Source of the DNA: Betaproteobacteria bacterium
GTDB lineage: Bacteria > Pseudomonadota > Gammaproteobacteria > Burkholderiales > SG8-41
NCBI GenBank assembly: GCA_046339595.1
Contig: JBKDUF010000034.1
Coordinates: 8,963-72,962 of the forward strand
Length of the DNA: 64,000 nucleotides
Direction: 5' to 3'
Below the pieces are notes generated by a model. It had not been told where the DNA came from and did not search any database. It was given only the letters and a program-made list of their open reading frames with translations. The position numbers were made by a program, and so were the translations under genes. Numbering within the stretch: the first letter of the stretch is position 1; every line of letters starts with the position of its first letter. Shown here in pieces: positions 1 through 64,000 of this stretch.

Positions 1-905
1 ACACTTTTCCGCCTTACCGCGGCAGCGGCTTTGCCTGGCTGCGCTACCTGGCCGGCGGCTTCCTGTTCGGCGTCGGCATGACGCTCGCCAGCGGATGCGG
101 CAACAAGACGCTGGTGCGCATCGGCGCCGGCAACCTCAAGTCACTGGTGGTGTTGGTGATCGCCGCAGTGATGGCCTACCTGATGCTCTGGACGCCGTTC
201 TACGAGCGGCTGTTCCATCCCTGGGTGTCTGCCACGACCATCGACCTCGCCGCGCACGGTATCGCTGCACAGGATCTCGGTTCGCTGATTGCTGCGGCGG
301 GTGGGGTGGCGCCATCGCGCGCGCTCACCGCAGCGGTTGGCGCGGTGATTGCGCTGGCCTTGTTGGTATTCGTGTTCCGCAGCGCCGATTTTCGCGCCAG
401 TTTCGACAACATCCTGGGCGGACTGGCGGTCGGTCTGGTGGTGATTGCGGGCTGGTACATCACCGGCGGGCCGCTGGGCCAGGCGTGGAAGGATTACGCT
501 GATTTCGCGGATGCGGTGCCCAGCCGGGTCCAGGTGCAGTCCTTTACCTTTATCAGCCCGATGGGCGACACCCTGCGCTGGCTGATGGATCCTGGCAACC
601 TGGCGCTGGTCAATTTCGGGGTGGTTGCGCTAGCCGGAGTGATCACCGGGTCACTTCTGCACGCACTGGCTTCGCGCAGCTTTCGCATCGAGTGGTTCGC
701 CTCGCATGCGGATTTTTTCAACCACGCCCTTGGCGGGGTACTGATGGGCATCGGCGGGGTGCTGGCCATGGGCTGCACCGTGGGCCAGGCCATCACCGGA
801 CAGTCCACCACAGCCCTGGGTTCGCTGGTGGCCTTTGCTGCAATCATCGCGGGGGCTGCAGCCACCATGAAATACCAGTATTGGCAGCTGTTGCAGGAAA
901 ATTGA
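1..905 (+). CDS. YeeE/YedE family sulfur-compound (thiosulfate) transporter, 5' end outside window
   Basis: Frame open from base 3 (TFPPYRGSGFAWLRYLAGGFLFGVGMTLASGCG); two GG.L.G.G..LA.GC motifs with conserved Cys (LASGCG, LAMGCTVGQ); multiple TM helices. Confidence 0.9.
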   Translation, partial: TFPPYRGSGFAWLRYLAGGFLFGVGMTLASGCGNKTLVRIGAGNLKSLVVLVIAAVMAYLMLWTPFYERLFHPWVSATTIDLAAHGIAAQDLGSLIAAAGGVAPSRALTAAVGAVIALALLVFVFRSADFRASFDNILGGLAVGLVVIAGWYITGGPLGQAWKDYADFADAVPSRVQVQSFTFISPMGDTLRWLMDPGNLALVNFGVVALAGVITGSLLHALASRSFRIEWFASHADFFNHALGGVLMGIGGVLAMGCTVGQAITGQSTTALGSLVAFAAIIAGAAATMKYQYWQLLQEN

Positions 906-934
906 GCTGCGTTTGCACCAGCCCGCTGCAGCGG

Positions 935-963
935 TTGACCCCCATTGGGGTGGCGGTTAAAAT
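935..963 (+). promoter_or_regulatory. sigma-70 promoter of tRNA-Lys
   Basis: TTGACC-17 bp-TAAAAT followed by GC-rich discriminator, 14 bp before the tRNA. Confidence 0.85.
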
Positions 964-977
964 TCGCCCCTTTTTGA

Positions 978-1053
978 GGGCGGTTAGCTCAGCCGGTAGA
1001 GCAGCGGACTTTTAATCCGTTGGTCGGGAGTTCGAATCTCCCACCGCCTACCA
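978..1053 (+). tRNA. tRNA-Lys (anticodon UUU)
   Basis: 76-nt cloverleaf: acceptor GGGCGGT/ACCGCCT, D-arm AGCTCAGCCGGTAGAGCA, anticodon loop CTTTTAA, T-loop TTCGAAT, encoded CCA. Confidence 0.98.
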
Positions 1054-1061
1054 GTCGTTAC

Positions 1062-1097
1062 AAAGGGCCGGATTTTTTCCGGCCCTTTGTTCTTTTT
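1062..1097 (+). terminator. intrinsic terminator after tRNA
   Basis: AAAGGGCCGGA/TCCGGCCCTTT hairpin then T-rich run. Confidence 0.8.
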
Positions 1098-1120
1098 CCT
1101 GGCCCACCGGAGCTTGCCCA

Positions 1121-1576
1121 ATGACGCAGTTCACCGCCATCGGTACCGTGCGCAACGGCCGCACCGAGATGTCCAAGGGGCAATGGGCCGGCATCGAATC
1201 GCGCATCGAGCTTGAGGCCCCGTATGTGGCGGGCCTTTCCGGCCTCGCCGAGTTTTCCCATGCGGTGGTGGTGTTCCACCTTGACCGCATTCCGCCGTTC
1301 GACCCGTCGAAACAGATCGCGCGCAATCCCCGCGGCATGGAAAATCTGGCGCCGGTCGGAGTGTTCGCGCAGCGCACCAAATTCCGCCCCAATCCGATCG
1401 GGGTCACTGCAGTGGAATTGCTGGCTGTGGATGCCAGGGGCATCACGGTGCGCGGCCTTGATGCGCTGGATGGCACGCCGGTGCTCGACATCAAGCCGTA
1501 CATTCCCGCCTTCGAGCGCAAGGACGATGTGCGGCTGCCGGCCTGGGTGAACAAGATGATGGACGGTTATTTCTGA
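1121..1576 (+). CDS. TsaA/TrmO-like (YaeB/AF0241 family) SAM-binding protein, single-domain form
   Basis: Family motifs GVFAQR...RPNPIG and GLDALDGTPVLDIKPY; 151 aa. Confidence 0.9.
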   Translation: MTQFTAIGTVRNGRTEMSKGQWAGIESRIELEAPYVAGLSGLAEFSHAVVVFHLDRIPPFDPSKQIARNPRGMENLAPVGVFAQRTKFRPNPIGVTAVELLAVDARGITVRGLDALDGTPVLDIKPYIPAFERKDDVRLPAWVNKMMDGYF

Positions 1577-1714
1577 CGTCTCTTGTCGGCGCAGCCTGCC
1601 GCCGTAAGTTTCCTGCAAGCTGGCGTAAGGCTGCCGCAAGCTCCGGGCTTGAGCATGGGGTCAGTCCCGGCGCCACCGGTGACGCCCGAATCCCCCACAT
1701 CGCAGGAGATTTCA

Positions 1715-1918
1715 ATGCTCAGAAAATGGCTGTCCGGTGCTGCATTGCTGACGATTCCCTTCGCTGCCTTGGCTGACGAGGCCGTGGTCGCGCCCCCGCC
1801 CAATACCGATCCGACCGCGCTGATCCTGTTTGCGGTGGTGATGGTGGTCATGATCGGTGGTTTTGCCGGATACATCTATCTCAAGGAAAAAGGCAGGAAG
1901 CACGGCGCCTCAAAATAA
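1715..1918 (+). CDS. small protein (67 aa) with signal peptide and C-terminal membrane anchor
   Basis: AGGAG RBS, ATG 1715; MLRKWLSGAALLTIPFAALA-DE signal peptide, Pro-rich linker, one TM helix, basic tail; own terminator. Confidence 0.75.
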   Translation: MLRKWLSGAALLTIPFAALADEAVVAPPPNTDPTALILFAVVMVVMIGGFAGYIYLKEKGRKHGASK

Positions 1919-1937
1919 GTGCCGGCTGTCAGCCCGG

Positions 1938-1967
1938 AAAAAGCGCCCCTCCAGGGGCGCTTTTTTT
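1938..1967 (+). terminator. intrinsic terminator (possibly bidirectional)
   Basis: AAAAAGCGCCCCT-CC-AGGGGCGCTTTTTTT. Confidence 0.9.
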
Positions 1968-2029
1968 GCGTTGCCGCGGCATGGGGGGCGCCGCTACACT
2001 CCGGTTCATTCTTCCGCATCCGGACGATC

Positions 2030-3238
2030 ATGGCTGAAATCGCGCTGTCCCCGAGGCTTTCGCGCATCAAGCTGTCACCGAGCACCCAGGCTGCACAACG
2101 CGTGCGCGACCTGCGTGCTGCGGGCCGGGACATCGTTGGCCTCACCATCGGCGAGCCCGATTTCGAGACGCCGCCCCATGTCAAGCGCGCGGTAATGGCC
2201 GCGCTGGAACGCAACGAAACCAAGTATCCGCCGATTTTCGGCATTCCCCAGCTGCGTGAGGCGGTGCGCAACAAATTCATCCGCGACAACGCACTGGATT
2301 ACCCGGTTGACCAGATCATGGTCGGCACCGGCAGCAAGCAGATCCTCTTCAACGCGCTGCAGGCGACGATCAGTGCCGGTGACGAGGTGATCATTCCGGC
2401 CCCTTATTGGATTTCCTACCTCGACATGACGCTGGTGGCTGACGGCACACCGGTGGTTGTGACCTGCGGCATGGAGTCAGGCTTCAAGCTGACACCGGCA
2501 CAGCTTGAGGCCGCGATCACCCCGCGCACGAAATGGCTGATGCTCAATTCGCCGGGCAATCCCAGCGGCGCGATCTACAGCCGGGCGGAACTGCAGGCGC
2601 TGGCCGGGGTGCTGCGCCGCCATCCGCAGGTGTGGGTGCTGTCGGACGACATCTACGAGCATCTGCGTTTCGACGGCATCGAGTTCTGCACCATGGCCCA
2701 GGTCGCGCCCGATCTTGCCGACCGCACGCTCACCGTGAACGGGGTGTCCAAGGCCTACGCGATGACCGGTTTCCGGCTGGGTTATGCGGCGGGCCCGCGC
2801 CAGTTGATCAATGCCATGGTCAAGATGCAGTCGCAGAGCACCGCCGGCGTCAACTCGCTGAGCCAGTGGGCTGCGGTCGAAGCATTGAATGGCCCGCAGG
2901 AATTCATTTCCGGGCGGGCCGCCGCCTTCCAGGAGCGGCGCGACCGGTTGCTGGAGATCCTCAACGCGGTGCCCGGCATCACCTGCGACAAGCCTGAAGG
3001 TGCCTTCTACCTGTTCCCGCGCATCGAAGGCGTGCTCGGCAAGACCACGCTCTCGGGCCAGGTGATCCGCAGTGAACAGGACTTCGTGATCTACCTGCTC
3101 GAACATGCCGGTGTGGCGGTGGTGCAGGGCGAGGCTTACGGCCTGAGCCCCCACATCCGCATCTCGATTGCCTATGCCCTCGACAGCGTGGTCGAAGGCG
3201 GACGCCGCATCGCAAAGGCCGTTGCGGAGCTGCGCTAG
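2030..3238 (+). CDS. PLP-dependent class I aminotransferase (aspartate aminotransferase-like)
   Basis: GEPDF, NSPGNPSG, SDDIYEHL, GVSKAYAMTGFRLGY (PLP lysine), PEGAFY; start moved to ATG 2030, past the terminator. Confidence 0.93.
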   Translation: MAEIALSPRLSRIKLSPSTQAAQRVRDLRAAGRDIVGLTIGEPDFETPPHVKRAVMAALERNETKYPPIFGIPQLREAVRNKFIRDNALDYPVDQIMVGTGSKQILFNALQATISAGDEVIIPAPYWISYLDMTLVADGTPVVVTCGMESGFKLTPAQLEAAITPRTKWLMLNSPGNPSGAIYSRAELQALAGVLRRHPQVWVLSDDIYEHLRFDGIEFCTMAQVAPDLADRTLTVNGVSKAYAMTGFRLGYAAGPRQLINAMVKMQSQSTAGVNSLSQWAAVEALNGPQEFISGRAAAFQERRDRLLEILNAVPGITCDKPEGAFYLFPRIEGVLGKTTLSGQVIRSEQDFVIYLLEHAGVAVVQGEAYGLSPHIRISIAYALDSVVEGGRRIAKAVAELR

Positions 3239-3255
3239 AGGTCCCGCCGGCCGCT

Positions 3256-4416
3256 TCAGCGCAGACGCGCCAGGGCCTGCTCCAGGTCGGCGATCAGGTC
3301 GGCGGGATCTTCCAGGCCGATGTGAAAGCGCACTGTCGTGCCGCCTGGATTCCAGGTGGTTGCACTGCGCACGGTTTCAGGCTGCGGCGCGGTGACCAGG
3401 CTTTCATAACCGCCCCAGCTGGCGCCGATCGCAAACAGCTTCAGGGCGTTGACGAAAGCGCTGACCCTGGACCGGTCCACCGGCTGCAGCACGACCCCGA
3501 ACAGCGAAGCGGCGCCGTCGAAATCGCGCTTCCACAGTGCGTGTCCCGGAGCCCCTTCCAGCGCCGGATACAGCACCTGCCCGACCTCGGGACGCTGCGC
3601 CAGCCAGCGTGCCACGACCAGCGCGTTGGCCATCTGCTGTTTCATTCGTACGCCGATGGTGCGAAAGCCGCGCAGCGCAAGATAGCAGTCGTCTGGGCTC
3701 ACGCAGTAACCGTAATGGGCGATGGTGCGCCGCACCGGCAGCCAGTATTTCTGGTTGGTGACAATGATCCCCATCAGCACGTCGGAGTGGCCGACGATGT
3801 ATTTGGTGGCGGCGTGAATGGATACGTCGATGCCGCGCTCGAAGGAGCGGAAAAAATACGGGGTGCCCCAGGTGGTGTCGGCCAGCACCGGAATGCCGTG
3901 GGCGTGCGCGGCGGCGGCGATCGCGGGGATGTCCTGGACCTCGAAGGTCAGCGAACCGGGCGACTCGCAGAACACCGCCCGGGTGTTGGGGCGCAGCAGG
4001 CTGGCAATGCCGCCGCCGATCAGCGGGTCGTAGTATTCGACATCGACACCCTGCAGGCGTAGCTGTTTTTCGCAGAAGGTGCGGGTCGGTCCGTAGGCGC
4101 TGTCGGTGACCAGCAGGTGGTCACCCTGCTTGACGAAGGCGCACAGTGCCGCTGTGATCGCGGCCAGCCCCGAGGGCAGTGCTGCCGCGAGATAACCGCC
4201 CTCCATTCTGGCCACGGCCTCTTCCAGCGCGAAGGTGGTAGGCGTGCCATGGATGCCGTAGCGCTTGGATTTGAAATCATCCGGTTCGCGGGCCTCGAAG
4301 GATTCGAGGTCGGGGAAGACCATGGTCGAGGTGCGGTAAACCGGCATGTTGACGGTGCCGCTGGTGTTCAGCGGGTCGCGGCCCACCTGGGTCAGCAAGG
4401 TATCTTTTTTCATCAT
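3256..4416 (-). CDS. metC: cystathionine beta-lyase
   Basis: VNMPVYRTST, YGIHGTPT, ESPGSLTFEVQD, AATKYIVGHSD, SWGGYESL, HIGLED. Confidence 0.92.
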   Translation of the reverse strand: MMKKDTLLTQVGRDPLNTSGTVNMPVYRTSTMVFPDLESFEAREPDDFKSKRYGIHGTPTTFALEEAVARMEGGYLAAALPSGLAAITAALCAFVKQGDHLLVTDSAYGPTRTFCEKQLRLQGVDVEYYDPLIGGGIASLLRPNTRAVFCESPGSLTFEVQDIPAIAAAAHAHGIPVLADTTWGTPYFFRSFERGIDVSIHAATKYIVGHSDVLMGIIVTNQKYWLPVRRTIAHYGYCVSPDDCYLALRGFRTIGVRMKQQMANALVVARWLAQRPEVGQVLYPALEGAPGHALWKRDFDGAASLFGVVLQPVDRSRVSAFVNALKLFAIGASWGGYESLVTAPQPETVRSATTWNPGGTTVRFHIGLEDPADLIADLEQALARLR

Positions 4417-4609
4417 CTCTGGCCGGATCAGGCGCCGGTTTTTACGATATGGACTGACGCCTGCTCATTCTGAGGGCCTGCGGATGCCAGCGCAACTGCC
4501 GCCAAATGCCGCTGTGGATGGGGCTGGAATTTGCGTTATGCTAATCGCCATCCCAACGGAGGAGAAAGCATGCCGCAGCCTTGGCAGGTTCGCGGCACGC
4601 GTCAACATC

Positions 4610-6922
4610 ATGGACCAACACCACCATCATTTTGAAGTCGGCGGCGCGCACCTGTCCCGCCTGGAAGACCTGCGCCTGATCAAGGGCGAAGGCCGTTATG
4701 CCGCGGACTGGAACCTGCCCAACCAGGTGCATGCGGCTTTCCTGCGCGCCGACCGCGCGCACGCGAAGATCGTGTCGATCAGCACTGCTGCCGCGCGCAA
4801 GGCCAAGGGCGTGCTCGGTGTGTTCACTGGCGAGGACGCGGTCAAGGCGGGCTATGTCAAGCCGCTGAGTTTTCTGACCTTCGCTGGCAAGGACGGCAAA
4901 AAGGCAAACATTCCGGAGCGTCCGGCACTGACCGCCGACCGCGTGCGCTTTGTCGGTGACCTGGTGGCGATGGTGGTGGCTGAGACCGCGCTGCAGGCGC
5001 AGGACGCGCTCGAACTGATCGAGGTCGACTACGAGGAACTGCCGGTGGTGGTGTCGCCGCGGGCTGCGGTGGCACCCGGCGCGCCACTGCTTCACGACAA
5101 CGTCCCCGGCAACCTGGCTTTTGAGCAGGAGGCTGGCGATGCCGCCGCCGTCGAGACGGCGTTTGCCAGGGCGGCGAACGTCACCCGGCTGCGCCTTGAC
5201 GTGACCCGTGTGGCGCCGAATCCGATGGAGCCGCGCGCCTGCGCCGTCGCATTCGACGCCGCCAGCGGCAGGTTCACCATCCATTCGCCGGTGCAGGGCA
5301 TCAACATGATGCGCATGCAGCTGGCGGCCTACACCGGCGTTGCCGATGACAAAATCGAGGTGGTCGCCCGCGATGTCGGCGGCGGTTTCGGCCAGCGCAG
5401 CATCGGTTATCCCGAATATGTCGCACTGATGCTGGCTGCAAGGTCGCTGGGCCGCCCGGTGAAATGGGTGTCGTCGCGCAGCGAGGGTTTCATGTCCGAT
5501 TCCCATGGCCGCGCCAACTACATCGACGGTGAGCTGGCGCTCGACAAGGACGGCACTTTCCTCGGCATGCGCATCGACTGGATCGCCGATCTCGGCGCCT
5601 ATCTGCACCCCGCGGGCCCGGTGAGCCCGATGCGCAATCCGGTGACCTGCCTCAATGGTGTTTACAAGACCCAGGCGCTGTTTGGCCGCTGGCGGGTGGC
5701 GCTCACCAATACGGCACCGGTGTCCGCATACCGCGGTGCGGCGCGCCCCGAAATCGCCTTCGCAATCGAAAGGCTGGTGGATGAAGCCGCGGCGCAGATG
5801 AACATCGACCCGGCGGAAATCCGCCGCCGCAATTTCATCCCCACTGACGCCTTCCCGTACAAGACGCCGACCGGCTCGGTCTACGACATCGCCGATTTCC
5901 ACGGCGTGCTCGACAAGGCGATGAAGCTGGCCGATGTTGCCGGCTTCCCGAAGCGCCGCGCCGAATCGGAAAAACGCGGCATGATCCGCGGTCTTGGTTT
6001 TTCGACGGTGATCGAGAACTCCGGTGCCGGCATGTTTCCGAAGGACGAGGTCAGGCTGGAGGTTCATGCCGACGGTACTGTCACGGCCTACTCGGTGTCA
6101 CACTCGCAGGGCCAGGGCCACGAAACCACCTTTGCCCAGATCATCGGCGACGGCCTGGGCATTCCGGCAGAGCGGGTGAAGCTGCGCCAGGGCATCGGCG
6201 AGCAGGGCCTGATCGGCAACCACACCGGCGGCTCGCGCACCATCGTCGGAGCCGGCACGGTGTGCCACATCGCCGCAAAAAAACTGGTCGAGGTGGCGAC
6301 GCCGATGGCCGCCGAACAGCTCGGCTGCGAACCCTCACAGGTGGCCTATGCCCACGGCGAGTTCAAGTCGAGTGCGTCGAACAAGAAGATCACGCTGGGC
6401 GAACTGGCCGCAAAAAAACCGCTGACCGTCACCGGCGAAGGCAAGTTCGGATCCACCTTCCCCAACGGCTGCCATGTGGCCGAGATCGAGATCGACGCGC
6501 AGACCGGTGTCACCGAGGTGCTGTCCTATGTCACGGTCGATGACTGCGGCACGGTGATCAACCACACCATCGTCGAGGGGCAGATGCACGGCGCCGTCGC
6601 CCAGGGCTGGGGCCAGATCTTCAGCGAAAACGTGGTCTATGATCCCGACACCGGTCAGCTGCTGACCGGCAGCTTCATGGATTACGCGATGCCCAAGGCC
6701 GGCTGGATCAAGGACATCCAGATCGCCGAGCACACCACCTTCGGCACCATCAGCCCGCTGGGCGTCAAGGGCATGGGCGAGTCGGGTTGCACCGCTTCGC
6801 TCGCCGCGCTGACCAATGCGGTGATGAACGCGCTGCGCCCGCTGGGCGTGCCGCCGCTGGACATGCCGCTGACCGCGCACAAGCTGTGGCAGGCGATCTC
6901 GGCCGCGAAAAAAGGGAAATGA
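4610..6922 (+). CDS. xanthine dehydrogenase family molybdopterin-binding large subunit (CoxL/CutL-like)
   Basis: DVGGGFG, AYRGAARPE, QGQGHETT, EGQMHG, GVKGMGESG motifs; probable start ATG 4610. Confidence 0.93.
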   Translation: MDQHHHHFEVGGAHLSRLEDLRLIKGEGRYAADWNLPNQVHAAFLRADRAHAKIVSISTAAARKAKGVLGVFTGEDAVKAGYVKPLSFLTFAGKDGKKANIPERPALTADRVRFVGDLVAMVVAETALQAQDALELIEVDYEELPVVVSPRAAVAPGAPLLHDNVPGNLAFEQEAGDAAAVETAFARAANVTRLRLDVTRVAPNPMEPRACAVAFDAASGRFTIHSPVQGINMMRMQLAAYTGVADDKIEVVARDVGGGFGQRSIGYPEYVALMLAARSLGRPVKWVSSRSEGFMSDSHGRANYIDGELALDKDGTFLGMRIDWIADLGAYLHPAGPVSPMRNPVTCLNGVYKTQALFGRWRVALTNTAPVSAYRGAARPEIAFAIERLVDEAAAQMNIDPAEIRRRNFIPTDAFPYKTPTGSVYDIADFHGVLDKAMKLADVAGFPKRRAESEKRGMIRGLGFSTVIENSGAGMFPKDEVRLEVHADGTVTAYSVSHSQGQGHETTFAQIIGDGLGIPAERVKLRQGIGEQGLIGNHTGGSRTIVGAGTVCHIAAKKLVEVATPMAAEQLGCEPSQVAYAHGEFKSSASNKKITLGELAAKKPLTVTGEGKFGSTFPNGCHVAEIEIDAQTGVTEVLSYVTVDDCGTVINHTIVEGQMHGAVAQGWGQIFSENVVYDPDTGQLLTGSFMDYAMPKAGWIKDIQIAEHTTFGTISPLGVKGMGESGCTASLAALTNAVMNALRPLGVPPLDMPLTAHKLWQAISAAKKGK

Positions 6923-6923
6923 C

Positions 6924-7730
6924 ATGTACGCATTCCAGTACCGCAAGGCGAAATCACTGAACGAAGCCGGCGACATTCTCGGCAGGGACGAAGAAGCCAG
7001 GCCGCTGTCCGGCGGCATGACGCTGATCCCGACCCTGAAGCAGCGTCTTGCGCAGCCCACCCAGCTGGTCGACATCGCCGGTCTGGCTGAACTCGCCGGC
7101 GTCGAGAACAAAAACGGCGTGCTCACCATCGGTGCCGCGACCCGACACGCCGACGTCGCCGCCTCGAGGGTGGTGCAGCAGGCGATTCCGGCGCTGGCCT
7201 GTCTGGCGGCGGGCATCGGCGATCCCCAGGTGCGCAACCGCGGCACGCTGGGCGGTTCGGTGGCCAACAACGATCCGGCGGCCGACTACCCCTCGGCGGT
7301 GCTGGCGCTGAATGCGAAGGTCATCACCAACCGGCGCGAGATTGCCGCGGACGATTATTTCCAGGGCATGTTCACCACTGCGCTGGAGCCGGGCGAGCTG
7401 ATCGTCAGGATTGCCTTCCCGCTGCCCAAGGCCGCGGCCTACTGCAAGTTTCCGCATCCGGCTTCGGGTTATGCCATGGCCGGCGTGTTCATCGCCGATA
7501 CCGTGCAGGGTGTGCGGGTGGCGGTGACCGGTGCCGGCGCCTCCGGCGTGTTCCGCTGGGCGGAGGCGGAGAAGGCGTTGGCGAAGGGCATCAGCGCCGC
7601 GGTGATCGAAAAGCTGACGCTCGCCGCCGACGACTGCAACGAAGACATCCACGGCACGCGCGAATACCGCGCGCAGCTGGTCAAGGTCATGGCGACGCGC
7701 GCCGCGGCCGCTCTCTCGGGGGAAAAGTAA
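6924..7730 (+). CDS. xanthine dehydrogenase family FAD-binding medium subunit (CoxM-like)
   Basis: [37 protein letters not shown]. Confidence 0.93.
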
Positions 7731-7731
7731 C

Positions 7732-8199
<468 letters not shown>

Positions 8200-8264
8200 G
8201 CGCCGCGCCCTGCCGCGCACAGGGCGTCGCGGTATCCTTCGGGTTCACCGGAGGACAGCGCAGC

Positions 8265-9518
8265 ATGACAAACCCTTCACCATCCGCCGCCGGCCCCCTG
8301 GCCGGCGTGCGCGTCATTGAGCTCGGCCAGCTGATCGCCGGCCCCTTCTGCGGCAAGACACTCGCCGACTTCGGCGCCGAGGTCATCAAGATCGAGCCGC
8401 CGGGCAAGGGCGATCCGCTGCGCAAGTGGCGGCTGCTGAAAAACGGCAACTCGGTGTGGTGGGAAGTCCAGTCGCGCAACAAGCAGTCGGTGACGCTCGA
8501 CCTGACGCAGCGCGAGGGCCAGGACATCCTGCGCCTGCTGGTGATGGAGGCCGATGTGCTGATCGAGAACTTCCGCCCCGGCAAGATGGAGGAGTGGGGC
8601 CTCGGCTACGAGGACCTGAAAACACTCAATCCTCGGCTGGTGATGGCACGGATCTCGGGCTACGGCCAGGACGGCCCGTACCGCGACCGCCCCGGCTTCG
8701 GCATCATTGCCGAATCGATGGGCGGCCTGCGCTACCTGACCGCCGAGCCGGGGCGCGTGCCGGTGCGTGTCGGCGTGTCGATCGGCGACACCCTCGCCGC
8801 GCTGCATGCGGTGATCGGCATCCTGATGGCACTGTATTACCGTGATCGTGTTCACCGCGATCGTATTCACCGCGACCACAACCCCGCCGAGGCCGGCCCT
8901 ACCGAAGGCCAGGTCGTCGATGTCGCCCTCTACGAAAGCGTGTTCAACTGCATGGAAAGCCTGCTGCCGGAATACAGTGCTTTCAATGTCGTGCGCGAAG
9001 CCGCCGGCAGCGCGCTGCCGGGCATCGTGCCTTCCAACGCCTATCCCTGCAGCGATGGCTGGATCCTGATCGGCGGCAACGGCGATGGCATATTCAAGCG
9101 ACTGATGAAGGCGATCGGGCGCGAGGATTTCGCTGCATCACCGGACATGGCCAGCAATGAAGGCCGCGTGAAACGGGTGACGGACATCGACGGCGCCATC
9201 ACTGCCTGGACGCAGGCACAGGACAAGAAGTCGGCGCTGGAGGTCCTGGCCCGGCACGATGTGCCCTCGGGCGCGATCTACTCCGTGGCCGACATTGCGG
9301 CTGATGCGCAGTACCGGGCGCGCGACATGATCCTCAACATCACCACCCGCGACGGCTACACCGTCGACGTCCCGGGCATCGTGCCCAAGCTCTCGGCGAC
9401 CCCCGGCGGCATCCGCACCCCCGCGCCGCGGCTGGGCGAGGATACGGCTGCAATACTGGCGCGCGCGGGGCTCAAACCGGAGACCCTGGCCGATTTGCGC
9501 GCCAAGGGCGTGATATAA
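8265..9518 (+). CDS. CaiB/BaiF class III CoA-transferase
   Basis: GAEVIKIEPP, RNKQSVTLDL, ENFRPG, ISGYGQDGP, SIGD, APRLGE. Confidence 0.95.
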   Translation: MTNPSPSAAGPLAGVRVIELGQLIAGPFCGKTLADFGAEVIKIEPPGKGDPLRKWRLLKNGNSVWWEVQSRNKQSVTLDLTQREGQDILRLLVMEADVLIENFRPGKMEEWGLGYEDLKTLNPRLVMARISGYGQDGPYRDRPGFGIIAESMGGLRYLTAEPGRVPVRVGVSIGDTLAALHAVIGILMALYYRDRVHRDRIHRDHNPAEAGPTEGQVVDVALYESVFNCMESLLPEYSAFNVVREAAGSALPGIVPSNAYPCSDGWILIGGNGDGIFKRLMKAIGREDFAASPDMASNEGRVKRVTDIDGAITAWTQAQDKKSALEVLARHDVPSGAIYSVADIAADAQYRARDMILNITTRDGYTVDVPGIVPKLSATPGGIRTPAPRLGEDTAAILARAGLKPETLADLRAKGVI

Positions 9519-9556
9519 AAATATCATATAAAACAATTACTTATGGAGATTTCCGA

Positions 9557-9934
9557 ATGATCGACCGGCTTGACCATTTTGTCCTGACCACGCCCCAGCC
9601 CGAGGCGGTGATCCGCTTCTATACCGAGGTGCTGGGCATGACGGCCGAAACCTTCGGCAACGGCCGGCTCGCCCTGAAATTCGGCCGCCAGAAAATCAAC
9701 ATCCATGTCAAAGGGCGCGAATACGAACCCAAGGCTCATGCACCGGGTGCAGGCACGCTGGATTTCTGTTTCATTGCGGCAGTGCCCCTGGAGCAGGTGA
9801 TGGCGAGGCTGGCGCTGCATGGCGTGAAGATCATCGAGGGCCCCTGCAACAAGACTGGCGCGATGGGACCGATCCGCTCGGTCTACTTCCGCGATCCCGA
9901 CCTCAACCTGGTCGAGGTATCCCAGTATCTTTAG
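9557..9934 (+). CDS. VOC/glyoxalase family protein (YaeR-like)
   Basis: LDHFVLT, QKINIH, GAMGPIRSVYFRDPDLNLVE; GGAG RBS. Confidence 0.9.
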   Translation: MIDRLDHFVLTTPQPEAVIRFYTEVLGMTAETFGNGRLALKFGRQKINIHVKGREYEPKAHAPGAGTLDFCFIAAVPLEQVMARLALHGVKIIEGPCNKTGAMGPIRSVYFRDPDLNLVEVSQYL

Positions 9935-10071
9935 GGGGCAGGTGGACACGCTCATCGAATAGTCGCAGCTTCACAACACCGGATGGCGACCGAGCGGTGA
10001 CGCCAAGGGTGGCGGACGATACCCATCTCCAGATGGCCGCGCGCTTGTGCGGCCTTCCAGCTGGCAGGTCT

Positions 10072-10257
10072 TCAGCCGCCAGTGCCCGGTGCAGCAGCGG
10101 AGTCCCGGGGCCTGTGCTGTCCGGAGACGGTCGCGGGAGCGGCTCGCGGTTCCCGCGGCAGCTTCGCTCCGCAGCGGATGCAGAAGACGTCTCGGCTGCC
10201 GACGGGCTGGTTGCACTGGTGGCAGCGCCGCAACTCGCAGGCTTTGCTGCCGCTCAC
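10072..10257 (-). CDS. small zinc-ribbon protein (61 aa)
   Basis: CHQCNQPVGSRDVFCIRCGAKL (CxxC-x10-FCxxCG); GTG start overlaps the TGA of the hydrolase (GTGA). Confidence 0.6.
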   Translation of the reverse strand: MSGSKACELRRCHQCNQPVGSRDVFCIRCGAKLPREPRAAPATVSGQHRPRDSAAAPGTGG

Positions 10258-11423
10258 GGCCTGAGCTTGTCCTCGAACCAGTTCCACATCTCCGCCACGC
10301 CCAGGGTCAGATAGTCGCGCTGGCAGTGCTGGGCGCCGCCTTCCTCGGCGGTGAAGACGCGCAGCGTCTTGTCCGGCGAACCCGAGGCGTTGTAGAGCGC
10401 CTGGGCGTCGGCAAGCGGCACCTGCTCGTCGTCGGCGCCGTGCACGATCAGGAAGGGGCACTTCATCTTCTGCACCACGCCGTCAAGCTTGAAGGGTTCC
10501 AGTTTTTTCAGGGCCTCTTCCAGCGAATCGACGCCGAGGATCCACATGATGTGGTGGCCGGGCACCGACAGCGACAGCTTGAACTGCGCCTCGATGCGTT
10601 TTTTCCAGGTCGCGTGGTAATCCCAGATCGCGCCCCAGGCGATGCAGGCGGCAAAGCGCGGCTCCATCGAAGCCATGCGCGGTGCGTAGTAGCCGCCAAG
10701 GCTGATCGCGACCACGCCGATTTTCTTCGGGTCGACATCGGCGCGCTTTTCCAGCCAGTCGACGCAGGCCGAGCCGGCCACTTCGTAGTCGTAGCGCAGG
10801 TACTGGCCGCGGAAGCGGATGGCTTCGCCGGTGCCGGGTCCGTCCATCACCAGCACCGAGATGCCGCGCCGGATCAGGTCGGGTACGCCGCGCACGTACT
10901 GGATTTCCTTGGTCACGTCGAGGCCGTCGAAATAGACCACGCAGGGTGTGCGCGCGGATTTCTTGTTCTGCGCGTGAACAAAATAGCCAGGCAAGGAGCC
11001 GGCCGCGGTCGGAATCTCGACGATTTCGATCTTGACGTCGGTCAGCGCGACATGGCGGTGGAAGCAGTCCACGCCCTTTTTGTAGGCGGCATTCGCGATG
11101 TCGTCCTTGGGCGTGCGGAAGCGCTCGGCCATCTGGTAGTAGTTGCAGGCGCGCAGGTAGGCATGCGCCGCCGACACCGGGTGTTTCGAAGCCTCGAAGC
11201 GTTCGGCGTGGGAGCGCACCTTGTCCGCCACGTTCACGCAGGCGTGGAACCAGGCCTCGTCATCGTCGGGCGCCTTGTCCTTGAGCTGGAGGCCGATCTT
11301 GTGCAGCTCGCTGATTTCGGAGCCGCCGTAGGGTCCCGAGCTGAGCATGTTGATGAAGGCCGACGACCAGCGGTAGTTGCCGGGGAAGTACATGAAATAG
11401 GCGGGGTCTTTGGAGGCGGTCAT
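10254..11423 (-). CDS. alpha/beta hydrolase, 2,6-dihydroxypseudooxynicotine hydrolase/FrsA-like
   Basis: DGLDVTKE, DGPGTGE, nucleophile AISLGGYYAPR, GADDEQVP, GAQHCQ; start ATG 11423. Confidence 0.88.
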   Translation of the reverse strand: MTASKDPAYFMYFPGNYRWSSAFINMLSSGPYGGSEISELHKIGLQLKDKAPDDDEAWFHACVNVADKVRSHAERFEASKHPVSAAHAYLRACNYYQMAERFRTPKDDIANAAYKKGVDCFHRHVALTDVKIEIVEIPTAAGSLPGYFVHAQNKKSARTPCVVYFDGLDVTKEIQYVRGVPDLIRRGISVLVMDGPGTGEAIRFRGQYLRYDYEVAGSACVDWLEKRADVDPKKIGVVAISLGGYYAPRMASMEPRFAACIAWGAIWDYHATWKKRIEAQFKLSLSVPGHHIMWILGVDSLEEALKKLEPFKLDGVVQKMKCPFLIVHGADDEQVPLADAQALYNASGSPDKTLRVFTAEEGGAQHCQRDYLTLGVAEMWNWFEDKLRP

Positions 11424-11469
11424 TGCGGATCCTTGGGTGGGCTGTAGTGGTTTGGCTGGCGGATCAGGT

Positions 11470-12435
11470 TCACTGTTTCTGGATATTGGCGGCCTTGGCC
11501 ACCCGTGCCCAGCGTTCGGTTTCCGCGCGCAGGAAATCGGCATAGGCGGTGAGGGTGATGCCGCTGGCCTCATGCCCCTGGCCGGAGTAGAGCGACTTGG
11601 CCTCGGGCGTGCCGAGTTGGCGCGACACGATTTCGGCGATGCGCGTGGTGATTGCCGCCGGCGTTCCCGCCGGCGCCAGCACGCCGTTCCAGTTATAGCT
11701 TTCGAAATCCTTGATGCCCTGCTCGGCGATGGTGGCCACGTTGGGCAGCAGCGGCGAGCGTTCGCGCGAGGTCACGCCCAGGCAGCGCAGCTTGCCTGCA
11801 TTCACCAGCGGCGCCGAGATCGCGAACTGGTTGATGGCGAGCTCGATGTTGCCGGCAATCAGGTCGACCGTGTATTGCGCGGCTCCCTTGTACGGGATGT
11901 GGTTGAGCTTGACGCCGGCCTGCATCGCGAACAGCTCGGTGGCCAGGTGGCCGACGGTGCCGTGGCCGGGCGATCCGTAGTTGATCTGGCCCGGCCGCGC
12001 ACGAGCCAGTGCGACGAACTCCTTGACGTTGCGCGCCGGCAGGCTGGGATGCAGGCAGATGCAGCTCGCGCTGCGTGCGATCAGCACGATGGGCGCCAGA
12101 TCGCGCAGGGTGTCGTAGGGCATCTGGTTGCGCACCGAGGGGGCGATGGTCAACGGGCCTGGATTGCCGGCGAGCAGGGTGTAGCCGTCGGGTGCGCTGC
12201 GCACCACGGCCTCGGTGCCGGGCACGCCACCGGCGCCGCCGCGGTTCTCGACAATGAACTGCTGGCCGAGTGCCGCGGTCAGTTGCTGGGCCGCCCAGCG
12301 TGCCTGGTTGTCGGTGGGGCCGGCGGGCGCGAAGGGCACGATGATGCGTACCGGCTTTACCGGATAGTTCTGGGCTTGTGCGATGGCGGGCAGCAACAGC
12401 AGCCCGGCAAACAGGGGGGGCAACAGCTTGGGCAT
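11470..12435 (-). CDS. tripartite tricarboxylate transporter substrate-binding protein (Bug/TctC)
   Basis: Signal peptide then YPVKPVRIIVPFAPAG, VENRGGAGG, PDGYTLL, HIPYKG; GGAGG RBS before ATG 12435. Confidence 0.93.
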   Translation of the reverse strand: MPKLLPPLFAGLLLLPAIAQAQNYPVKPVRIIVPFAPAGPTDNQARWAAQQLTAALGQQFIVENRGGAGGVPGTEAVVRSAPDGYTLLAGNPGPLTIAPSVRNQMPYDTLRDLAPIVLIARSASCICLHPSLPARNVKEFVALARARPGQINYGSPGHGTVGHLATELFAMQAGVKLNHIPYKGAAQYTVDLIAGNIELAINQFAISAPLVNAGKLRCLGVTSRERSPLLPNVATIAEQGIKDFESYNWNGVLAPAGTPAAITTRIAEIVSRQLGTPEAKSLYSGQGHEASGITLTAYADFLRAETERWARVAKAANIQKQ

Positions 12436-12584
12436 GGGTTCCTCCGGGGGCGGCATGTCATGTTGTGAACTTTTCGGGCGGCCGCGAAATTCACGATAGA
12501 GAGAGGTCGTGCGGAAGTCAATCCACGCGGGGGGGTCTGCTAAAATCCGCGCTCTTCGAACCATCATTCCACCGGGGGAAGCCC

Positions 12585-13484
12585 ATGGCCGCCAAAGCCA
12601 AGAAGTCCAAAAGCCGCAAATACACCGACATCATCTGCGAGGTGAAGGACCAGGTCGCCTGGATCACCATCGACCGCGAGAAGGTGCTCAACGCCTTCCG
12701 CGAGCAGACCCTCGACGAGATGATCGACGCGCTGAAATCGACCCGCGAAGACCCCTCCATCGTCTGCGCCGTGGTCACCGGCAAGGGCAACCGTTCGTTC
12801 TCCGCAGGCGGCGACTTCTACGCGATGAAGCGCCTGAACTTCACCAACGCCTACATGTGGAACGACCGCATGCTCGGCCTGGCAATGACCATCCGCGGCC
12901 TGCCGATCCCGGTGATCGCGATGGTCAACGGCTGGTGCATGGGCGGGGGCCACGAGCTGGCGCTTTGGTGTGACCTGGTGATCGCCTCGGAAAACGCCGT
13001 GCTCGGCCAGACCGGTGCAAAAGTCGGGGCCTGTCCGACGGTCGGCGCAACCCAGTACATCCCGCGCATCATCGGCGAACGCCTCGCGCGCGAGATGATT
13101 TTCTGCGCCCGCCGCTTTACCGCCAAGGAAGCCGTCGAAATCGGCCTGATCAACAAGTGCGTGCCGCAGAAGGACCTGTTGAAAGAAACCCTGAAATGGT
13201 GCGAAACCATGAAGGGCCACAGCGCGCTGACCATCCGCATGACCAAGAAGTCGCTCAATTTCGAATCCGACAACCTGTATTCGTCCTGGCAGCACGGCAT
13301 GGAACTGCTCGCGCATGTCTGGGGTTCTCCCGAGGCCAACGAGGGCATGGATGCCTTCCTGGCCGGCCGCAAGCCGAACTTCCAGAAATTCCGCCTGCAG
13401 GCGAAGAAGGAACTGGAGAAATACACCGACGGCTGCGAGCGCGACCTCAATGCGCCGCCCTCGATGCGCCGCAAGCGCAAGTAA
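12585..13484 (+). CDS. crotonase-family enzyme, BadI (2-ketocyclohexanecarboxyl-CoA hydrolase)/MenB-like
   Basis: FSAGGD, PVIAMVNGWCMGGGHEL, GQTGAKVG, AREMIF, EANEGMDAF...RKPNF. Confidence 0.85.
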   Translation: MAAKAKKSKSRKYTDIICEVKDQVAWITIDREKVLNAFREQTLDEMIDALKSTREDPSIVCAVVTGKGNRSFSAGGDFYAMKRLNFTNAYMWNDRMLGLAMTIRGLPIPVIAMVNGWCMGGGHELALWCDLVIASENAVLGQTGAKVGACPTVGATQYIPRIIGERLAREMIFCARRFTAKEAVEIGLINKCVPQKDLLKETLKWCETMKGHSALTIRMTKKSLNFESDNLYSSWQHGMELLAHVWGSPEANEGMDAFLAGRKPNFQKFRLQAKKELEKYTDGCERDLNAPPSMRRKRK

Positions 13485-13497
13485 GCGGTAACGGACA

Positions 13498-13529
13498 GGC
13501 GGCGGGCGCAGGCCCGCCGCCTTTTCTTC
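13498..13529 (+). terminator. intrinsic terminator-like hairpin
   Basis: GGCGGCGGGC-GCAG-GCCCGCCGCC followed by TTTTCTT. Confidence 0.7.
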
Positions 13530-13558
13530 CGGTTTCACGTTTTCGCTGAAGATCACCG

Positions 13559-14764
13559 ATGCCTTCCAATCCGAAACCCGGCGCCCTCCAGGGCATCCGC
13601 GTCCTCGACCTGACCCGCATCCTTGCCGGTCCGCTGTGCACGATGATGCTCGGCGACATGGGCGCCGACGTGATCAAGGTCGAGCCGCCCGGCGCGGGAG
13701 ACGACACCCGCAGCTGGGGTCCGCCCTTTGCCGAGGGCGAGTCGGCCTATTACCTCGGGGTCAACCGCAACAAGCGCTCGATCACGCTGAACATGGCGGT
13801 GAAATCCGGGCAGGAAGTGCTTGCCGGGCTGATCAGGAAATCCGACGTGCTGGTCGAGAACTTCAAGGTCGGCACATTGGAGAAATGGGGTTTCGGCAAT
13901 GACTGGCTGCAGGAGCACGCCCCGAAGCTTGTGCGCTGCTCGATCACCGGCTACGGCTCGGTCGGCCCCAAGGCCGGACTGCCCGGCTACGACTTCATCC
14001 TGCAGGCGGAATCCGGCCTGATGAGCATCACCGGCGAGCCCGGCGGCACGCCGATGAAATACGGCGTCGCAATCGTCGATGTCTGCACTGGCATGCTCGC
14101 CTGCAATTCGGTGCTGGCGGCGCTGAATGCGCGGTACTCCACGGGCCGCGGCCAGCATGTCGAGGTCTCGCTGTTCGATTCGGGGCTGGCAATGCTCGCC
14201 AACGTCGCCTCGAACCATCTCATTTCCGGGAAAAATGCCAGCCGTTTCGGCAATGGCCATCCCAACATCGTGCCCTACACGGCCTATCCGACGCGGGATG
14301 ACATGATCGCGGTCGCCGTGGGCAACGACGGGCAGTTCGCCAAGTTCGCCGCGGTGCTGGGTCATGCGGAGTGGGCCACGGATCCGCGTTTCGCCAAAAA
14401 CCCGGACCGCGTCGGCCACCGCGAGGCGATCGACGCGCTGATCACCGCAGAACTCAAGGGCGAGGGCGCCGAACACTGGATCGAACAGCTCACCGCTGCC
14501 GGCATCCCCTGCGGCCGCATCAACAGCGTGGCCCAGGCCCTGGCAGCGCCGCATGCCATTGCGCGGGAGATGGTGACTGCGGTCGATCATCCCACCGCCG
14601 GCGCCGTGAAGATGCTGGGCATTCCCTTCCGTTTCAGCGACACGCCGGCGAGCATCCGCAGCGCACCGCCGCTGCTGGGTCAGCACACCGAGGCCGTATT
14701 GCGCGAGGAGTTGGGCTTCAGTGACGCCCGCATCTCCGCGCTGCGGCAAGAAAAAGTTATTTAA
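13559..14764 (+). CDS. CaiB/BaiF class III CoA-transferase (second copy, different subfamily)
   Basis: LDLTRILAGP, GADVIKVEPP, NRNKRS, PGYD, PPLLGQHT. Confidence 0.95.
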   Translation: MPSNPKPGALQGIRVLDLTRILAGPLCTMMLGDMGADVIKVEPPGAGDDTRSWGPPFAEGESAYYLGVNRNKRSITLNMAVKSGQEVLAGLIRKSDVLVENFKVGTLEKWGFGNDWLQEHAPKLVRCSITGYGSVGPKAGLPGYDFILQAESGLMSITGEPGGTPMKYGVAIVDVCTGMLACNSVLAALNARYSTGRGQHVEVSLFDSGLAMLANVASNHLISGKNASRFGNGHPNIVPYTAYPTRDDMIAVAVGNDGQFAKFAAVLGHAEWATDPRFAKNPDRVGHREAIDALITAELKGEGAEHWIEQLTAAGIPCGRINSVAQALAAPHAIAREMVTAVDHPTAGAVKMLGIPFRFSDTPASIRSAPPLLGQHTEAVLREELGFSDARISALRQEKVI

Positions 14765-14781
14765 ATCAACGGGTTGAAATT

Positions 14782-15201
14782 GTGATCATCGGTCTCAGCC
14801 ATGTTTCGATCGTGGTGCCCGATCTCGCCGCCGCCTTGCGCAGGCTGGAGCAGACATATGGCTTGAGTGGGGGCGCGATCAAGGTCAATGAAGAGCAGGG
14901 TGTGCGCATGACCTATGTCGATCTCGGCAACGCCAAGATCGAGCTGATGGAGCCCTCGCGTGCGGATTCGCCGGTGGCGAAATTCCTCGAGCGCAATCCG
15001 AAGGGCGGTATCCACCACTTCTGCCTCGGTGTCGAAGATGTCGGGCAAACCACGCAGAAACTCGCTGCCGCCGGCGTGCAGGTGCTCGGCGCGGGCAAGA
15101 TGCAGCTCAACGTGCATGGTGAACGCATTGCTTTCGTGCACCCGAAGGATTTTCTGGGTGCACTGGTCGAACTTGAGGAAACGGGGACGGATCATGGCTG
15201 A
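14782..15201 (+). CDS. mce: methylmalonyl-CoA epimerase (VOC fold)
   Basis: HVSIVVPDL, KIELMEP...SPVAKFLERNPKGGIHHFC, FVHPKDFLGALVELEE; GTG start. Confidence 0.85.
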   Translation: MIIGLSHVSIVVPDLAAALRRLEQTYGLSGGAIKVNEEQGVRMTYVDLGNAKIELMEPSRADSPVAKFLERNPKGGIHHFCLGVEDVGQTTQKLAAAGVQVLGAGKMQLNVHGERIAFVHPKDFLGALVELEETGTDHG

Positions 15202-16261
15202 ACAGAAACAGCAGCAGCGCATTTCTGGCGACAGACTGCAGGCGTTCATCGCATCCGCCTTCGAGGCGGTCGATGTGCCCCGTGATGATGCAAAAACCAT
15301 CGCCCAGCTGATGGCGCAGGCCGACATCAACGGCTCCGAGGGCCACGGCGTGTTCCGCCTGCCGCAGTACGTCCGCCGCATCAAGGGCAAGGCAATCAAT
15401 GTCCGGCCGAACATCCGCGTCGAGCGCGAACTGGCCGCCATGGCCCTGGTCCATGGCGACAACGGCATGGGCCACCTGGTGATGAAGTTTGCCGCGGAGA
15501 AGGCGATCGAAAAGGCGAAGACCGCCGGTGTGGCCTGGGTCGGCGCGCGCTGGAGCAATCATGCCGGTCCGGCCTCGCTCTACGCGACGATGCCGCTGGC
15601 GCACAACATGATCGGCCTCTACATGGCCGTGGGCAGCGCCAACCATCTGCCCCCCTGGGGCGGGCTCGACATGCTGCTGTCGACCAATCCGATCGCGGTC
15701 GCGGTTCCGGCGGGCGATGAACCGGCGGTGATCCTCGACATGGCGACCACGGTGGCGGCCTACGGCAAGGTCAAGACCAAGGCCCAGCGCGGCGAGATGA
15801 TGCCCGAGGGCTGGATGATGGATCGTACCGGCAATCCGCTGACCGATCCGAAGCGTGCGAACGAAGGATTCCTGCTGCCGATCGGCGGCTACAAGGGCTA
15901 TGGCCTCGCGCTGGTCATCGGCATGCTAGCCGGTAACCTCAATGCCGCGGCGATGGGCAGGGACGTCATCGACTTCAACAATGATGACACCAGCGAAACC
16001 AACACCGGGCATGCCATCGTCGCCATCAACATCGAGGCCTTCCAGGACCTGAAGGAATTCAAGTCGGGCATGGACATGCTGATCCGGGACATCCGCAACT
16101 CCCAGCGCCTGCCCAATGTCGATCGCATCCGCCTGCCCGGTGACGGCACTCATGTGGCGCGTGCCGACCGCGAGAAAAACGGCGTGCCGATCCCGGAAGC
16201 GCTGCTTGCCGCACTGGATCAGCTGGCCGGCGACCTGAAGATCGCGAAACTCCCTCGCTGA
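15194..16261 (+). CDS. Ldh_2 family (AllD/ComC/YbiC-like) NAD(P)-dependent oxidoreductase
   Basis: GHGVFRL, SNHAG, TNPIAVAVP, LDMATT, GGYKGYGL, RLPG; start ATG 15194. Confidence 0.92.
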   Translation: MAEQKQQQRISGDRLQAFIASAFEAVDVPRDDAKTIAQLMAQADINGSEGHGVFRLPQYVRRIKGKAINVRPNIRVERELAAMALVHGDNGMGHLVMKFAAEKAIEKAKTAGVAWVGARWSNHAGPASLYATMPLAHNMIGLYMAVGSANHLPPWGGLDMLLSTNPIAVAVPAGDEPAVILDMATTVAAYGKVKTKAQRGEMMPEGWMMDRTGNPLTDPKRANEGFLLPIGGYKGYGLALVIGMLAGNLNAAAMGRDVIDFNNDDTSETNTGHAIVAINIEAFQDLKEFKSGMDMLIRDIRNSQRLPNVDRIRLPGDGTHVARADREKNGVPIPEALLAALDQLAGDLKIAKLPR

Positions 16262-16294
16262 GCTCCGCGGTGTGTAAGCGTCTGTAACTGACGC

Positions 16295-16312
16295 TGTCGC
16301 CTCAGCCCGACA
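16295..16312. promoter_or_regulatory. GlrR/QseF-type binding site TGTC-N10-GACA
   Basis: CTGTC-GCCTCAGCCC-GACAG is an exact match, upstream of a cluster containing a glrR pseudogene. Confidence 0.6.
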
Positions 16313-16431
16313 GTACTTGAGGTGTGACATATATCACGCTGCGGAGTGCACTTTCCCTGCATGCTGTGGAACATGTCATGGCGCGCGCGTGACAATCAGG
16401 GTGATGTTGCGACCTGTGATGGAGCGCGGCA

Positions 16432-16850
16432 CAGGGAAAAAATCCCTACCCTGCTGGTGCTGTGCCTGTCTTTCGCGTCGGTCTCCACTGCGGCGGACAC
16501 GGCCCCCGATATGCTGGTGAGGATCGCGTTGGAAGAGGTGCTCGGCGCGCTTGCGCGGGGCCTTGACGGACGCCCGCTGCAAACCATGGTCGAGCAGAAA
16601 GTGCTGCCGTATTTCGATTTCCGCGCCATGACCCGGCTTGCGCTCGGGTGCCACTGGCGCGATGCGACACCGGAGCAGCAGAAAGCGCTGGAGCAGGCTT
16701 TCCGCGGCCTGCTGTTGCGCAGTTGCGACGTGGCGCTGAACGAGGCTGGCCGCGGCGAGCGGCGAGTCGAAGTCCGCCCGCTGGTCCTCAAGCCCGGGGA
16801 CGATTACGTCACGGTGCATGCGCTGTTGCGCGAGGGCGGGCGTCCACCGT
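16432..16850 (+). pseudogene. MlaC/Ttg2D-like periplasmic protein, 3'-truncated
   Basis: Signal peptide, KVLPYFDFRAMTRLALG.HWRDATPEQQ..L...F; homology stops after REGGRPP; no ATG after the GGAG RBS (AGG instead). Confidence 0.8.
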
Positions 16851-17871
16851 ATTGCCGGCGCTGGGCGTGCACGCTATCGACATCACTGCACAGGCCGACC
16901 GCCTGATCGACAACGAGATCGCGGCCATGCGCCAGGCCGTGGCCCGAAGCCAGCGCGTCACGCTGTGGCAGATGCTGGCACTGTTTCCGGTCGCTCTGCT
17001 GCTCGCTGCCGGCTTTACCATGCTCATCGCTAGGCCGGTCCGCGACATCGATCTTGCGCTGCGATGCATGGGGTGCAGCGATTTTGCATCCCCGGTCGGC
17101 GTCAGCGACCCGCGCGACCTGCAGCTGCCGGGGAGGCGCATCGAGTGGCTGCGCCACCGGCTGTCGGAGCTCCAGCAGCAGAAAAACCGGTTCCTGCGCC
17201 AAGTTTCACATGAGCTTAAAACCCCGCTTACCGCGCTGCGGGAAGTTTCGGAACTACTGTCCGAGCGCGCGCTTGGACCGCTGACTTCCGGTCAGCAGGA
17301 GGTTTTGGCATCCTGCGCGGCAACAGCATTGAGTTGCAGTGCCTGATCGAAGACCTGCTGTCCTTTGGCGCGGCCGAATTTCATCGCGGCGCGCTGCGCC
17401 TGGAAACAGTTCAGGTGAGGCGCGTCGTGGCGCGTATGCTGGACGATCGGTACCTCGCGCTGAGGGCGCGGACCCTGCGCATTGCACCCCATATCGAGGA
17501 CGTCATGCTGCAGGCTGATCCGGAAAAACTGCGGGTCATCCTCGACAACCAGCTTTCGAACGCGTTCAAGTTTTCCCCCCGGCGGCGGCACAGTCGGAAT
17601 CACCGCGCGCGCCACTGGTGACCATCTTGTCATGGAAGTCAGCGACGGTGGTCCCGGGATCCCTACTGCGGAGCGCGAACGGGTGTTCGATCCCTTTTAT
17701 CGCGGCCGCAACGCGGACGTAGCGCGGCTGCCCTGATCAGGCATCGGCCTGTCGATCATGCGCGGCTATGGCCAGGGCCACGTTGACATCGCGAAGGAGC
17801 TCGATACCGCCCGGGAGGGTGGTGCGCGGTTGCGGCTGACCCTACCGCTTCGCGCCGGAGGGGATGCCTGA
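16851..17871 (+). pseudogene. GlrK/QseE-like sensor histidine kinase, N-terminally deleted and frameshifted
   Basis: TM-HAMP, IEWLRHRL, RQVSHELKTPL; then frame changes to DNQLSNAFKFSP and SDGGPGIP...VFDPFYRG; in-frame TGA at 17734 before SGIGLSI. Confidence 0.88.
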
Positions 17872-18246
17872 TGCGCGCGGCAATACCGCTGGCGGCACTG
17901 CTGCTCCTGAGTGCCTGCCATGTGCCGCCCGCACAGCAGCCGGCGGCAGCACTGCCACGGCAATCGGCGGACGGCGCGGTCGCCGAGGCATTGGCGCATT
18001 CCACCCGGCTGCGGCGCCTGCCTGCACTTGAACTGCAGCATGAGCAGGAGGTGGCGCGGTGTGGCCTGATCAAAGCTGCGGATGACCGGGTGCGGATGCG
18101 CCATGAGCTGGCGCTGGCCCTGCCTGGCGCCGGCGCCGCGCCGGAGCGAGGTCCAGGCGGCGGCATTGCAGCACAAACTCGATGCGCTGCTGGCACTGGA
18201 ACGAAAACTCGCCGTCAGAGATCGCGTGCCGCAATCCAAACGGTGA
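17871..18246 (+). pseudogene. QseG/YfhG-like lipoprotein, internally deleted and frameshifted
   Basis: Lipobox LLLLSAC; coiled-coil tail ALQHKLDALLALERKL lies in a different frame ending TGA 18246; position between kinase and regulator. Confidence 0.65.
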
Positions 18247-18250
18247 TGCC

Positions 18251-19328
18251 ATGAACACAGCCACGATGATGATGCCCGACCACGCTGGCGCCGGTTTTGC
18301 GCGAGCAGCTGAACTGTCGCGCCATGCCGCAGCCGGCCAGCGACCGCCCGTGCTCGTGGTCGATGACGACCCCGGCCTTCCGAGGCTGATGGAATTGCAG
18401 CTCGATGCCGCGGGCTACCGTGTCATTGGGGTGGACAGCGGTGAGGGCGCGATGGCCCGGCTCGCGTTGTCGCGCCCGCAGGTGGTGGTCACCGACCTGC
18501 AGATGGGCGGCATGGCCCTGTTCGAGGCGATCCGCGCCGAGAATCCCGCTTTGCCAGAGTCATCATGCTGACCGCGCACGGCACTATTCCCGACGCGGTA
18601 TCCGCGGTCAAGAACGGTGTATTCGGCTATTTCGCCAAGCCTTTTGGTGCCAAGGCCCTGCTCGACGAGATCGGCGACATGCCACCTGCACATCAGATCA
18701 AGCTGCTGCGCGCACTGCAGGAACGGCAGGTGCGGCCGGTTGGCGGGTTGCAGGATGTGGCAATCGATGTGCGGGTGATTTCGGCGACGCACCGAGACCT
18801 AGAGGCGGAATTTTCCGCGGGGTGTTTCTGCGAGGACCTGTATTGCCGGCTCAAGATGGTCTGCCTGCGCTTGCCCTGCCTGCAGGAACGGCGCGAGGAT
18901 ATTGCTCCCCTGGTCACGCATTTCCTGAACGAGTGGTGCTGCGCCACAAGAAGCCGGTCGCAGGGCCGGCGCCGGAGGCGATGGAGTTGCTGGTCACCGC
19001 GAACTTGCCCGGCAATATGCGCCAGTTCTACAACGTCGTCGAGCGGTTGGTGGCGCTGGCGACCACGCCGCTGATTCCCGCCGGCCTGATGGAACAGGTC
19101 ATCCGCCGCGAGACCCAGGAAATTCTGCCCTTCGAGCAGGCGCGGTGCCGATTTGAGCGCGAATACCTGGCCCAGCTGCTGAAAAGCACCGATGCCAACG
19201 TCTCCCATGCCTCGCGCATGGCCAAGCACAAATGCACCGAATTCCACAAGCTGCTGCAGCGCCATCAGCTTGATCCCCGGCTGTTCAAGCCGCAGCGCGC
19301 ATGTGCGTTTCGACAGGATCCGTCCTGA
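18251..19328 (+). pseudogene. GlrR/QseF-like sigma-54 response regulator, frameshifted, Walker A/GAFTGA region deleted
   Basis: VVDDDPGL, TDLQM, LTAHGTIPDAV, LDEIGDMP, RVISATHRDL, PGNMRQ, FEREYL..LL, TEFHKLLQRH spread over three frames. Confidence 0.92.
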
Positions 19329-19433
19329 TTCTCATTGCCGCATCGCTGCTGGTTTCCTGTGCCGGCGGCGGCGGGAGAGCCGCACCGGCTTCCAGCTCGC
19401 CCGTATTCAACCTTTCGGGTTCTTCCACGGCCT

Positions 19434-19490
19434 AAGGGAAAGGAAAGGAAAGGAAAGGAAAGGCAAGGAAAGGAAAGGATAGGGAAAGGG
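19434..19490. repeat. (GGAAA)n pentanucleotide simple sequence repeat, about 10 units
   Basis: 5 perfect GGAAA, GGCAA, 2 GGAAA, GGATA, G, GGAAA; near-pure purine tract. Confidence 0.95.
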
Positions 19491-19625
19491 CATGCCGACG
19501 CCTGCGCGCATCGCCCCGACGATCTTTTGTTGCGCGAGCAGGGCGATTCATGATGGGCTGGAACGACGGACGCCTGGCCTGCAGCTGCCGCTGAAAGATC
19601 CCGCGCGGCCTGTCCGGCTGCCCGC

Positions 19626-19634
19626 TGTGGATAA
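19626..19634 (-). promoter_or_regulatory. DnaA-box match upstream of flhD
   Basis: TGTGGATAA is the reverse complement of TTATCCACA; function unproven. Confidence 0.4.
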
Positions 19635-19870
19635 CTTATTGCCGGCTGCGGCTGCCGATTCTTGCGGAAGTATTTGTTACAGCAGTGATTTTTCGCACGG
19701 CCGCCACTGCAGCCGGGGTTTTTGTAGGACAAACACCTACAAGCCACCTGCCGCTGTACTCACGTCTCTTTCAGACGACAGCCGATCAAGTACCGCACGG
19801 CAACGGCCCACAATCCGTTCCAACCTGATACCTGCCGTTGTGGGCAGGACCAACCAAAGGAGCGCAAGCG

Positions 19871-20188
19871 ATGGACACCGAAAAGCTGATGAATGAAATC
19901 CGTGAAGCCAACCTGGGCTACATGCTGCTTGCCCAGCAGATGATCAAGGCAGACAAGACTGCCGCGATGTTTCGCCTCGGTATCAGCCAGGATGTGGCTG
20001 ACATCCTCGAATCGCTGTCCCCCGGGCAGATCCTCAAGCTTGCGACTTCGAATATGCTGCTGTGCCGCTTCCGGCTCGATGACCGGATGATCATGAGCAT
20101 GGTGACCGAATACGGCAACAACAAGCTGATGGCCTCATCCCACGCCGCGGTGTTGATGGCCGGCCAGCCAGCCGCCGGTCTCGCCTGA
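19871..20188 (+). CDS. flhD: flagellar master regulator FlhD
   Basis: EIREANLGYMLLAQQMI..D...AMFRLGIS, LLCRFR; AAGGAG RBS. Confidence 0.97.
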   Translation: MDTEKLMNEIREANLGYMLLAQQMIKADKTAAMFRLGISQDVADILESLSPGQILKLATSNMLLCRFRLDDRMIMSMVTEYGNNKLMASSHAAVLMAGQPAAGLA

Positions 20189-20227
20189 ACCTCAGCGGCA
20201 TAACCCCCCCGGAGACTGGAGCCAGCC

Positions 20228-20824
20228 ATGCGTAGCAAAAGTGTCGTCAGTGATGCCCGTCAGGTGCAGCTTGCCGCCGATCTGGTCCGACTCGGCGCAC
20301 GCCTGCAGGTACTGGAAAGTGAAACCAGCCTAAGCCGCGAACGCCTGCTCAAGCTCTACAAGGAGGTCAAGGGCGAGTCACCACCCAAGGGGATGCTACC
20401 CTTCTCGACCGACTGGTTCATGAGCTGGATGCCCAACATCCATTCCTCGCTTTACCTCGACATCTACGGCTACCTCGTCAGGCACACTCCTGCGCGCGGC
20501 ATCGAAGCCATGATGACCGCATATCGCCTTTACCTTGAGCACCTGCATGTCAACAAGCTCGAGATCACGCTGTCCTTCACCCGGGCCTGGAGCCTGGTGC
20601 GATTCTTCGAAGCCAAAATGATCGATACCGCTCAATGCCGCCAGTGCGGCGGCCGTTATGTGGTGCACGCGATGGACCTGCACGATCATTTTGTCTGCGG
20701 CCTTTGCCACGTGCCCTCGCGCGCCGGCAAGACCCGCAAGGCCGCGTCCGAACCGCTGAAGCTTGCGATGGCGTCGCTGCCGAGGCCCGCCACCGTAACC
20801 CGCCGGAGCGCCGTCGCCGCCTGA
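20228..20824 (+). CDS. flhC: flagellar master regulator FlhC
   Basis: LGARLQVLESET, PPKGMLPFSTDWF, TRAW, Zn site CRQC...CGLC. Confidence 0.98.
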   Translation: MRSKSVVSDARQVQLAADLVRLGARLQVLESETSLSRERLLKLYKEVKGESPPKGMLPFSTDWFMSWMPNIHSSLYLDIYGYLVRHTPARGIEAMMTAYRLYLEHLHVNKLEITLSFTRAWSLVRFFEAKMIDTAQCRQCGGRYVVHAMDLHDHFVCGLCHVPSRAGKTRKAASEPLKLAMASLPRPATVTRRSAVAA

Positions 20825-20854
20825 CCGGGCGCAGCCCGCGCGGCGGTGCGGGCC

Positions 20855-20882
20855 TAAAGAAATCCGCTTTTCCTGACGTAAT
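20855..20882 (+). promoter_or_regulatory. sigma-28 promoter of motAB operon
   Basis: TAAAG-N15-GACGTAAT. Confidence 0.7.
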
Positions 20883-20992
20883 TCCATCCATCGGGCGGGG
20901 CGCAGCGGCGTCCGCCGGGTGGGCTACGGCCCTGGCGCGGGCGTTTTCGTCTGCAGCGTAGCAGGGCGAACAGGAAAAGGAAGCGCGCGGCC

Positions 20993-21844
20993 GTGCTGGT
21001 CATACTCGGTTACATCATCGTCACCGGCTCCGTTCTGGGCGGCTTTGCGCTGGCCGGTGGGCATCTGGCCGCCCTGTTCCAGCCGCTGGAGCTGCTGATG
21101 ATCGGTGGCGCAGCGGTCGGCGCCTTTGTTGTCGGCAACAACGGCAAGGCGATCAAGGCAACGCTGCAGACGCTGCCCAAGACGCTGACCGGATCCAAGT
21201 ACACCAAGGCAGTGTACATGGATCTGATGGCGCTGCTCTACGACATACTAGCCAAGGTGCGCAAGGAAGGCCTGATGGCGATCGAGAACGATGTCGAGAA
21301 TCCGAGTCAGAGCCCGCTGTTCTCGAAGTATCCGCGCATTCTCAACGATCATCATGTCACCGAATTCATCACTGATTACCTGCGGCTGATGGTTGGCGGC
21401 AACCTGAATGCTTTCGAGATCGAGAACCTGATGGATAACGAGATCGAGACCCACCACCACGAGGGTGAAATTCCGATCCATGCCCTGTCCCGGATCGGAG
21501 ACGGCATGCCTGCCTTCGGTATCGTTGCCGCTGTCATGGGGGTTATCAAGACCATGGGCTCGGTTGGCGCTCCCCCGGCAGAACTCGGTCTGATGATTGC
21601 CCATGCCCTCGTCGGCACCTTTCTCGGCATCCTGCTCGCCTACGGTTTTGTCACACCGCTGGCTACATTGCTTGAACAGAAGCTCGGCGAATCAACGAAG
21701 ATGTTCCAGTGCATCAAGGTCACCCTGCTGTCGAGCCTGAATGGCTATTCCCCCGCGCTGGCGGTGGAGTTCGGACGCAAGGTTCTCTATTCCACAGAGC
21801 GGCCGTCCTTCTCGGAACTTGAGAAGCACGTCAAACGCAAGTAA
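20993..21844 (+). CDS. motA: flagellar stator MotA
   Basis: QPLELLMIGGA, RKEGLMAIE, PAFGIVAAVMG, HALVGTFLGILLAYGF, EFGRK. Confidence 0.98.
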   Translation: MLVILGYIIVTGSVLGGFALAGGHLAALFQPLELLMIGGAAVGAFVVGNNGKAIKATLQTLPKTLTGSKYTKAVYMDLMALLYDILAKVRKEGLMAIENDVENPSQSPLFSKYPRILNDHHVTEFITDYLRLMVGGNLNAFEIENLMDNEIETHHHEGEIPIHALSRIGDGMPAFGIVAAVMGVIKTMGSVGAPPAELGLMIAHALVGTFLGILLAYGFVTPLATLLEQKLGESTKMFQCIKVTLLSSLNGYSPALAVEFGRKVLYSTERPSFSELEKHVKRK

Positions 21845-21864
21845 AGCCGTCGACGGATACGGTC

Positions 21865-22794
21865 ATGGCCGACGAATCACAGCGCCCCATCGTCATCAAG
21901 CGCATCAAAAAGACTGCTGGCGGCCACCATGGCGGTGCTTGGAAGATCGCTTACGCCGACTTCGTTACTGCAATGATGGCGTTTTTCCTGCTGATGTGGC
22001 TGCTCGGTTCGACTACCAAAGGTGACCTTAAGGGGATTGCGGATTTCTTCAACACGCCGCTGAAAGTTGCGCTTGCTGGCGGCATCGGCTCGGGAGACAG
22101 CTCGCACGTGATCAAGGGCGGTGGCAAGGACCTGACGCGAAGTGAGGGACAGATCATGGACGGCGAGCTGCAGTCCGACCGTCGCATTATTAACATCAAG
22201 GCAGCGCAGGCAGAACTGGAACGGCGAGAGGAAATCAAGATGGCGCAGCTCAAGGTGCGGATTGAGCATCTCATCGAGTCCAATCCGGCCTTGCGCCAGT
22301 TCCGTGAGCAGTTGCTTGTGGATATCACCCCCGAAGGTCTGAGAGTGCAGATAGTCGACACGCGCAACCGACCGATGTTCGCCTCGGGTCGCGCCGAGCT
22401 GCAGCCCTATGCACGCGACATCCTGTACGAGATCGGCCGCGCACTGAACGGCGTGGAGAACCGCATCTCCATTGCCGGGCACACCGATGCCACCCCCTAT
22501 GCCTCGGGCGAGCGCGGATACAGCAACTGGGAGCTTTCCGCTGACCGCGCCAATGCCTCGCGCCGCGTGCTGATACAGGGCGGCATGGACGAAGGCCGCC
22601 TGGTGCGCGTGGTGGGCATGGCCGCGGCCGTGCCCTTGGACCGCAAGGATCCCCTCAATCCGCTCAACCGCCGGATCAGCCTGATCGTGATGAACAGGCA
22701 GGCGGAAGAGGCGGTCAACCGCAGCGGCGGCAGCGTCGAGCTTGCCCCGCCCAATCATGTTGATATACCGCGCATCGTCAACGGCAATTCCTGA
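21865..22794 (+). CDS. motB: flagellar stator MotB
   Basis: HGGAWKIAYADFVTAMMAFFL, GHTD, NWELSADRAN, NRRI. Confidence 0.98.
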   Translation: MADESQRPIVIKRIKKTAGGHHGGAWKIAYADFVTAMMAFFLLMWLLGSTTKGDLKGIADFFNTPLKVALAGGIGSGDSSHVIKGGGKDLTRSEGQIMDGELQSDRRIINIKAAQAELERREEIKMAQLKVRIEHLIESNPALRQFREQLLVDITPEGLRVQIVDTRNRPMFASGRAELQPYARDILYEIGRALNGVENRISIAGHTDATPYASGERGYSNWELSADRANASRRVLIQGGMDEGRLVRVVGMAAAVPLDRKDPLNPLNRRISLIVMNRQAEEAVNRSGGSVELAPPNHVDIPRIVNGNS

Positions 22795-23542
22795 GGCCGC
22801 CGCGCATCCGCTGCCTCCGGTGCTGACGGCGCTGCTGCTGCAGGCCGGCTGCGCGCCTGCCGGGCTGGCGCTTGCTGCGCAGTGGCCTGTGTTGCCCTGG
22901 ACCGTAGCTGCCGGGTTGCTCGCGGGGCTGGCGAGCCTTGTGCTGGGGCTGCCGGCATGGTGGCTGGCCATCAACGCGCTGTTCATTCCCGCGCTGGCAC
23001 TGGCGCTGCTCGCCGAACTGCCTGCCACGTTATGGCTTGGGTCTTTTCTGGGCCTGTCCCTGGTGTTCTGGGGTGTCGCGCGCAGCCGCGTGCCGCTCTT
23101 CCTCTCCAGCGAGGCGGCGGGACGGGCGCTGGCCGAACTGATCGGCAGCGGCAGCGAGGTGCGATTTGCCGATCTCGGCTGCGGCGACGGTCGTCTGCTG
23201 CAGAGGCTGTGCGAGCGCTTGCCCCGGCTACAGGCCCTCGGCATCGAATACGCGCCGCTGCCCCGGCTGCTTGCCGGATGGCGCACGCGCCTGATGGGCC
23301 CGCGTTGCCGTGTCTGCTGGGGCAGCCTTTGGCGGCTCGATCTTGGCGGCTTTGATGTGGTTTATGCCTACCTGTCACCGGTGCCGATGCCGGCGCTCTG
23401 GGAAAAGGCCTGCCGCGAGATGGCGCCCGGCAGCCTGTTCATCAGCAATAGCTTTGCGGTGCCCGGGGTTGCTGCAGAGCGCGAGATCGTGCTCAATGAC
23501 GGCTGGGGCGGCGTGCTCTACCTATACCGCATCCGGAGCTGA
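22757..23542 (+). CDS. membrane-anchored class I SAM-dependent methyltransferase (FAM173-like)
   Basis: Hydrophobic N-terminus, then VPLFLS, FADLGCGDGR (motif I), GIE, FDVVYAYL, ISNSF; exact start uncertain, overlaps motB end. Confidence 0.85.
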   Translation: MLIYRASSTAIPEAAAHPLPPVLTALLLQAGCAPAGLALAAQWPVLPWTVAAGLLAGLASLVLGLPAWWLAINALFIPALALALLAELPATLWLGSFLGLSLVFWGVARSRVPLFLSSEAAGRALAELIGSGSEVRFADLGCGDGRLLQRLCERLPRLQALGIEYAPLPRLLAGWRTRLMGPRCRVCWGSLWRLDLGGFDVVYAYLSPVPMPALWEKACREMAPGSLFISNSFAVPGVAAEREIVLNDGWGGVLYLYRIRS

Positions 23543-23545
23543 GCC

Positions 23546-24487
23546 GTGGCGACCGTGTTGCAGCCCGCCAAGGGCAGCGTTGACCATTGGGTGCAGTTGC
23601 TTGGACGCAATGACATGCCGGTGCTCGGACGCACGGTTGCCGAGCTGGCGGCGCTGGCAGCCAACGAGGAGCAGGCCACGCCGCAGCGGGTGGCGGCAGT
23701 GGTGCTGCACGATCCGCTGATGACGTTCAAGGTGCTGCAGTATATCCAGCTCAACCGCCCGGCCCGCCAGAGCACGGAAATCACCACCATTGCCCACGCC
23801 CTGATGATGCTCGGCCTGCAACCCTTTTTCGAGCACTTCAGGGCGCAGCAGACAGTCGAGTCGCGGCTGGGCGCATTTCCGCCTGCGCTGGTGGGGCTGC
23901 GCTGCGTGGCGAGCCGGGCACGCCATGCAGCACTGTATGCGCGCGACTGGGCCGTGCTTCGGCACGACATCGAGATCGACGAGGTGATGACTGCAGCGCT
24001 ACTGCACGATGTGGTGGAGATGATGCTGTGGTGCGCCGCCCCGTTGCAGGCGTTGCGGATAGAGCAGGCGCTGCGTGCAGACCGAAGGCTGCGTAGCGAA
24101 CATGCACAACGAGCGGTTCTCGGGGTCTCCCTGCTTGAGGTGAGCGGCGAGGCCTGCCGGCGCTGGCGGATGCCGGAGGTGCTGCAGTGCCTGATCGATG
24201 ACCACCGCATCAACCGGCCGCGCGAGGCCAACGTTGTTCACGCGGTCGCGGTTGCCCGCCACAGCGCACGTGGCTGGAGCGATCCGGCACTGCCCGACGA
24301 CTACGAAGGCGCGGCCCGGCTGCTCGGCATTGGCAGCGAAGCGGTACGCATGCGGGTGATCCGGGTGGCACTGTCGGCCGCGCGCGAGTGGGAATGGTAC
24401 GGCGTTCGCCCTGCTGCTGCATGGCTACCCCTGCTGCCCGGCTCGGCAGCGCCCGATGGCCGCCTGTTTGCCCTAGACCTGGAATAA
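23546..24487 (+). CDS. HDOD domain protein
   Basis: MPVL, HDPLMTFKVL, TIAHALMMLG, AALLHD, WRMP. Confidence 0.88.
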   Translation: MATVLQPAKGSVDHWVQLLGRNDMPVLGRTVAELAALAANEEQATPQRVAAVVLHDPLMTFKVLQYIQLNRPARQSTEITTIAHALMMLGLQPFFEHFRAQQTVESRLGAFPPALVGLRCVASRARHAALYARDWAVLRHDIEIDEVMTAALLHDVVEMMLWCAAPLQALRIEQALRADRRLRSEHAQRAVLGVSLLEVSGEACRRWRMPEVLQCLIDDHRINRPREANVVHAVAVARHSARGWSDPALPDDYEGAARLLGIGSEAVRMRVIRVALSAAREWEWYGVRPAAAWLPLLPGSAAPDGRLFALDLE

Positions 24488-24542
24488 GCTACCTAAATCA
24501 CGGCTTCTTTCCGGCTGCCCGGCCGGCGGTGCTGCGGATAAT
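24481..24542 (+). promoter_or_regulatory. FlhDC class II promoter of flhB operon
   Basis: GGAATAA-N17-TTCTTTCC and -10 GATAAT. Confidence 0.6.
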
Positions 24543-24577
24543 CCCCTCATCCGAGACACCGCCCCTGTTGCTGGAAA

Positions 24578-25713
24578 ATGTCCGAAGAATCCGACCTGGA
24601 ACGATCAGAAGCACCCTCGCCGCGACGCCTGGAACAGGCGCGCGAGGAGGGTCAGGTCGCGCGTTCCCAGGACCTCACTGCATTCGCGGTCCTGCTGGCC
24701 GGAACGGCTGGTATCTGGTTTGCCGGAAGCGGCATGTTCGCCGGTGCCGGGGAGCTGATGGCGCGTTCACTCAGTTTTGACGCCTCGGTGACCGACCCCC
24801 AGCGCATGATGGCGCTGCTGGCTCGGGACAGCTTCGATGCCTGGATGATCGCTGCACCCCTCCTGCTGGTGCTGGCCGCAGTTGCCCTGCTCGCGCCAAT
24901 GGGCCTGTCCGGCTGGCTGATCACGGCGCGCCCGCTCGAGCCCAATTTCAGCCGACTCAACCCGCTTGAGGGTTTCAAGCGGATGTGCTCCGCGCATTCG
25001 CTGGGCGAACTGGTCAAGGCCTTGGCCAAGGCCCTGCTCATCGGAATTGCCGGTGCCCTCGTGATCTGGGCCCAGATTGAGGCCTATTCGGGCCTCGCCG
25101 GCCAGCCGCTGGGGGTGGCGATGAGCGCAACGGCTGACCTGGTGCTGTGGGGGCTTGCGGTGGTGGTCGGCACAATGCTGCTGATTGTCGCCTTCGATGT
25201 GCCGCTGCAGCTGTGGCAGCATTTCTCACGCCTGCGCATGTCGCGCGAGGATTTGCGCAAGGAAATGCGCGAGACCGAGGGTGATCCCCATGTCAAGGCT
25301 GCGGTGCGCGGTCAGCAAAGGCAGATGGCGCGCCGGCGCATGATGGCAGACGTGCCCAAGGCCGATGTGGTGGTAACCAATCCGGCGCATTTTGCGGTCG
25401 CACTGGTTTATGCGGAGGGCGGCATGCAGGCGCCGCGCGTTGTGGCCAAGGGTGCAGATCTGGTGGCTGCCCGTATCCGGGAAATCGCCGCTGCGCACAG
25501 AGTGCCAGTACTCGAATCGCCGCCGCTGGCGCGAGCACTTTACCGCCATGCCGAGGTCGGAGAGGAAATACCGGAGGCGCTGTATACCGCAGTAGCCGAG
25601 ATTCTTGCGTACGTGTTCCAGTTGCGTCGTCATCGAAGCCATGGCGGTGCCGCACCGCGGCCGCTGGGTCCGGTTGCAGTTCCAGCAGGCCTTGATCCGG
25701 CGGAGGGCAGGCG

Positions 25714-25717
<4 letters not shown>
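24578..25717 (+). CDS. flhB: flagellar export protein FlhB
   Basis: EEGQVARS, ETEGDPHVK, ADVVVTNPAH autocleavage site (NPTH variant), PPLARALY. Confidence 0.97.
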
Positions 25718-27782
<2,065 letters not shown>

Positions 27783-27783
<1 letters not shown>

Positions 27784-28979
27784 TGAACGCCAGACGCTTC
27801 AGTGGACGCACCTCGCGTGAGGTGCTGCAAAAAGTCAAAAATGCCTTCGGGCCCGATGCGATGATCGTTGCCAACAACGCGCTCGCCGACGGCGTCGAGG
27901 TCCTGGCCCTGCCGGCTCAGGTTCTGGACGAGGCGATATCCGCGGCGGCGGTGAAGGAGGCCCCGGCCGCGCCAACCGCTTCCGCACCGCCGCGGCCCGC
28001 TGCCGCGGCTGCCCCGCCGCCTCCCGGCGGCGACCCGCAGGGCAGGGCGATACTCGACGAAATCCAGCGCATGCGCAGCCTGCTGCAGGCCGAGCTTGCC
28101 GCGCTGACAGTAAATGACCTGCGCCGCCGCAATCCCGTGGCCTCGGCGCTGCTCGGTGATCTGATGGCGGCAGGCTTCAGCCCTTCGACGGCGCGGGCGC
28201 TGACCCTCCAGCTGCCCTCCGGCGAGAGCGAGGAAGTGGCGCGCCGCCGGGTGATCGCCGTGGTCGAGCAAAAGCTGCCGATTGCGCCCGCGGACGAAAT
28301 GATCGAGCGCGGCGGCGTTTACGCGCTGGTCGGCCCCACCGGTGTGGGCAAGACCACCACAGTGGCAAAACTTGCCGCGCGCGCCGTGGTCCGCAACGGA
28401 GCCGCATCGGTGGCGCTGCTCACCACCGACAGTTTCCGTATCGCGGGCCAGGACCAGTTGCGCATCTATGCCGGCATCCTTGGCGTTCCGGTGCATACGG
28501 TCAAGGACGGTGCCGCGCTGGCGCGCGCCCTGTCCGAATTCGGTGAACGCCGGCTGGTACTGATCGACACCATGGGCCTGAGCCAGCGCGACCGCCAGGT
28601 CGCCGACCAGACCGCATTGCTCGAGGCGGGCCGCGGGGTGCAGCGCCTGCTCCTGCTCAACGCCACCGCAAGCGGGGCCACGCTGGACGAGGTGATCAGT
28701 TCCTATGTTTCTCCCGGACATCCGGGTTGCATCATCACCAAGGTTGACGAGGCGGCCAGCGTTGCGCCCGCCCTGGATGCCTGCCTGCGCCACTCGCTGA
28801 CCATGCATTACGTCACCAACGGCCAGCGGGTTCCGGAGGATGTGCACCTGCCGAACCGTTCGTACCTGCTGCATCGCGCGCTGCGGTCGCCGGTGGATCC
28901 CGGGCTGCGTCCGCACACCGATGATTTACCGCTGCTGGTCGGGGCGCGCCAGACTGCAGCGGGAGAACGCCATGCTTGA
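27783..28979 (+). CDS. flhF: SRP-family GTPase FlhF
   Basis: GPTGVGKTTT.AKLAA, DTMG, TKVDE, NGQRVPED. Confidence 0.96.
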
Positions 28980-29853
28980 TGGGCGCGACCAGGCAGAAGG
29001 ACTGCGCAGAATGCTCGCCTCCGGGCGCACCCGCACCATCGCCGTATTCGGCGCCCGTTCCGGCTGCGGCTCGACCAGCATCGCAGTCAACCTCGGCACG
29101 GCGCTGGCCGCGGCTGGACGCAGCGTGCTGCTGGTGGACGAACATTTCGGGCCCGGTAACGCAGCCGGCCTGCTCGGTGTGAACATCCGGCGTGAACTGC
29201 GTCACGCCATCAGCGGTGACAGCAGCCTTTCCGCCGTGGTGCAAGGGCGCCCCTCCGGTCTCATGCTTTTGCCGGCGGCAAGCGGGGCGCGTGCCCTCGG
29301 CCGCATGTCGCAGCCGGCGAGGGGCGAGGCCGTGGCCGGCCTCGGCATCAGCGATGGCTGGTGCGACATCGTGCTGGTTGACGCGCAGTCACCGGCCCCC
29401 GGCCGCCAGGCACTGCTCGGCGCAGCAGTACAGGAGGCGCTGATCGTGCTGCAGCCCGACCCGGTTTCCATTACCCAGGGCTATGCGGTGATGAAGCGCC
29501 TGCGCCGTGAATACGGCATTGACCGCTTCCGTGCGCTGATGAACCGTGCCGCCGACAGCGGCTTGGCCGATCGCGCCGCGGCAAACCTGACGCATGCCGC
29601 ACGCGGCTTCCTCGATGCATCACTTGATTATGCGGGCTCGATCCCGCAGGACCCCGCTTTTGCTTTGGCAGCGGCTCGTGCCAAGCCGCTGGTGGAAGTC
29701 GACCCGGCATCGCCCGCGGCGGTGGCGCTGCAGGTGCTGGCCCGCGCGGTGCTGTCGTGGCCCGCAGCGCGGCGCGGCGCTGACGGCCCCGCTAATCTTT
29801 TCCGGAAAATCACACACCAGGGCGCGGTGCCCCGCGCCGCCGCAGGAGCCTGA
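28972..29853 (+). CDS. flhG: MinD/ParA-family flagellar number regulator FlhG/FleN (degenerate P-loop)
   Basis: N-terminal DQAEGLRR, SITQGYA.MK.L, GSIPQD; between flhF and fliA. Confidence 0.88.
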   Translation: MLDGRDQAEGLRRMLASGRTRTIAVFGARSGCGSTSIAVNLGTALAAAGRSVLLVDEHFGPGNAAGLLGVNIRRELRHAISGDSSLSAVVQGRPSGLMLLPAASGARALGRMSQPARGEAVAGLGISDGWCDIVLVDAQSPAPGRQALLGAAVQEALIVLQPDPVSITQGYAVMKRLRREYGIDRFRALMNRAADSGLADRAAANLTHAARGFLDASLDYAGSIPQDPAFALAAARAKPLVEVDPASPAAVALQVLARAVLSWPAARRGADGPANLFRKITHQGAVPRAAAGA

Positions 29854-29855
29854 CC

Positions 29856-30569
29856 ATGTATGACGCCAGCAATGAAGCCGAAGTTGAACAGTGCGTGCTC
29901 AAGTTCGCGCCACTCGTCAAGCGCATTGCCCACCACATGATGGCTTCATTGCCGTCTTCGGTGGAAATCGATGACATCATCCAGTCCGGAATGATCGGAC
30001 TGCTGGATGCTGCGCGCCGCTATACCGAAACCGAGGGCGCGCAATTCGAAACTTACGCGGTGCAGAGGATCCGTGGCTCGATGCTCGACAGCCTGCGCCA
30101 GGCGGACTGGCTGCCGCGCTCGCTGCGCCAGTCGCTGCGCCGCATCGAGAATACGATCTCGCGGCTGGAGCAGACGCATTGCCGGCCCCCCACGGAAAAT
30201 GAACTTGCCGTGGCGATGAACATGACGCTGGCGGACTACCAGCACCTGCTGCAGGAGGCGCGCGGCTATCAGCTGGTGTCGTATGAGGATTTCAAGGCAG
30301 GTGAGGAGGAATCATTTGTCGACCGCTACTGCAGCGACGGCCGGCCCGATCCGCTGGCCTTTCTTGCAGACCGGGCGATGCGCGAGGAGCTCGCCGAGGC
30401 AATTGACTCCCTGCCCGAGCGCGAGAAGCGGGTGATGGGGCTTTACTACGAGCAGGAGCTCAACCTGCGCGAGATCGGCGAGATTCTCGGCGTCAGCGAG
30501 TCGCGGATTTGCCAGCTGCACACCCAGGCGATCGCACGCCTGCGTACCAGGCTCCGCCTCGCGGCCTGA
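29856..30569 (+). CDS. fliA: RNA polymerase sigma-28 factor
   Basis: PLVKRIAHH, FETYAVQRIRGSMLD.LR..DWLPRS, LNLREIG..LGVSESRICQLH. Confidence 0.98.
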   Translation: MYDASNEAEVEQCVLKFAPLVKRIAHHMMASLPSSVEIDDIIQSGMIGLLDAARRYTETEGAQFETYAVQRIRGSMLDSLRQADWLPRSLRQSLRRIENTISRLEQTHCRPPTENELAVAMNMTLADYQHLLQEARGYQLVSYEDFKAGEEESFVDRYCSDGRPDPLAFLADRAMREELAEAIDSLPEREKRVMGLYYEQELNLREIGEILGVSESRICQLHTQAIARLRTRLRLAA

Positions 30570-30714
30570 TCCTCGCGGTCGCGGCGGCCGCAAAACCGCC
30601 GCTCCCTTTCAGGCGGCGCGAAGACTGCACCGGGCCCGCTGCATCTGGCCTGCTGCACATGGCCTGAATTTTTCCGTGATTGGATCGGGGGCGGACTGGC
30701 TTGTCCGCTCCGCG

Positions 30715-31191
30715 TCAGGCTGCGCCCAGCTCGCGTGAATCCCAGCCGCTGACACTGCGGCCATGGCGGCCGTAGAGGCAGCGCCCGGGCGGCGAGATCG
30801 CAGCCAGAGCGTTCTGGTTGGCCAGAAGGCGTTCGGAGATCAGGGCGCCGTTGATGGCGTTCTGGCGCCAGGCTTCACGCGTGGCGCTGCGCAGTTCGCG
30901 CCACAGCACCAGTTCGCTTTCGTCGGCCCCGAGTTGCTGTTCCGCCGCCGTGGCGCCGATGCCCTGCGCCTGCAGCAGGGCCGAACGGCGTTCACCGAGG
31001 GCGGCCAGACGCGCCAGCAGCCCGGCCTTCGCCGGCAGCCCTGCTGCCACGCGGTCGGCATCGCCAGCGACCAGTGCATGCTGCTCCTCGCGCAGCAGCG
31101 CAAGCAGGTCGTTTGCCGCCTTGCGCTCGTGTTCGAGGGCGTCGATCAGGCTGTGTCGCGCGTTCCCGGCGGTCATGAGGCCGTTTTGCAC
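30715..31191 (-). CDS. flgN: flagellar export chaperone FlgN
   Basis: EQHALV, N..NG.LI..RL..NQ.AL...LYG; downstream of flgM. Confidence 0.88.
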   Translation of the reverse strand: MQNGLMTAGNARHSLIDALEHERKAANDLLALLREEQHALVAGDADRVAAGLPAKAGLLARLAALGERRSALLQAQGIGATAAEQQLGADESELVLWRELRSATREAWRQNAINGALISERLLANQNALAAISPPGRCLYGRHGRSVSGWDSRELGAA

Positions 31192-31214
31192 CAGGGTCGG
31201 TGATCGCCCTGCAC

Positions 31215-31520
31215 TCAGGCCTTGTGCGAGCCGATCAGCTCGCGCACGGTGTCAAGCAGGCGGTCGGCCACCACATCGGGGTTGACCTTGAAGCGGCCTT
31301 CAGCGATGGCCTGCTTGATTTCGGCGACCCGGGCAGCATCGACCACGCGGGATTCGCCCAGCCGGCTTTCGATCTCGCGCATCCGCGCCGACAACGTGCT
31401 CAGCTGTACGCTGGAACTGCCGCTGGCGCCGGCGCCGCTGTTGTTGCGGGGCTGTGTGCCCTTGTCGTCTCCGGCCAGACCGGAGAGCACCGGTCCCAAG
31501 CCATTAACCGTGATTTTCAT
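31215..31520 (-). CDS. flgM: anti-sigma-28 factor FlgM
   Basis: VQLS, DAARVAEIKQAIAEGRFKVN...VADRLL; start MKI at 31520. Confidence 0.95.
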   Translation of the reverse strand: MKITVNGLGPVLSGLAGDDKGTQPRNNSGAGASGSSSVQLSTLSARMREIESRLGESRVVDAARVAEIKQAIAEGRFKVNPDVVADRLLDTVRELIGSHKA

Positions 31521-31555
31521 GATCGGATTCCTGTCAGGGATGGACTGCGCTTCCA

Positions 31556-31640
31556 ATAACGGCTGCCGGCGGCGGGACTTGATGCCCCTCGCGTGCGACC
31601 GTCACGCCTTCAATAACGGCAGCTTTGGTGAAACACTTTA
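31556..31640 (-). promoter_or_regulatory. two tandem sigma-28 promoters of flgMN
   Basis: TAAAG-N15-GCCGTTAT (31640-31613) and TCAAG-N14-GCCGTTAT (31582-31556). Confidence 0.75.
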
Positions 31641-31666
31641 AGAAAAAATTAACCCATTGATTTAAT

Positions 31667-32377
31667 TCAATTATTTACCTCGACCACAGCATCGTGCCGG
31701 GCGATGCCATGCACCGTCTGGCCGGAGGGGCCGCGCACCTGCACCACCTGCCCGAGCTGGGCATGGGCCAGTGCCCGGCCCTCGGCACTGACCTCGAAAC
31801 CGCGGCCGCGTGCGACCAGGCGCACGCTCTGTCCCTGCTGGATCACCACGGGCGCACGCAACAGGTCGGCGCGCAAGGGCTGGCCCGCCGCCACCGGCGC
31901 GGCAGTGCTGCGCCCGATCACCTGCGAGAGGTCCTGGGCAACGCCCGCCGGCAGCATCGCGAGGTCACCGCTTGCCGTGGTGACATCCGCGGCGGTCAGG
32001 GGGTGGCCCGGCGGCAGCGGACGCGAGGCCATCAGGTAGCTGCCATGCACCTGCACCGAGACCGGCACGTAGATCGTCCAGTTTGATGGCGCGCTGCAGC
32101 GCACTCCGACATGGGCCTTGCCCCAGAGACGCGCGCCGGGCGGCAAAAACACTTCATGGGCGGCGCAGGCAGGCAGCGGCGAACGGGTATCGATAGCGCC
32201 GACGTTGTAGCTGACGGTTCCGGGAAGCCCCGCGGTCTGGGCACGCAGGAACTGGTCAATCGCGACGCCCATCGCCGAGCCGCCCTGCGCGGCTGCGACA
32301 GGCCTGCCGTGGCCAACACCGGCAGCCACCGCGAGAGTGGTGGCAAGCATCATCAACAGTTTCTGGCGGTTCATCAT
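31667..32377 (-). CDS. flgA: P-ring formation chaperone FlgA
   Basis: Signal peptide, GVRC....WTIYVPV, SAF region, GFEVSAEGRAL..AQLGQ.V.VR. Confidence 0.93.
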   Translation of the reverse strand: MMNRQKLLMMLATTLAVAAGVGHGRPVAAAQGGSAMGVAIDQFLRAQTAGLPGTVSYNVGAIDTRSPLPACAAHEVFLPPGARLWGKAHVGVRCSAPSNWTIYVPVSVQVHGSYLMASRPLPPGHPLTAADVTTASGDLAMLPAGVAQDLSQVIGRSTAAPVAAGQPLRADLLRAPVVIQQGQSVRLVARGRGFEVSAEGRALAHAQLGQVVQVRGPSGQTVHGIARHDAVVEVNN

Positions 32378-32609
32378 GGCTACGCTCCTGGGCGGCCGGG
32401 GTTTCCCGGCGATGGCAAATTCTGCCGCCGTGACCGTGATGCGCAGTGCCGGAATTGAAGTGCTTTTCACCGCTTTATCCGAACCTGTGCATCCCGTTCG
32501 GCTGCCTAAGATGCGATCACTCTCAAAGTCATGGCCACTGTCACGGAGGTCGTATGAGCAACAATCGCAAGGCCCGCCGCGCAAACGAAAACGCCAGGGA
32601 GCGTGCGCG

Positions 32610-33011
32610 ATGAATTCGCGGCTGGATGCAGCGCTGGCGTTTCACCAGCGTGCGCTGGACGTGCGCGCGCAACGGCAGCAGCTGATTGCCTCGAACATCG
32701 CCAACGCCGACACGCCGAATTACAAGGCGCGCGATATCGATTTCCAGGCCAGTCTCGACGCCGCGCTCAAATCCGGCACTCCCCCCGGTGCCCTGGCACG
32801 TACCGCACCCGGCCACCTGGGCGCAAGCAATGCCGCAGCGGGGCGCGCGCTGCTCTATCGCCAGACCGTGCAGGCCAGCGTTGACGGCAACAGCGTCGAC
32901 ATTGACGTCGAGCGCGCCCAGTTTGCCGACAACGCGCTGCGCTACGAGGCCAACCTGATGTTCATCAGTGGCCAGATCCGCGGCCTGCTGTCAGCCATCC
33001 AGGGTCAATAA
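32610..33011 (+). CDS. flgB: basal-body rod protein FlgB
   Basis: RQQLIASNIANADTPNYKARD, DGNSVD.D.E. Confidence 0.97.
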   Translation: MNSRLDAALAFHQRALDVRAQRQQLIASNIANADTPNYKARDIDFQASLDAALKSGTPPGALARTAPGHLGASNAAAGRALLYRQTVQASVDGNSVDIDVERAQFADNALRYEANLMFISGQIRGLLSAIQGQ

Positions 33012-33030
33012 GCAACAAGGAGCCCAAACC

Positions 33031-33435
33031 ATGTCACTGTTCCGCGTATTCGATGTCGCAGGCAGCGCACTTACCGCGCAGTCGCACCGCCTCAACACCA
33101 CCGCATCCAACCTTGCCAATGCCGACTCTGTTGCCGGTCCCGGCGGCGAGGCCTATCGCGCCAGGCATGTTCTGTTTACGACAGCCGCTGCCGGAACTGA
33201 AGGCGCCGTCGGCGTGCGTGTTGCCGGCGTGGTTGAAGACCAGTCGCCGCTGCGGCGCGTCTACGACCCGAAACATCCGGCCGCCGACGGCAGCGGCCAC
33301 GTGTCCCTGCCCAATGTCAACGTGGTCGAGGAGATGGTGAACATGATCTCCGCATCGCGTTCGTACCAGAGCAGCGCCGAGATGATGAACACGGCGAAGA
33401 CGCTTCTGACCAAAACCCTGAACATCGGCCAGTAA
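33031..33435 (+). CDS. flgC: basal-body rod protein FlgC
   Basis: ASNLANADS, YDPKHP.AD, PNVNVVEEMVNMISASRSYQ. Confidence 0.97.
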   Translation: MSLFRVFDVAGSALTAQSHRLNTTASNLANADSVAGPGGEAYRARHVLFTTAAAGTEGAVGVRVAGVVEDQSPLRRVYDPKHPAADGSGHVSLPNVNVVEEMVNMISASRSYQSSAEMMNTAKTLLTKTLNIGQ

Positions 33436-33461
33436 AACGGCCCGAGCCAAGGAGATCAGCG

Positions 33462-34199
33462 ATGGCATTACCCGTTATTCAAGCGATCAGCGCCGGCGTA
33501 GGTGCGGTCAACGCCGTCAACACCGTGTCGTCGTGGGTGCGCGGCAATGGCGCCGCGCAGGCCGCTGCGGCACCGGCCGCTGCGACCACCGGTCCCAGCC
33601 AGGCAAGTGCTGCCGACCAGGGTGACCGTTTCCTCAAACTGCTGGTGGCCCAGATGCGCAACCAGGACCCCCTTAACCCGCTAGATAATGCGCAGGTGAC
33701 CACACAGATGGCGCAGATCAGCACGGTCACCGGCATCGAGAAACTCGACGGCAGTATCGGTGGCCTGCGCCAGTCGCTGGTCGCCGCGCAGTCGCTGCAG
33801 TCTGCCGGCGTGATCGGGCGGCAGGTCCTGGCCACCGGTGCAACGCTGAGCCTGGGCGCGAACGGCGGCAGTGCCGCGCTGGAGCTTCCCGCCGCCGCGG
33901 GCCGCGTGCAGGTCAGCATTGCCACGCCGGCCGGTGCGGTGCTGCGGCGGCTGGAGCTGGGTGCACTGCCCGGCGGCATTTCGACCTTCCAGTGGGATGG
34001 CATGACTGATGCCGGAGGGCGTGCGGCCCCCGGCAGTTACGTGTTCAGGATCACCGCCAGCGACGGCAACCGGATGGTGGCCGCAACGCCGCTGTCCGCA
34101 GGACGCGTGGGCGGGGTTTCACTCAGCAACGGCACGGTGCAACTCAACCTCGAAAGCGGCGGTGACCTCAATGTCGCCGACGTACGGCGAATTCTCTGA
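33462..34199 (+). CDS. flgD: hook capping protein FlgD
   Basis: FLKLLVAQMRNQDPLNP.DN...T.QMAQ; WDG. Confidence 0.95.
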   Translation: MALPVIQAISAGVGAVNAVNTVSSWVRGNGAAQAAAAPAAATTGPSQASAADQGDRFLKLLVAQMRNQDPLNPLDNAQVTTQMAQISTVTGIEKLDGSIGGLRQSLVAAQSLQSAGVIGRQVLATGATLSLGANGGSAALELPAAAGRVQVSIATPAGAVLRRLELGALPGGISTFQWDGMTDAGGRAAPGSYVFRITASDGNRMVAATPLSAGRVGGVSLSNGTVQLNLESGGDLNVADVRRIL

Positions 34200-34227
34200 T
34201 TACAGCCAACAAGGCAAAGGAGCAAAC

Positions 34228-35463
34228 ATGGGCTTTCAATCCGGACTGAGCGGTCTCAACGTCGCCGCGAAGAATCTCGACATCATCGGCAACAACGTCG
34301 CCAATGCCGGTACCGTCGGCTACAAGGGTTCGCGGGCGATTTTCGCCGATGTCTTCGCAAATTCACTGACCGGCGGCGGCGCAGGGCAGATTGGCATTGG
34401 CGCAAAGGTTGCCAAGGTTCAGCAGCAGTTCAACCAGGGCAAAATCTCAGCAACAAATAATCCGCTCGATCTCGCAATCAGTGGAGGCGGTTTCTTCCGG
34501 CTAAGCAACAACGGCACCATCAGCTACAGTCGTAACGGGCAGTTCAACATCGACAACAGCGGCTACATCGTCAATAGCGATGGCCTGCAGGTTACCGGTT
34601 ATCCGGTGGATTCTGCTGGCAACGTGATTCCGTCCTCGCCGCAACCGATGCGGCTGTCCTCGGCTGACATCGCGCCCAATGCGACCACCGAGTTCGAGGC
34701 CACGATCAACCTCGATTCGCGTGCCTCGGGCATCGCGTTGCCTTTTTCGGCCAGCGATCCCTCCACCTACACCAGTTCGACCTCGGGCACCGTGTACGAC
34801 TCGCTGGGCAATCCGCACATGTTGACCATGTATTTCGTGAAAACCACGACCGCCGGACAATGGGCGCTGCACGGCACACTCGACGGAGGTCCGGTCGGCG
34901 ACGTCAATCTCGGTGCTGGTGCCGGCAACCCGGCGACACTTAGCTTCAACAGCTCCGGAACGCTGACTACGACGATGCCACTTAACTTAAGTCTTGCCCT
35001 CTCCAACGGCGCGGTGACACCGCTGGGCATAGAGCTTGATCTCTCCGAATCTACCCAATTCGGCGCTGATTTCGGGGTCAGCGCGCTGTCCCAGGACGGC
35101 TATGCCGCCGGCCGCATGACCGGTTTCAACGTTGGCGCAGACGGCATCATCGTCGGCCGCTACTCCAACGGCGAGGCGATGCAGCTGGGCCAGATTGTGC
35201 TGGCCAACTTCGCCAATCCCGGCGGCCTGCGCCCCCTCGGCGACAACCAGTGGGAGGAAACCTCAGATTCAGGCCTTGCTCTGGTTGGCCAGCCGCAGAC
35301 TGGCAGCCTGGGTTCACTGCAGTCGGCTGCGGTCGAGGATTCCAACGTGGATCTCACCCAGGAGCTGGTCAACATGATCACTGCGCAGCGCGCATACCAG
35401 GCAAACGCCCAGACAATCAAGACCATGGACCAAGTCTTGCAGACACTGGTCAACCTGCGCTAG
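34228..35463 (+). CDS. flgE: hook protein FlgE
   Basis: LSGLN...LDIIGNNVAN..T.GYK, YDSLG..H, SNVDLTQELVNMI.AQR.YQAN. Confidence 0.97.
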   Translation: MGFQSGLSGLNVAAKNLDIIGNNVANAGTVGYKGSRAIFADVFANSLTGGGAGQIGIGAKVAKVQQQFNQGKISATNNPLDLAISGGGFFRLSNNGTISYSRNGQFNIDNSGYIVNSDGLQVTGYPVDSAGNVIPSSPQPMRLSSADIAPNATTEFEATINLDSRASGIALPFSASDPSTYTSSTSGTVYDSLGNPHMLTMYFVKTTTAGQWALHGTLDGGPVGDVNLGAGAGNPATLSFNSSGTLTTTMPLNLSLALSNGAVTPLGIELDLSESTQFGADFGVSALSQDGYAAGRMTGFNVGADGIIVGRYSNGEAMQLGQIVLANFANPGGLRPLGDNQWEETSDSGLALVGQPQTGSLGSLQSAAVEDSNVDLTQELVNMITAQRAYQANAQTIKTMDQVLQTLVNLR

Positions 35464-35479
35464 AAACAGGAGCTAGAGA

Positions 35480-36220
35480 TTGGACCGCCTGATCTATGTG
35501 GCAATGAGCGGCGCGAAGCAGACCATGCTTCAGCAGTCCACTGTCGCCAACAATCTTGCCAACCTGACCACCACGGGTTTTCGCGCGCAGCAGGCTGCGA
35601 TGCGAGCGGCGCCTGTGGTCGGCGAAGGCCTGCCCACGCGCGCCTTTGCCGTCGATTCCACGCCGGGTGCGGATTTCCGCCAGGGTGTGATCCAGCATAC
35701 CGGCCGCGACCTTGATGTCGCGATTGAAGGCCGTGGCTGGATTGCGGTTCAGGCCGCCGACGGCAGCGAGGCCTACACCCGTGCCGGCAGCCTCGAGGTG
35801 AACGGTAATGGCGTGCTGCAGACCCGTGGCGGGCTCAATGTCACCGGTGAGGCGGGGCCGATCGCGGTGCCACCGGATGTGCGTGTCACCGTCGGCCGCG
35901 ACGGCACGGTGTCCACGGTGCCGGAAGGCAACCGTCCGAACCAGGTTGCCGCCCTGGGCCGCATCAAGCTGGCCAACCCGGACGAATCTCAGTTGGTACG
36001 CGGTGCCGACGGGCTGTTCCGGCTGCGCGACGGCGGTGTGGCGCCAGCTGATCCGCAGGTACGCATGGTTGGCGCCGCGCTCGAAGGCAGCAATGTAAAT
36101 GCAGTGGATGCCATGGTCAGCATGATCGCGCTTGCCCGGCAGTTCGACCTTCAGATCAAGATGCTGCAGAACGCTGAAAACAACGACCGACAGGCCAGCC
36201 AGTTGCTGGCCTCCCGCTGA
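35480..36220 (+). CDS. flgF: basal-body rod protein FlgF
   Basis: DRLIYVAMSGA, NNLAN..T.GF, YTRAG, LEGSNVN; TTG start. Confidence 0.96.
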   Translation: MDRLIYVAMSGAKQTMLQQSTVANNLANLTTTGFRAQQAAMRAAPVVGEGLPTRAFAVDSTPGADFRQGVIQHTGRDLDVAIEGRGWIAVQAADGSEAYTRAGSLEVNGNGVLQTRGGLNVTGEAGPIAVPPDVRVTVGRDGTVSTVPEGNRPNQVAALGRIKLANPDESQLVRGADGLFRLRDGGVAPADPQVRMVGAALEGSNVNAVDAMVSMIALARQFDLQIKMLQNAENNDRQASQLLASR

Positions 36221-36246
36221 AACCCGATTAACCGAGGAGCTTCCCC

Positions 36247-37029
36247 ATGATCCGCTCGCTCTGGATTTCCAAGACCGGACTCGACGCCCAGCAGACACAG
36301 ATGGACGTCATTTCCAACAACCTGGCCAACGTCTCGACCAACGGCTTCAAGCGTGCCCGCGCGGTATTCGAAGACCTGCTCTACCAGACCATCCGTCAGC
36401 CCGGCGCTCAGTCCTCGCAGCAGACGCAGCTGCCGACCGGACTGCAGATCGGTACCGGCGTGAAGCCGGTGGCCACCGCGCGCATCTTCACCCAGGGGAA
36501 CCTTCAGCAGACCGGCAACCCGCTGGACGTGGCGATCCAGGGCAACGGCTTTTTCCAGGTGCTGATGCCCGACGGCACCACCGCCTACACCCGCGACGGC
36601 TCGTTCCAGGTCGACAGCCAGGGCCAGCTGGTCACGGCCAGCGGTTTCGCCGTGCAGCCCGCGATCACCATTCCCGCCAACGCGCAGTCGGTGACCATCG
36701 GCCGCGACGGCGTGGTCTCGGTGCTGCGCCAGGGCAGCGCCACACCGAGCCAGGTTGGCGCGCTGCAGCTGGTCGGCTTCACCAATCCGGCAGGCCTGCA
36801 GAGTTTCGGCGAGAACCTGTATCTGGAGACCGCGGCCTCGGGTACGCCCAGCGCGAACACCCCCGGCACCAATGGCCTCGGCCTGCTCAACCAGGGTTAC
36901 GCGGAGACCTCGAATGTGAATGTCGTCGAGGAACTGGTGTCGATGATCCAGACCCAGCGCGCATACGAAATCAATTCGAAATCCATCCAGACCTCGGATC
37001 AGATGCTGCAGCGTCTGGCCCAGCTCTGA
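36247..37029 (+). CDS. flgG: distal rod protein FlgG
   Basis: [43 protein letters not shown]. Confidence 0.98.
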
Positions 37030-37043
37030 TCGCGGAGCTTGAA

Positions 37044-37712
37044 ATGAAAAAGATACTGCTTGCCGCCGTGCTGCTGCCGCTGAGCGCGGCCTGCGTGCAT
37101 ACCGTGCCGCCCACCGCCGTGCAGCAGCCTTTGAGTGCCCGGCCAGCGCAACCCGCAGTCGCTGCGGCCGCCAACGGCGCGATCTTCCAGGTCGGCGCCA
37201 ATGATCGCGCGCTGTTCGAGGACCGCCGCGCGCGCCGTGTCGGCGATACCCTCACCATCTCGATCAGCGACCGCACAGCCGCCAGCCGCAAATCCAATAC
37301 CAACTCGGCCCGCGCCAGCAACAACCAGTTCGGCGTGAATTCCCTCGCGGGGCTGCCCGGCAAGAGTTTCCTCAATTCCAATCTCAACGCGACCTCGGAT
37401 TTTTCCTTCGACGGCAGCGGCGAGAGCGCCAGCAACAACGATTTCAACGGCGTCATCACGGTCACCGTGATCGAGGTTCTTGCCAACGGCAACCTCCAGG
37501 TCAGCGGCGAGAAGCAGCTCGGAATCAACCAGGGTTCCGAGTTCATCCGCTTCTCGGGGATCGTCAACCCGCTGCACCTGACCAGCAGCAACACGGTGAG
37601 CTCGACCCAGGTAGCCGACGCCCGAATCGAATACCGCGCCAATGGCGCGCTCGACAGCGCCCAGGTGATGGGCTGGCTGTCGCGCTTTTTCCTCAATTTC
37701 CTGCCGTTCTGA
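37044..37712 (+). CDS. flgH: L-ring lipoprotein FlgH
   Basis: Lipobox [43 protein letters not shown]. Confidence 0.96.
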
Positions 37713-37714
37713 CA

Positions 37715-38848
37715 ATGAGCGGGCTCATCACCATGACAGCCATGTTCCGCCGCTGTGCCGCGCCGCTGGCGCTTCTCGTGCTGCTGCTCGCCGCCGTGGC
37801 GCCGGTACAGGCCCAGCGCATCAAGGATCTTGCCACGGTGCAGGGCGTGCGCAGCAACCAGCTCATCGGCTACGGACTGGTGGTCGGTCTCGACGGAACC
37901 GGCGACCAGACCACCCAGACCCCGTTCACGGTGCAGAGCCTGACCACGATGCTGTCCCAGCTCGGCGTCACGCTGCCGCCGGGCGCCAGCCTGCAGCTGA
38001 AGAACGTGGCCGCGGTCATGATCACCTCAATGCTGCCCCCGTTTGCAGCGCCGGGACAGGCCATCGACGTCACGGTGTCCTCCATCGGCAATGCCAAATC
38101 ACTGCGCGGCGGTACGCTGCTGCTGACGCCGCTGCGAGGCGCAGACGGACAGGTGTACGCCATGGCACAGGGCAATATCCTGGTCGGCGGCGTCGGTGCC
38201 TCGTCTGGCGGCACCAGCGTGCAGGTCAACCACCTGAGCGTCGGCCGCATTTCCGGCGGCGCGACCGTGGAGCGGGCGGTGACAATGCCGCTGGGCGGAG
38301 AGGCGGACATCCTGCTTGGCGTGCATGGCAGTGATTTCACCACCACGAACCGTATCGTTGATGCCATCAACGGCCATGTCGGCGCGGGCACTGCCACCGC
38401 CGTGGACGGCCGCACCATCCGCGTCGCCGCTCCGGCCGGCGCCGGGGAGCGGGTGGCCTTTCTCGCCCGCATCGAGGGGCTCGAGGTGCAGGCCGCCTCG
38501 GCCCGGGCGCGGGTCATCGTCAATGCACGCACCGGCTCGGTGGTGATGAACCAGGCAGTGAGCGTGGATGTGTGCGCGGTGGCGCACGGCAACCTCTCGG
38601 TGGTGATCACCACCGAACCGGTGATCAGCCAGCCGGGGCCGTTCTCCGGCGGCCAGACGGTTCAGGCGGAGCGTGCGCAGGTCGAGATCCGCCAGGACAA
38701 GGGCCTGCTCACCATGGTGCGCGGCGCCAATCTCAGCGACGTGGTGAAGGCGCTCAATGCCATCGGCGCCACGCCACAGGACCTGCTGGCGATCCTGCAG
38801 GCGATGAAGGCCTCGGGCGCACTGCGCGCCGAACTGGAGATCATCTGA
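37715..38848 (+). CDS. flgI: P-ring protein FlgI
   Basis: RIKDL...[41 protein letters not shown]; start may be 37733 or 37742. Confidence 0.97.
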
Positions 38849-38870
38849 TGGCTGAGTGGAGCGCATCGCG

Positions 38871-39752
38871 ATGAGCCTGCCTGCCCTGCCGCAATCCCTT
38901 GCGGTCGACACCCGCGCCCTTGACGACCTGAAGGTGCGTGCACGCAACAACCCTGAAACCGCACTGAAGGACGCCGCGAAGCAGTTCGAGGTCCTGTTCA
39001 TGAACATGCTGCTCAAGAGCATGCGGGACACGGTGCCGCAGGAGGGTTTGTTCGACAGCGAACAGACGCGCTTCTACACATCGATGCTCGACCAGCAGCT
39101 CTCCGAGAAAATGTCCACCCGCGGCATCGGCCTGGCCGAGATCATGGTCCGACAGCTGCAGCGCCAGAGCCATGCGGTTCCGGCCACAGACGCTGCCGGT
39201 GTCAATGGCATCAACGGTATCGGGTCCGTTCCGGGCGCGGCCGCGCCCGCCGGGCCTTCGCGTTCCGCCGCGCCGGTCGGCGACGCGCGGGCCTTTGTCA
39301 ACCGCATGTGGCCGGAGGCTGCCGAGGCGAGCCGCACCACCGGCATACCCGCGCATTTCATCCTTGGCCAGGCCGCCCTCGAATCGGGCTGGGGCGCGCG
39401 CGAAATCCGCGGCGCCGACGGCAGTGCGAGCCACAACCTGTTCGGCATCAAGGCCGGCCGCGGCTGGCAGGGCGGCAGTGTGGAGGTGACCACCACCGAA
39501 TACACCGACGGCGTGCCGCGCAAGACCGTGGAGCGCTTCCGCGCCTACGACTCCTATGCCTCGGCGTTCGAGGATTACGCCCGGCTGCTGAAGAACAACC
39601 CGCGCTATGCCGGTGTCATTGAGGGGTCCCGCGATGCCGCATCCTTCGCGCGTGCGTTGCAGCAGGCCGGATATGCCACCGATCCCCAATATGCAGACAA
39701 GCTCACCCGCGTGATCAACGGCAATGTGCTTCGACAGAGCCTGCTCGGCTGA
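38871..39752 (+). CDS. flgJ: rod cap/peptidoglycan hydrolase FlgJ
   Basis: AAKQFE..F..M.LKSMR; muramidase QAALESGWG, NLFGIKA, GYATDP.YA. Confidence 0.96.
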   Translation: MSLPALPQSLAVDTRALDDLKVRARNNPETALKDAAKQFEVLFMNMLLKSMRDTVPQEGLFDSEQTRFYTSMLDQQLSEKMSTRGIGLAEIMVRQLQRQSHAVPATDAAGVNGINGIGSVPGAAAPAGPSRSAAPVGDARAFVNRMWPEAAEASRTTGIPAHFILGQAALESGWGAREIRGADGSASHNLFGIKAGRGWQGGSVEVTTTEYTDGVPRKTVERFRAYDSYASAFEDYARLLKNNPRYAGVIEGSRDAASFARALQQAGYATDPQYADKLTRVINGNVLRQSLLG

Positions 39753-39771
39753 GGTTTGAGGAGAAACGACT

Positions 39772-41676
39772 ATGACAAGCGGCATTTTTGGGGTGGCTGT
39801 CAGCGGCCTCAACGCTGCCCAGGCCGGACTGGTGACGACCGGCCACAACATCGCCAACGCCAACACCGCGGGTTACCATCGGCAGTCGGTGATCCAGTCG
39901 GCGGCGCCTCCCCAGCTTACCGGTTCCGGCTTTTTTGGTCAGGGTGTCAATGTCGAATCGGTGGTGCGCAACTACAGTGCTTTTCTCGACAGCCAGGTTG
40001 TACGTGCCGAGGCGAGAGCTTCCTTTTTCACCACCCAGTCTGCCCAGCTGGCACAGCTTGACGGCCTGCTCGCCGATCCTGCTGCAGGGCTTTCACCTGC
40101 ACTGCAGTCTTTTTTTGCTGCAGTCAACGAGGTAGCGGCCAACCCCGCATCGTTGCCTTCGCGCCAGTCACTGCTGTCTTCGGCACAGACCCTAGCGGCA
40201 AGGTTCGGAGAAATCGATGGTCGTCTGGCCGAAATCGCCCGGGGAGTCAACTCGCAGCTGTCGGGAAGTGTCTCAAGCATCAACAGTTATGCCACTGAAA
40301 TCGCGCTGCTTAACGAGCGCATTCACGTCGCGCAGAGCGCCGCGGGTCAACCACCCAACGACCTGCTTGACCAGCGCGACCGGCTGATCGGCGAACTGAA
40401 TCGAATCGTCGGCGTGTCCACCGTGACCCAAAGTGACGGCGCCCTGAATGTTTTCATCGGCACCGGTCAAAGCCTGGTGGTAGGCAACCAGGCGACACAG
40501 CTTTCTCTGCAGGCATCGGCCGAAGATCCCACATTCTTCAATTTGGTACACCGGCAGGGTACGGGCGCTGCGCCGATCGCCTCGCGCAGTCTGCAGTCGG
40601 GCAGCCTTGGTGGACTGCTGGCGTTCCGCGAAGGCGCCCTGGTTGAGTCGCGCGACGGGCTGGGCCGGATAGCGACGGTGCTCGCTTCGACTTTTAACGA
40701 ACAGCATAGCCTGGGCCAGGACTACGACGGAGCCGCGGGCGGACTGTTTTTCGCGGCTCCCCAGGTAGCGGTGGCTGCGCGTGCCTCGAACACCGGCAAT
40801 GCGGTGCTGGCTGCTTCCCATGCCGATGTGTCAGCCCTCGAAGTTTCGTCGTACCGTGTTACTTACAGCGCCGGCAGTTTTCTGGTGACACGGCTTTCCG
40901 ACAACAGCACCACGACCTGGGCTTCATTGCCGCAGACGGTTGACGGATTCATGCTCAATCTCGCATCCGGTACGCCCGCCGAGGGTGACAGCTTTGTCGT
41001 CGAGCCGGTGCGATATGGCGCCCGTAATTTCAGCGTTGCCGTCGACAGCGTGGCCCGCATCGCGGCAGCAGCACCGATCCGCAGCGCTGCAGTCGCAGGC
41101 AATACCGGCAGCGCCACGATCAGCGCCGGCAGCGTCAACCCGCCCGCGCCGCTGAATGCAAACCTGCAGCAACCCGTCACCATCAACTTCACCAGCCCCG
41201 GCACTTTCAATGTCAGCGGCACCGGCACCGGCAATCCGGTTGGCCTGTCTTACACGCCGGGCGCCGACATCAGCTACAACGGCTGGACCATCCGCATCAG
41301 CGGCACGCCGGCAGCCGGTGACAGCTTCATCATCGAGGCCAACAGCGGCGGGCGCGGTGATAACCGCAACGCGCTGCAGCTGGCCGCGTTGCAGGGCGCG
41401 CAGAATCTCGTCGGCGGCCGCGCCGGCTACCAGAGCGCTTACAGCCAGATCGCCGGCAGCGTCGGTGCTCGCACCCGGGAAGCGCAGATTTCAGCCGAAG
41501 CCCAAGACAATGTCACCGCGCAGGCGCGCCAGGCCCAGCAGTCGCTGTCCGGGGTCAATCTCGATGAAGAAGCGGCAAACCTGATCCGTTACCAGCAGGC
41601 CTACCAGGCCTCGAGCAAGGTGGTTGAGGTGGCCTCGCGGCTGTTCGAGACATTGCTCGGCATTTCAGGGAGATGA
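39772..41676 (+). CDS. flgK: hook-associated protein FlgK
   Basis: GHNIANANT.GY.RQ, NDLLDQRD, SGVNLDEEAANL. Confidence 0.97.
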   Translation: MTSGIFGVAVSGLNAAQAGLVTTGHNIANANTAGYHRQSVIQSAAPPQLTGSGFFGQGVNVESVVRNYSAFLDSQVVRAEARASFFTTQSAQLAQLDGLLADPAAGLSPALQSFFAAVNEVAANPASLPSRQSLLSSAQTLAARFGEIDGRLAEIARGVNSQLSGSVSSINSYATEIALLNERIHVAQSAAGQPPNDLLDQRDRLIGELNRIVGVSTVTQSDGALNVFIGTGQSLVVGNQATQLSLQASAEDPTFFNLVHRQGTGAAPIASRSLQSGSLGGLLAFREGALVESRDGLGRIATVLASTFNEQHSLGQDYDGAAGGLFFAAPQVAVAARASNTGNAVLAASHADVSALEVSSYRVTYSAGSFLVTRLSDNSTTTWASLPQTVDGFMLNLASGTPAEGDSFVVEPVRYGARNFSVAVDSVARIAAAAPIRSAAVAGNTGSATISAGSVNPPAPLNANLQQPVTINFTSPGTFNVSGTGTGNPVGLSYTPGADISYNGWTIRISGTPAAGDSFIIEANSGGRGDNRNALQLAALQGAQNLVGGRAGYQSAYSQIAGSVGARTREAQISAEAQDNVTAQARQAQQSLSGVNLDEEAANLIRYQQAYQASSKVVEVASRLFETLLGISGR

Positions 41677-42989
41677 CCAGCATGCGCGTGAGCACCAGCA
41701 GTCTCTATGAAACCGGTGTCGGCGGCATGTTGCGGCTGCAGGACCAGCAGCTGCGACTGCAACAGCAGGTTTCCACCGGGCGCCGTATAAATTCACCAGC
41801 CGACGACCCGATTGCCGCTGCTGCGGTTCTTGAGATCGGCCAGGCCCAATCCATGCAGGAGCAGTTCGGACGCAATATCGAAAGCGCGCGCAGCGCCCTG
41901 CTGCAGGAGGAGCAGGCCCTGGGCGATGCCACCCGCGTGCTCCAGGATATCAAGACCTTGGCAGTGAACGCCGGCAATGGCGCGCTCTCCAATGCCGACC
42001 GCATGGCGCTGGCGACCGAACTGCAGGCGCGATATGACGAACTGCTTGCCATCGCCAACCGCAGCGACGGCAACGGGCATTACCTGTTTTCCGGATTCAA
42101 GGCGGATACGCCGCCTTTCCTGCAGAACGCCGGCGGCGCGATCAGCTACCAGGGTGACGAGGGCCAGCGCCTGGTCCAGATCGGCGTCCAACGCCGTGTC
42201 GCGGTCAGCGACTCGGGCGCCGCAGTGTTCATGACGGTGCGTGAGGGTGATGGCCGGATTGTTGCTGCCGCCGCGCAGGCCAATGCCGGAAGCGCCATTG
42301 TCGGCACGACCTCCGTGGGCAACGAGGCGGCCTGGAACGATCCCGCCAATCCGCGTGAGTTCTCGATCCGTTTCCATGTTGATGCCACGGTAACGCCGGC
42401 TCAGACCACGTATGACATTGTTGACACGGTGAACAACGTTTCGCTGCTCACCGGGGCTATACCTGCAGCAGGGCCCCACCTGCGCAGCTACAGCGAGAGC
42501 GCACCGATCGCGCTGCGCACAGTGGCGCCACCCGACACCAATCCGGTGCCATTTGATTTCGGTGCCACGGTGGCGGTCAGCGGAGCACCGGCCGACGGCG
42601 ACCTCATCGGCGTGCGCGCGGCAGCCACGCGCGATATGTTCGGCATGATTTCCGACCTGATTTCCAGCCTGCGTCAAGGGCAGTCCGCCACCGCGGCTTC
42701 AGCCGCCGCCTACCGCAACCGCCTCGACACTGCGCTCACCGGGATCGACAACGCGCTTGACCAGGTGCTGCTGGTCAGGGCCGGGGCGGGCACCCGGCTG
42801 GCGGAGCTCGATACTGCGCAGACTGCGGCCGAAGATGCGGTCCTCAATCATCAGCAGAACCTGTCACGGCTGCAGGATCTTGATTACGCCGCAGCTCTGT
42901 CCGAACTGGCACAGCGCCAGGCCCAGCTCGAGGCCGTGCAGAAATCCTTCCTTCAGATCACGCGTCTGCGCCTGTTCGATTTCATCTGA
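41673..42989 (+). CDS. flgL: hook-associated protein FlgL
   Basis: MRVST, TGRRINSPADDP, GHYLFSG, DLDYA. Confidence 0.96.
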   Translation: MTSMRVSTSSLYETGVGGMLRLQDQQLRLQQQVSTGRRINSPADDPIAAAAVLEIGQAQSMQEQFGRNIESARSALLQEEQALGDATRVLQDIKTLAVNAGNGALSNADRMALATELQARYDELLAIANRSDGNGHYLFSGFKADTPPFLQNAGGAISYQGDEGQRLVQIGVQRRVAVSDSGAAVFMTVREGDGRIVAAAAQANAGSAIVGTTSVGNEAAWNDPANPREFSIRFHVDATVTPAQTTYDIVDTVNNVSLLTGAIPAAGPHLRSYSESAPIALRTVAPPDTNPVPFDFGATVAVSGAPADGDLIGVRAAATRDMFGMISDLISSLRQGQSATAASAAAYRNRLDTALTGIDNALDQVLLVRAGAGTRLAELDTAQTAAEDAVLNHQQNLSRLQDLDYAAALSELAQRQAQLEAVQKSFLQITRLRLFDFI

Positions 42990-43000
42990 GGCAGGTCATC

Positions 43001-43441
43001 ATGGCGAAAACCCGTCACTTCCGTAAATCCGTCCTGCTGCTGTGCATGCTGCCGCTGGGCGGTTGCGTTTCTGCCGGCAGTGAAAGCACTCGTTCACCGC
43101 TGGTGGCGGACAAGGTGCTGCGGCTCTCCCCCTCGCTTTCCGTGCCGCTGGAGGCCATCGTCGCCGGAGCGGTGCTGTTTGCAGTGATTGATCCGCTGGC
43201 GCCGAACTGGGAAGTGGAGGCGCGCCCGCTGGGTGAAGGGCGTTACCTGCTGGCGCTGACCATGAAGCGCTTCGTGTCCGGCGGTGATGGCGAGGCCTAC
43301 CAGGTGATGCAGCGTGCAGCCGAGCGGCTGCAGCGAGAGGCCGGTGCGGTTGCCTATTCGGTAGCTGCCTACAGCGAGGGCATAGATTCGGGCCTGCCCG
43401 CGGCGCGCAGGGTCGCGCGCGCGCTGATCGAATTGCGCTGA
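43001..43441 (+). CDS. hypothetical lipoprotein
   Basis: Basic N-terminus, hydrophobic stretch, lipobox LGGC; 11 bp after flgL stop; no family recognised. Confidence 0.75.
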   Translation: MAKTRHFRKSVLLLCMLPLGGCVSAGSESTRSPLVADKVLRLSPSLSVPLEAIVAGAVLFAVIDPLAPNWEVEARPLGEGRYLLALTMKRFVSGGDGEAYQVMQRAAERLQREAGAVAYSVAAYSEGIDSGLPAARRVARALIELR

Positions 43442-43448
43442 AGTTTAT

Positions 43449-44219
43449 TCAGCGGCCGAGGCTGAACAGCCTCTCCATGGCTACGCGCAGCAGGCTTTCG
43501 GCTGTCGCCGGCAGCCAGGGCAGCGTCAGCAGCAGCGCGGCGAAACCCACGGCGAGCGTGATCGGAAAGCCGATCGCGAATACGTTGAGCTGGGGAGAGG
43601 AGCGGGTCAGCGCGGCTAGCGCCAGGTTCACTGTCAGCAGGGTAGCGATCACCGGCATCGCCAGCAGCAATGCGGCAGAAAAGATGCCCGCGCCCCAGCC
43701 CGCGATATCCAGCCAGCGGCCGGTGCCGGGAAGCGTGCCGACCGGAAGGTCCCGGAAGCTTTCCGCAAGCGCGGACAGCATCAGCAGATGGCCGTTCAGG
43801 GCCAGGAAAATCAGCGTAGTGAGAACGCCCAGGAATTGGCCGACCACCGGCATCTGGCCGGCATTCTGCGGGTCGTAGAACATCGCGAAACCGAGGCCCA
43901 TCTGCATGCCGATCAGTTCCCCTGCCATTTCCACCGCGGTGAATACCAGCCTCACAGCGAAACCCATGGTGAGTCCGATCAGCAATTGCTGCGCGAAGAT
44001 GCCGAGCCCGGCCAGCGAGTCAGGTGCCACTTGCGGCACCGGCGGCAGAGTCGGCGTCACGACGACGGTGATGAGCAGCGCAAGGCCGAGGCGCATGCGC
44101 AGTGGAAAGCGCGGATTGCCGAATAGCGGCGCCGAGATGAGCAGTCCCAGGACGCGGGCGAAGGGCCACAGGAATGCAGCGAGCCAGGCTGATAGCTCGG
44201 CGCTGCTGAAAGTCAGCAC
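43449..44219 (-). CDS. fliR: export gate protein FliR
   Basis: WPFAR, AGELIG.QMGLGFA, NGHL, PQLNVFAIGFP. Confidence 0.97.
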   Translation of the reverse strand: MLTFSSAELSAWLAAFLWPFARVLGLLISAPLFGNPRFPLRMRLGLALLITVVVTPTLPPVPQVAPDSLAGLGIFAQQLLIGLTMGFAVRLVFTAVEMAGELIGMQMGLGFAMFYDPQNAGQMPVVGQFLGVLTTLIFLALNGHLLMLSALAESFRDLPVGTLPGTGRWLDIAGWGAGIFSAALLLAMPVIATLLTVNLALAALTRSSPQLNVFAIGFPITLAVGFAALLLTLPWLPATAESLLRVAMERLFSLGR

Positions 44220-44231
44220 GACGCCGCGCGC

Positions 44232-44501
44232 TCAGCCGATCACGGAGGGAATGCTGGTGATCAGGCGCCGCATGTAATCGGTGAGCAGCGTCAGCATCCA
44301 CGGTCCCGACACCACCAGCATGATGAACACCGCCGCCAGCTTCGGGATGAATGACAGCGTCATTTCATTGATCTGGGTGGCAGCCTGGAACACGCTGATC
44401 AGCAGGCCCACTGCCAGTGCGGCGAGCAGCAGCGGCGCCGAGACCAGCAGCGTCATCTCGATGGCCGAGCGGCCCAGAGCAACTACGGCTTCGGGTGTCA
44501 T
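44232..44501 (-). CDS. fliQ: export gate protein FliQ
   Basis: FQAATQINEMTLSFIPK. Confidence 0.98.
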   Translation of the reverse strand: MTPEAVVALGRSAIEMTLLVSAPLLLAALAVGLLISVFQAATQINEMTLSFIPKLAAVFIMLVVSGPWMLTLLTDYMRRLITSIPSVIG

Positions 44502-44529
44502 AAAAATACCTTATTTTCAATTGGTTATG

Positions 44530-45285
44530 CTATGCCGGGTAGAAACTCTGCGCCAGCGATCCGATCAGCAGATTCCAGCCGTCAACCAGGACGAACAGCA
44601 TGATCTTGAACGGCAGCGCGATCAGCGCCGGCGATACCATCATCATGCCCATCGACATCAGCACGCTGGCAACCAGCATGTCGATGATGAGGAAGGGGAT
44701 GAACACGATGAAGCCGATCTGGAAGGCGGTCTTCAGCTCGCTGGTGACGTAGGCTGGCACCAGTATCTTCAGCGGCACCGCGGTGACATCCGCCGGCGGC
44801 GCCTCGCCGGACAGACGCACGAACAGTTCAAGGTCGGTTTCCCTGGTTTGGCGCAGCATGAACTGGCGCAGCGGTTCCGCGGCCTTGACCAGCGCCTGGC
44901 CAACGTCGAGCTTGTTCTCGACGTAGGGCTGGTAGGCCTCGGCATGGATGCGCTCGAGCACCGGCGACATCACGAACAGGGTCAGGAACAGCGCCAGTCC
45001 GACCAGCACCTGGTTCGGCGGTGCAGTTGGCGTACCCAGCGCCTGGCGCAGCAGCGACAGCACGATGATGATGCGGGTGAAGCCGGTCATCATCAGCAGC
45101 ACGGCCGGCAGGAAAGTGAGCGAGGTCAGCAGCAGCAGGGTCTGGATCGACAGCGTCCAGGTCTGGCCACCACCGGGCGCGGGTGTGCTGGTCAGGGCGG
45201 GAATGCCGGATTTCTGCGCCAGCACCGGCAATGCCAGTCCGAACAGCAGCACGCCGGCGAGCCCGCCGGCCAGCTTAGCGCGCAT
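44530..45285 (-). CDS. fliP: export gate protein FliP
   Basis: [43 protein letters not shown]. Confidence 0.98.
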
Positions 45286-45700
45286 GTTTGCGCTCCAGTG
45301 TGCGCTGCAGCCAGTCTGCGAGCCGGGCCGCATGCACCGGCGCCGGGGCCGCCGGCGGAGGCAGTTCGCCGCGGGCCATGCTGTGCAGGGCGCTGACGCT
45401 GCCCGGCGCCACACCGACCACCAGCCAGGTGCCGCCGATTTCGACCACCACCACGCGTTCACGCTGGCCGACGGCGGCGGCTGCAACCACGCGCAGCGCA
45501 TTGCCCCTGGCAAGGCCGTGCCCGGACATGCGTTTCATGACCCAGCCCATGCCCAGCACCAGCGCCAGCACGATGGCAAGGCCGAGCAGCATCTGCAGCA
45601 TGCCAGCGAGGGAAAAGGCAGCCGCGGTTTCCGCGGCCTGCGCCGGGGCGGCAGTCGTCAATGCCGCAAGAGTGAGGAGCCGGTTACGGAGTGTGTGCAT
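45275..45700 (-). CDS. fliO: flagellar biosynthesis protein FliO
   Basis: TM helix then [19 protein letters not shown]. Confidence 0.93.
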
Positions 45701-45704
45701 GGTT

Positions 45705-46112
45705 TTAGCGGCGCAGCTTGCGGAGGCGTTCACTGGGCGTAATGATGTCAGTGAGGCGGATGCCGAATTTGTCATTCACCACCACCACCTCGCCCTGTGC
45801 GATCAGGCAGCCGTTGACCAGCACATCCATCGGTTCGCCGGCCATGCCGTCGAGTTCCACCACCGAACCCTGTGCAAGCTGCAGCAGGTTCTTGATCGGC
45901 ACTTTGGTGCGGCCGAGTTCGACCGTTAGCTGCATCGGGATGTCTAGGATCAGGTCAATGTCGCCCGGCGCTTCGTTGCGTGCGCCGCTGCCTGAGAATT
46001 TTTCGAAGATCGCCGCCGGCGTGCCGCGCATCGGTGCCGCTTCGGCGGCGCCGGTGCCGGCGATGCTGCTGTCCTCGGCCTGGGCCGCGGCTGGGGTCTG
46101 TTCATTCATCAT
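45705..46112 (-). CDS. fliN: C-ring protein FliN
   Basis: DIP.QLTVELGRT, GSVVELD..AGEP, GEVVVVNDKFGIR. Confidence 0.97.
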   Translation of the reverse strand: MMNEQTPAAAQAEDSSIAGTGAAEAAPMRGTPAAIFEKFSGSGARNEAPGDIDLILDIPMQLTVELGRTKVPIKNLLQLAQGSVVELDGMAGEPMDVLVNGCLIAQGEVVVVNDKFGIRLTDIITPSERLRKLRR

Positions 46113-46121
46113 GGGCTCCGC

Positions 46122-47096
46122 TCAAGGGGCGCAGGGTGCGAGCAGCCGCTCGACCTTCAGCGCATACTGTCCGTTCAGGATTCCGCACTTGCATTCCATC
46201 ACCGGTACCCGGTCCACTTCGGCCACCAGCGGTTGCGGAATTTCGAGGCTGATCACGTCGCCGACCTGCATCGCCAGCAGTTGCTGTATCGAAACCTCAG
46301 CGCGGCCGAGATTGACCACCATCTCGACAGCCGCGCTCTGCACGCCGCTGGACAGGCGGCGCACCCAGGCCTGGTCGGGATCCGCGTCCTCCCCGGGCAC
46401 CGTGCCGGAAAGACGGTCGCGGATCGGCTCGATCATCGAGTACGGCAGGCAGATATGGAGATCGCCGCCATCGGCGCCGAACTCGATCGAGAACGTCGTC
46501 ACTGCTGCAAGGTCTGCGGGTGCGCCAATGTTGACCAGTTGCATCGACAGTTCCGAGCGCAGGTATTCCGGTGTCAGCGGGTGTACCGGCGCCCAGGCGT
46601 TTTCGAGGCTTGCTGTGACGATGCCGAGCAGGCGCTGGATGATGCGCTGCTCGGTCTGCGTGAAGTCGCGTCCGTCAACCGGAGTGTGAAGCCGGCCGCT
46701 GCCTCCGAACAGGCTGTCCACCACCGAGGACACCAGTGCAGGATCAAGCACCACCAGCGCCGTGCCGCGAAGCGGTTTCAGGCGCAGCAGATTGATGCTC
46801 GCCGGAACCAGAAGGCTGCGCGTGAAGTCCGCGTAACTCTGGATCTTGATTGCGCCGACGGAGATTTCAGGCGTGCGGCGCGCATAGTCGATGATTCCGC
46901 TGCGCAGCCGGTGTGAAAAAGATTCGTTGATGCTCTCCAGCGTCAGCAGGCGGCCGCGCTGGGCGCGGTCCTGCGACGACAGGTCGAAGCTGCGCACACC
47001 CCCGGGCGGTTGCGGTTCTGCCGCAGCTCCCGGTTCTCCGGTGACGCCCTGCAGCAAGGCATCAACCTCGTCCTGGGACAGGAAATCCGTGCTCAT
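46122..47096 (-). CDS. fliM: C-ring switch protein FliM
   Basis: LSQDEVDALL, LFGG.G, GRDFT.TE, PYSMIEPIR. Confidence 0.97.
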   Translation of the reverse strand: MSTDFLSQDEVDALLQGVTGEPGAAAEPQPPGGVRSFDLSSQDRAQRGRLLTLESINESFSHRLRSGIIDYARRTPEISVGAIKIQSYADFTRSLLVPASINLLRLKPLRGTALVVLDPALVSSVVDSLFGGSGRLHTPVDGRDFTQTEQRIIQRLLGIVTASLENAWAPVHPLTPEYLRSELSMQLVNIGAPADLAAVTTFSIEFGADGGDLHICLPYSMIEPIRDRLSGTVPGEDADPDQAWVRRLSSGVQSAAVEMVVNLGRAEVSIQQLLAMQVGDVISLEIPQPLVAEVDRVPVMECKCGILNGQYALKVERLLAPCAP

Positions 47097-47111
47097 CGTA
47101 CCGTTGCCGTA

Positions 47112-47711
47112 TTACTGGATCAGAAAAGAAGTGAAAAGCACACCCAGGACCATCGGCTGGGCGGACCGCGGCATTTCCGCGGCTGCGGCGGGTACCCCTT
47201 CAGCGGCGGCTTCGGGTGCATCTGTCTGGTTGACGCCGGCCACGGGCGTGATGTTGACCTGCTGGTCTGCTGTTTTTTTCAGAGAGGCTGGATCAACGAT
47301 TTTTGACGCTTCAAGCTGCAGTTCCCGGGCAAGCTGATTTTTGCCCTCGAGCCGAAGCATATCGTTCACACTTTTCGCTGAAAGTATGAGCAGCATGCGG
47401 TTGCGGATTTCAGGCATCTGGCCCTTGATTTTTTCTGCAACTGCATCACTGGCCACCTTGAGCGTGATCCCAACCTGTATGTAATGCTGGGGCGCGCCTA
47501 CATCAGGACGCAGGTTGACGGTAAAGAGTTCCAGCGGCACAAATGCGGGCTGTACCACCGGCGCTGGTTTTTCCGCCCCGCTTTCGCGGCCAATCATCCA
47601 CCACGCGACGCCGCCGCCGCTGCCGCCGACAGCCAGCGCAGCCACCAGCAACAACAGGATTTTCTTCATGCCACCCCCGGCTGCCGCCGGTGCCTGTCCC
47701 GCTTCTGCCAT
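47112..47711 (-). CDS. fliL: basal-body associated protein FliL
   Basis: TM helix, FTVNL, PEIRNR.LL.LS, GK..L, VLFTSF.IQ. Confidence 0.93.
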   Translation of the reverse strand: MAEAGQAPAAAGGGMKKILLLLVAALAVGGSGGGVAWWMIGRESGAEKPAPVVQPAFVPLELFTVNLRPDVGAPQHYIQVGITLKVASDAVAEKIKGQMPEIRNRMLLILSAKSVNDMLRLEGKNQLARELQLEASKIVDPASLKKTADQQVNITPVAGVNQTDAPEAAAEGVPAAAAEMPRSAQPMVLGVLFTSFLIQ

Positions 47712-47814
47712 GACACCTCCCGCTTGATCATGACCATCATTGTCCGGCTGTGCCAGCCACTGCGAATGCCGGATTAAGTGGCGTTAAGCCCTGCATCTCC
47801 CGCCTTCGCTGTGC

Positions 47815-48885
47815 TCAGGCATAGGTATCAACAAGCAGCCTGCCGATGGTGGCTCGCATGGGTGCCGCCGCCAGCATTTCCTCTGAAGGAGTGGCCCGGT
47901 CGTGCGGCAAGCTGCCGCTCCGCTGCTGGCCGCGCTCCTGTCCATGCGGCTGGTTCCCGCTGGAAACCGAGGCCTCGCCCAACTGCAGACCGGCCTGTTG
48001 CAGCGAGTCACGCAACTGGGGCAGGGCCTGTTCGATCACCTCGCGCACCTGAGGGTGAAGGGCCACAAACGACACGCTGGCCTCGTTGCGTTCGAGCGAG
48101 ATGCGTACGCTGATCGGTCCCAGTTCCTCGGGGCTGATGCGAAGTTCAGCAGCCTGCAAACCTTTGCCGATGCTGAAGGTAACCCGTTCAGAGAACTGCC
48201 CGGCCCAATCGCGATGTTGCAGCGGCAGTGCCACGTCGAGTTGCGGCAGCCCGGATGTGGCGACCGCCGCTGTCGTGGTTGCCGCGGGTGCCAGTGCCAG
48301 AGCCCCGACCGTGGTTGTCGCAGCCGGCGCAGTGCTGCCCGTACCGGCAGACGCGCCTCCCGCAGCCGCAGGTGCAATGCCGGGCGTGTTTTCCGCGGCG
48401 AACGCATCGAGTGGCGCGGTTTGCCCCGGGTCCGTTACAGTAGTGACCGATTCTCCTGCCTGACCGGCCTTGGCGTCGGCACGGTAGTCCGGCGCGGGTT
48501 TCCCCTGTCCCGGTCTTGCGTGGGCGGCAATCGGGGCGGGCTGCAGGGCCAGCACAGCCCGTTTGCCTCCGGCCGTTGTCATGCTGCGATCCGCTATGGC
48601 TGTATCCGCCCCGGTGCTCAAGCCAGGGATCAGCGCTGCCACTGTCCCGGCGCCGTCGAGCATGGCCGGCAGCTGCGGCGGCGCTTCCCCCGGCGGCGTG
48701 ACGGCGGCCGTATCGACGGGAGTGTCGCCGGACGTGGATTCGGATTCCGGGCGGGAAGCAGCCTGCTGCTCATCCGGCAGCTCCGCCGCCAGTGCTTCGG
48801 AAAATCCTGAGGCAGGCACGTCGGAGGATGGCGGGGAATTGGGTGCGGCCGGGGGGGTGACCGGCGCGATGGCGGCGATATTCAT
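47815..48885 (-). CDS. fliK: hook-length control protein FliK
   Basis: Ala/Pro-rich N-terminus; AELRISPEELG.I, EQALPQLR..L...GL.LG...V, DTYA end. Confidence 0.92.
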   Translation of the reverse strand: MNIAAIAPVTPPAAPNSPPSSDVPASGFSEALAAELPDEQQAASRPESESTSGDTPVDTAAVTPPGEAPPQLPAMLDGAGTVAALIPGLSTGADTAIADRSMTTAGGKRAVLALQPAPIAAHARPGQGKPAPDYRADAKAGQAGESVTTVTDPGQTAPLDAFAAENTPGIAPAAAGGASAGTGSTAPAATTTVGALALAPAATTTAAVATSGLPQLDVALPLQHRDWAGQFSERVTFSIGKGLQAAELRISPEELGPISVRISLERNEASVSFVALHPQVREVIEQALPQLRDSLQQAGLQLGEASVSSGNQPHGQERGQQRSGSLPHDRATPSEEMLAAAPMRATIGRLLVDTYA

Positions 48886-48910
48886 GGCAGTTCCTGTCGC
48901 GGCAAGCCGT

Positions 48911-49360
48911 TCATGCGCTGCGCGCCTTGCGGCTGCCGCGCTGGCTGGTGAGTTCGTCCAGGGCTCGTTGCTCGGCGCGACGTTCCTGCAGCTGCGCCGT
49001 GGTCTGGTGGCGCTCGGCTAGGGTGCCGAAGGCCTTGACCCGGCGGCGGCGGTCCAGGTGTTCGCGCTGGCCGGCGGCCACCTGCTTGCGCGCCTGTTCC
49101 ACCGTGGCCTGCTGCTGGAGGATTGCGGTGTCGAGCTTGTCCATGAACTCGTGGAAGTTGCCGAAGGGCAGGTTGCTCGGGTTGTCGCGCAAAGCTGTTC
49201 GGAAACGCTCGAGATATTCCTCGCGGTAGCGCTGTAACAGTTGCAGCTTTAGCTCGAGCTGGCTGGCCTGCGCCGTCAGGGTGCCCAGGCGCAGCGCCGA
49301 CTTTTCGGCCTCACGTTCGGCCAGGTCGAGGATGGGTTGCAGTCGGAAAGACTTGGTCAT
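48911..49360 (-). CDS. fliJ: export protein FliJ
   Basis: L..YR.EY, F..KLD.AI.QQ, EQRALDE; after fliI. Confidence 0.93.
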   Translation of the reverse strand: MTKSFRLQPILDLAEREAEKSALRLGTLTAQASQLELKLQLLQRYREEYLERFRTALRDNPSNLPFGNFHEFMDKLDTAILQQQATVEQARKQVAAGQREHLDRRRRVKAFGTLAERHQTTAQLQERRAEQRALDELTSQRGSRKARSA

Positions 49361-49383
49361 GCGGTTCTCCGTGTAGACATGGC

Positions 49384-50796
49384 TTAGTGCGTGCCGTTAC
49401 TGCTATCCAGCAACTGGCCCAAGCCTGCAACGCTTTGTACATAGCGTGACTGTTCGCTCATCCCCTGCTGCAGGAAACGCTCCATTTCCGGCTGCAGTGC
49501 GATCGCCTGGTCGAGAAGGGGGTCGCTGCCTGCGGCGTAGGCACCGACGCTGATCAAGTCGCGGCTGCGCTGGTAGCGCGAGTAGAGCTGCTTGAAGCGG
49601 CGCACGCGCTCGAAATGCTTCTCGTCGATCAGTGCGGTCATGGCGCGGCTGACCGAAGTTTCGATGTCAATGGCCGGGTAATGACCGGTATCGGCCAGCT
49701 GGCGCGACAGCATGATGTGGCCGTCGAGGATCGCGCGTGCGCTGTCGCCCACCGGATCCTGGGCATCATCTCCCTCGATCAGCACGGTGTAGAAGGCGGT
49801 GATCGAGCCCCCGCCCTTCCCGGCGTTGCCGGCGCGCTCGACCAGCTGCGGCAGCTTGGCGAAGACCGATGGCGGATAACCCTTGGTCACCGGCGGCTCG
49901 CCGATCGCCAATGCGATCTCGCGCTGTGCCATCGCGTAGCGCGTGAGCGAATCCATGATCAGCAGCACGTGCCTGCCCTGGTCCCGGAAATGCTCGGCGA
50001 TTGCCGTCGCGTAAGCCGCGCCCTGAAGGCGCATCAGGGGGCTGACATCGGCCGGCGCCGCGACGACCACCGATCGTGCCAGTCCCTGCTCGCCAAGGAT
50101 GGTCTCGATGAATTCCTTCACTTCGCGGCCACGCTCGCCGATAAGGCCGACCACGATCACATCGGCGCTGGTGTAGCGCGCCATCATGCCCAGCAATACG
50201 CTCTTGCCGACGCCGCTGCCCGCGAACAGGCCCATGCGCTGGCCGCGACCGACGGTGAGCAGGCCATTGATGGCACGGATGCCGGTGTCGAGTGGTTCGC
50301 TGATCGGTGCGCGATCAAGCGGGTTGAGCGGGCGGTTGTGCAGCGAAACCGCGCGTTCCGTTCGCAGCGGACCGAGCCCGTCGAGTGGCTTGCCGGTGCT
50401 GTCGAGCACGCGGCCGAGCAGGCCGTTGCCCACCGGCACGTGCTTGGCGTAGTCGGCGGCACGCCGCCGCGGCCGCGGCGTTTCGGCCAGGCGCGGCCGC
50501 TCCACCGCAGGCTCGAGCGCGACGATGCGTGCTCCCGGCGTCACGCCATAGGTATCGGAAGCTGGCATCAGATACAGGCGGTCATCGGAAAAACCCACAA
50601 CTTCCGCGTCCACGGCCTGTCCGCCCGGTAGTTCGACGTTACAGCAGCTGCCAACTGCCAGTCGCAGACCGGCAGCCTCCATCACCATGCCGGTGACGCG
50701 GATCAGGCGGCCGCTGGCGCGTACCGTCGGCGTCACCTTGGCTACATGGCAGCAGTCAGCGAGGAACTTGACCAGCGCGGTCTGGCGGTTGCTCAT
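49384..50796 (-). CDS. fliI: flagellar export ATPase FliI
   Basis: [38 protein letters not shown]. Confidence 0.98.
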
Positions 50797-51428
50797 CACG
50801 GATTGTCCGGCGTGTCGAGCCATGCGCCGTCGCGGCCGAAGGCGGCGAGCAGGCGCTGCCAGCGGCTCTCGACGCTGGCATCGAGGGAGCCGCCGGCGCT
50901 TTCCAGCCGGCAGCCGCCGCGGGCAAGCGACGGATCCTCGCTGATGATCCAGCCCCCGGCCTTGCACTGCTCCTCCAGGTTTTCGCGCACGATCTTCGCA
51001 TCCGCGGGATGCAGCGCGACCTGCGCAGGTGCATGAGCACGACCTGAGGCCTGAAGGCACTCCCGTACTACCGGAAGTACCAGTTCCGGGCGGAGGCGAA
51101 GCGCTTCACCGGCGATACGCCGTGCCAGTGCAATTGCTAGGTCGAGCAGCTCGTCTGCGAGATGGGCGTCAATGGCCGACACTTCGCGGTTGGCCGTGGC
51201 CAGCAAGGCATTGAGCTGCATGACCTGCATCGCCGTCGCACGCTGCACATCGGCCTGTGCGGCAGCGACTCCTGCGCGATAGCCGGCCTCGTAGCCTTCA
51301 CGCTGCGTTACAGCATCAGGCTGTGCATCTTCGACGCACGGTTTTTCATCCGTGACGGTATCGAAGGAGTTGAGCTCCCAGCGCTGGTAGGCCGAAAGTT
51401 TCTCTCGCGGTATGACTGTGCTGGACAT
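50796..51428 (-). CDS. fliH: export protein FliH
   Basis: YQRWEL, EGY.AGY.AG, LHP.D, GGCRLE. Confidence 0.94.
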
Positions 51429-51445
51429 CGCTGTTAGCCCCTAGG

Positions 51446-52447
51446 TCAGACAAAAGCTTCGCCGCCGCCGCTGGCCAGCATGATCTGGCCCTCGTCGGCG
51501 AGGCGGCGCACCACTTTCAGGATTTCCTTCTGCTGCGCCTCGACTTCCGATACCCGTACCGCGCCCTTGGCCTCGAGGTCTTCCTTCAGCATCTCGCCGG
51601 CGCGCTGCGACATGTTGCGGAAAATCTTGTCGCGCAGTTCCTGAGAGGACCCCTTGAGCGCTAGGATCAGCGATTCGGACTGCACTTCGCGCAACAGGGT
51701 CTGGATTGCGCGGTCCTCCAGCGCCAGCAAGTTTTCCCAGATGAACATCTGGTCGACAATGCTTTGCGCGAGATCCGCATCGAACTCCTTTACCGACTCC
51801 ACCACCGGTGCTTCCTGGGTGTTGGGCAGGAAGTTGAGGATTTCGGCGGCCGTGCGTGCCCCGCCCATCGGCTCTTTCTTGAAATTGCCGCCCCCGGCCA
51901 GCAGGCGAGAAAGCACGTCATTCAGTTCGCGCAGCGCCGCCGGCTGGATGCTGTCGAGGGTGGCAATGCGCAGCATCACATCGTTGCGCAGCTTTTCATT
52001 AAATTTTTGGAGTATCTGCGCTGCGTGATCGCGATCCAGGTACACGAGTATGGTGGCGATGATCTGCGGATGCTCTTCGCCCACGAGGTCCGCCACCGCG
52101 CCGGCATCCATCCATTTCAGTCCGTCAATGCCGTGGTTGTCGCTGCTCTGCAGGATGCGGTCTATCAGGTTGGCCGCGCGGTCATCGCCCAAGGCCTTGC
52201 GCAGAACCGAGCGCACATAGTCGTCTGCGGCCAGCCCGATGCTACTCTGGCCCGCTGCGTTATCGCAGAATTCACCGAGCGTGGCGGTGATCTGCTCTCG
52301 CGTCACCGATTTCAGTGAGGCCATCGCCGCGCCGATGCGCTGCACTTCCCGGGGGCCGAGGTGCTTGAGCACTTCCGCCGCCTCGTCTTCACCCAGTGAC
52401 ATCAGCAGTATCGCGCTTTTCTGGATGCCTTCATCATCCATTGCCAT
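51446..52447 (-). CDS. fliG: C-ring rotor protein FliG
   Basis: KSAILL.SLG, EHPQIIA, GG...AAEILN, NMSQRA, VEAQQ. Confidence 0.98.
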   Translation of the reverse strand: MAMDDEGIQKSAILLMSLGEDEAAEVLKHLGPREVQRIGAAMASLKSVTREQITATLGEFCDNAAGQSSIGLAADDYVRSVLRKALGDDRAANLIDRILQSSDNHGIDGLKWMDAGAVADLVGEEHPQIIATILVYLDRDHAAQILQKFNEKLRNDVMLRIATLDSIQPAALRELNDVLSRLLAGGGNFKKEPMGGARTAAEILNFLPNTQEAPVVESVKEFDADLAQSIVDQMFIWENLLALEDRAIQTLLREVQSESLILALKGSSQELRDKIFRNMSQRAGEMLKEDLEAKGAVRVSEVEAQQKEILKVVRRLADEGQIMLASGGGEAFV

Positions 52448-54086
52448 TGACCCATTCCTTGACCACGTTCGCGACGACTTTCGGGTCCTGCCGCGCGATC
52501 ATCTTCGCGTTTTGCAGGCTCTGGTCATATCCGGCGGCGCCCAGCTGTGCGGGTGTTCCGTCGGGGCCGAGTTCGGCGCCCGCAGCGAGCACCGGTGAAG
52601 GCGGCGGCTGTGACAGGGCGCGCAGCGCCGGACGCAGGATGCCGAGAAGCAGGAACAGCGCAAGACCGCCGATCAGCAGGTGCTTGCCCATGTTCTTGGC
52701 AGTTTCAATGTGCTCAGGGTTCTTCCACAGCGGCAGTTCTTCGATCTTTTCCGGTTCAGCCACCTTGAACGGACTGTTGACCACCGACACCACGTCGCCG
52801 CGTTCCTTGCTGTAGCCGACAGCGCCCTGGACGAGCTCGGTGAGCTGGGCGATCTGCGCTTCGGGCAGCGGTTTGGTGCTGGGCTTGCCTTTGGCGTCGT
52901 TCACCGTCATGTGGTTCACCACCACGGCCACCGAGATCCGCTTGACCCGGCCCATCGGCTGTTTGACGTGGCGGATGCTCTTGTCGACTTCGTAATTGAC
53001 CGTGGAGTCGCGCCGCGCGCCCGCGGCGGCCGCAGGCGTCGTGGCTGCGACCGCGGAGCCGGCCTGGCCGGGAGTCGCGGCGATCGGGGCCGAAGCCGTG
53101 CCGGGTGCCTGGTTGCTGAGCGCGCCCGGTATGCCGCCCGCTGCAGCTGCGGCGGGGCCGCTGCTTTCGCTGGTCTGCTGGCTGCGGATCGCAGCGTCGG
53201 TGGGGCGCTGGTTTGGCTTGTAGATTTCCTCTGCCTGCTCGGTTTCGGTAAAGTCGATTTCGGCTGACACCTGGGCACGGACGTTGCCGGCTCCCAACAC
53301 CGGCGCGAGGATGCTTTCGACGCGGCGCAGGAAGGTCTGCTCGATTTCCTGCTGGAACTTGAGCTGCCCGGCATCCAGCGAGCGTTTGCCGCCGCTCTCC
53401 GATTCGCCTGAGAGCAAGGTGCCGTTCTGATCCACGATGGATACGTTTTTCGCGGGAAGCCCCGGCACGCTGTGCGAGATCAGATGGGCAATTGCAGCCA
53501 CCTGCATCGCATCGAGATTGCGCCCCGGGTGCAGGTTAACCAGCACCGAGGCGCTGGTGCGCGGCTGTTCACGGAGGAACGCGCTCGGGCGCGATAGGGC
53601 GAGGTGGACGCGCGCGCTGTGCACGCCACCCAGGGACTGTATCGAGCGCGCCAGTTCACCCTCAAGCGCGCGCTGGTAGTTGATCTGCTCGACAAACTGG
53701 CTGGCTCCGAGTTTCTGGTTTTCCATGAGCTCAAAACCGGCACCGCCGCCGCGGGGCAGGCCCTGACTGGCGAGCCGCATCCGCGCCTCGTGCAACTGCG
53801 CCGCCGGCACCATCAGCGTGCCGTCGATGAATTTGTAGGGTACATTCATCTGCTGCAGTGCCGCGATGACTGCGCCGCCCTCGCGTTCTGCGAGGTTGGC
53901 ATGCAATACCCGGTAATCGGGGGTACTGCTCCACATCCAGGCGCCCGCCCCCAAGGCGATAGCCACAGCCAAGACCACCATCAGGCTGATTTTCTGCTGC
54001 AGCGGGATCTGGGTCAGCGTCTGAAGGCGCGGCACCAGGCCGGTGCCCGGTGTGCCTGGTGCTGTCGGTTGAGCTTCCACGTTCAA
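52434..54086 (-). CDS. fliF: MS-ring protein FliF
   Basis: GFEL, YQRALEGELARSI, ARVHLA, GIPGALSNQ, NYEVDK, RGD. Confidence 0.98.
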   Translation of the reverse strand: MNVEAQPTAPGTPGTGLVPRLQTLTQIPLQQKISLMVVLAVAIALGAGAWMWSSTPDYRVLHANLAEREGGAVIAALQQMNVPYKFIDGTLMVPAAQLHEARMRLASQGLPRGGGAGFELMENQKLGASQFVEQINYQRALEGELARSIQSLGGVHSARVHLALSRPSAFLREQPRTSASVLVNLHPGRNLDAMQVAAIAHLISHSVPGLPAKNVSIVDQNGTLLSGESESGGKRSLDAGQLKFQQEIEQTFLRRVESILAPVLGAGNVRAQVSAEIDFTETEQAEEIYKPNQRPTDAAIRSQQTSESSGPAAAAAGGIPGALSNQAPGTASAPIAATPGQAGSAVAATTPAAAAGARRDSTVNYEVDKSIRHVKQPMGRVKRISVAVVVNHMTVNDAKGKPSTKPLPEAQIAQLTELVQGAVGYSKERGDVVSVVNSPFKVAEPEKIEELPLWKNPEHIETAKNMGKHLLIGGLALFLLLGILRPALRALSQPPPSPVLAAGAELGPDGTPAQLGAAGYDQSLQNAKMIARQDPKVVANVVKEWVNGNG

Positions 54087-54151
54087 CTGGCTCCGTCGTG
54101 TTCGGTGTGATCACCCGCCGCGCCTGCGGCCGGTGCATTGACTTGCTGCGG

Positions 54152-54244
54152 ATTATGGTCAGCAGCAGCACCGGGCAAGCCGCAAATAAAGCGGGATTTC
54201 CAGGCGTAATTGCACGGCCGGGACCGCGGGCCCGGTGCTACCGT
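54152..54244. promoter_or_regulatory. divergent FlhDC class II promoters for fliF and the sigma-54 activator/fliE
   Basis: Central GCAAATAAAG...TAATTGC site; -10 CATAAT (minus) and TACCGT (plus) each 34 bp from a half-site. Confidence 0.55.
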
Positions 54245-54301
54245 TGCGGCGTTTTCTGGCGGGGTCCCCCCGCAGTAGAGCGACTACAAGGAGCGTAGAC
54301 A

Positions 54302-55384
<1,083 letters not shown>

Positions 55385-55406
55385 GCCATCACGAAAGGAT
55401 GTCGCG

Positions 55407-55730
55407 ATGAATACACGGAGCATCGACCAATTGCTGGCGCAGATGCGCACGGCTGCAGCCATGGCCGGCAACCGCCCGGCGGCGCCCTCTGCCACGGCCA
55501 ACCGCAGCGAAGGCTTTGCAGAGGCGCTGAAAGGGGCGCTGGTGCGGACCAACGAGACCCAGCAGCAGGCGCGTGCCATGGCGCGCAGCTTCGAGCTGGG
55601 TGCACCCGAAGTCCAACTTCATGACGTGATGATTTCCCTGCAAAAGGCCAATATCTCCTTCCAGCAGACCGTGCAGGTGCGCAACCGCCTGGTCGCCGCC
55701 TACCAGGAAATCATGAATATGCAGGTCTAG
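55407..55730 (+). CDS. fliE: hook-basal body protein FliE
   Basis: LHDVM...QKA..SFQ...QVRNRLV.AYQEIMNMQV. Confidence 0.97.
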   Translation: MNTRSIDQLLAQMRTAAAMAGNRPAAPSATANRSEGFAEALKGALVRTNETQQQARAMARSFELGAPEVQLHDVMISLQKANISFQQTVQVRNRLVAAYQEIMNMQV

Positions 55731-55936
55731 CGCCTGTACAGAACGATCAGGCGGTCGTGTGCCGAAGCGGGCGCACAAGCCGGCAAGTTCGCCGGCAATC
55801 GACGCGGCGCACAGGCTGGACCGCATCCCTCCCAGCCTGCCCGGCATTGCTCCCGAACAGTGTGTAGGCTGGATAAATTAATCAGTTAAAACAATTACTT
55901 GCAATATCTGCCGTGGATGCGCTGCGCCGCGGCCCT

Positions 55937-56707
55937 TCAGCTCGGGGAACGGCTGCGTGTCTTGAGAAAACGCTGCTGCTGCATCACGTAGCGTTCAAGC
56001 ACGATTCTTGCGCGTTCCGGCAGCACCAGGAATTTCCAGCCGTAGCGGCGCAGGCGGCGGCCGCTGGCGAGCGTGATCTCGAAGGTGTTGCGCAATTCGA
56101 CATCGACACGCAATACATCACCCTCGGGCAATGTGATCACCGCGTGAAAGCGCGATAGCGGCTCGAGCGCCGGCAGTTCAGTCTCGGCACTGGCCGCGAA
56201 TCCTCCGCCACTGATATCGGCGATGTGCAGGCTGTGGGTTGCACCCCCGTCATCACCCGCGGGGGTGATGGTGCATTTGAGGGGTGAGGCAATCGGGGTG
56301 GAAAGGCGAAAGTACTCCCGGCGCTGCAGGCGCAGCAGGCGCTCGGGCAATGGGAGCTGGAAGGCTTCCCGACCTTCGTGGCGGATGCGCCGAGGTGTGC
56401 CGGTCACAAACTGGATCTTGACCCTGTCGAGCGAGGTCACGCAGACCATGCGGTCTGCGCGCAGCAGGCGCTCGTTGATCTGCTGATCGGGGCCGCAATC
56501 AATCAGCAGCCGGTCAGCCGTGGCATCGACGGCGAGGATGGCTGTGAGCAGCGAGGCGTTGGCCACGTCGAAATATGCCGATACCAGCGACTTGCCCGTC
56601 ATCACATCGCGCAGGATCGAGGCGATTTCCAGCTTCGAGTGGACATGGTAGTTGCTGTCGTCTTCGGACCCGCTCAGTTCGAATCGGAGCTCGGGTTTGT
56701 AATTCAT
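55937..56707 (-). CDS. ycgR: c-di-GMP-binding flagellar brake YcgR (PilZ)
   Basis: YcgR-N region (LDRVKIQF), PilZ motifs QRREYFR and DISGGG; start ATG 56707. Confidence 0.92.
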   Translation of the reverse strand: MNYKPELRFELSGSEDDSNYHVHSKLEIASILRDVMTGKSLVSAYFDVANASLLTAILAVDATADRLLIDCGPDQQINERLLRADRMVCVTSLDRVKIQFVTGTPRRIRHEGREAFQLPLPERLLRLQRREYFRLSTPIASPLKCTITPAGDDGGATHSLHIADISGGGFAASAETELPALEPLSRFHAVITLPEGDVLRVDVELRNTFEITLASGRRLRRYGWKFLVLPERARIVLERYVMQQQRFLKTRSRSPS

Positions 56708-56733
56708 GTTGCTTTTGGGTTGTTGCGCTCCGT

Positions 56734-57084
56734 TCAGGCCATACTGCCGGCGGCATAGGCATCGCGCAGCAGCCGGTTGCGCTGGGCACCTCCCAGCCAC
56801 TGTTCGAGATCGGCAAGCCTCGGTTCTACCAGGCGGCGGATGACTGCGTCATCGGCGAGGATCTGCCGGATCAGGGCGGCCTTGCGTTGCAGAACTTCCG
56901 GAGGATGCTGGTGCTGTGCCGCTTCCTCTTCGGCGACGAGTTGCTCGAAAATCCCGCGGCAGCCGGCCTCGATGCTGACCAGCTGCTCCCAGGATCCGGC
57001 TTGTGCAGCCGCGCGCATTTCAGCCGTGAGCTGGGCGACGAGCTCGTAGCGTTCGATGATGCAGGGGCTGCCCTGGCCGCTCAT
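56734..57084 (-). CDS. fliT: flagellar chaperone FliT
   Basis: M..AA....W..L..IE, IL.DD..IR.L..P; follows fliS. Confidence 0.88.
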   Translation of the reverse strand: MSGQGSPCIIERYELVAQLTAEMRAAAQAGSWEQLVSIEAGCRGIFEQLVAEEEAAQHQHPPEVLQRKAALIRQILADDAVIRRLVEPRLADLEQWLGGAQRNRLLRDAYAAGSMA

Positions 57085-57500
57085 GCCGCCCCCTGCAGAG
57101 GCGCCCGCGACGCGGTCTTGTCGACCAGTGCCCAGGCATCGCGCAGCTCTCCCAGCAGCTGGTGTACTTCGACCAGCAGGCTGTCGCTGCTGCTGAGGTT
57201 GGCCTTCAGCAACTGGTTGCGCATGTAATCGTAAAGAGAAGCCAGGCGGTCGGCGAGTTCACCGCCGCTATCACGGTCAAGACTGGCTTTCAGGCCATCC
57301 TCGATGATGGCGATGCTTTTTGAGATCGAAGCGCCGCGCTCGGGGATCCGGCCTTCGGCGAGGTGGCGGCGGGCATCGCTGATCGCAATCATCGAGCCGT
57401 CAAACAGCATCAGCACCAACTGGTGCGGATCCGCGGACTCTACACCTGTTTCAACGCCGATAGTCTTGTATGCGCTCAGGGCGCGCTGGGTGCCGTACAT
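57081..57500 (-). CDS. fliS: flagellin chaperone FliS
   Basis: ADPHQLV.MLFDG, GGELA..L.SLYDYM, L.DAW. Confidence 0.97.
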   Translation of the reverse strand: MYGTQRALSAYKTIGVETGVESADPHQLVLMLFDGSMIAISDARRHLAEGRIPERGASISKSIAIIEDGLKASLDRDSGGELADRLASLYDYMRNQLLKANLSSSDSLLVEVHQLLGELRDAWALVDKTASRAPLQGAA

Positions 57501-57520
57501 GGGGGTCTCCGCGGGTTCGG

Positions 57521-59470
57521 TCAGGTGTTGGAATTATTGCTTCCAGGCAATCGTGACAGTTGCTGGTTCAGGAAATTACTGGTCTTGCTCAGTCTGCTGA
57601 TCAATGTGTCGAGTGCGCTGAATTGCGCCCTAATACGCGTCTCGGTATCGGCCAGACGGCTGTTAAGTCGCGTGCGCTGCGTGGCAACATCCTGGATCGA
57701 GCGGTTCAGCCCGTCACTGCGGGTGTCGAGCCCACCGTTCTCCGCGAGCAGCCGCGAAGCAACACGCCCCATGGTTACGGCATAGCCCTCGGACAGGTTT
57801 AGGGTAGCCGCAGGTGTACCCTGCGCGGGCGCGCTGCTGCCGGTGTAGCGCACCACCAGTTTGTCGGCTGGTGCGCCGGAGGCGGCACGTAATACCTGGC
57901 CATTTCCAGTTGCGTCAACAGTGTTGCCGTCGAGCATGAAAAACCCAGCGACATCGCTGCCAGCAGCTGCAGTTGCGCTGCTGAAGCCCAGAGCGGTCAG
58001 CGCGGGTCCGGCCATTCCGGTCACAGCCGACGCCGCACCGTAGCGTTCGCTGGTGATCAGCAGCCGGCCTTCGTGGAGGCCGACTGTGGCTTTGGCGCCA
58101 GTCGCCGAAAGTTGTGGTGACGCGCCGATGACGCTCTGCAGAGTGGTTGCTAGCTCTTCCGGGGTATAGCTGCCGTGCGGAATGCTCAGCATACCGCTCG
58201 GGACGCCGTCGAGGTTGAGCGACAGGTTGTCGTTACTGCCGTCAATCAACGTGGTCCCAGCCGCAGCGGTAGCAGCAAGTGCGCCAGCGCGTGTGGCTGC
58301 GGCGGTTATGTGCACAGTGTAGGCGCCGGGTTGGCTGGCCTCAGTGGAGCTGACAAACTGCACCAGGTCCGAACTGCTGCGTCCACGCAGGGCAAACAGC
58401 GATGCGATATCGTCGGCTTGCTTGGCAGCCGCGGCATTAAGCCGTGTGAGGTTTAGCGTGAGCCGGCCGCTGCGGTCGAACTCGACTCCTATTTGTGAAA
58501 GCGTGGCCAGACTGCCAGATAAACCGGCCAGATTGCCTCCGGCGGTAGCACGAAGTTCTGTCTGAATACTGATCGCAGCCGAGCTTCCGGCAAGCAAACC
58601 CGCTTTCCGGGTTGTCGGGTTGTAGGCGGTCAGCGTGGTAACTGTTCCGGTCAAGTCGTTATAGGCCTTGACGAAAGACTGAACTGCCGACTGGATGCCG
58701 GAGGTATCGCGGCTGACGGTGATTTTTGTGGTACCAGTTCCTGCAAGTGAAAGCATCAAGCCCGGAATGGCTGTTGAGAGCTCATTGCCTGCTGAGATGA
58801 TGCTCACGCCATTGATCGTCACGTTGGCGTTTACTGGAGCCTGTGCCTGAGTGATATTGTCAATCGCATCCTTGACTATGCCTGTTGTCAAAGAGCTTTT
58901 GATGTTTATGGTATTGGCCGTTCCGCCGCTCGCTGCAGTCAAAACCAGCCGATACGGAGTCGTTGATCCGTCATTGATGATCGAGGCCTGAACATCTGTT
59001 TGTGCGGTGTTGATGGCGTTGCGAACCCCTTCCAGGGTGTTGTTGGCGGCATCGACGGTTATGACATGAGCGGCCCCGCTGCCAACCTGCAAGGTGATAG
59101 TTCCCGTGGATCCGGCTGCTGCCGGACTGGCCACGCCAACACTCTGGAGAACTTGTGGGACCGCCAGGCTGTTGACGCTCACGATGTAGTTACCGGGGGC
59201 GGCTGTGTTTGCCGCAGTGGCGGCAACAATTGCCGTATTTGCAGATTGGGCTTTTATGCTGTCAAAGCGCGCAGGGTCACGCAGACTGGCCAGGGAACCC
59301 TGGAAATTAGAAATGGCCCCTTTAAGCGAGCCGTAAGCGGAAAGTTGTGCCTGATAAGTTGCCTCCCGGCTGTTGAGCTGGGCAAGCGGTCGCTTCTCAA
59401 GGGCCAATAACTGGTTAACTATGGAATTGACGTCAAGATTGGAGCCAATTCCCGGAGATGACAGTGCCAT
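57521..59470 (-). CDS. fliD: filament cap FliD (long, 649 aa)
   Basis: GIGSNLDVNSIV.QL, LSAYG.LK, FVKAYN, QFSALD. Confidence 0.96.
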   Translation of the reverse strand: MALSSPGIGSNLDVNSIVNQLLALEKRPLAQLNSREATYQAQLSAYGSLKGAISNFQGSLASLRDPARFDSIKAQSANTAIVAATAANTAAPGNYIVSVNSLAVPQVLQSVGVASPAAAGSTGTITLQVGSGAAHVITVDAANNTLEGVRNAINTAQTDVQASIINDGSTTPYRLVLTAASGGTANTINIKSSLTTGIVKDAIDNITQAQAPVNANVTINGVSIISAGNELSTAIPGLMLSLAGTGTTKITVSRDTSGIQSAVQSFVKAYNDLTGTVTTLTAYNPTTRKAGLLAGSSAAISIQTELRATAGGNLAGLSGSLATLSQIGVEFDRSGRLTLNLTRLNAAAAKQADDIASLFALRGRSSSDLVQFVSSTEASQPGAYTVHITAAATRAGALAATAAAGTTLIDGSNDNLSLNLDGVPSGMLSIPHGSYTPEELATTLQSVIGASPQLSATGAKATVGLHEGRLLITSERYGAASAVTGMAGPALTALGFSSATAAAGSDVAGFFMLDGNTVDATGNGQVLRAASGAPADKLVVRYTGSSAPAQGTPAATLNLSEGYAVTMGRVASRLLAENGGLDTRSDGLNRSIQDVATQRTRLNSRLADTETRIRAQFSALDTLISRLSKTSNFLNQQLSRLPGSNNSNT

Positions 59471-59499
59471 GGAGCCAGTAATCCTGGGTTGGTTTAAGA

Positions 59500-59531
59500 A
59501 TTACGGCTTGCAATGAGCAAACTTTATGCCG
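59500..59531 (-). promoter_or_regulatory. overlapping sigma-28 and sigma-54-type promoters of fliD
   Basis: TAAAGTTT-N11-GCCGTAAT (59526-59500) and CGGCATAAAGTTTGCT, GG-N10-GC (59531-59516). Confidence 0.7.
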
Positions 59532-59560
59532 GGATGGACTTGCTCATTACACAACATATC

Positions 59561-59590
59561 AAAAAAACGGCCGGCATTGGCCGGCCGTTT
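59561..59590 (-). terminator. intrinsic terminator of fliC
   Basis: AAACGGCCGGC-CAAT-GCCGGCCGTTTTTTT on the minus strand. Confidence 0.9.
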
Positions 59591-59608
59591 CCCTGAATTG
59601 AAGCGGTC

Positions 59609-61009
59609 TTAGTTTCTCAACAGGGCAAGGACATTATTCGGTAAGGCATTGGCTTGCGCGAGCATGGCAACACCTGCCTGTTGCATGATCTGCGCCTTGG
59701 TCAGCTGCGCGGTTTCCGCCGCAAAGTCGGCGTCTTGTATGCGTGAGCGCGAGGCGGTCAGGTTTTCTGAGGAGGTCTGAAGGTTCGAGACCACCGAAGA
59801 GAACCGGTTTTGCAGAGCGCCAAGAGCTGCACGGGATGAGTTGACTGAAGTCAGCGCTGCATCAACCGAAGCCAGGGTGGTGTTTGCTCCAGTAAGCGTT
59901 GCGACACTGATGTTTGACAGGGCAGTACCAGAGAGCGCCGCCGAAGTGGTGGCTGCGGAGAAACCGGCATCCGAGGGCGCCGTGCCACTGATGGTGATGT
60001 TCTGGCTGGCGGTCAGCGTGACAGTGCTGCGGGTCGTCGCTGCAGCAGCGACGCCAGTCAAGGTCGCGTTGAATGTGCCGGTGGCCTGCGTGAACGAGTG
60101 GACGATATTGCGGCCATCGGCTGCAACAAGGTCAATGCCGGTGCCGTCATTTACTGCAGTGACTCCGGTTGCAGCACTGATCGCGTTTATGGCTGAGGCC
60201 AGGGCAGCACGGTCTACGGCGGCGCCAGCGCCGATACTGATCGTGCTGGTCGTGTAGCCGTTGATTGTCAGCGTGCCGGTACCGGCGGTGCCGCCATCGG
60301 TGGTGCCTCCAGAAACCGTCAGGCTGTTTGCGGTGGCAGTGGCCCCATGTCCACCAACGGCATTGATCGCCGCGGCAACAGAGCGGGCGTCATTTGTGCC
60401 GATAGCACCGATATCAACGCCGTTGATGACGAGATCGCCCGCAGCGATGGCATTGGCCGTTACCACCCCGCTGGTGACAGAGGCCGAAAAACTGGCACCC
60501 AGTGACGTGGTTCGGGCGCTGGTGATGGAAGAGACAGTGATGGTCTGGCCGGCGTCAGCGCCTACTTGGAAAGCCTGTGCAGAGAAAGTGCCATCAAGCA
60601 GTTTTACGCCGTTAAACCCGGTTTGAGTCGCCACACGGTCAATTTCAGCCACGAGGTCGGATACCTCAGCCTGAAGCGCTGCTCGGTCGCTAGCGCTGTT
60701 CGTGGCATTGGCAGACTGAACTGCCAGTTCACGGATGCGCTGAAGGTTATTGGTGATTTCATTGAGCGCGCCTTCCGCCGTTTGTGCCAGCGAGATACCG
60801 TCACTGGCATTCCGGGCGGCCTGATTGAGGCCGCGGATCTGGGAAGTAAAACGCTCGGAAATCGCGAGGCCGGCGGCGTCATCCTTGGCGCTGTTGATGC
60901 GCAGGCCGGTGGACAGGCGCTGCAGGGCAACATTCAGTGAATTTTGCGAGCCGTTCAGGTTGCGCTGCGCATTGAGCGAAGCAATGTTGGTGTTGATGAA
61001 TTGAGGCAT
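59609..61009 (-). CDS. fliC: flagellin
   Basis: INTNIASLNAQRNL, RLSTGLRINSAKDDAAGLAI, SRIQDADFAAET, MLAQAN. Confidence 0.99.
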   Translation of the reverse strand: MPQFINTNIASLNAQRNLNGSQNSLNVALQRLSTGLRINSAKDDAAGLAISERFTSQIRGLNQAARNASDGISLAQTAEGALNEITNNLQRIRELAVQSANATNSASDRAALQAEVSDLVAEIDRVATQTGFNGVKLLDGTFSAQAFQVGADAGQTITVSSITSARTTSLGASFSASVTSGVVTANAIAAGDLVINGVDIGAIGTNDARSVAAAINAVGGHGATATANSLTVSGGTTDGGTAGTGTLTINGYTTSTISIGAGAAVDRAALASAINAISAATGVTAVNDGTGIDLVAADGRNIVHSFTQATGTFNATLTGVAAAATTRSTVTLTASQNITISGTAPSDAGFSAATTSAALSGTALSNISVATLTGANTTLASVDAALTSVNSSRAALGALQNRFSSVVSNLQTSSENLTASRSRIQDADFAAETAQLTKAQIMQQAGVAMLAQANALPNNVLALLRN

Positions 61010-61100
61010 TTGAAGCTCCTTCCGTCAGTAAGGGTTTGAACGGCTGGTTTGCCGGTGACAGCGGTTTGCCGTTGTGCAAAAAACCGCCGTCGCCCAAGCA

Positions 61101-61128
61101 ATTACGACAGGTGGCAGTACGGACTTTA
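61101..61128 (-). promoter_or_regulatory. sigma-28 promoter of fliC
   Basis: TAAAG-N15-GTCGTAAT; the -35 overlaps the TAA stop of the GGDEF gene. Confidence 0.75.
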
Positions 61129-62745
61129 GGCGGCGCCGTCGCGCAGCACGGTGATTACCCGGTTTTTACCGGCGGCTTTGGCCCGGTATAGCGCCTTGTC
61201 GGCGCGGCTGATCACGTCTGGCTGCTTCTCTCCGGGAGCGTGCTCGGTTACCCCGGCGCTGAATGTAATCAGCAAGTGCTCGCTCTCGTGGAGGAAGAAA
61301 TGTTTGGTCAGGCTCCGCTGCAACCGAATGATGGCATGCTCCGCCTCTTCCGCAGTGGAGTCCGGCAGCAGGATCAGGAATTCCTCTCCACCGAAGCGCG
61401 CCACCGAGTCGTTGGGACGCATGGTCTGGCGAAAAACCCGCGACAGGTGTACCAGCGCCCCATCGCCTGCCTGGTGACCGTGGATATCGTTTATTTTTTT
61501 GAAGTTGTCGACATCGAGTAGTGCCAGCGCCAGCGGGCGGCCACTGCGGTTGCGGATTGCAATTTCTCGCTCGAAAACCTCGTCCATGCCGCGGCGATTG
61601 AGCGTCCCTGTGAGCTGGTCCTCACGCACCTTCTCGCTCACCTGGACCAGTTCAGCCTCCAACTCGCTGATCCGCTGTTCCGAAAGCTCGACCATGCGCC
61701 GAGCCTCGATCAGGGAGTCCCGTGACTGCATGGCGTGGACCTGCATCTGTCGGGTCTCGTGCATGATTTCGTCCATCACCATGCTGATTTCACCAATGTC
61801 ATCGGTGCCCTGCAACCGTCCGGAAAGCGCGGTGATCTTGTCGTGGTACTCGCCGGTCACGGAGGACAGTTCGCTGATACTTTTGATGAAAGTACCTGCC
61901 ATTTCCTTTAGCCGATCCTTGGCTTCGGACAGGCTGTGCTTGAGCACGCCTTGGCGAACGATCGTTTCGCGAAGGCAGCGCTCAATCTGCTCCAGCGATT
62001 CGATGGTCAAAGGTGCAGAGATGATGTCCTTGATCGACTCGAGCTGGCCGTGCAGCCACTGGTCATCGGTGGTAATTTCCTGGATATTTTCGATAAGCAG
62101 GTGCAGCACCCGCAGCAGGCCTTGGCGCAGGCGGTCTCCCTCGTCGTCGTACAGGCTCAGGCGATACCAGAGCTGTCGGAGTGGGGTCGCCAGCGCCCCA
62201 ATCGCTTCGGCGTCGCGCGCTGTGCGCAGCCTTGCCGCTAACTCGCGAATTTCGGCAACCAGCTCCGGCGCGCCGGATATGCGTGATACCACTGCGCGTT
62301 CCAGTGCCTGGGAGAAGAGGCCAGCCAAAATCAGCAGTGCCTCGGAGTCGGCACCGTCCTCATTATGAAGTTTAAATGCGGTTTCCGGTGCAGTCGGCAG
62401 CCCGGACCAGCGCTGCAGCAGGCGCCGCAGCAGTTCTTTTGCCTTATCCGCATCGGTGCTGGCCGCTCCGTCGAGCACTTTTTCGATCGCAGCCATTTTC
62501 TGGGCACTGCTGTATCCCTGATGCGGTTGCCGTAACTGCCGTTGCATCAGGCGCAACAGCTCCAGCCAGTCATCCCCCTGCTGTTCCGGGCAGGGCTGTC
62601 CGGAGACTTCCTGGTAGACGCGCAGGTAATTCACCGGGGTTGGCTGCTCCCGGTGGACCGCAATCCGGCGCAGGGTTTCGCGGGCGATTTCATGCGGCGT
62701 AGCGAAAGCAGCGCCGGCGATGCGGTTGCTGCGTGGACTTTCCAT
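61126..62745 (-). CDS. diguanylate cyclase (cytoplasmic coiled-coil plus GGDEF)
   Basis: DQLTG..NRR, DVDNFKKIND..GH..GD, I-site RPND, GGEEF, RAD.ALY.AK..GKNRV. Confidence 0.95.
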   Translation of the reverse strand: MESPRSNRIAGAAFATPHEIARETLRRIAVHREQPTPVNYLRVYQEVSGQPCPEQQGDDWLELLRLMQRQLRQPHQGYSSAQKMAAIEKVLDGAASTDADKAKELLRRLLQRWSGLPTAPETAFKLHNEDGADSEALLILAGLFSQALERAVVSRISGAPELVAEIRELAARLRTARDAEAIGALATPLRQLWYRLSLYDDEGDRLRQGLLRVLHLLIENIQEITTDDQWLHGQLESIKDIISAPLTIESLEQIERCLRETIVRQGVLKHSLSEAKDRLKEMAGTFIKSISELSSVTGEYHDKITALSGRLQGTDDIGEISMVMDEIMHETRQMQVHAMQSRDSLIEARRMVELSEQRISELEAELVQVSEKVREDQLTGTLNRRGMDEVFEREIAIRNRSGRPLALALLDVDNFKKINDIHGHQAGDGALVHLSRVFRQTMRPNDSVARFGGEEFLILLPDSTAEEAEHAIIRLQRSLTKHFFLHESEHLLITFSAGVTEHAPGEKQPDVISRADKALYRAKAAGKNRVITVLRDGAA

Positions 62746-62802
62746 GGCGTCTTGTTTTCCCTGCTGCAGGGCGCCTGGATGGACGCCCTGTTGTCCGGGG
62801 AG

Positions 62803-62830
62803 TTAACGGACGCCTTGCGGCCGGACTTGA
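62803..62830 (-). promoter_or_regulatory. probable sigma-28 promoter of the diguanylate cyclase
   Basis: TCAAG-N15-TCCGTTAA, 57 bp upstream of the ATG. Confidence 0.55.
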
Positions 62831-62862
62831 GGCTTGGGTCGGGCTTTCACGGTCTGGTTCGC

Positions 62863-63498
62863 CTAGTCGACCAGGCCGTTCTTGATCGCGTAATGGGTGA
62901 TTTCGGCGTTGCTGCGCAGGCCGAGTTTCTCGAGGATGCGAGCACGGTAGGCGCTGATGGTCTTGACGCTGAGGGAAAGCTGTTCGGCGATTTCGGTGGC
63001 GGTCTTGCCGGAGGCGATGAGGCACATGGTCTGGAACTCGCGGTTGGACAGCGCGTGATGGTCCTGTTGCTGTTCCTCCCCGCGCACCAGGTTGTCTGCG
63101 AGTTCCTCGGCCACCTGCGGGGTCAGGTATTTGCGGCCGCGGGCGACCTCACGTACTGCGTGCACCAGCTGCATCGGGGCGCTCTGCTTGTTGAGATAAC
63201 CCGCGGCCCCGGAACGCAGTGCGCGCAGCGCATACTGGTTTTCGGGGTGCATGGACAGCATCAGCACCGAAACCCTGGGCCTTTCCTTGCGGATCAGCTT
63301 CAGGGTTTCGATGCCGTTGCGGTCGGGCATGGAAATGTCGAGCAGCACCACGTCGCAGGCCTGTTCGCGTACGAACTTCAGAGCTTCTGCGCTGTTGCAG
63401 GCCTCTCCGACCACGGCCAGATCGGCCGTTTCTGCAATGATCTGGCGCAGCCCGCGGCGCAGGATGGCGTGATCGTCGGCGATAAGCACCCTGATCAT
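62863..63498 (-). CDS. NarL/FixJ family response regulator (REC plus LuxR HTH)
   Basis: IADDH, LLDISMP..NG, GAAGYL.K, LSNREFQ, LSVKTIS.YR. Confidence 0.95.
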   Translation of the reverse strand: MIRVLIADDHAILRRGLRQIIAETADLAVVGEACNSAEALKFVREQACDVVLLDISMPDRNGIETLKLIRKERPRVSVLMLSMHPENQYALRALRSGAAGYLNKQSAPMQLVHAVREVARGRKYLTPQVAEELADNLVRGEEQQQDHHALSNREFQTMCLIASGKTATEIAEQLSLSVKTISAYRARILEKLGLRSNAEITHYAIKNGLVD

Positions 63499-64000
63499 GC
63501 GGCCTCCGATGTGCCCGGGGAGGACGCCGCAACCGCATTACCTTCGCCCAGCGGGACCCGCAGGTTGAGGGTGGTGCCGGAGGCGGCGTCGGACAAGACT
63601 TCAAGCGTGCCACCGAGCTGTTCCGCCCGTTCCGTCATACCGCGCAAGCCGAATGAGCCGGGCTTGGCAAAGTCGGCGGCGGCGATGCCGCGGCCATTGT
63701 CGCTGATCTTGAGCACGACCACGTCCCGGCGCGCGCCGATATCGATGACCACTCGGCCAGCGGCTGCGTGCTTGCTGATATTGGTCAATGCTTCACGGCA
63801 GATGCTGAACAGGGCCGCTGCGATATCAGCCGGTACTTCGGGATCGTCCGGCGTGACTGTAACCCTGCAGGGGATGGACATGCGGTTTTCGAATTCCCGT
63901 GCCAGCCACTCCACCGCCGCGCCGAGGCCGAGGTCCAGCACTCCCGGACGCAGATCACGCGCGATGCGCGAGGTGGTGCGGATGGTTTCATCGATGAGGG
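63495..64000 (-). CDS. HisKA_3-type sensor histidine kinase, C-terminal part (5' end outside window)
   Basis: Frame open to the window end: RIARDLRPGVLDLGL, EALTNISKHA, SDNGRG, FGLRGM.ERA. Confidence 0.92.
   Translation of the reverse strand, partial: LIDETIRTTSRIARDLRPGVLDLGLGAAVEWLAREFENRMSIPCRVTVTPDDPEVPADIAAALFSICREALTNISKHAAAGRVVIDIGARRDVVVLKISDNGRGIAAADFAKPGSFGLRGMTERAEQLGGTLEVLSDAASGTTLNLRVPLGEGNAVAASSPGTSEAA

Follow-up and report, generated by a model that had tools for sequence, protein, structure and literature searches.

The 64,000-nucleotide stretch of DNA analyzed here (the window) carries, directly behind the stator genes motA and motB, a gene for a predicted membrane-anchored class I (seven-beta-strand) SAM-dependent methyltransferase of 261 aa (22757..23542, + strand, ATG start). 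The gene represents a real, widespread and uncharacterized four-helix subfamily of the archaeal-KMT-like group, which is tied to MotA1-type stators and comes with a candidate site of action. From comparative data, we regard the enzyme as a candidate dedicated lysine methyltransferase of the MotB tail with Lys16 as its most likely site, a reading to which we assign a probability of about 0.55. The observations that carry it are the gene itself, its fold, its proximity to MotA1-type stator genes and shared distribution with them, and the finding that MotB Lys16 and Ala25 are better conserved in stators accompanied by the enzyme.

The gene order in the window is flhD, flhC, motA, motB, the methyltransferase ORF, an HDOD gene and flhB-flhA-flhF-flhG-fliA, with the names flhA, flhF, flhG and fliA assigned from translations and profile matches. 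The motA gene (20993..21844, +) encodes a MotA1-type stator A subunit of 283 aa (TIGR03818, 412 bits, cut-off 303.8) and is the sole stator A gene detected in the genome (a single tblastn match). The B subunit encoded by motB (21865..22794, +) has 309 aa (NF006548, 429 bits, cut-off 277; Pfam MotB_plug and OmpA), and its residues 1-27 form a predicted cytoplasmic tail. The methyltransferase ORF shares 38 nt with the 3' end of motB, in agreement with an earlier note on this DNA, which had described the gene as overlapping or abutting motB. The same overlap results from the homologue start in another locus (L024), and the nearest homologues (P0002-P0005) are also 261 aa long at 100% coverage. 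The genome holds one copy of the methyltransferase gene and one stator pair. Only 3 nt downstream lies the gene of an HDOD-domain protein (23546..24487, +; Pfam HDOD, E 4.8e-18). This is a common but not constant neighbor, found 3' of the enzyme gene in many loci and absent from Nitrosomonas and flhDC-type loci. A plasmid collection gave no match to the enzyme, and a search for fused or longer forms (507-2000 aa) gave none at E <= 1e-10, the latter being weak evidence.

The protein has a Rossmann-like seven-strand fold, motif I and an acidic residue after beta-2, as expected of class I SAM-dependent methyltransferases (AlphaFold2 model, pLDDT 90.7, pTM 0.81). All six motifs quoted in the earlier note were located (residues 112-117, 139-146, 162-167, 190-202, 211-222 and 229-236), and their core residues are invariant or almost so among 78 homologues. 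Across 150 homologues the SAM-binding residues D139, G141, G143 and E164 show little or no variation, and D139-x-G141-x-G143 together with E164 is invariant in 78 rows, a pattern of conservation which suggests that catalysis is retained. Pfam returned only generic methyltransferase matches under the cut-off. The best sequence match in the PDB was Sulfolobus aKMT (5FA8; residues 112-259, phmmer E 3.9e-7, 23-26% identity), and the next match that was not aKMT-like had an E value of 1.1e-6. A profile of 78 sequences queried against the PDB ranked 5FA8 (5.3e-15), 5JWJ (2.4e-13) and 5BXY (3.6e-9) as its top three. Foldseek placed 5BXY and aKMT at ranks 1-5 (E 1.5e-12 to 3.1e-9), with a TM-score of 0.85 by target and an rmsd of 2.0 for aKMT. 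Among 48,161 representatives compared with VIA-align, 5BXY again led (Z 22.0, rmsd 1.4, 142 residues), followed by a score of 16.7, and small-molecule and lipid methyltransferases scored clearly lower (Z <= 16.7). The NCBIfam family matched by most members (44/78) was NF041081, archaeal protein-lysine methyltransferase, for which the best member had an E value of 3.8e-9 and the window's protein 20.2 bits (E 4.8e-4) against a curated cut-off of 200. The enzyme is thus built like the archaeal-KMT-like group, as the earlier note had proposed from its motifs alone, and aKMT is its closest characterized relative by sequence and fold. Judged by its score below the cut-off, and by a length of 261 aa with four hydrophobic helices, it is not an aKMT ortholog (equivalog NF041081).

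The N-terminal part consists of four predicted membrane helices, residues 21-110 (22817..23086, +), which include a conserved W68-W69 and rest on the model helices, hydropathy, charge bias and conservation. In the AlphaFold2 model these helices span residues 21-42, 48-62, 67-85 and 90-110 with a family-mean hydropathy of 1.4-1.8, the second being short (15 residues). The several transmembrane helices noticed previously would accordingly number four, as predicted from model and hydropathy. Lysine and arginine cluster at the N-terminus and downstream of helix 4 but are nearly missing from the loops 43-47 and 86-89, and from this bias the catalytic domain and both protein ends are predicted to be cytoplasmic. 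The pre-methyltransferase motif and the catalytic domain follow at residues 112-259 (23090..23533, +), as delimited by a full-length alignment to aKMT and by phmmer, profile, Foldseek and VIA-align matches. The last helix (90-110) and the conserved 112-117 motif behind it would correspond to an anchor and pre-methyltransferase segment in a FAM173-like layout, with four helices instead of one.

The whole catalytic domain aligns with aKMT of Sulfolobus islandicus (5FA8, 5FAD, 5JWJ; NF041081), including the Val-Pro motif before beta-1, and both proteins share a minimal seven-beta-strand domain. However, aKMT has about 160 aa, lacks an N-terminal membrane part and has a specificity described as broad (extracts of PMC9006661), whereas the flagellar enzyme, at 20 bits against the cut-off of 200, has four predicted helices and is narrowly confined, in its genomic context, to a single type of stator. 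The residues following beta-4 also differ from aKMT in the alignment. 5BXY, from Salinibacter ruber and titled an RNA methyltransferase, has the top fold score and ranks third among the sequence family matches, but it has 158 aa and no membrane part. According to extracts of PMC9006661 and PMC10238732, the characterized archaeal-KMT-like members methylate protein lysines, and the two from humans carry a membrane anchor and modify proteins of the inner membrane. These are ATPSc-KMT (FAM173B) and ANT-KMT (FAM173A), which, compared by description in the same extracts, share with the flagellar enzyme the layout of anchor, pre-methyltransferase segment and catalytic domain as well as aKMT as the closest relative. 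The human enzymes modify lysines in energy proteins of the inner membrane, and one of these proteins belongs to a proton-driven rotary motor (PMC9006661 and PMC10238732, in part). On the other hand, they are mitochondrial and have one putative membrane helix, while the flagellar enzyme is bacterial with four predicted helices, and its proposed target is a stator subunit and not a rotor ring. No FAM173 entry appeared among the PDB matches by sequence or by fold. The ATP-synthase c subunit was considered as a target and rejected: none of the searched genomes without flagella has the enzyme, and the polar loop immediately after the conserved Arg-Gln-Pro is free of lysine in the c subunit encoded here.

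CheR and FliB are likewise methyltransferases of motility systems. CheR methylates chemoreceptor glutamates, while FliB methylates flagellin lysines and carries a conserved iron-sulfur cysteine cluster. The statement that the window's enzyme is neither of them holds. No CheR match was found in Pfam or NCBIfam at E <= 0.1, nor for any of the 78 members in NCBIfam at E <= 0.001; the invariant and nearly invariant columns include no cysteine; the fold is plain class I; and flagellin occurs in only 3 of 224 enzyme-bearing loci, 102 of which are at least 8 kb long. Pfam also gave no PrmA match at E <= 0.1, although the same profile detects a true PrmA in one of the loci (L234).

We then turned to the distribution of the gene in 251 genomes sampled evenly across the window's order, with a homologue threshold of E <= 1e-20. 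The enzyme was present in 131 genomes and MotA1 in 159, with both in 129, the enzyme only in 2, MotA1 only in 30 and neither in 90. The two enzyme-only genomes have weak matches, and both are FliG-positive. All strong homologues (123/123) fell in MotA1 genomes and none in the 92 MotA1-less ones; since kin are not independent, we do not rely on the Fisher value for this table. Among the 119 homologues that could be placed, 91 lie beside motAB in two gene orders, 78 of them 1.8-2.9 kb past the motA start (motA-motB-enzyme) and 13 directly 5' of motA, while 19 are on another contig and 9 are distant or inverted. The coupling to motAB asserted for the single locus therefore extends far beyond a chance neighborhood. 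Two genomes of the same genus (G505 and G593) lack the enzyme, MotA1 and FliG together.

Since FliG and MotA1 nearly coincide in this sample (161 and 159 of 251), the order alone cannot separate the stator from the flagellum, and other orders were examined. In a class sample of 400 genomes, 15 genomes outside the order, from 11 families, gave a strong match. MotA1 is complete in thirteen of these and cut by a contig end in one more, which makes 14/15 with MotA1; the last genome (84% complete) gave weaker stator-like matches only. Among 140 of the approximately 378 enzyme-less genomes of the class, 20 had MotA1, 49 only weaker stator-like matches and 71 none, which corresponds to a MotA1 rate of 20/69 among genomes with any stator-like match, the 49 counting as presumed non-MotA1 stators. 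Family f225, which we take to be Pseudomonadaceae-like from its motA-motB-rsgA-orn order, has the enzyme in 31 of 121 genomes; all 31 carry MotA1, none of its 13 MotA1-less genomes has the enzyme, and in 30 of the 31 the gene is no more than about 4.3 kb away from motA. In this family and in other orders, the enzyme sits in motAB loci without other flagellar genes of the query set. Together these counts are strong evidence that the enzyme is tied to MotA1-type stators.

The best 80 loci of named genomes, mostly Nitrosomonas, have motB directly upstream in 60 cases, motAB convergent in 1 and neither in 19, and 15 of these 19, rich in Gallionellaceae, share a common housekeeping neighborhood. 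Carriers of the gene include Nitrosomonas europaea and N. eutropha (loci L034 and L046) as well as Azonexus/Dechloromonas. Elsewhere the gene stands apart from motAB behind motCD-like genes (G543), behind flhDC alone where motAB has moved (G420 and G532), with the HDOD gene only (G421), or behind fliA in a genome in which, at 84% completeness, MotA1 was not found (G078). Weak homologues (90-107 bits) adjoin nucleotidyltransferase, transglycosylase, ParB and SSB genes.

The earlier note had placed the target among MotA, the KRIKK stretch of MotB and the C-ring. Of these the MotB tail, and specifically Lys16 (codon 21910..21912, +), is favored by our data, and the MotA lysines are not (all LRT <= 4.9). 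Our combined set comprised 224 rows after removal of second copies, of 6 genomes with weak homologues, and of 35 from among 60 loci rich in Nitrosomonas; neither single-helix relatives nor weak homologues (90-107 bits) entered the residue tests. Position 16 of MotB was Lys in 117 of 119 stators with the enzyme (the exceptions being L213 and L215) versus 54 of 105 without it. In 44 of the enzyme-less stators it was Arg, making Lys to Arg the usual replacement (44/51). The corresponding counts were 115/119 versus 80/105 for Lys15 and 117/119 versus 88/105 for Lys12. A purpose-written likelihood test of correlated evolution was applied to every variable column of MotA and MotB (202 in total), the whole set serving as empirical null. 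The test is limited both by its tree (stator genes, FastTree) and by the fact that enzyme absence in draft genomes may be false. The median LRT was 2.7 and the 95th percentile 11.2. Lys16 reached 26.0, third of the 202 columns and first among 15 lysine columns, alongside MotB 47 (28.4, mixed direction), MotB Ala25 (27.6) and MotA Glu197 (25.1); the next column scored 15.4, and MotB Ile28 scored 14.2. Since MotB 47, MotB 25 and MotA 197 score as high as Lys16, the test also captures other effects.

Lys16 had been picked in f225, where 91 stator loci came from 108 MotA1-positive genomes and 9 lateral-type second copies were dropped. There the residue was Lys in 25/25 enzyme-bearing and 18/57 enzyme-less stators, the other 39 having Arg, often then Tyr or Phe. 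The contrast was seen inside genera g312, g557 and g556 and was the strongest within-genus contrast of 592 columns. On an f225 tree built without the tail, position 16 changed 8 times, never in enzyme-bearing rows. In disjoint subsets the LRT of Lys16 was 11.5 for f225 alone and 11.0 for the remaining rows (92/94 versus 36/48), and because of the way the site was picked, the latter subset serves as the check. Independent-pairs tests were not significant with 2 (first set), 3 (f225) and 11 (combined) starred pairs; the combined test gave 2.2 pairs in the same and 0.1 in the opposite direction. All 23 genomes with the enzyme gene away from motAB retain Lys16 and Ala25 (23/23), which argues against simple hitch-hiking. 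Lys27 (codon 21943..21945, +), an alternative site at the membrane interface, is invariant in 224/224 rows and thus uninformative for covariation, and Ala25 and Ile28, which flank it, vary less in stators that have the enzyme.

Some other markers were tried and discarded. The whole basic motif of the MotB tail (112/116 versus 14/30 in the first set, with a pair test that was not significant) was found by eye also in 11/19 enzyme-less stators of other orders. Within this motif only position 16 held up, K12 and K15 having LRT values of 2.8 and 7.7. K147 of MotB, the best column in a first Fisher ranking, lies in the periplasmic part and had an LRT of 1.6. A complex prediction with the enzyme, two MotA, MotB 1-62 and SAM gave 0.46, compared with 0.00 for partner-replaced controls and 0.59 when MotA was replaced and MotB kept, and is given no weight in either direction.

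These data have to be weighed against other explanations. The enzyme could methylate lysines of a different flagellar protein (FliG or another C-ring protein, FlhC/FlhD, the HDOD protein or flagellin), its gene standing in the motAB unit for co-expression. This would fit the fact that all 131 enzyme-bearing genomes of the order carry MotA1 or FliG, and also the copies that stay with flhDC, the HDOD gene or fliA. We nevertheless consider it unlikely, since outside the order the enzyme follows MotA1-type stators and not any stator, motAB loci without other flagellar genes of the query set carry it, flagellin is rarely linked to it, and the signal in the MotB tail would be left unexplained. A cytoplasmic lysine of MotA as the target would be backed equally by linkage and co-occurrence. 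In the first set, presence of the enzyme went with higher conservation of MotA K55, K112 and K281 (0.98, 0.95 and 0.97 versus 0.70, 0.60 and 0.60), several other lysines of MotA never vary, with or without the enzyme, and so are beyond the reach of covariation, and Glu197 is among the top four columns. In the tree-aware test, however, no MotA lysine column exceeded 4.9, compared with 26.0 for MotB Lys16, and we regard a MotA target as improbable.

It is also conceivable, though only slightly more so than a MotA target, that the protein is a stator assembly factor which binds the MotB tail, or that it methylates a residue other than lysine there (e.g., a histidine of the glycine-histidine stretch), with Lys16 and Ala25 as recognition residues. 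The covariation of Ala25 and Ile28 fits such a binding footprint over residues 16-28, and the divergence from aKMT after beta-4 also speaks for this reading. Yet the near-invariant SAM-binding residues suggest that catalysis is retained, the characterized relatives are lysine-specific (extracts of PMC5828452), and the usual Lys to Arg replacement keeps the charge that a binding site would need. Finally, a small-molecule, lipid or RNA methyltransferase whose link to motAB is inherited gene order would be in keeping with the title of 5BXY, with the Gallionellaceae-rich housekeeping loci, and with the single-helix relatives and weak homologues, which are not beside stator genes. We judge it as improbable as a MotA target, given the lack of strong homologues in the MotA1-less genomes of the order (0 of 92) and of f225 (0 of 13), the joint lack of enzyme, MotA1 and FliG in G505 and G593, the adjacency to motAB in two different gene orders, and the lower fold scores of small-molecule and lipid methyltransferases.

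Under the preferred reading, a MotB-tail lysine methyltransferase, the enzyme would be co-expressed with motAB from a sigma-28-type promoter, and its four-helix anchor would keep the active site at the cytoplasmic face of the membrane, there binding the MotB 12-28 segment. Residues 1-27 are the only predicted cytoplasmic part of MotB and end just before the helix with Asp32, the proton-binding residue, which is invariant in our alignment. A tethered enzyme made from the same unit would meet the tail at the membrane face. In assembled stators the MotB tail probably lies inside the MotA ring, and for this reason methylation would probably precede assembly, with binding and reaction taking place before or during it. 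Methyl groups would be moved onto Lys16, or alternatively onto Lys27. The constraint on Lys16, Ala25 and Ile28 may represent a footprint over residues 16-28, within which the target could be either Lys16, which is lost first and mostly to Arg, or Lys27, which is invariant and lies between constrained residues. The targets of ATPSc-KMT and ANT-KMT occur fully trimethylated (PMC9006661, in part), and by analogy a mark set constitutively during maturation has no lower likelihood here than a switch. We thus envisage a probably constitutive step that tunes stator assembly, lipid contact or activation, and not a fast switch; since many motile bacteria are without the gene, such a mark could do no more than tune the motor. 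Arg16 in enzyme-less lineages might mean that selection has relaxed, or that arginine permanently takes the place of the methylated lysine. As a tentative extension, held at somewhat under even odds, in many flagellated Beta- and Gammaproteobacteria a dedicated membrane enzyme may methylate MotB Lys16 near the proton-conducting helix and thereby tune stator assembly or activation, lineages that lost it having repeatedly fixed Arg16 as a stand-in.

The sigma-28-type operon proposed in the earlier note found partial support. The strict sigma-28 consensus had 0 matches in the window, while a looser pattern, composed after the site upstream of motA had been seen, had 4 against 0.06 expected. These lie upstream of motA (20855..20881, +), flgM, fliD and fliS, and the same pattern occurs 5' of motA in 8 of 59 related loci. 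A sigma-28 promoter for the motA unit is thus plausible. Scans for sigma-70 promoters and terminators gave nothing exceeding chance. In one RNA run (0.06 word share), contigs cover parts of flhD and motA/motB, and none reaches the gene of the enzyme.

Few ion-driven machines have been studied as thoroughly as the MotAB stator. Even so, no description of the enzyme gene or of MotB or stator methylation was found in the open-licence PMC and bioRxiv literature (judged from titles and the opening of abstracts), and extracts of PMC5670224, PMC11813219, PMC9290775 and PMC7801250 make no mention of the gene or of MotB methylation, in line with the impression that such a system is undescribed. Roughly every second genome sampled from the order, and every fourth from f225, carries the gene, and with one named enzyme and one named residue the hypothesis is directly testable. 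If true, it would provide the first covalent modification of a flagellar stator, a new layer in motor biogenesis, and a bacterial counterpart, from the same enzyme group, of ATP-synthase c-ring methylation. The human FAM173 enzymes would also gain a model amenable to genetics; how their marks act mechanistically on ATP synthase and on the ADP/ATP carrier is still obscure (extracts of PMC9006661 and PMC10238732).

Other classes of the phylum harbor shorter sisters of the enzyme (170-200 aa, one hydrophobic helix), a subfamily for which aKMT is the first match (E 1e-7) and which had no stator gene within 1.5 kb in 11 loci. A search of the Atlas retrieved only unlabelled methyltransferase clusters, with shorter relatives assigned to PF29244.

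Comparison of 119 enzyme-bearing and 105 enzyme-less stators by a tree-aware likelihood test revealed that MotA Glu197 (codon at window 21581-21583) covaries with the methyltransferase, being found in 103 of the former versus 49 of the latter. This position lies in the loop joining the last two membrane helices, and its covariation could reflect either contact with the membrane domain of the enzyme or linkage noise. At position 16 of MotB, where Lys16 of the cytoplasmic tail is the proposed methylation site, Arg followed by Tyr or Phe was recurrently observed in enzyme-less members of the Pseudomonadaceae-like family f225 (L360-L376, L320-L327, and L396-L397). The paired change may be a substitute for the modified lysine.

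A gene encoding an HDOD protein was found with motAB in two layouts (window 23546-24487; L240, L242, L245, L246, L250, L252, L253, L255, and L258; L234). In the first, it is located 3' of the methyltransferase gene, as in the window, and in the second, from enzyme-less Gammaproteobacteria, it is upstream of motA and divergently oriented. The HDOD and enzyme genes of genome G421 remain paired, apart from motAB. A study on P. syringae describes an influence of another, different HDOD protein on swimming (PMC11813219). The HDOD protein is a possible second factor associated with the stator. In genome G543 (L229:4937-7399), the enzyme gene follows a motC/motD-like pair, i.e., the other stator pair, 3' of fliA, of which the B subunit has no basic tail; the MotA1 pair is 15 kb away. 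Two tandem flhDC pairs precede the enzyme gene and motAB in genome G316 (L125:8749-11877).

Among distant relatives, six loci (L219-L224) encode full-length but weak homologues (90-107 bits), possibly a separate subfamily. Their neighbours are nucleotidyltransferase, transglycosylase, ParB, and SSB genes, which suggests a setting of integrative elements. Other classes of the phylum carry single-helix aKMT-like proteins of 170-200 aa (L288-L298) that resemble FAM173 in layout, and no conserved neighbour indicating a target was detected among these loci.

Upstream of flhD, clustered MlaC-like, histidine-kinase, response-regulator, and sigma-54-activator pieces (window 16346-19330) look frameshifted or decayed, since they are split across short overlapping ORFs. 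A short run of GAAAG-type repeats, also upstream of flhD (window 19440-19482), translates as repeated ERKGK at the end of an ORF. Elsewhere in the same genome, a single contig (G000:C27:27992-34403) holds a tandem of six class I methyltransferase matches, all of them weak.
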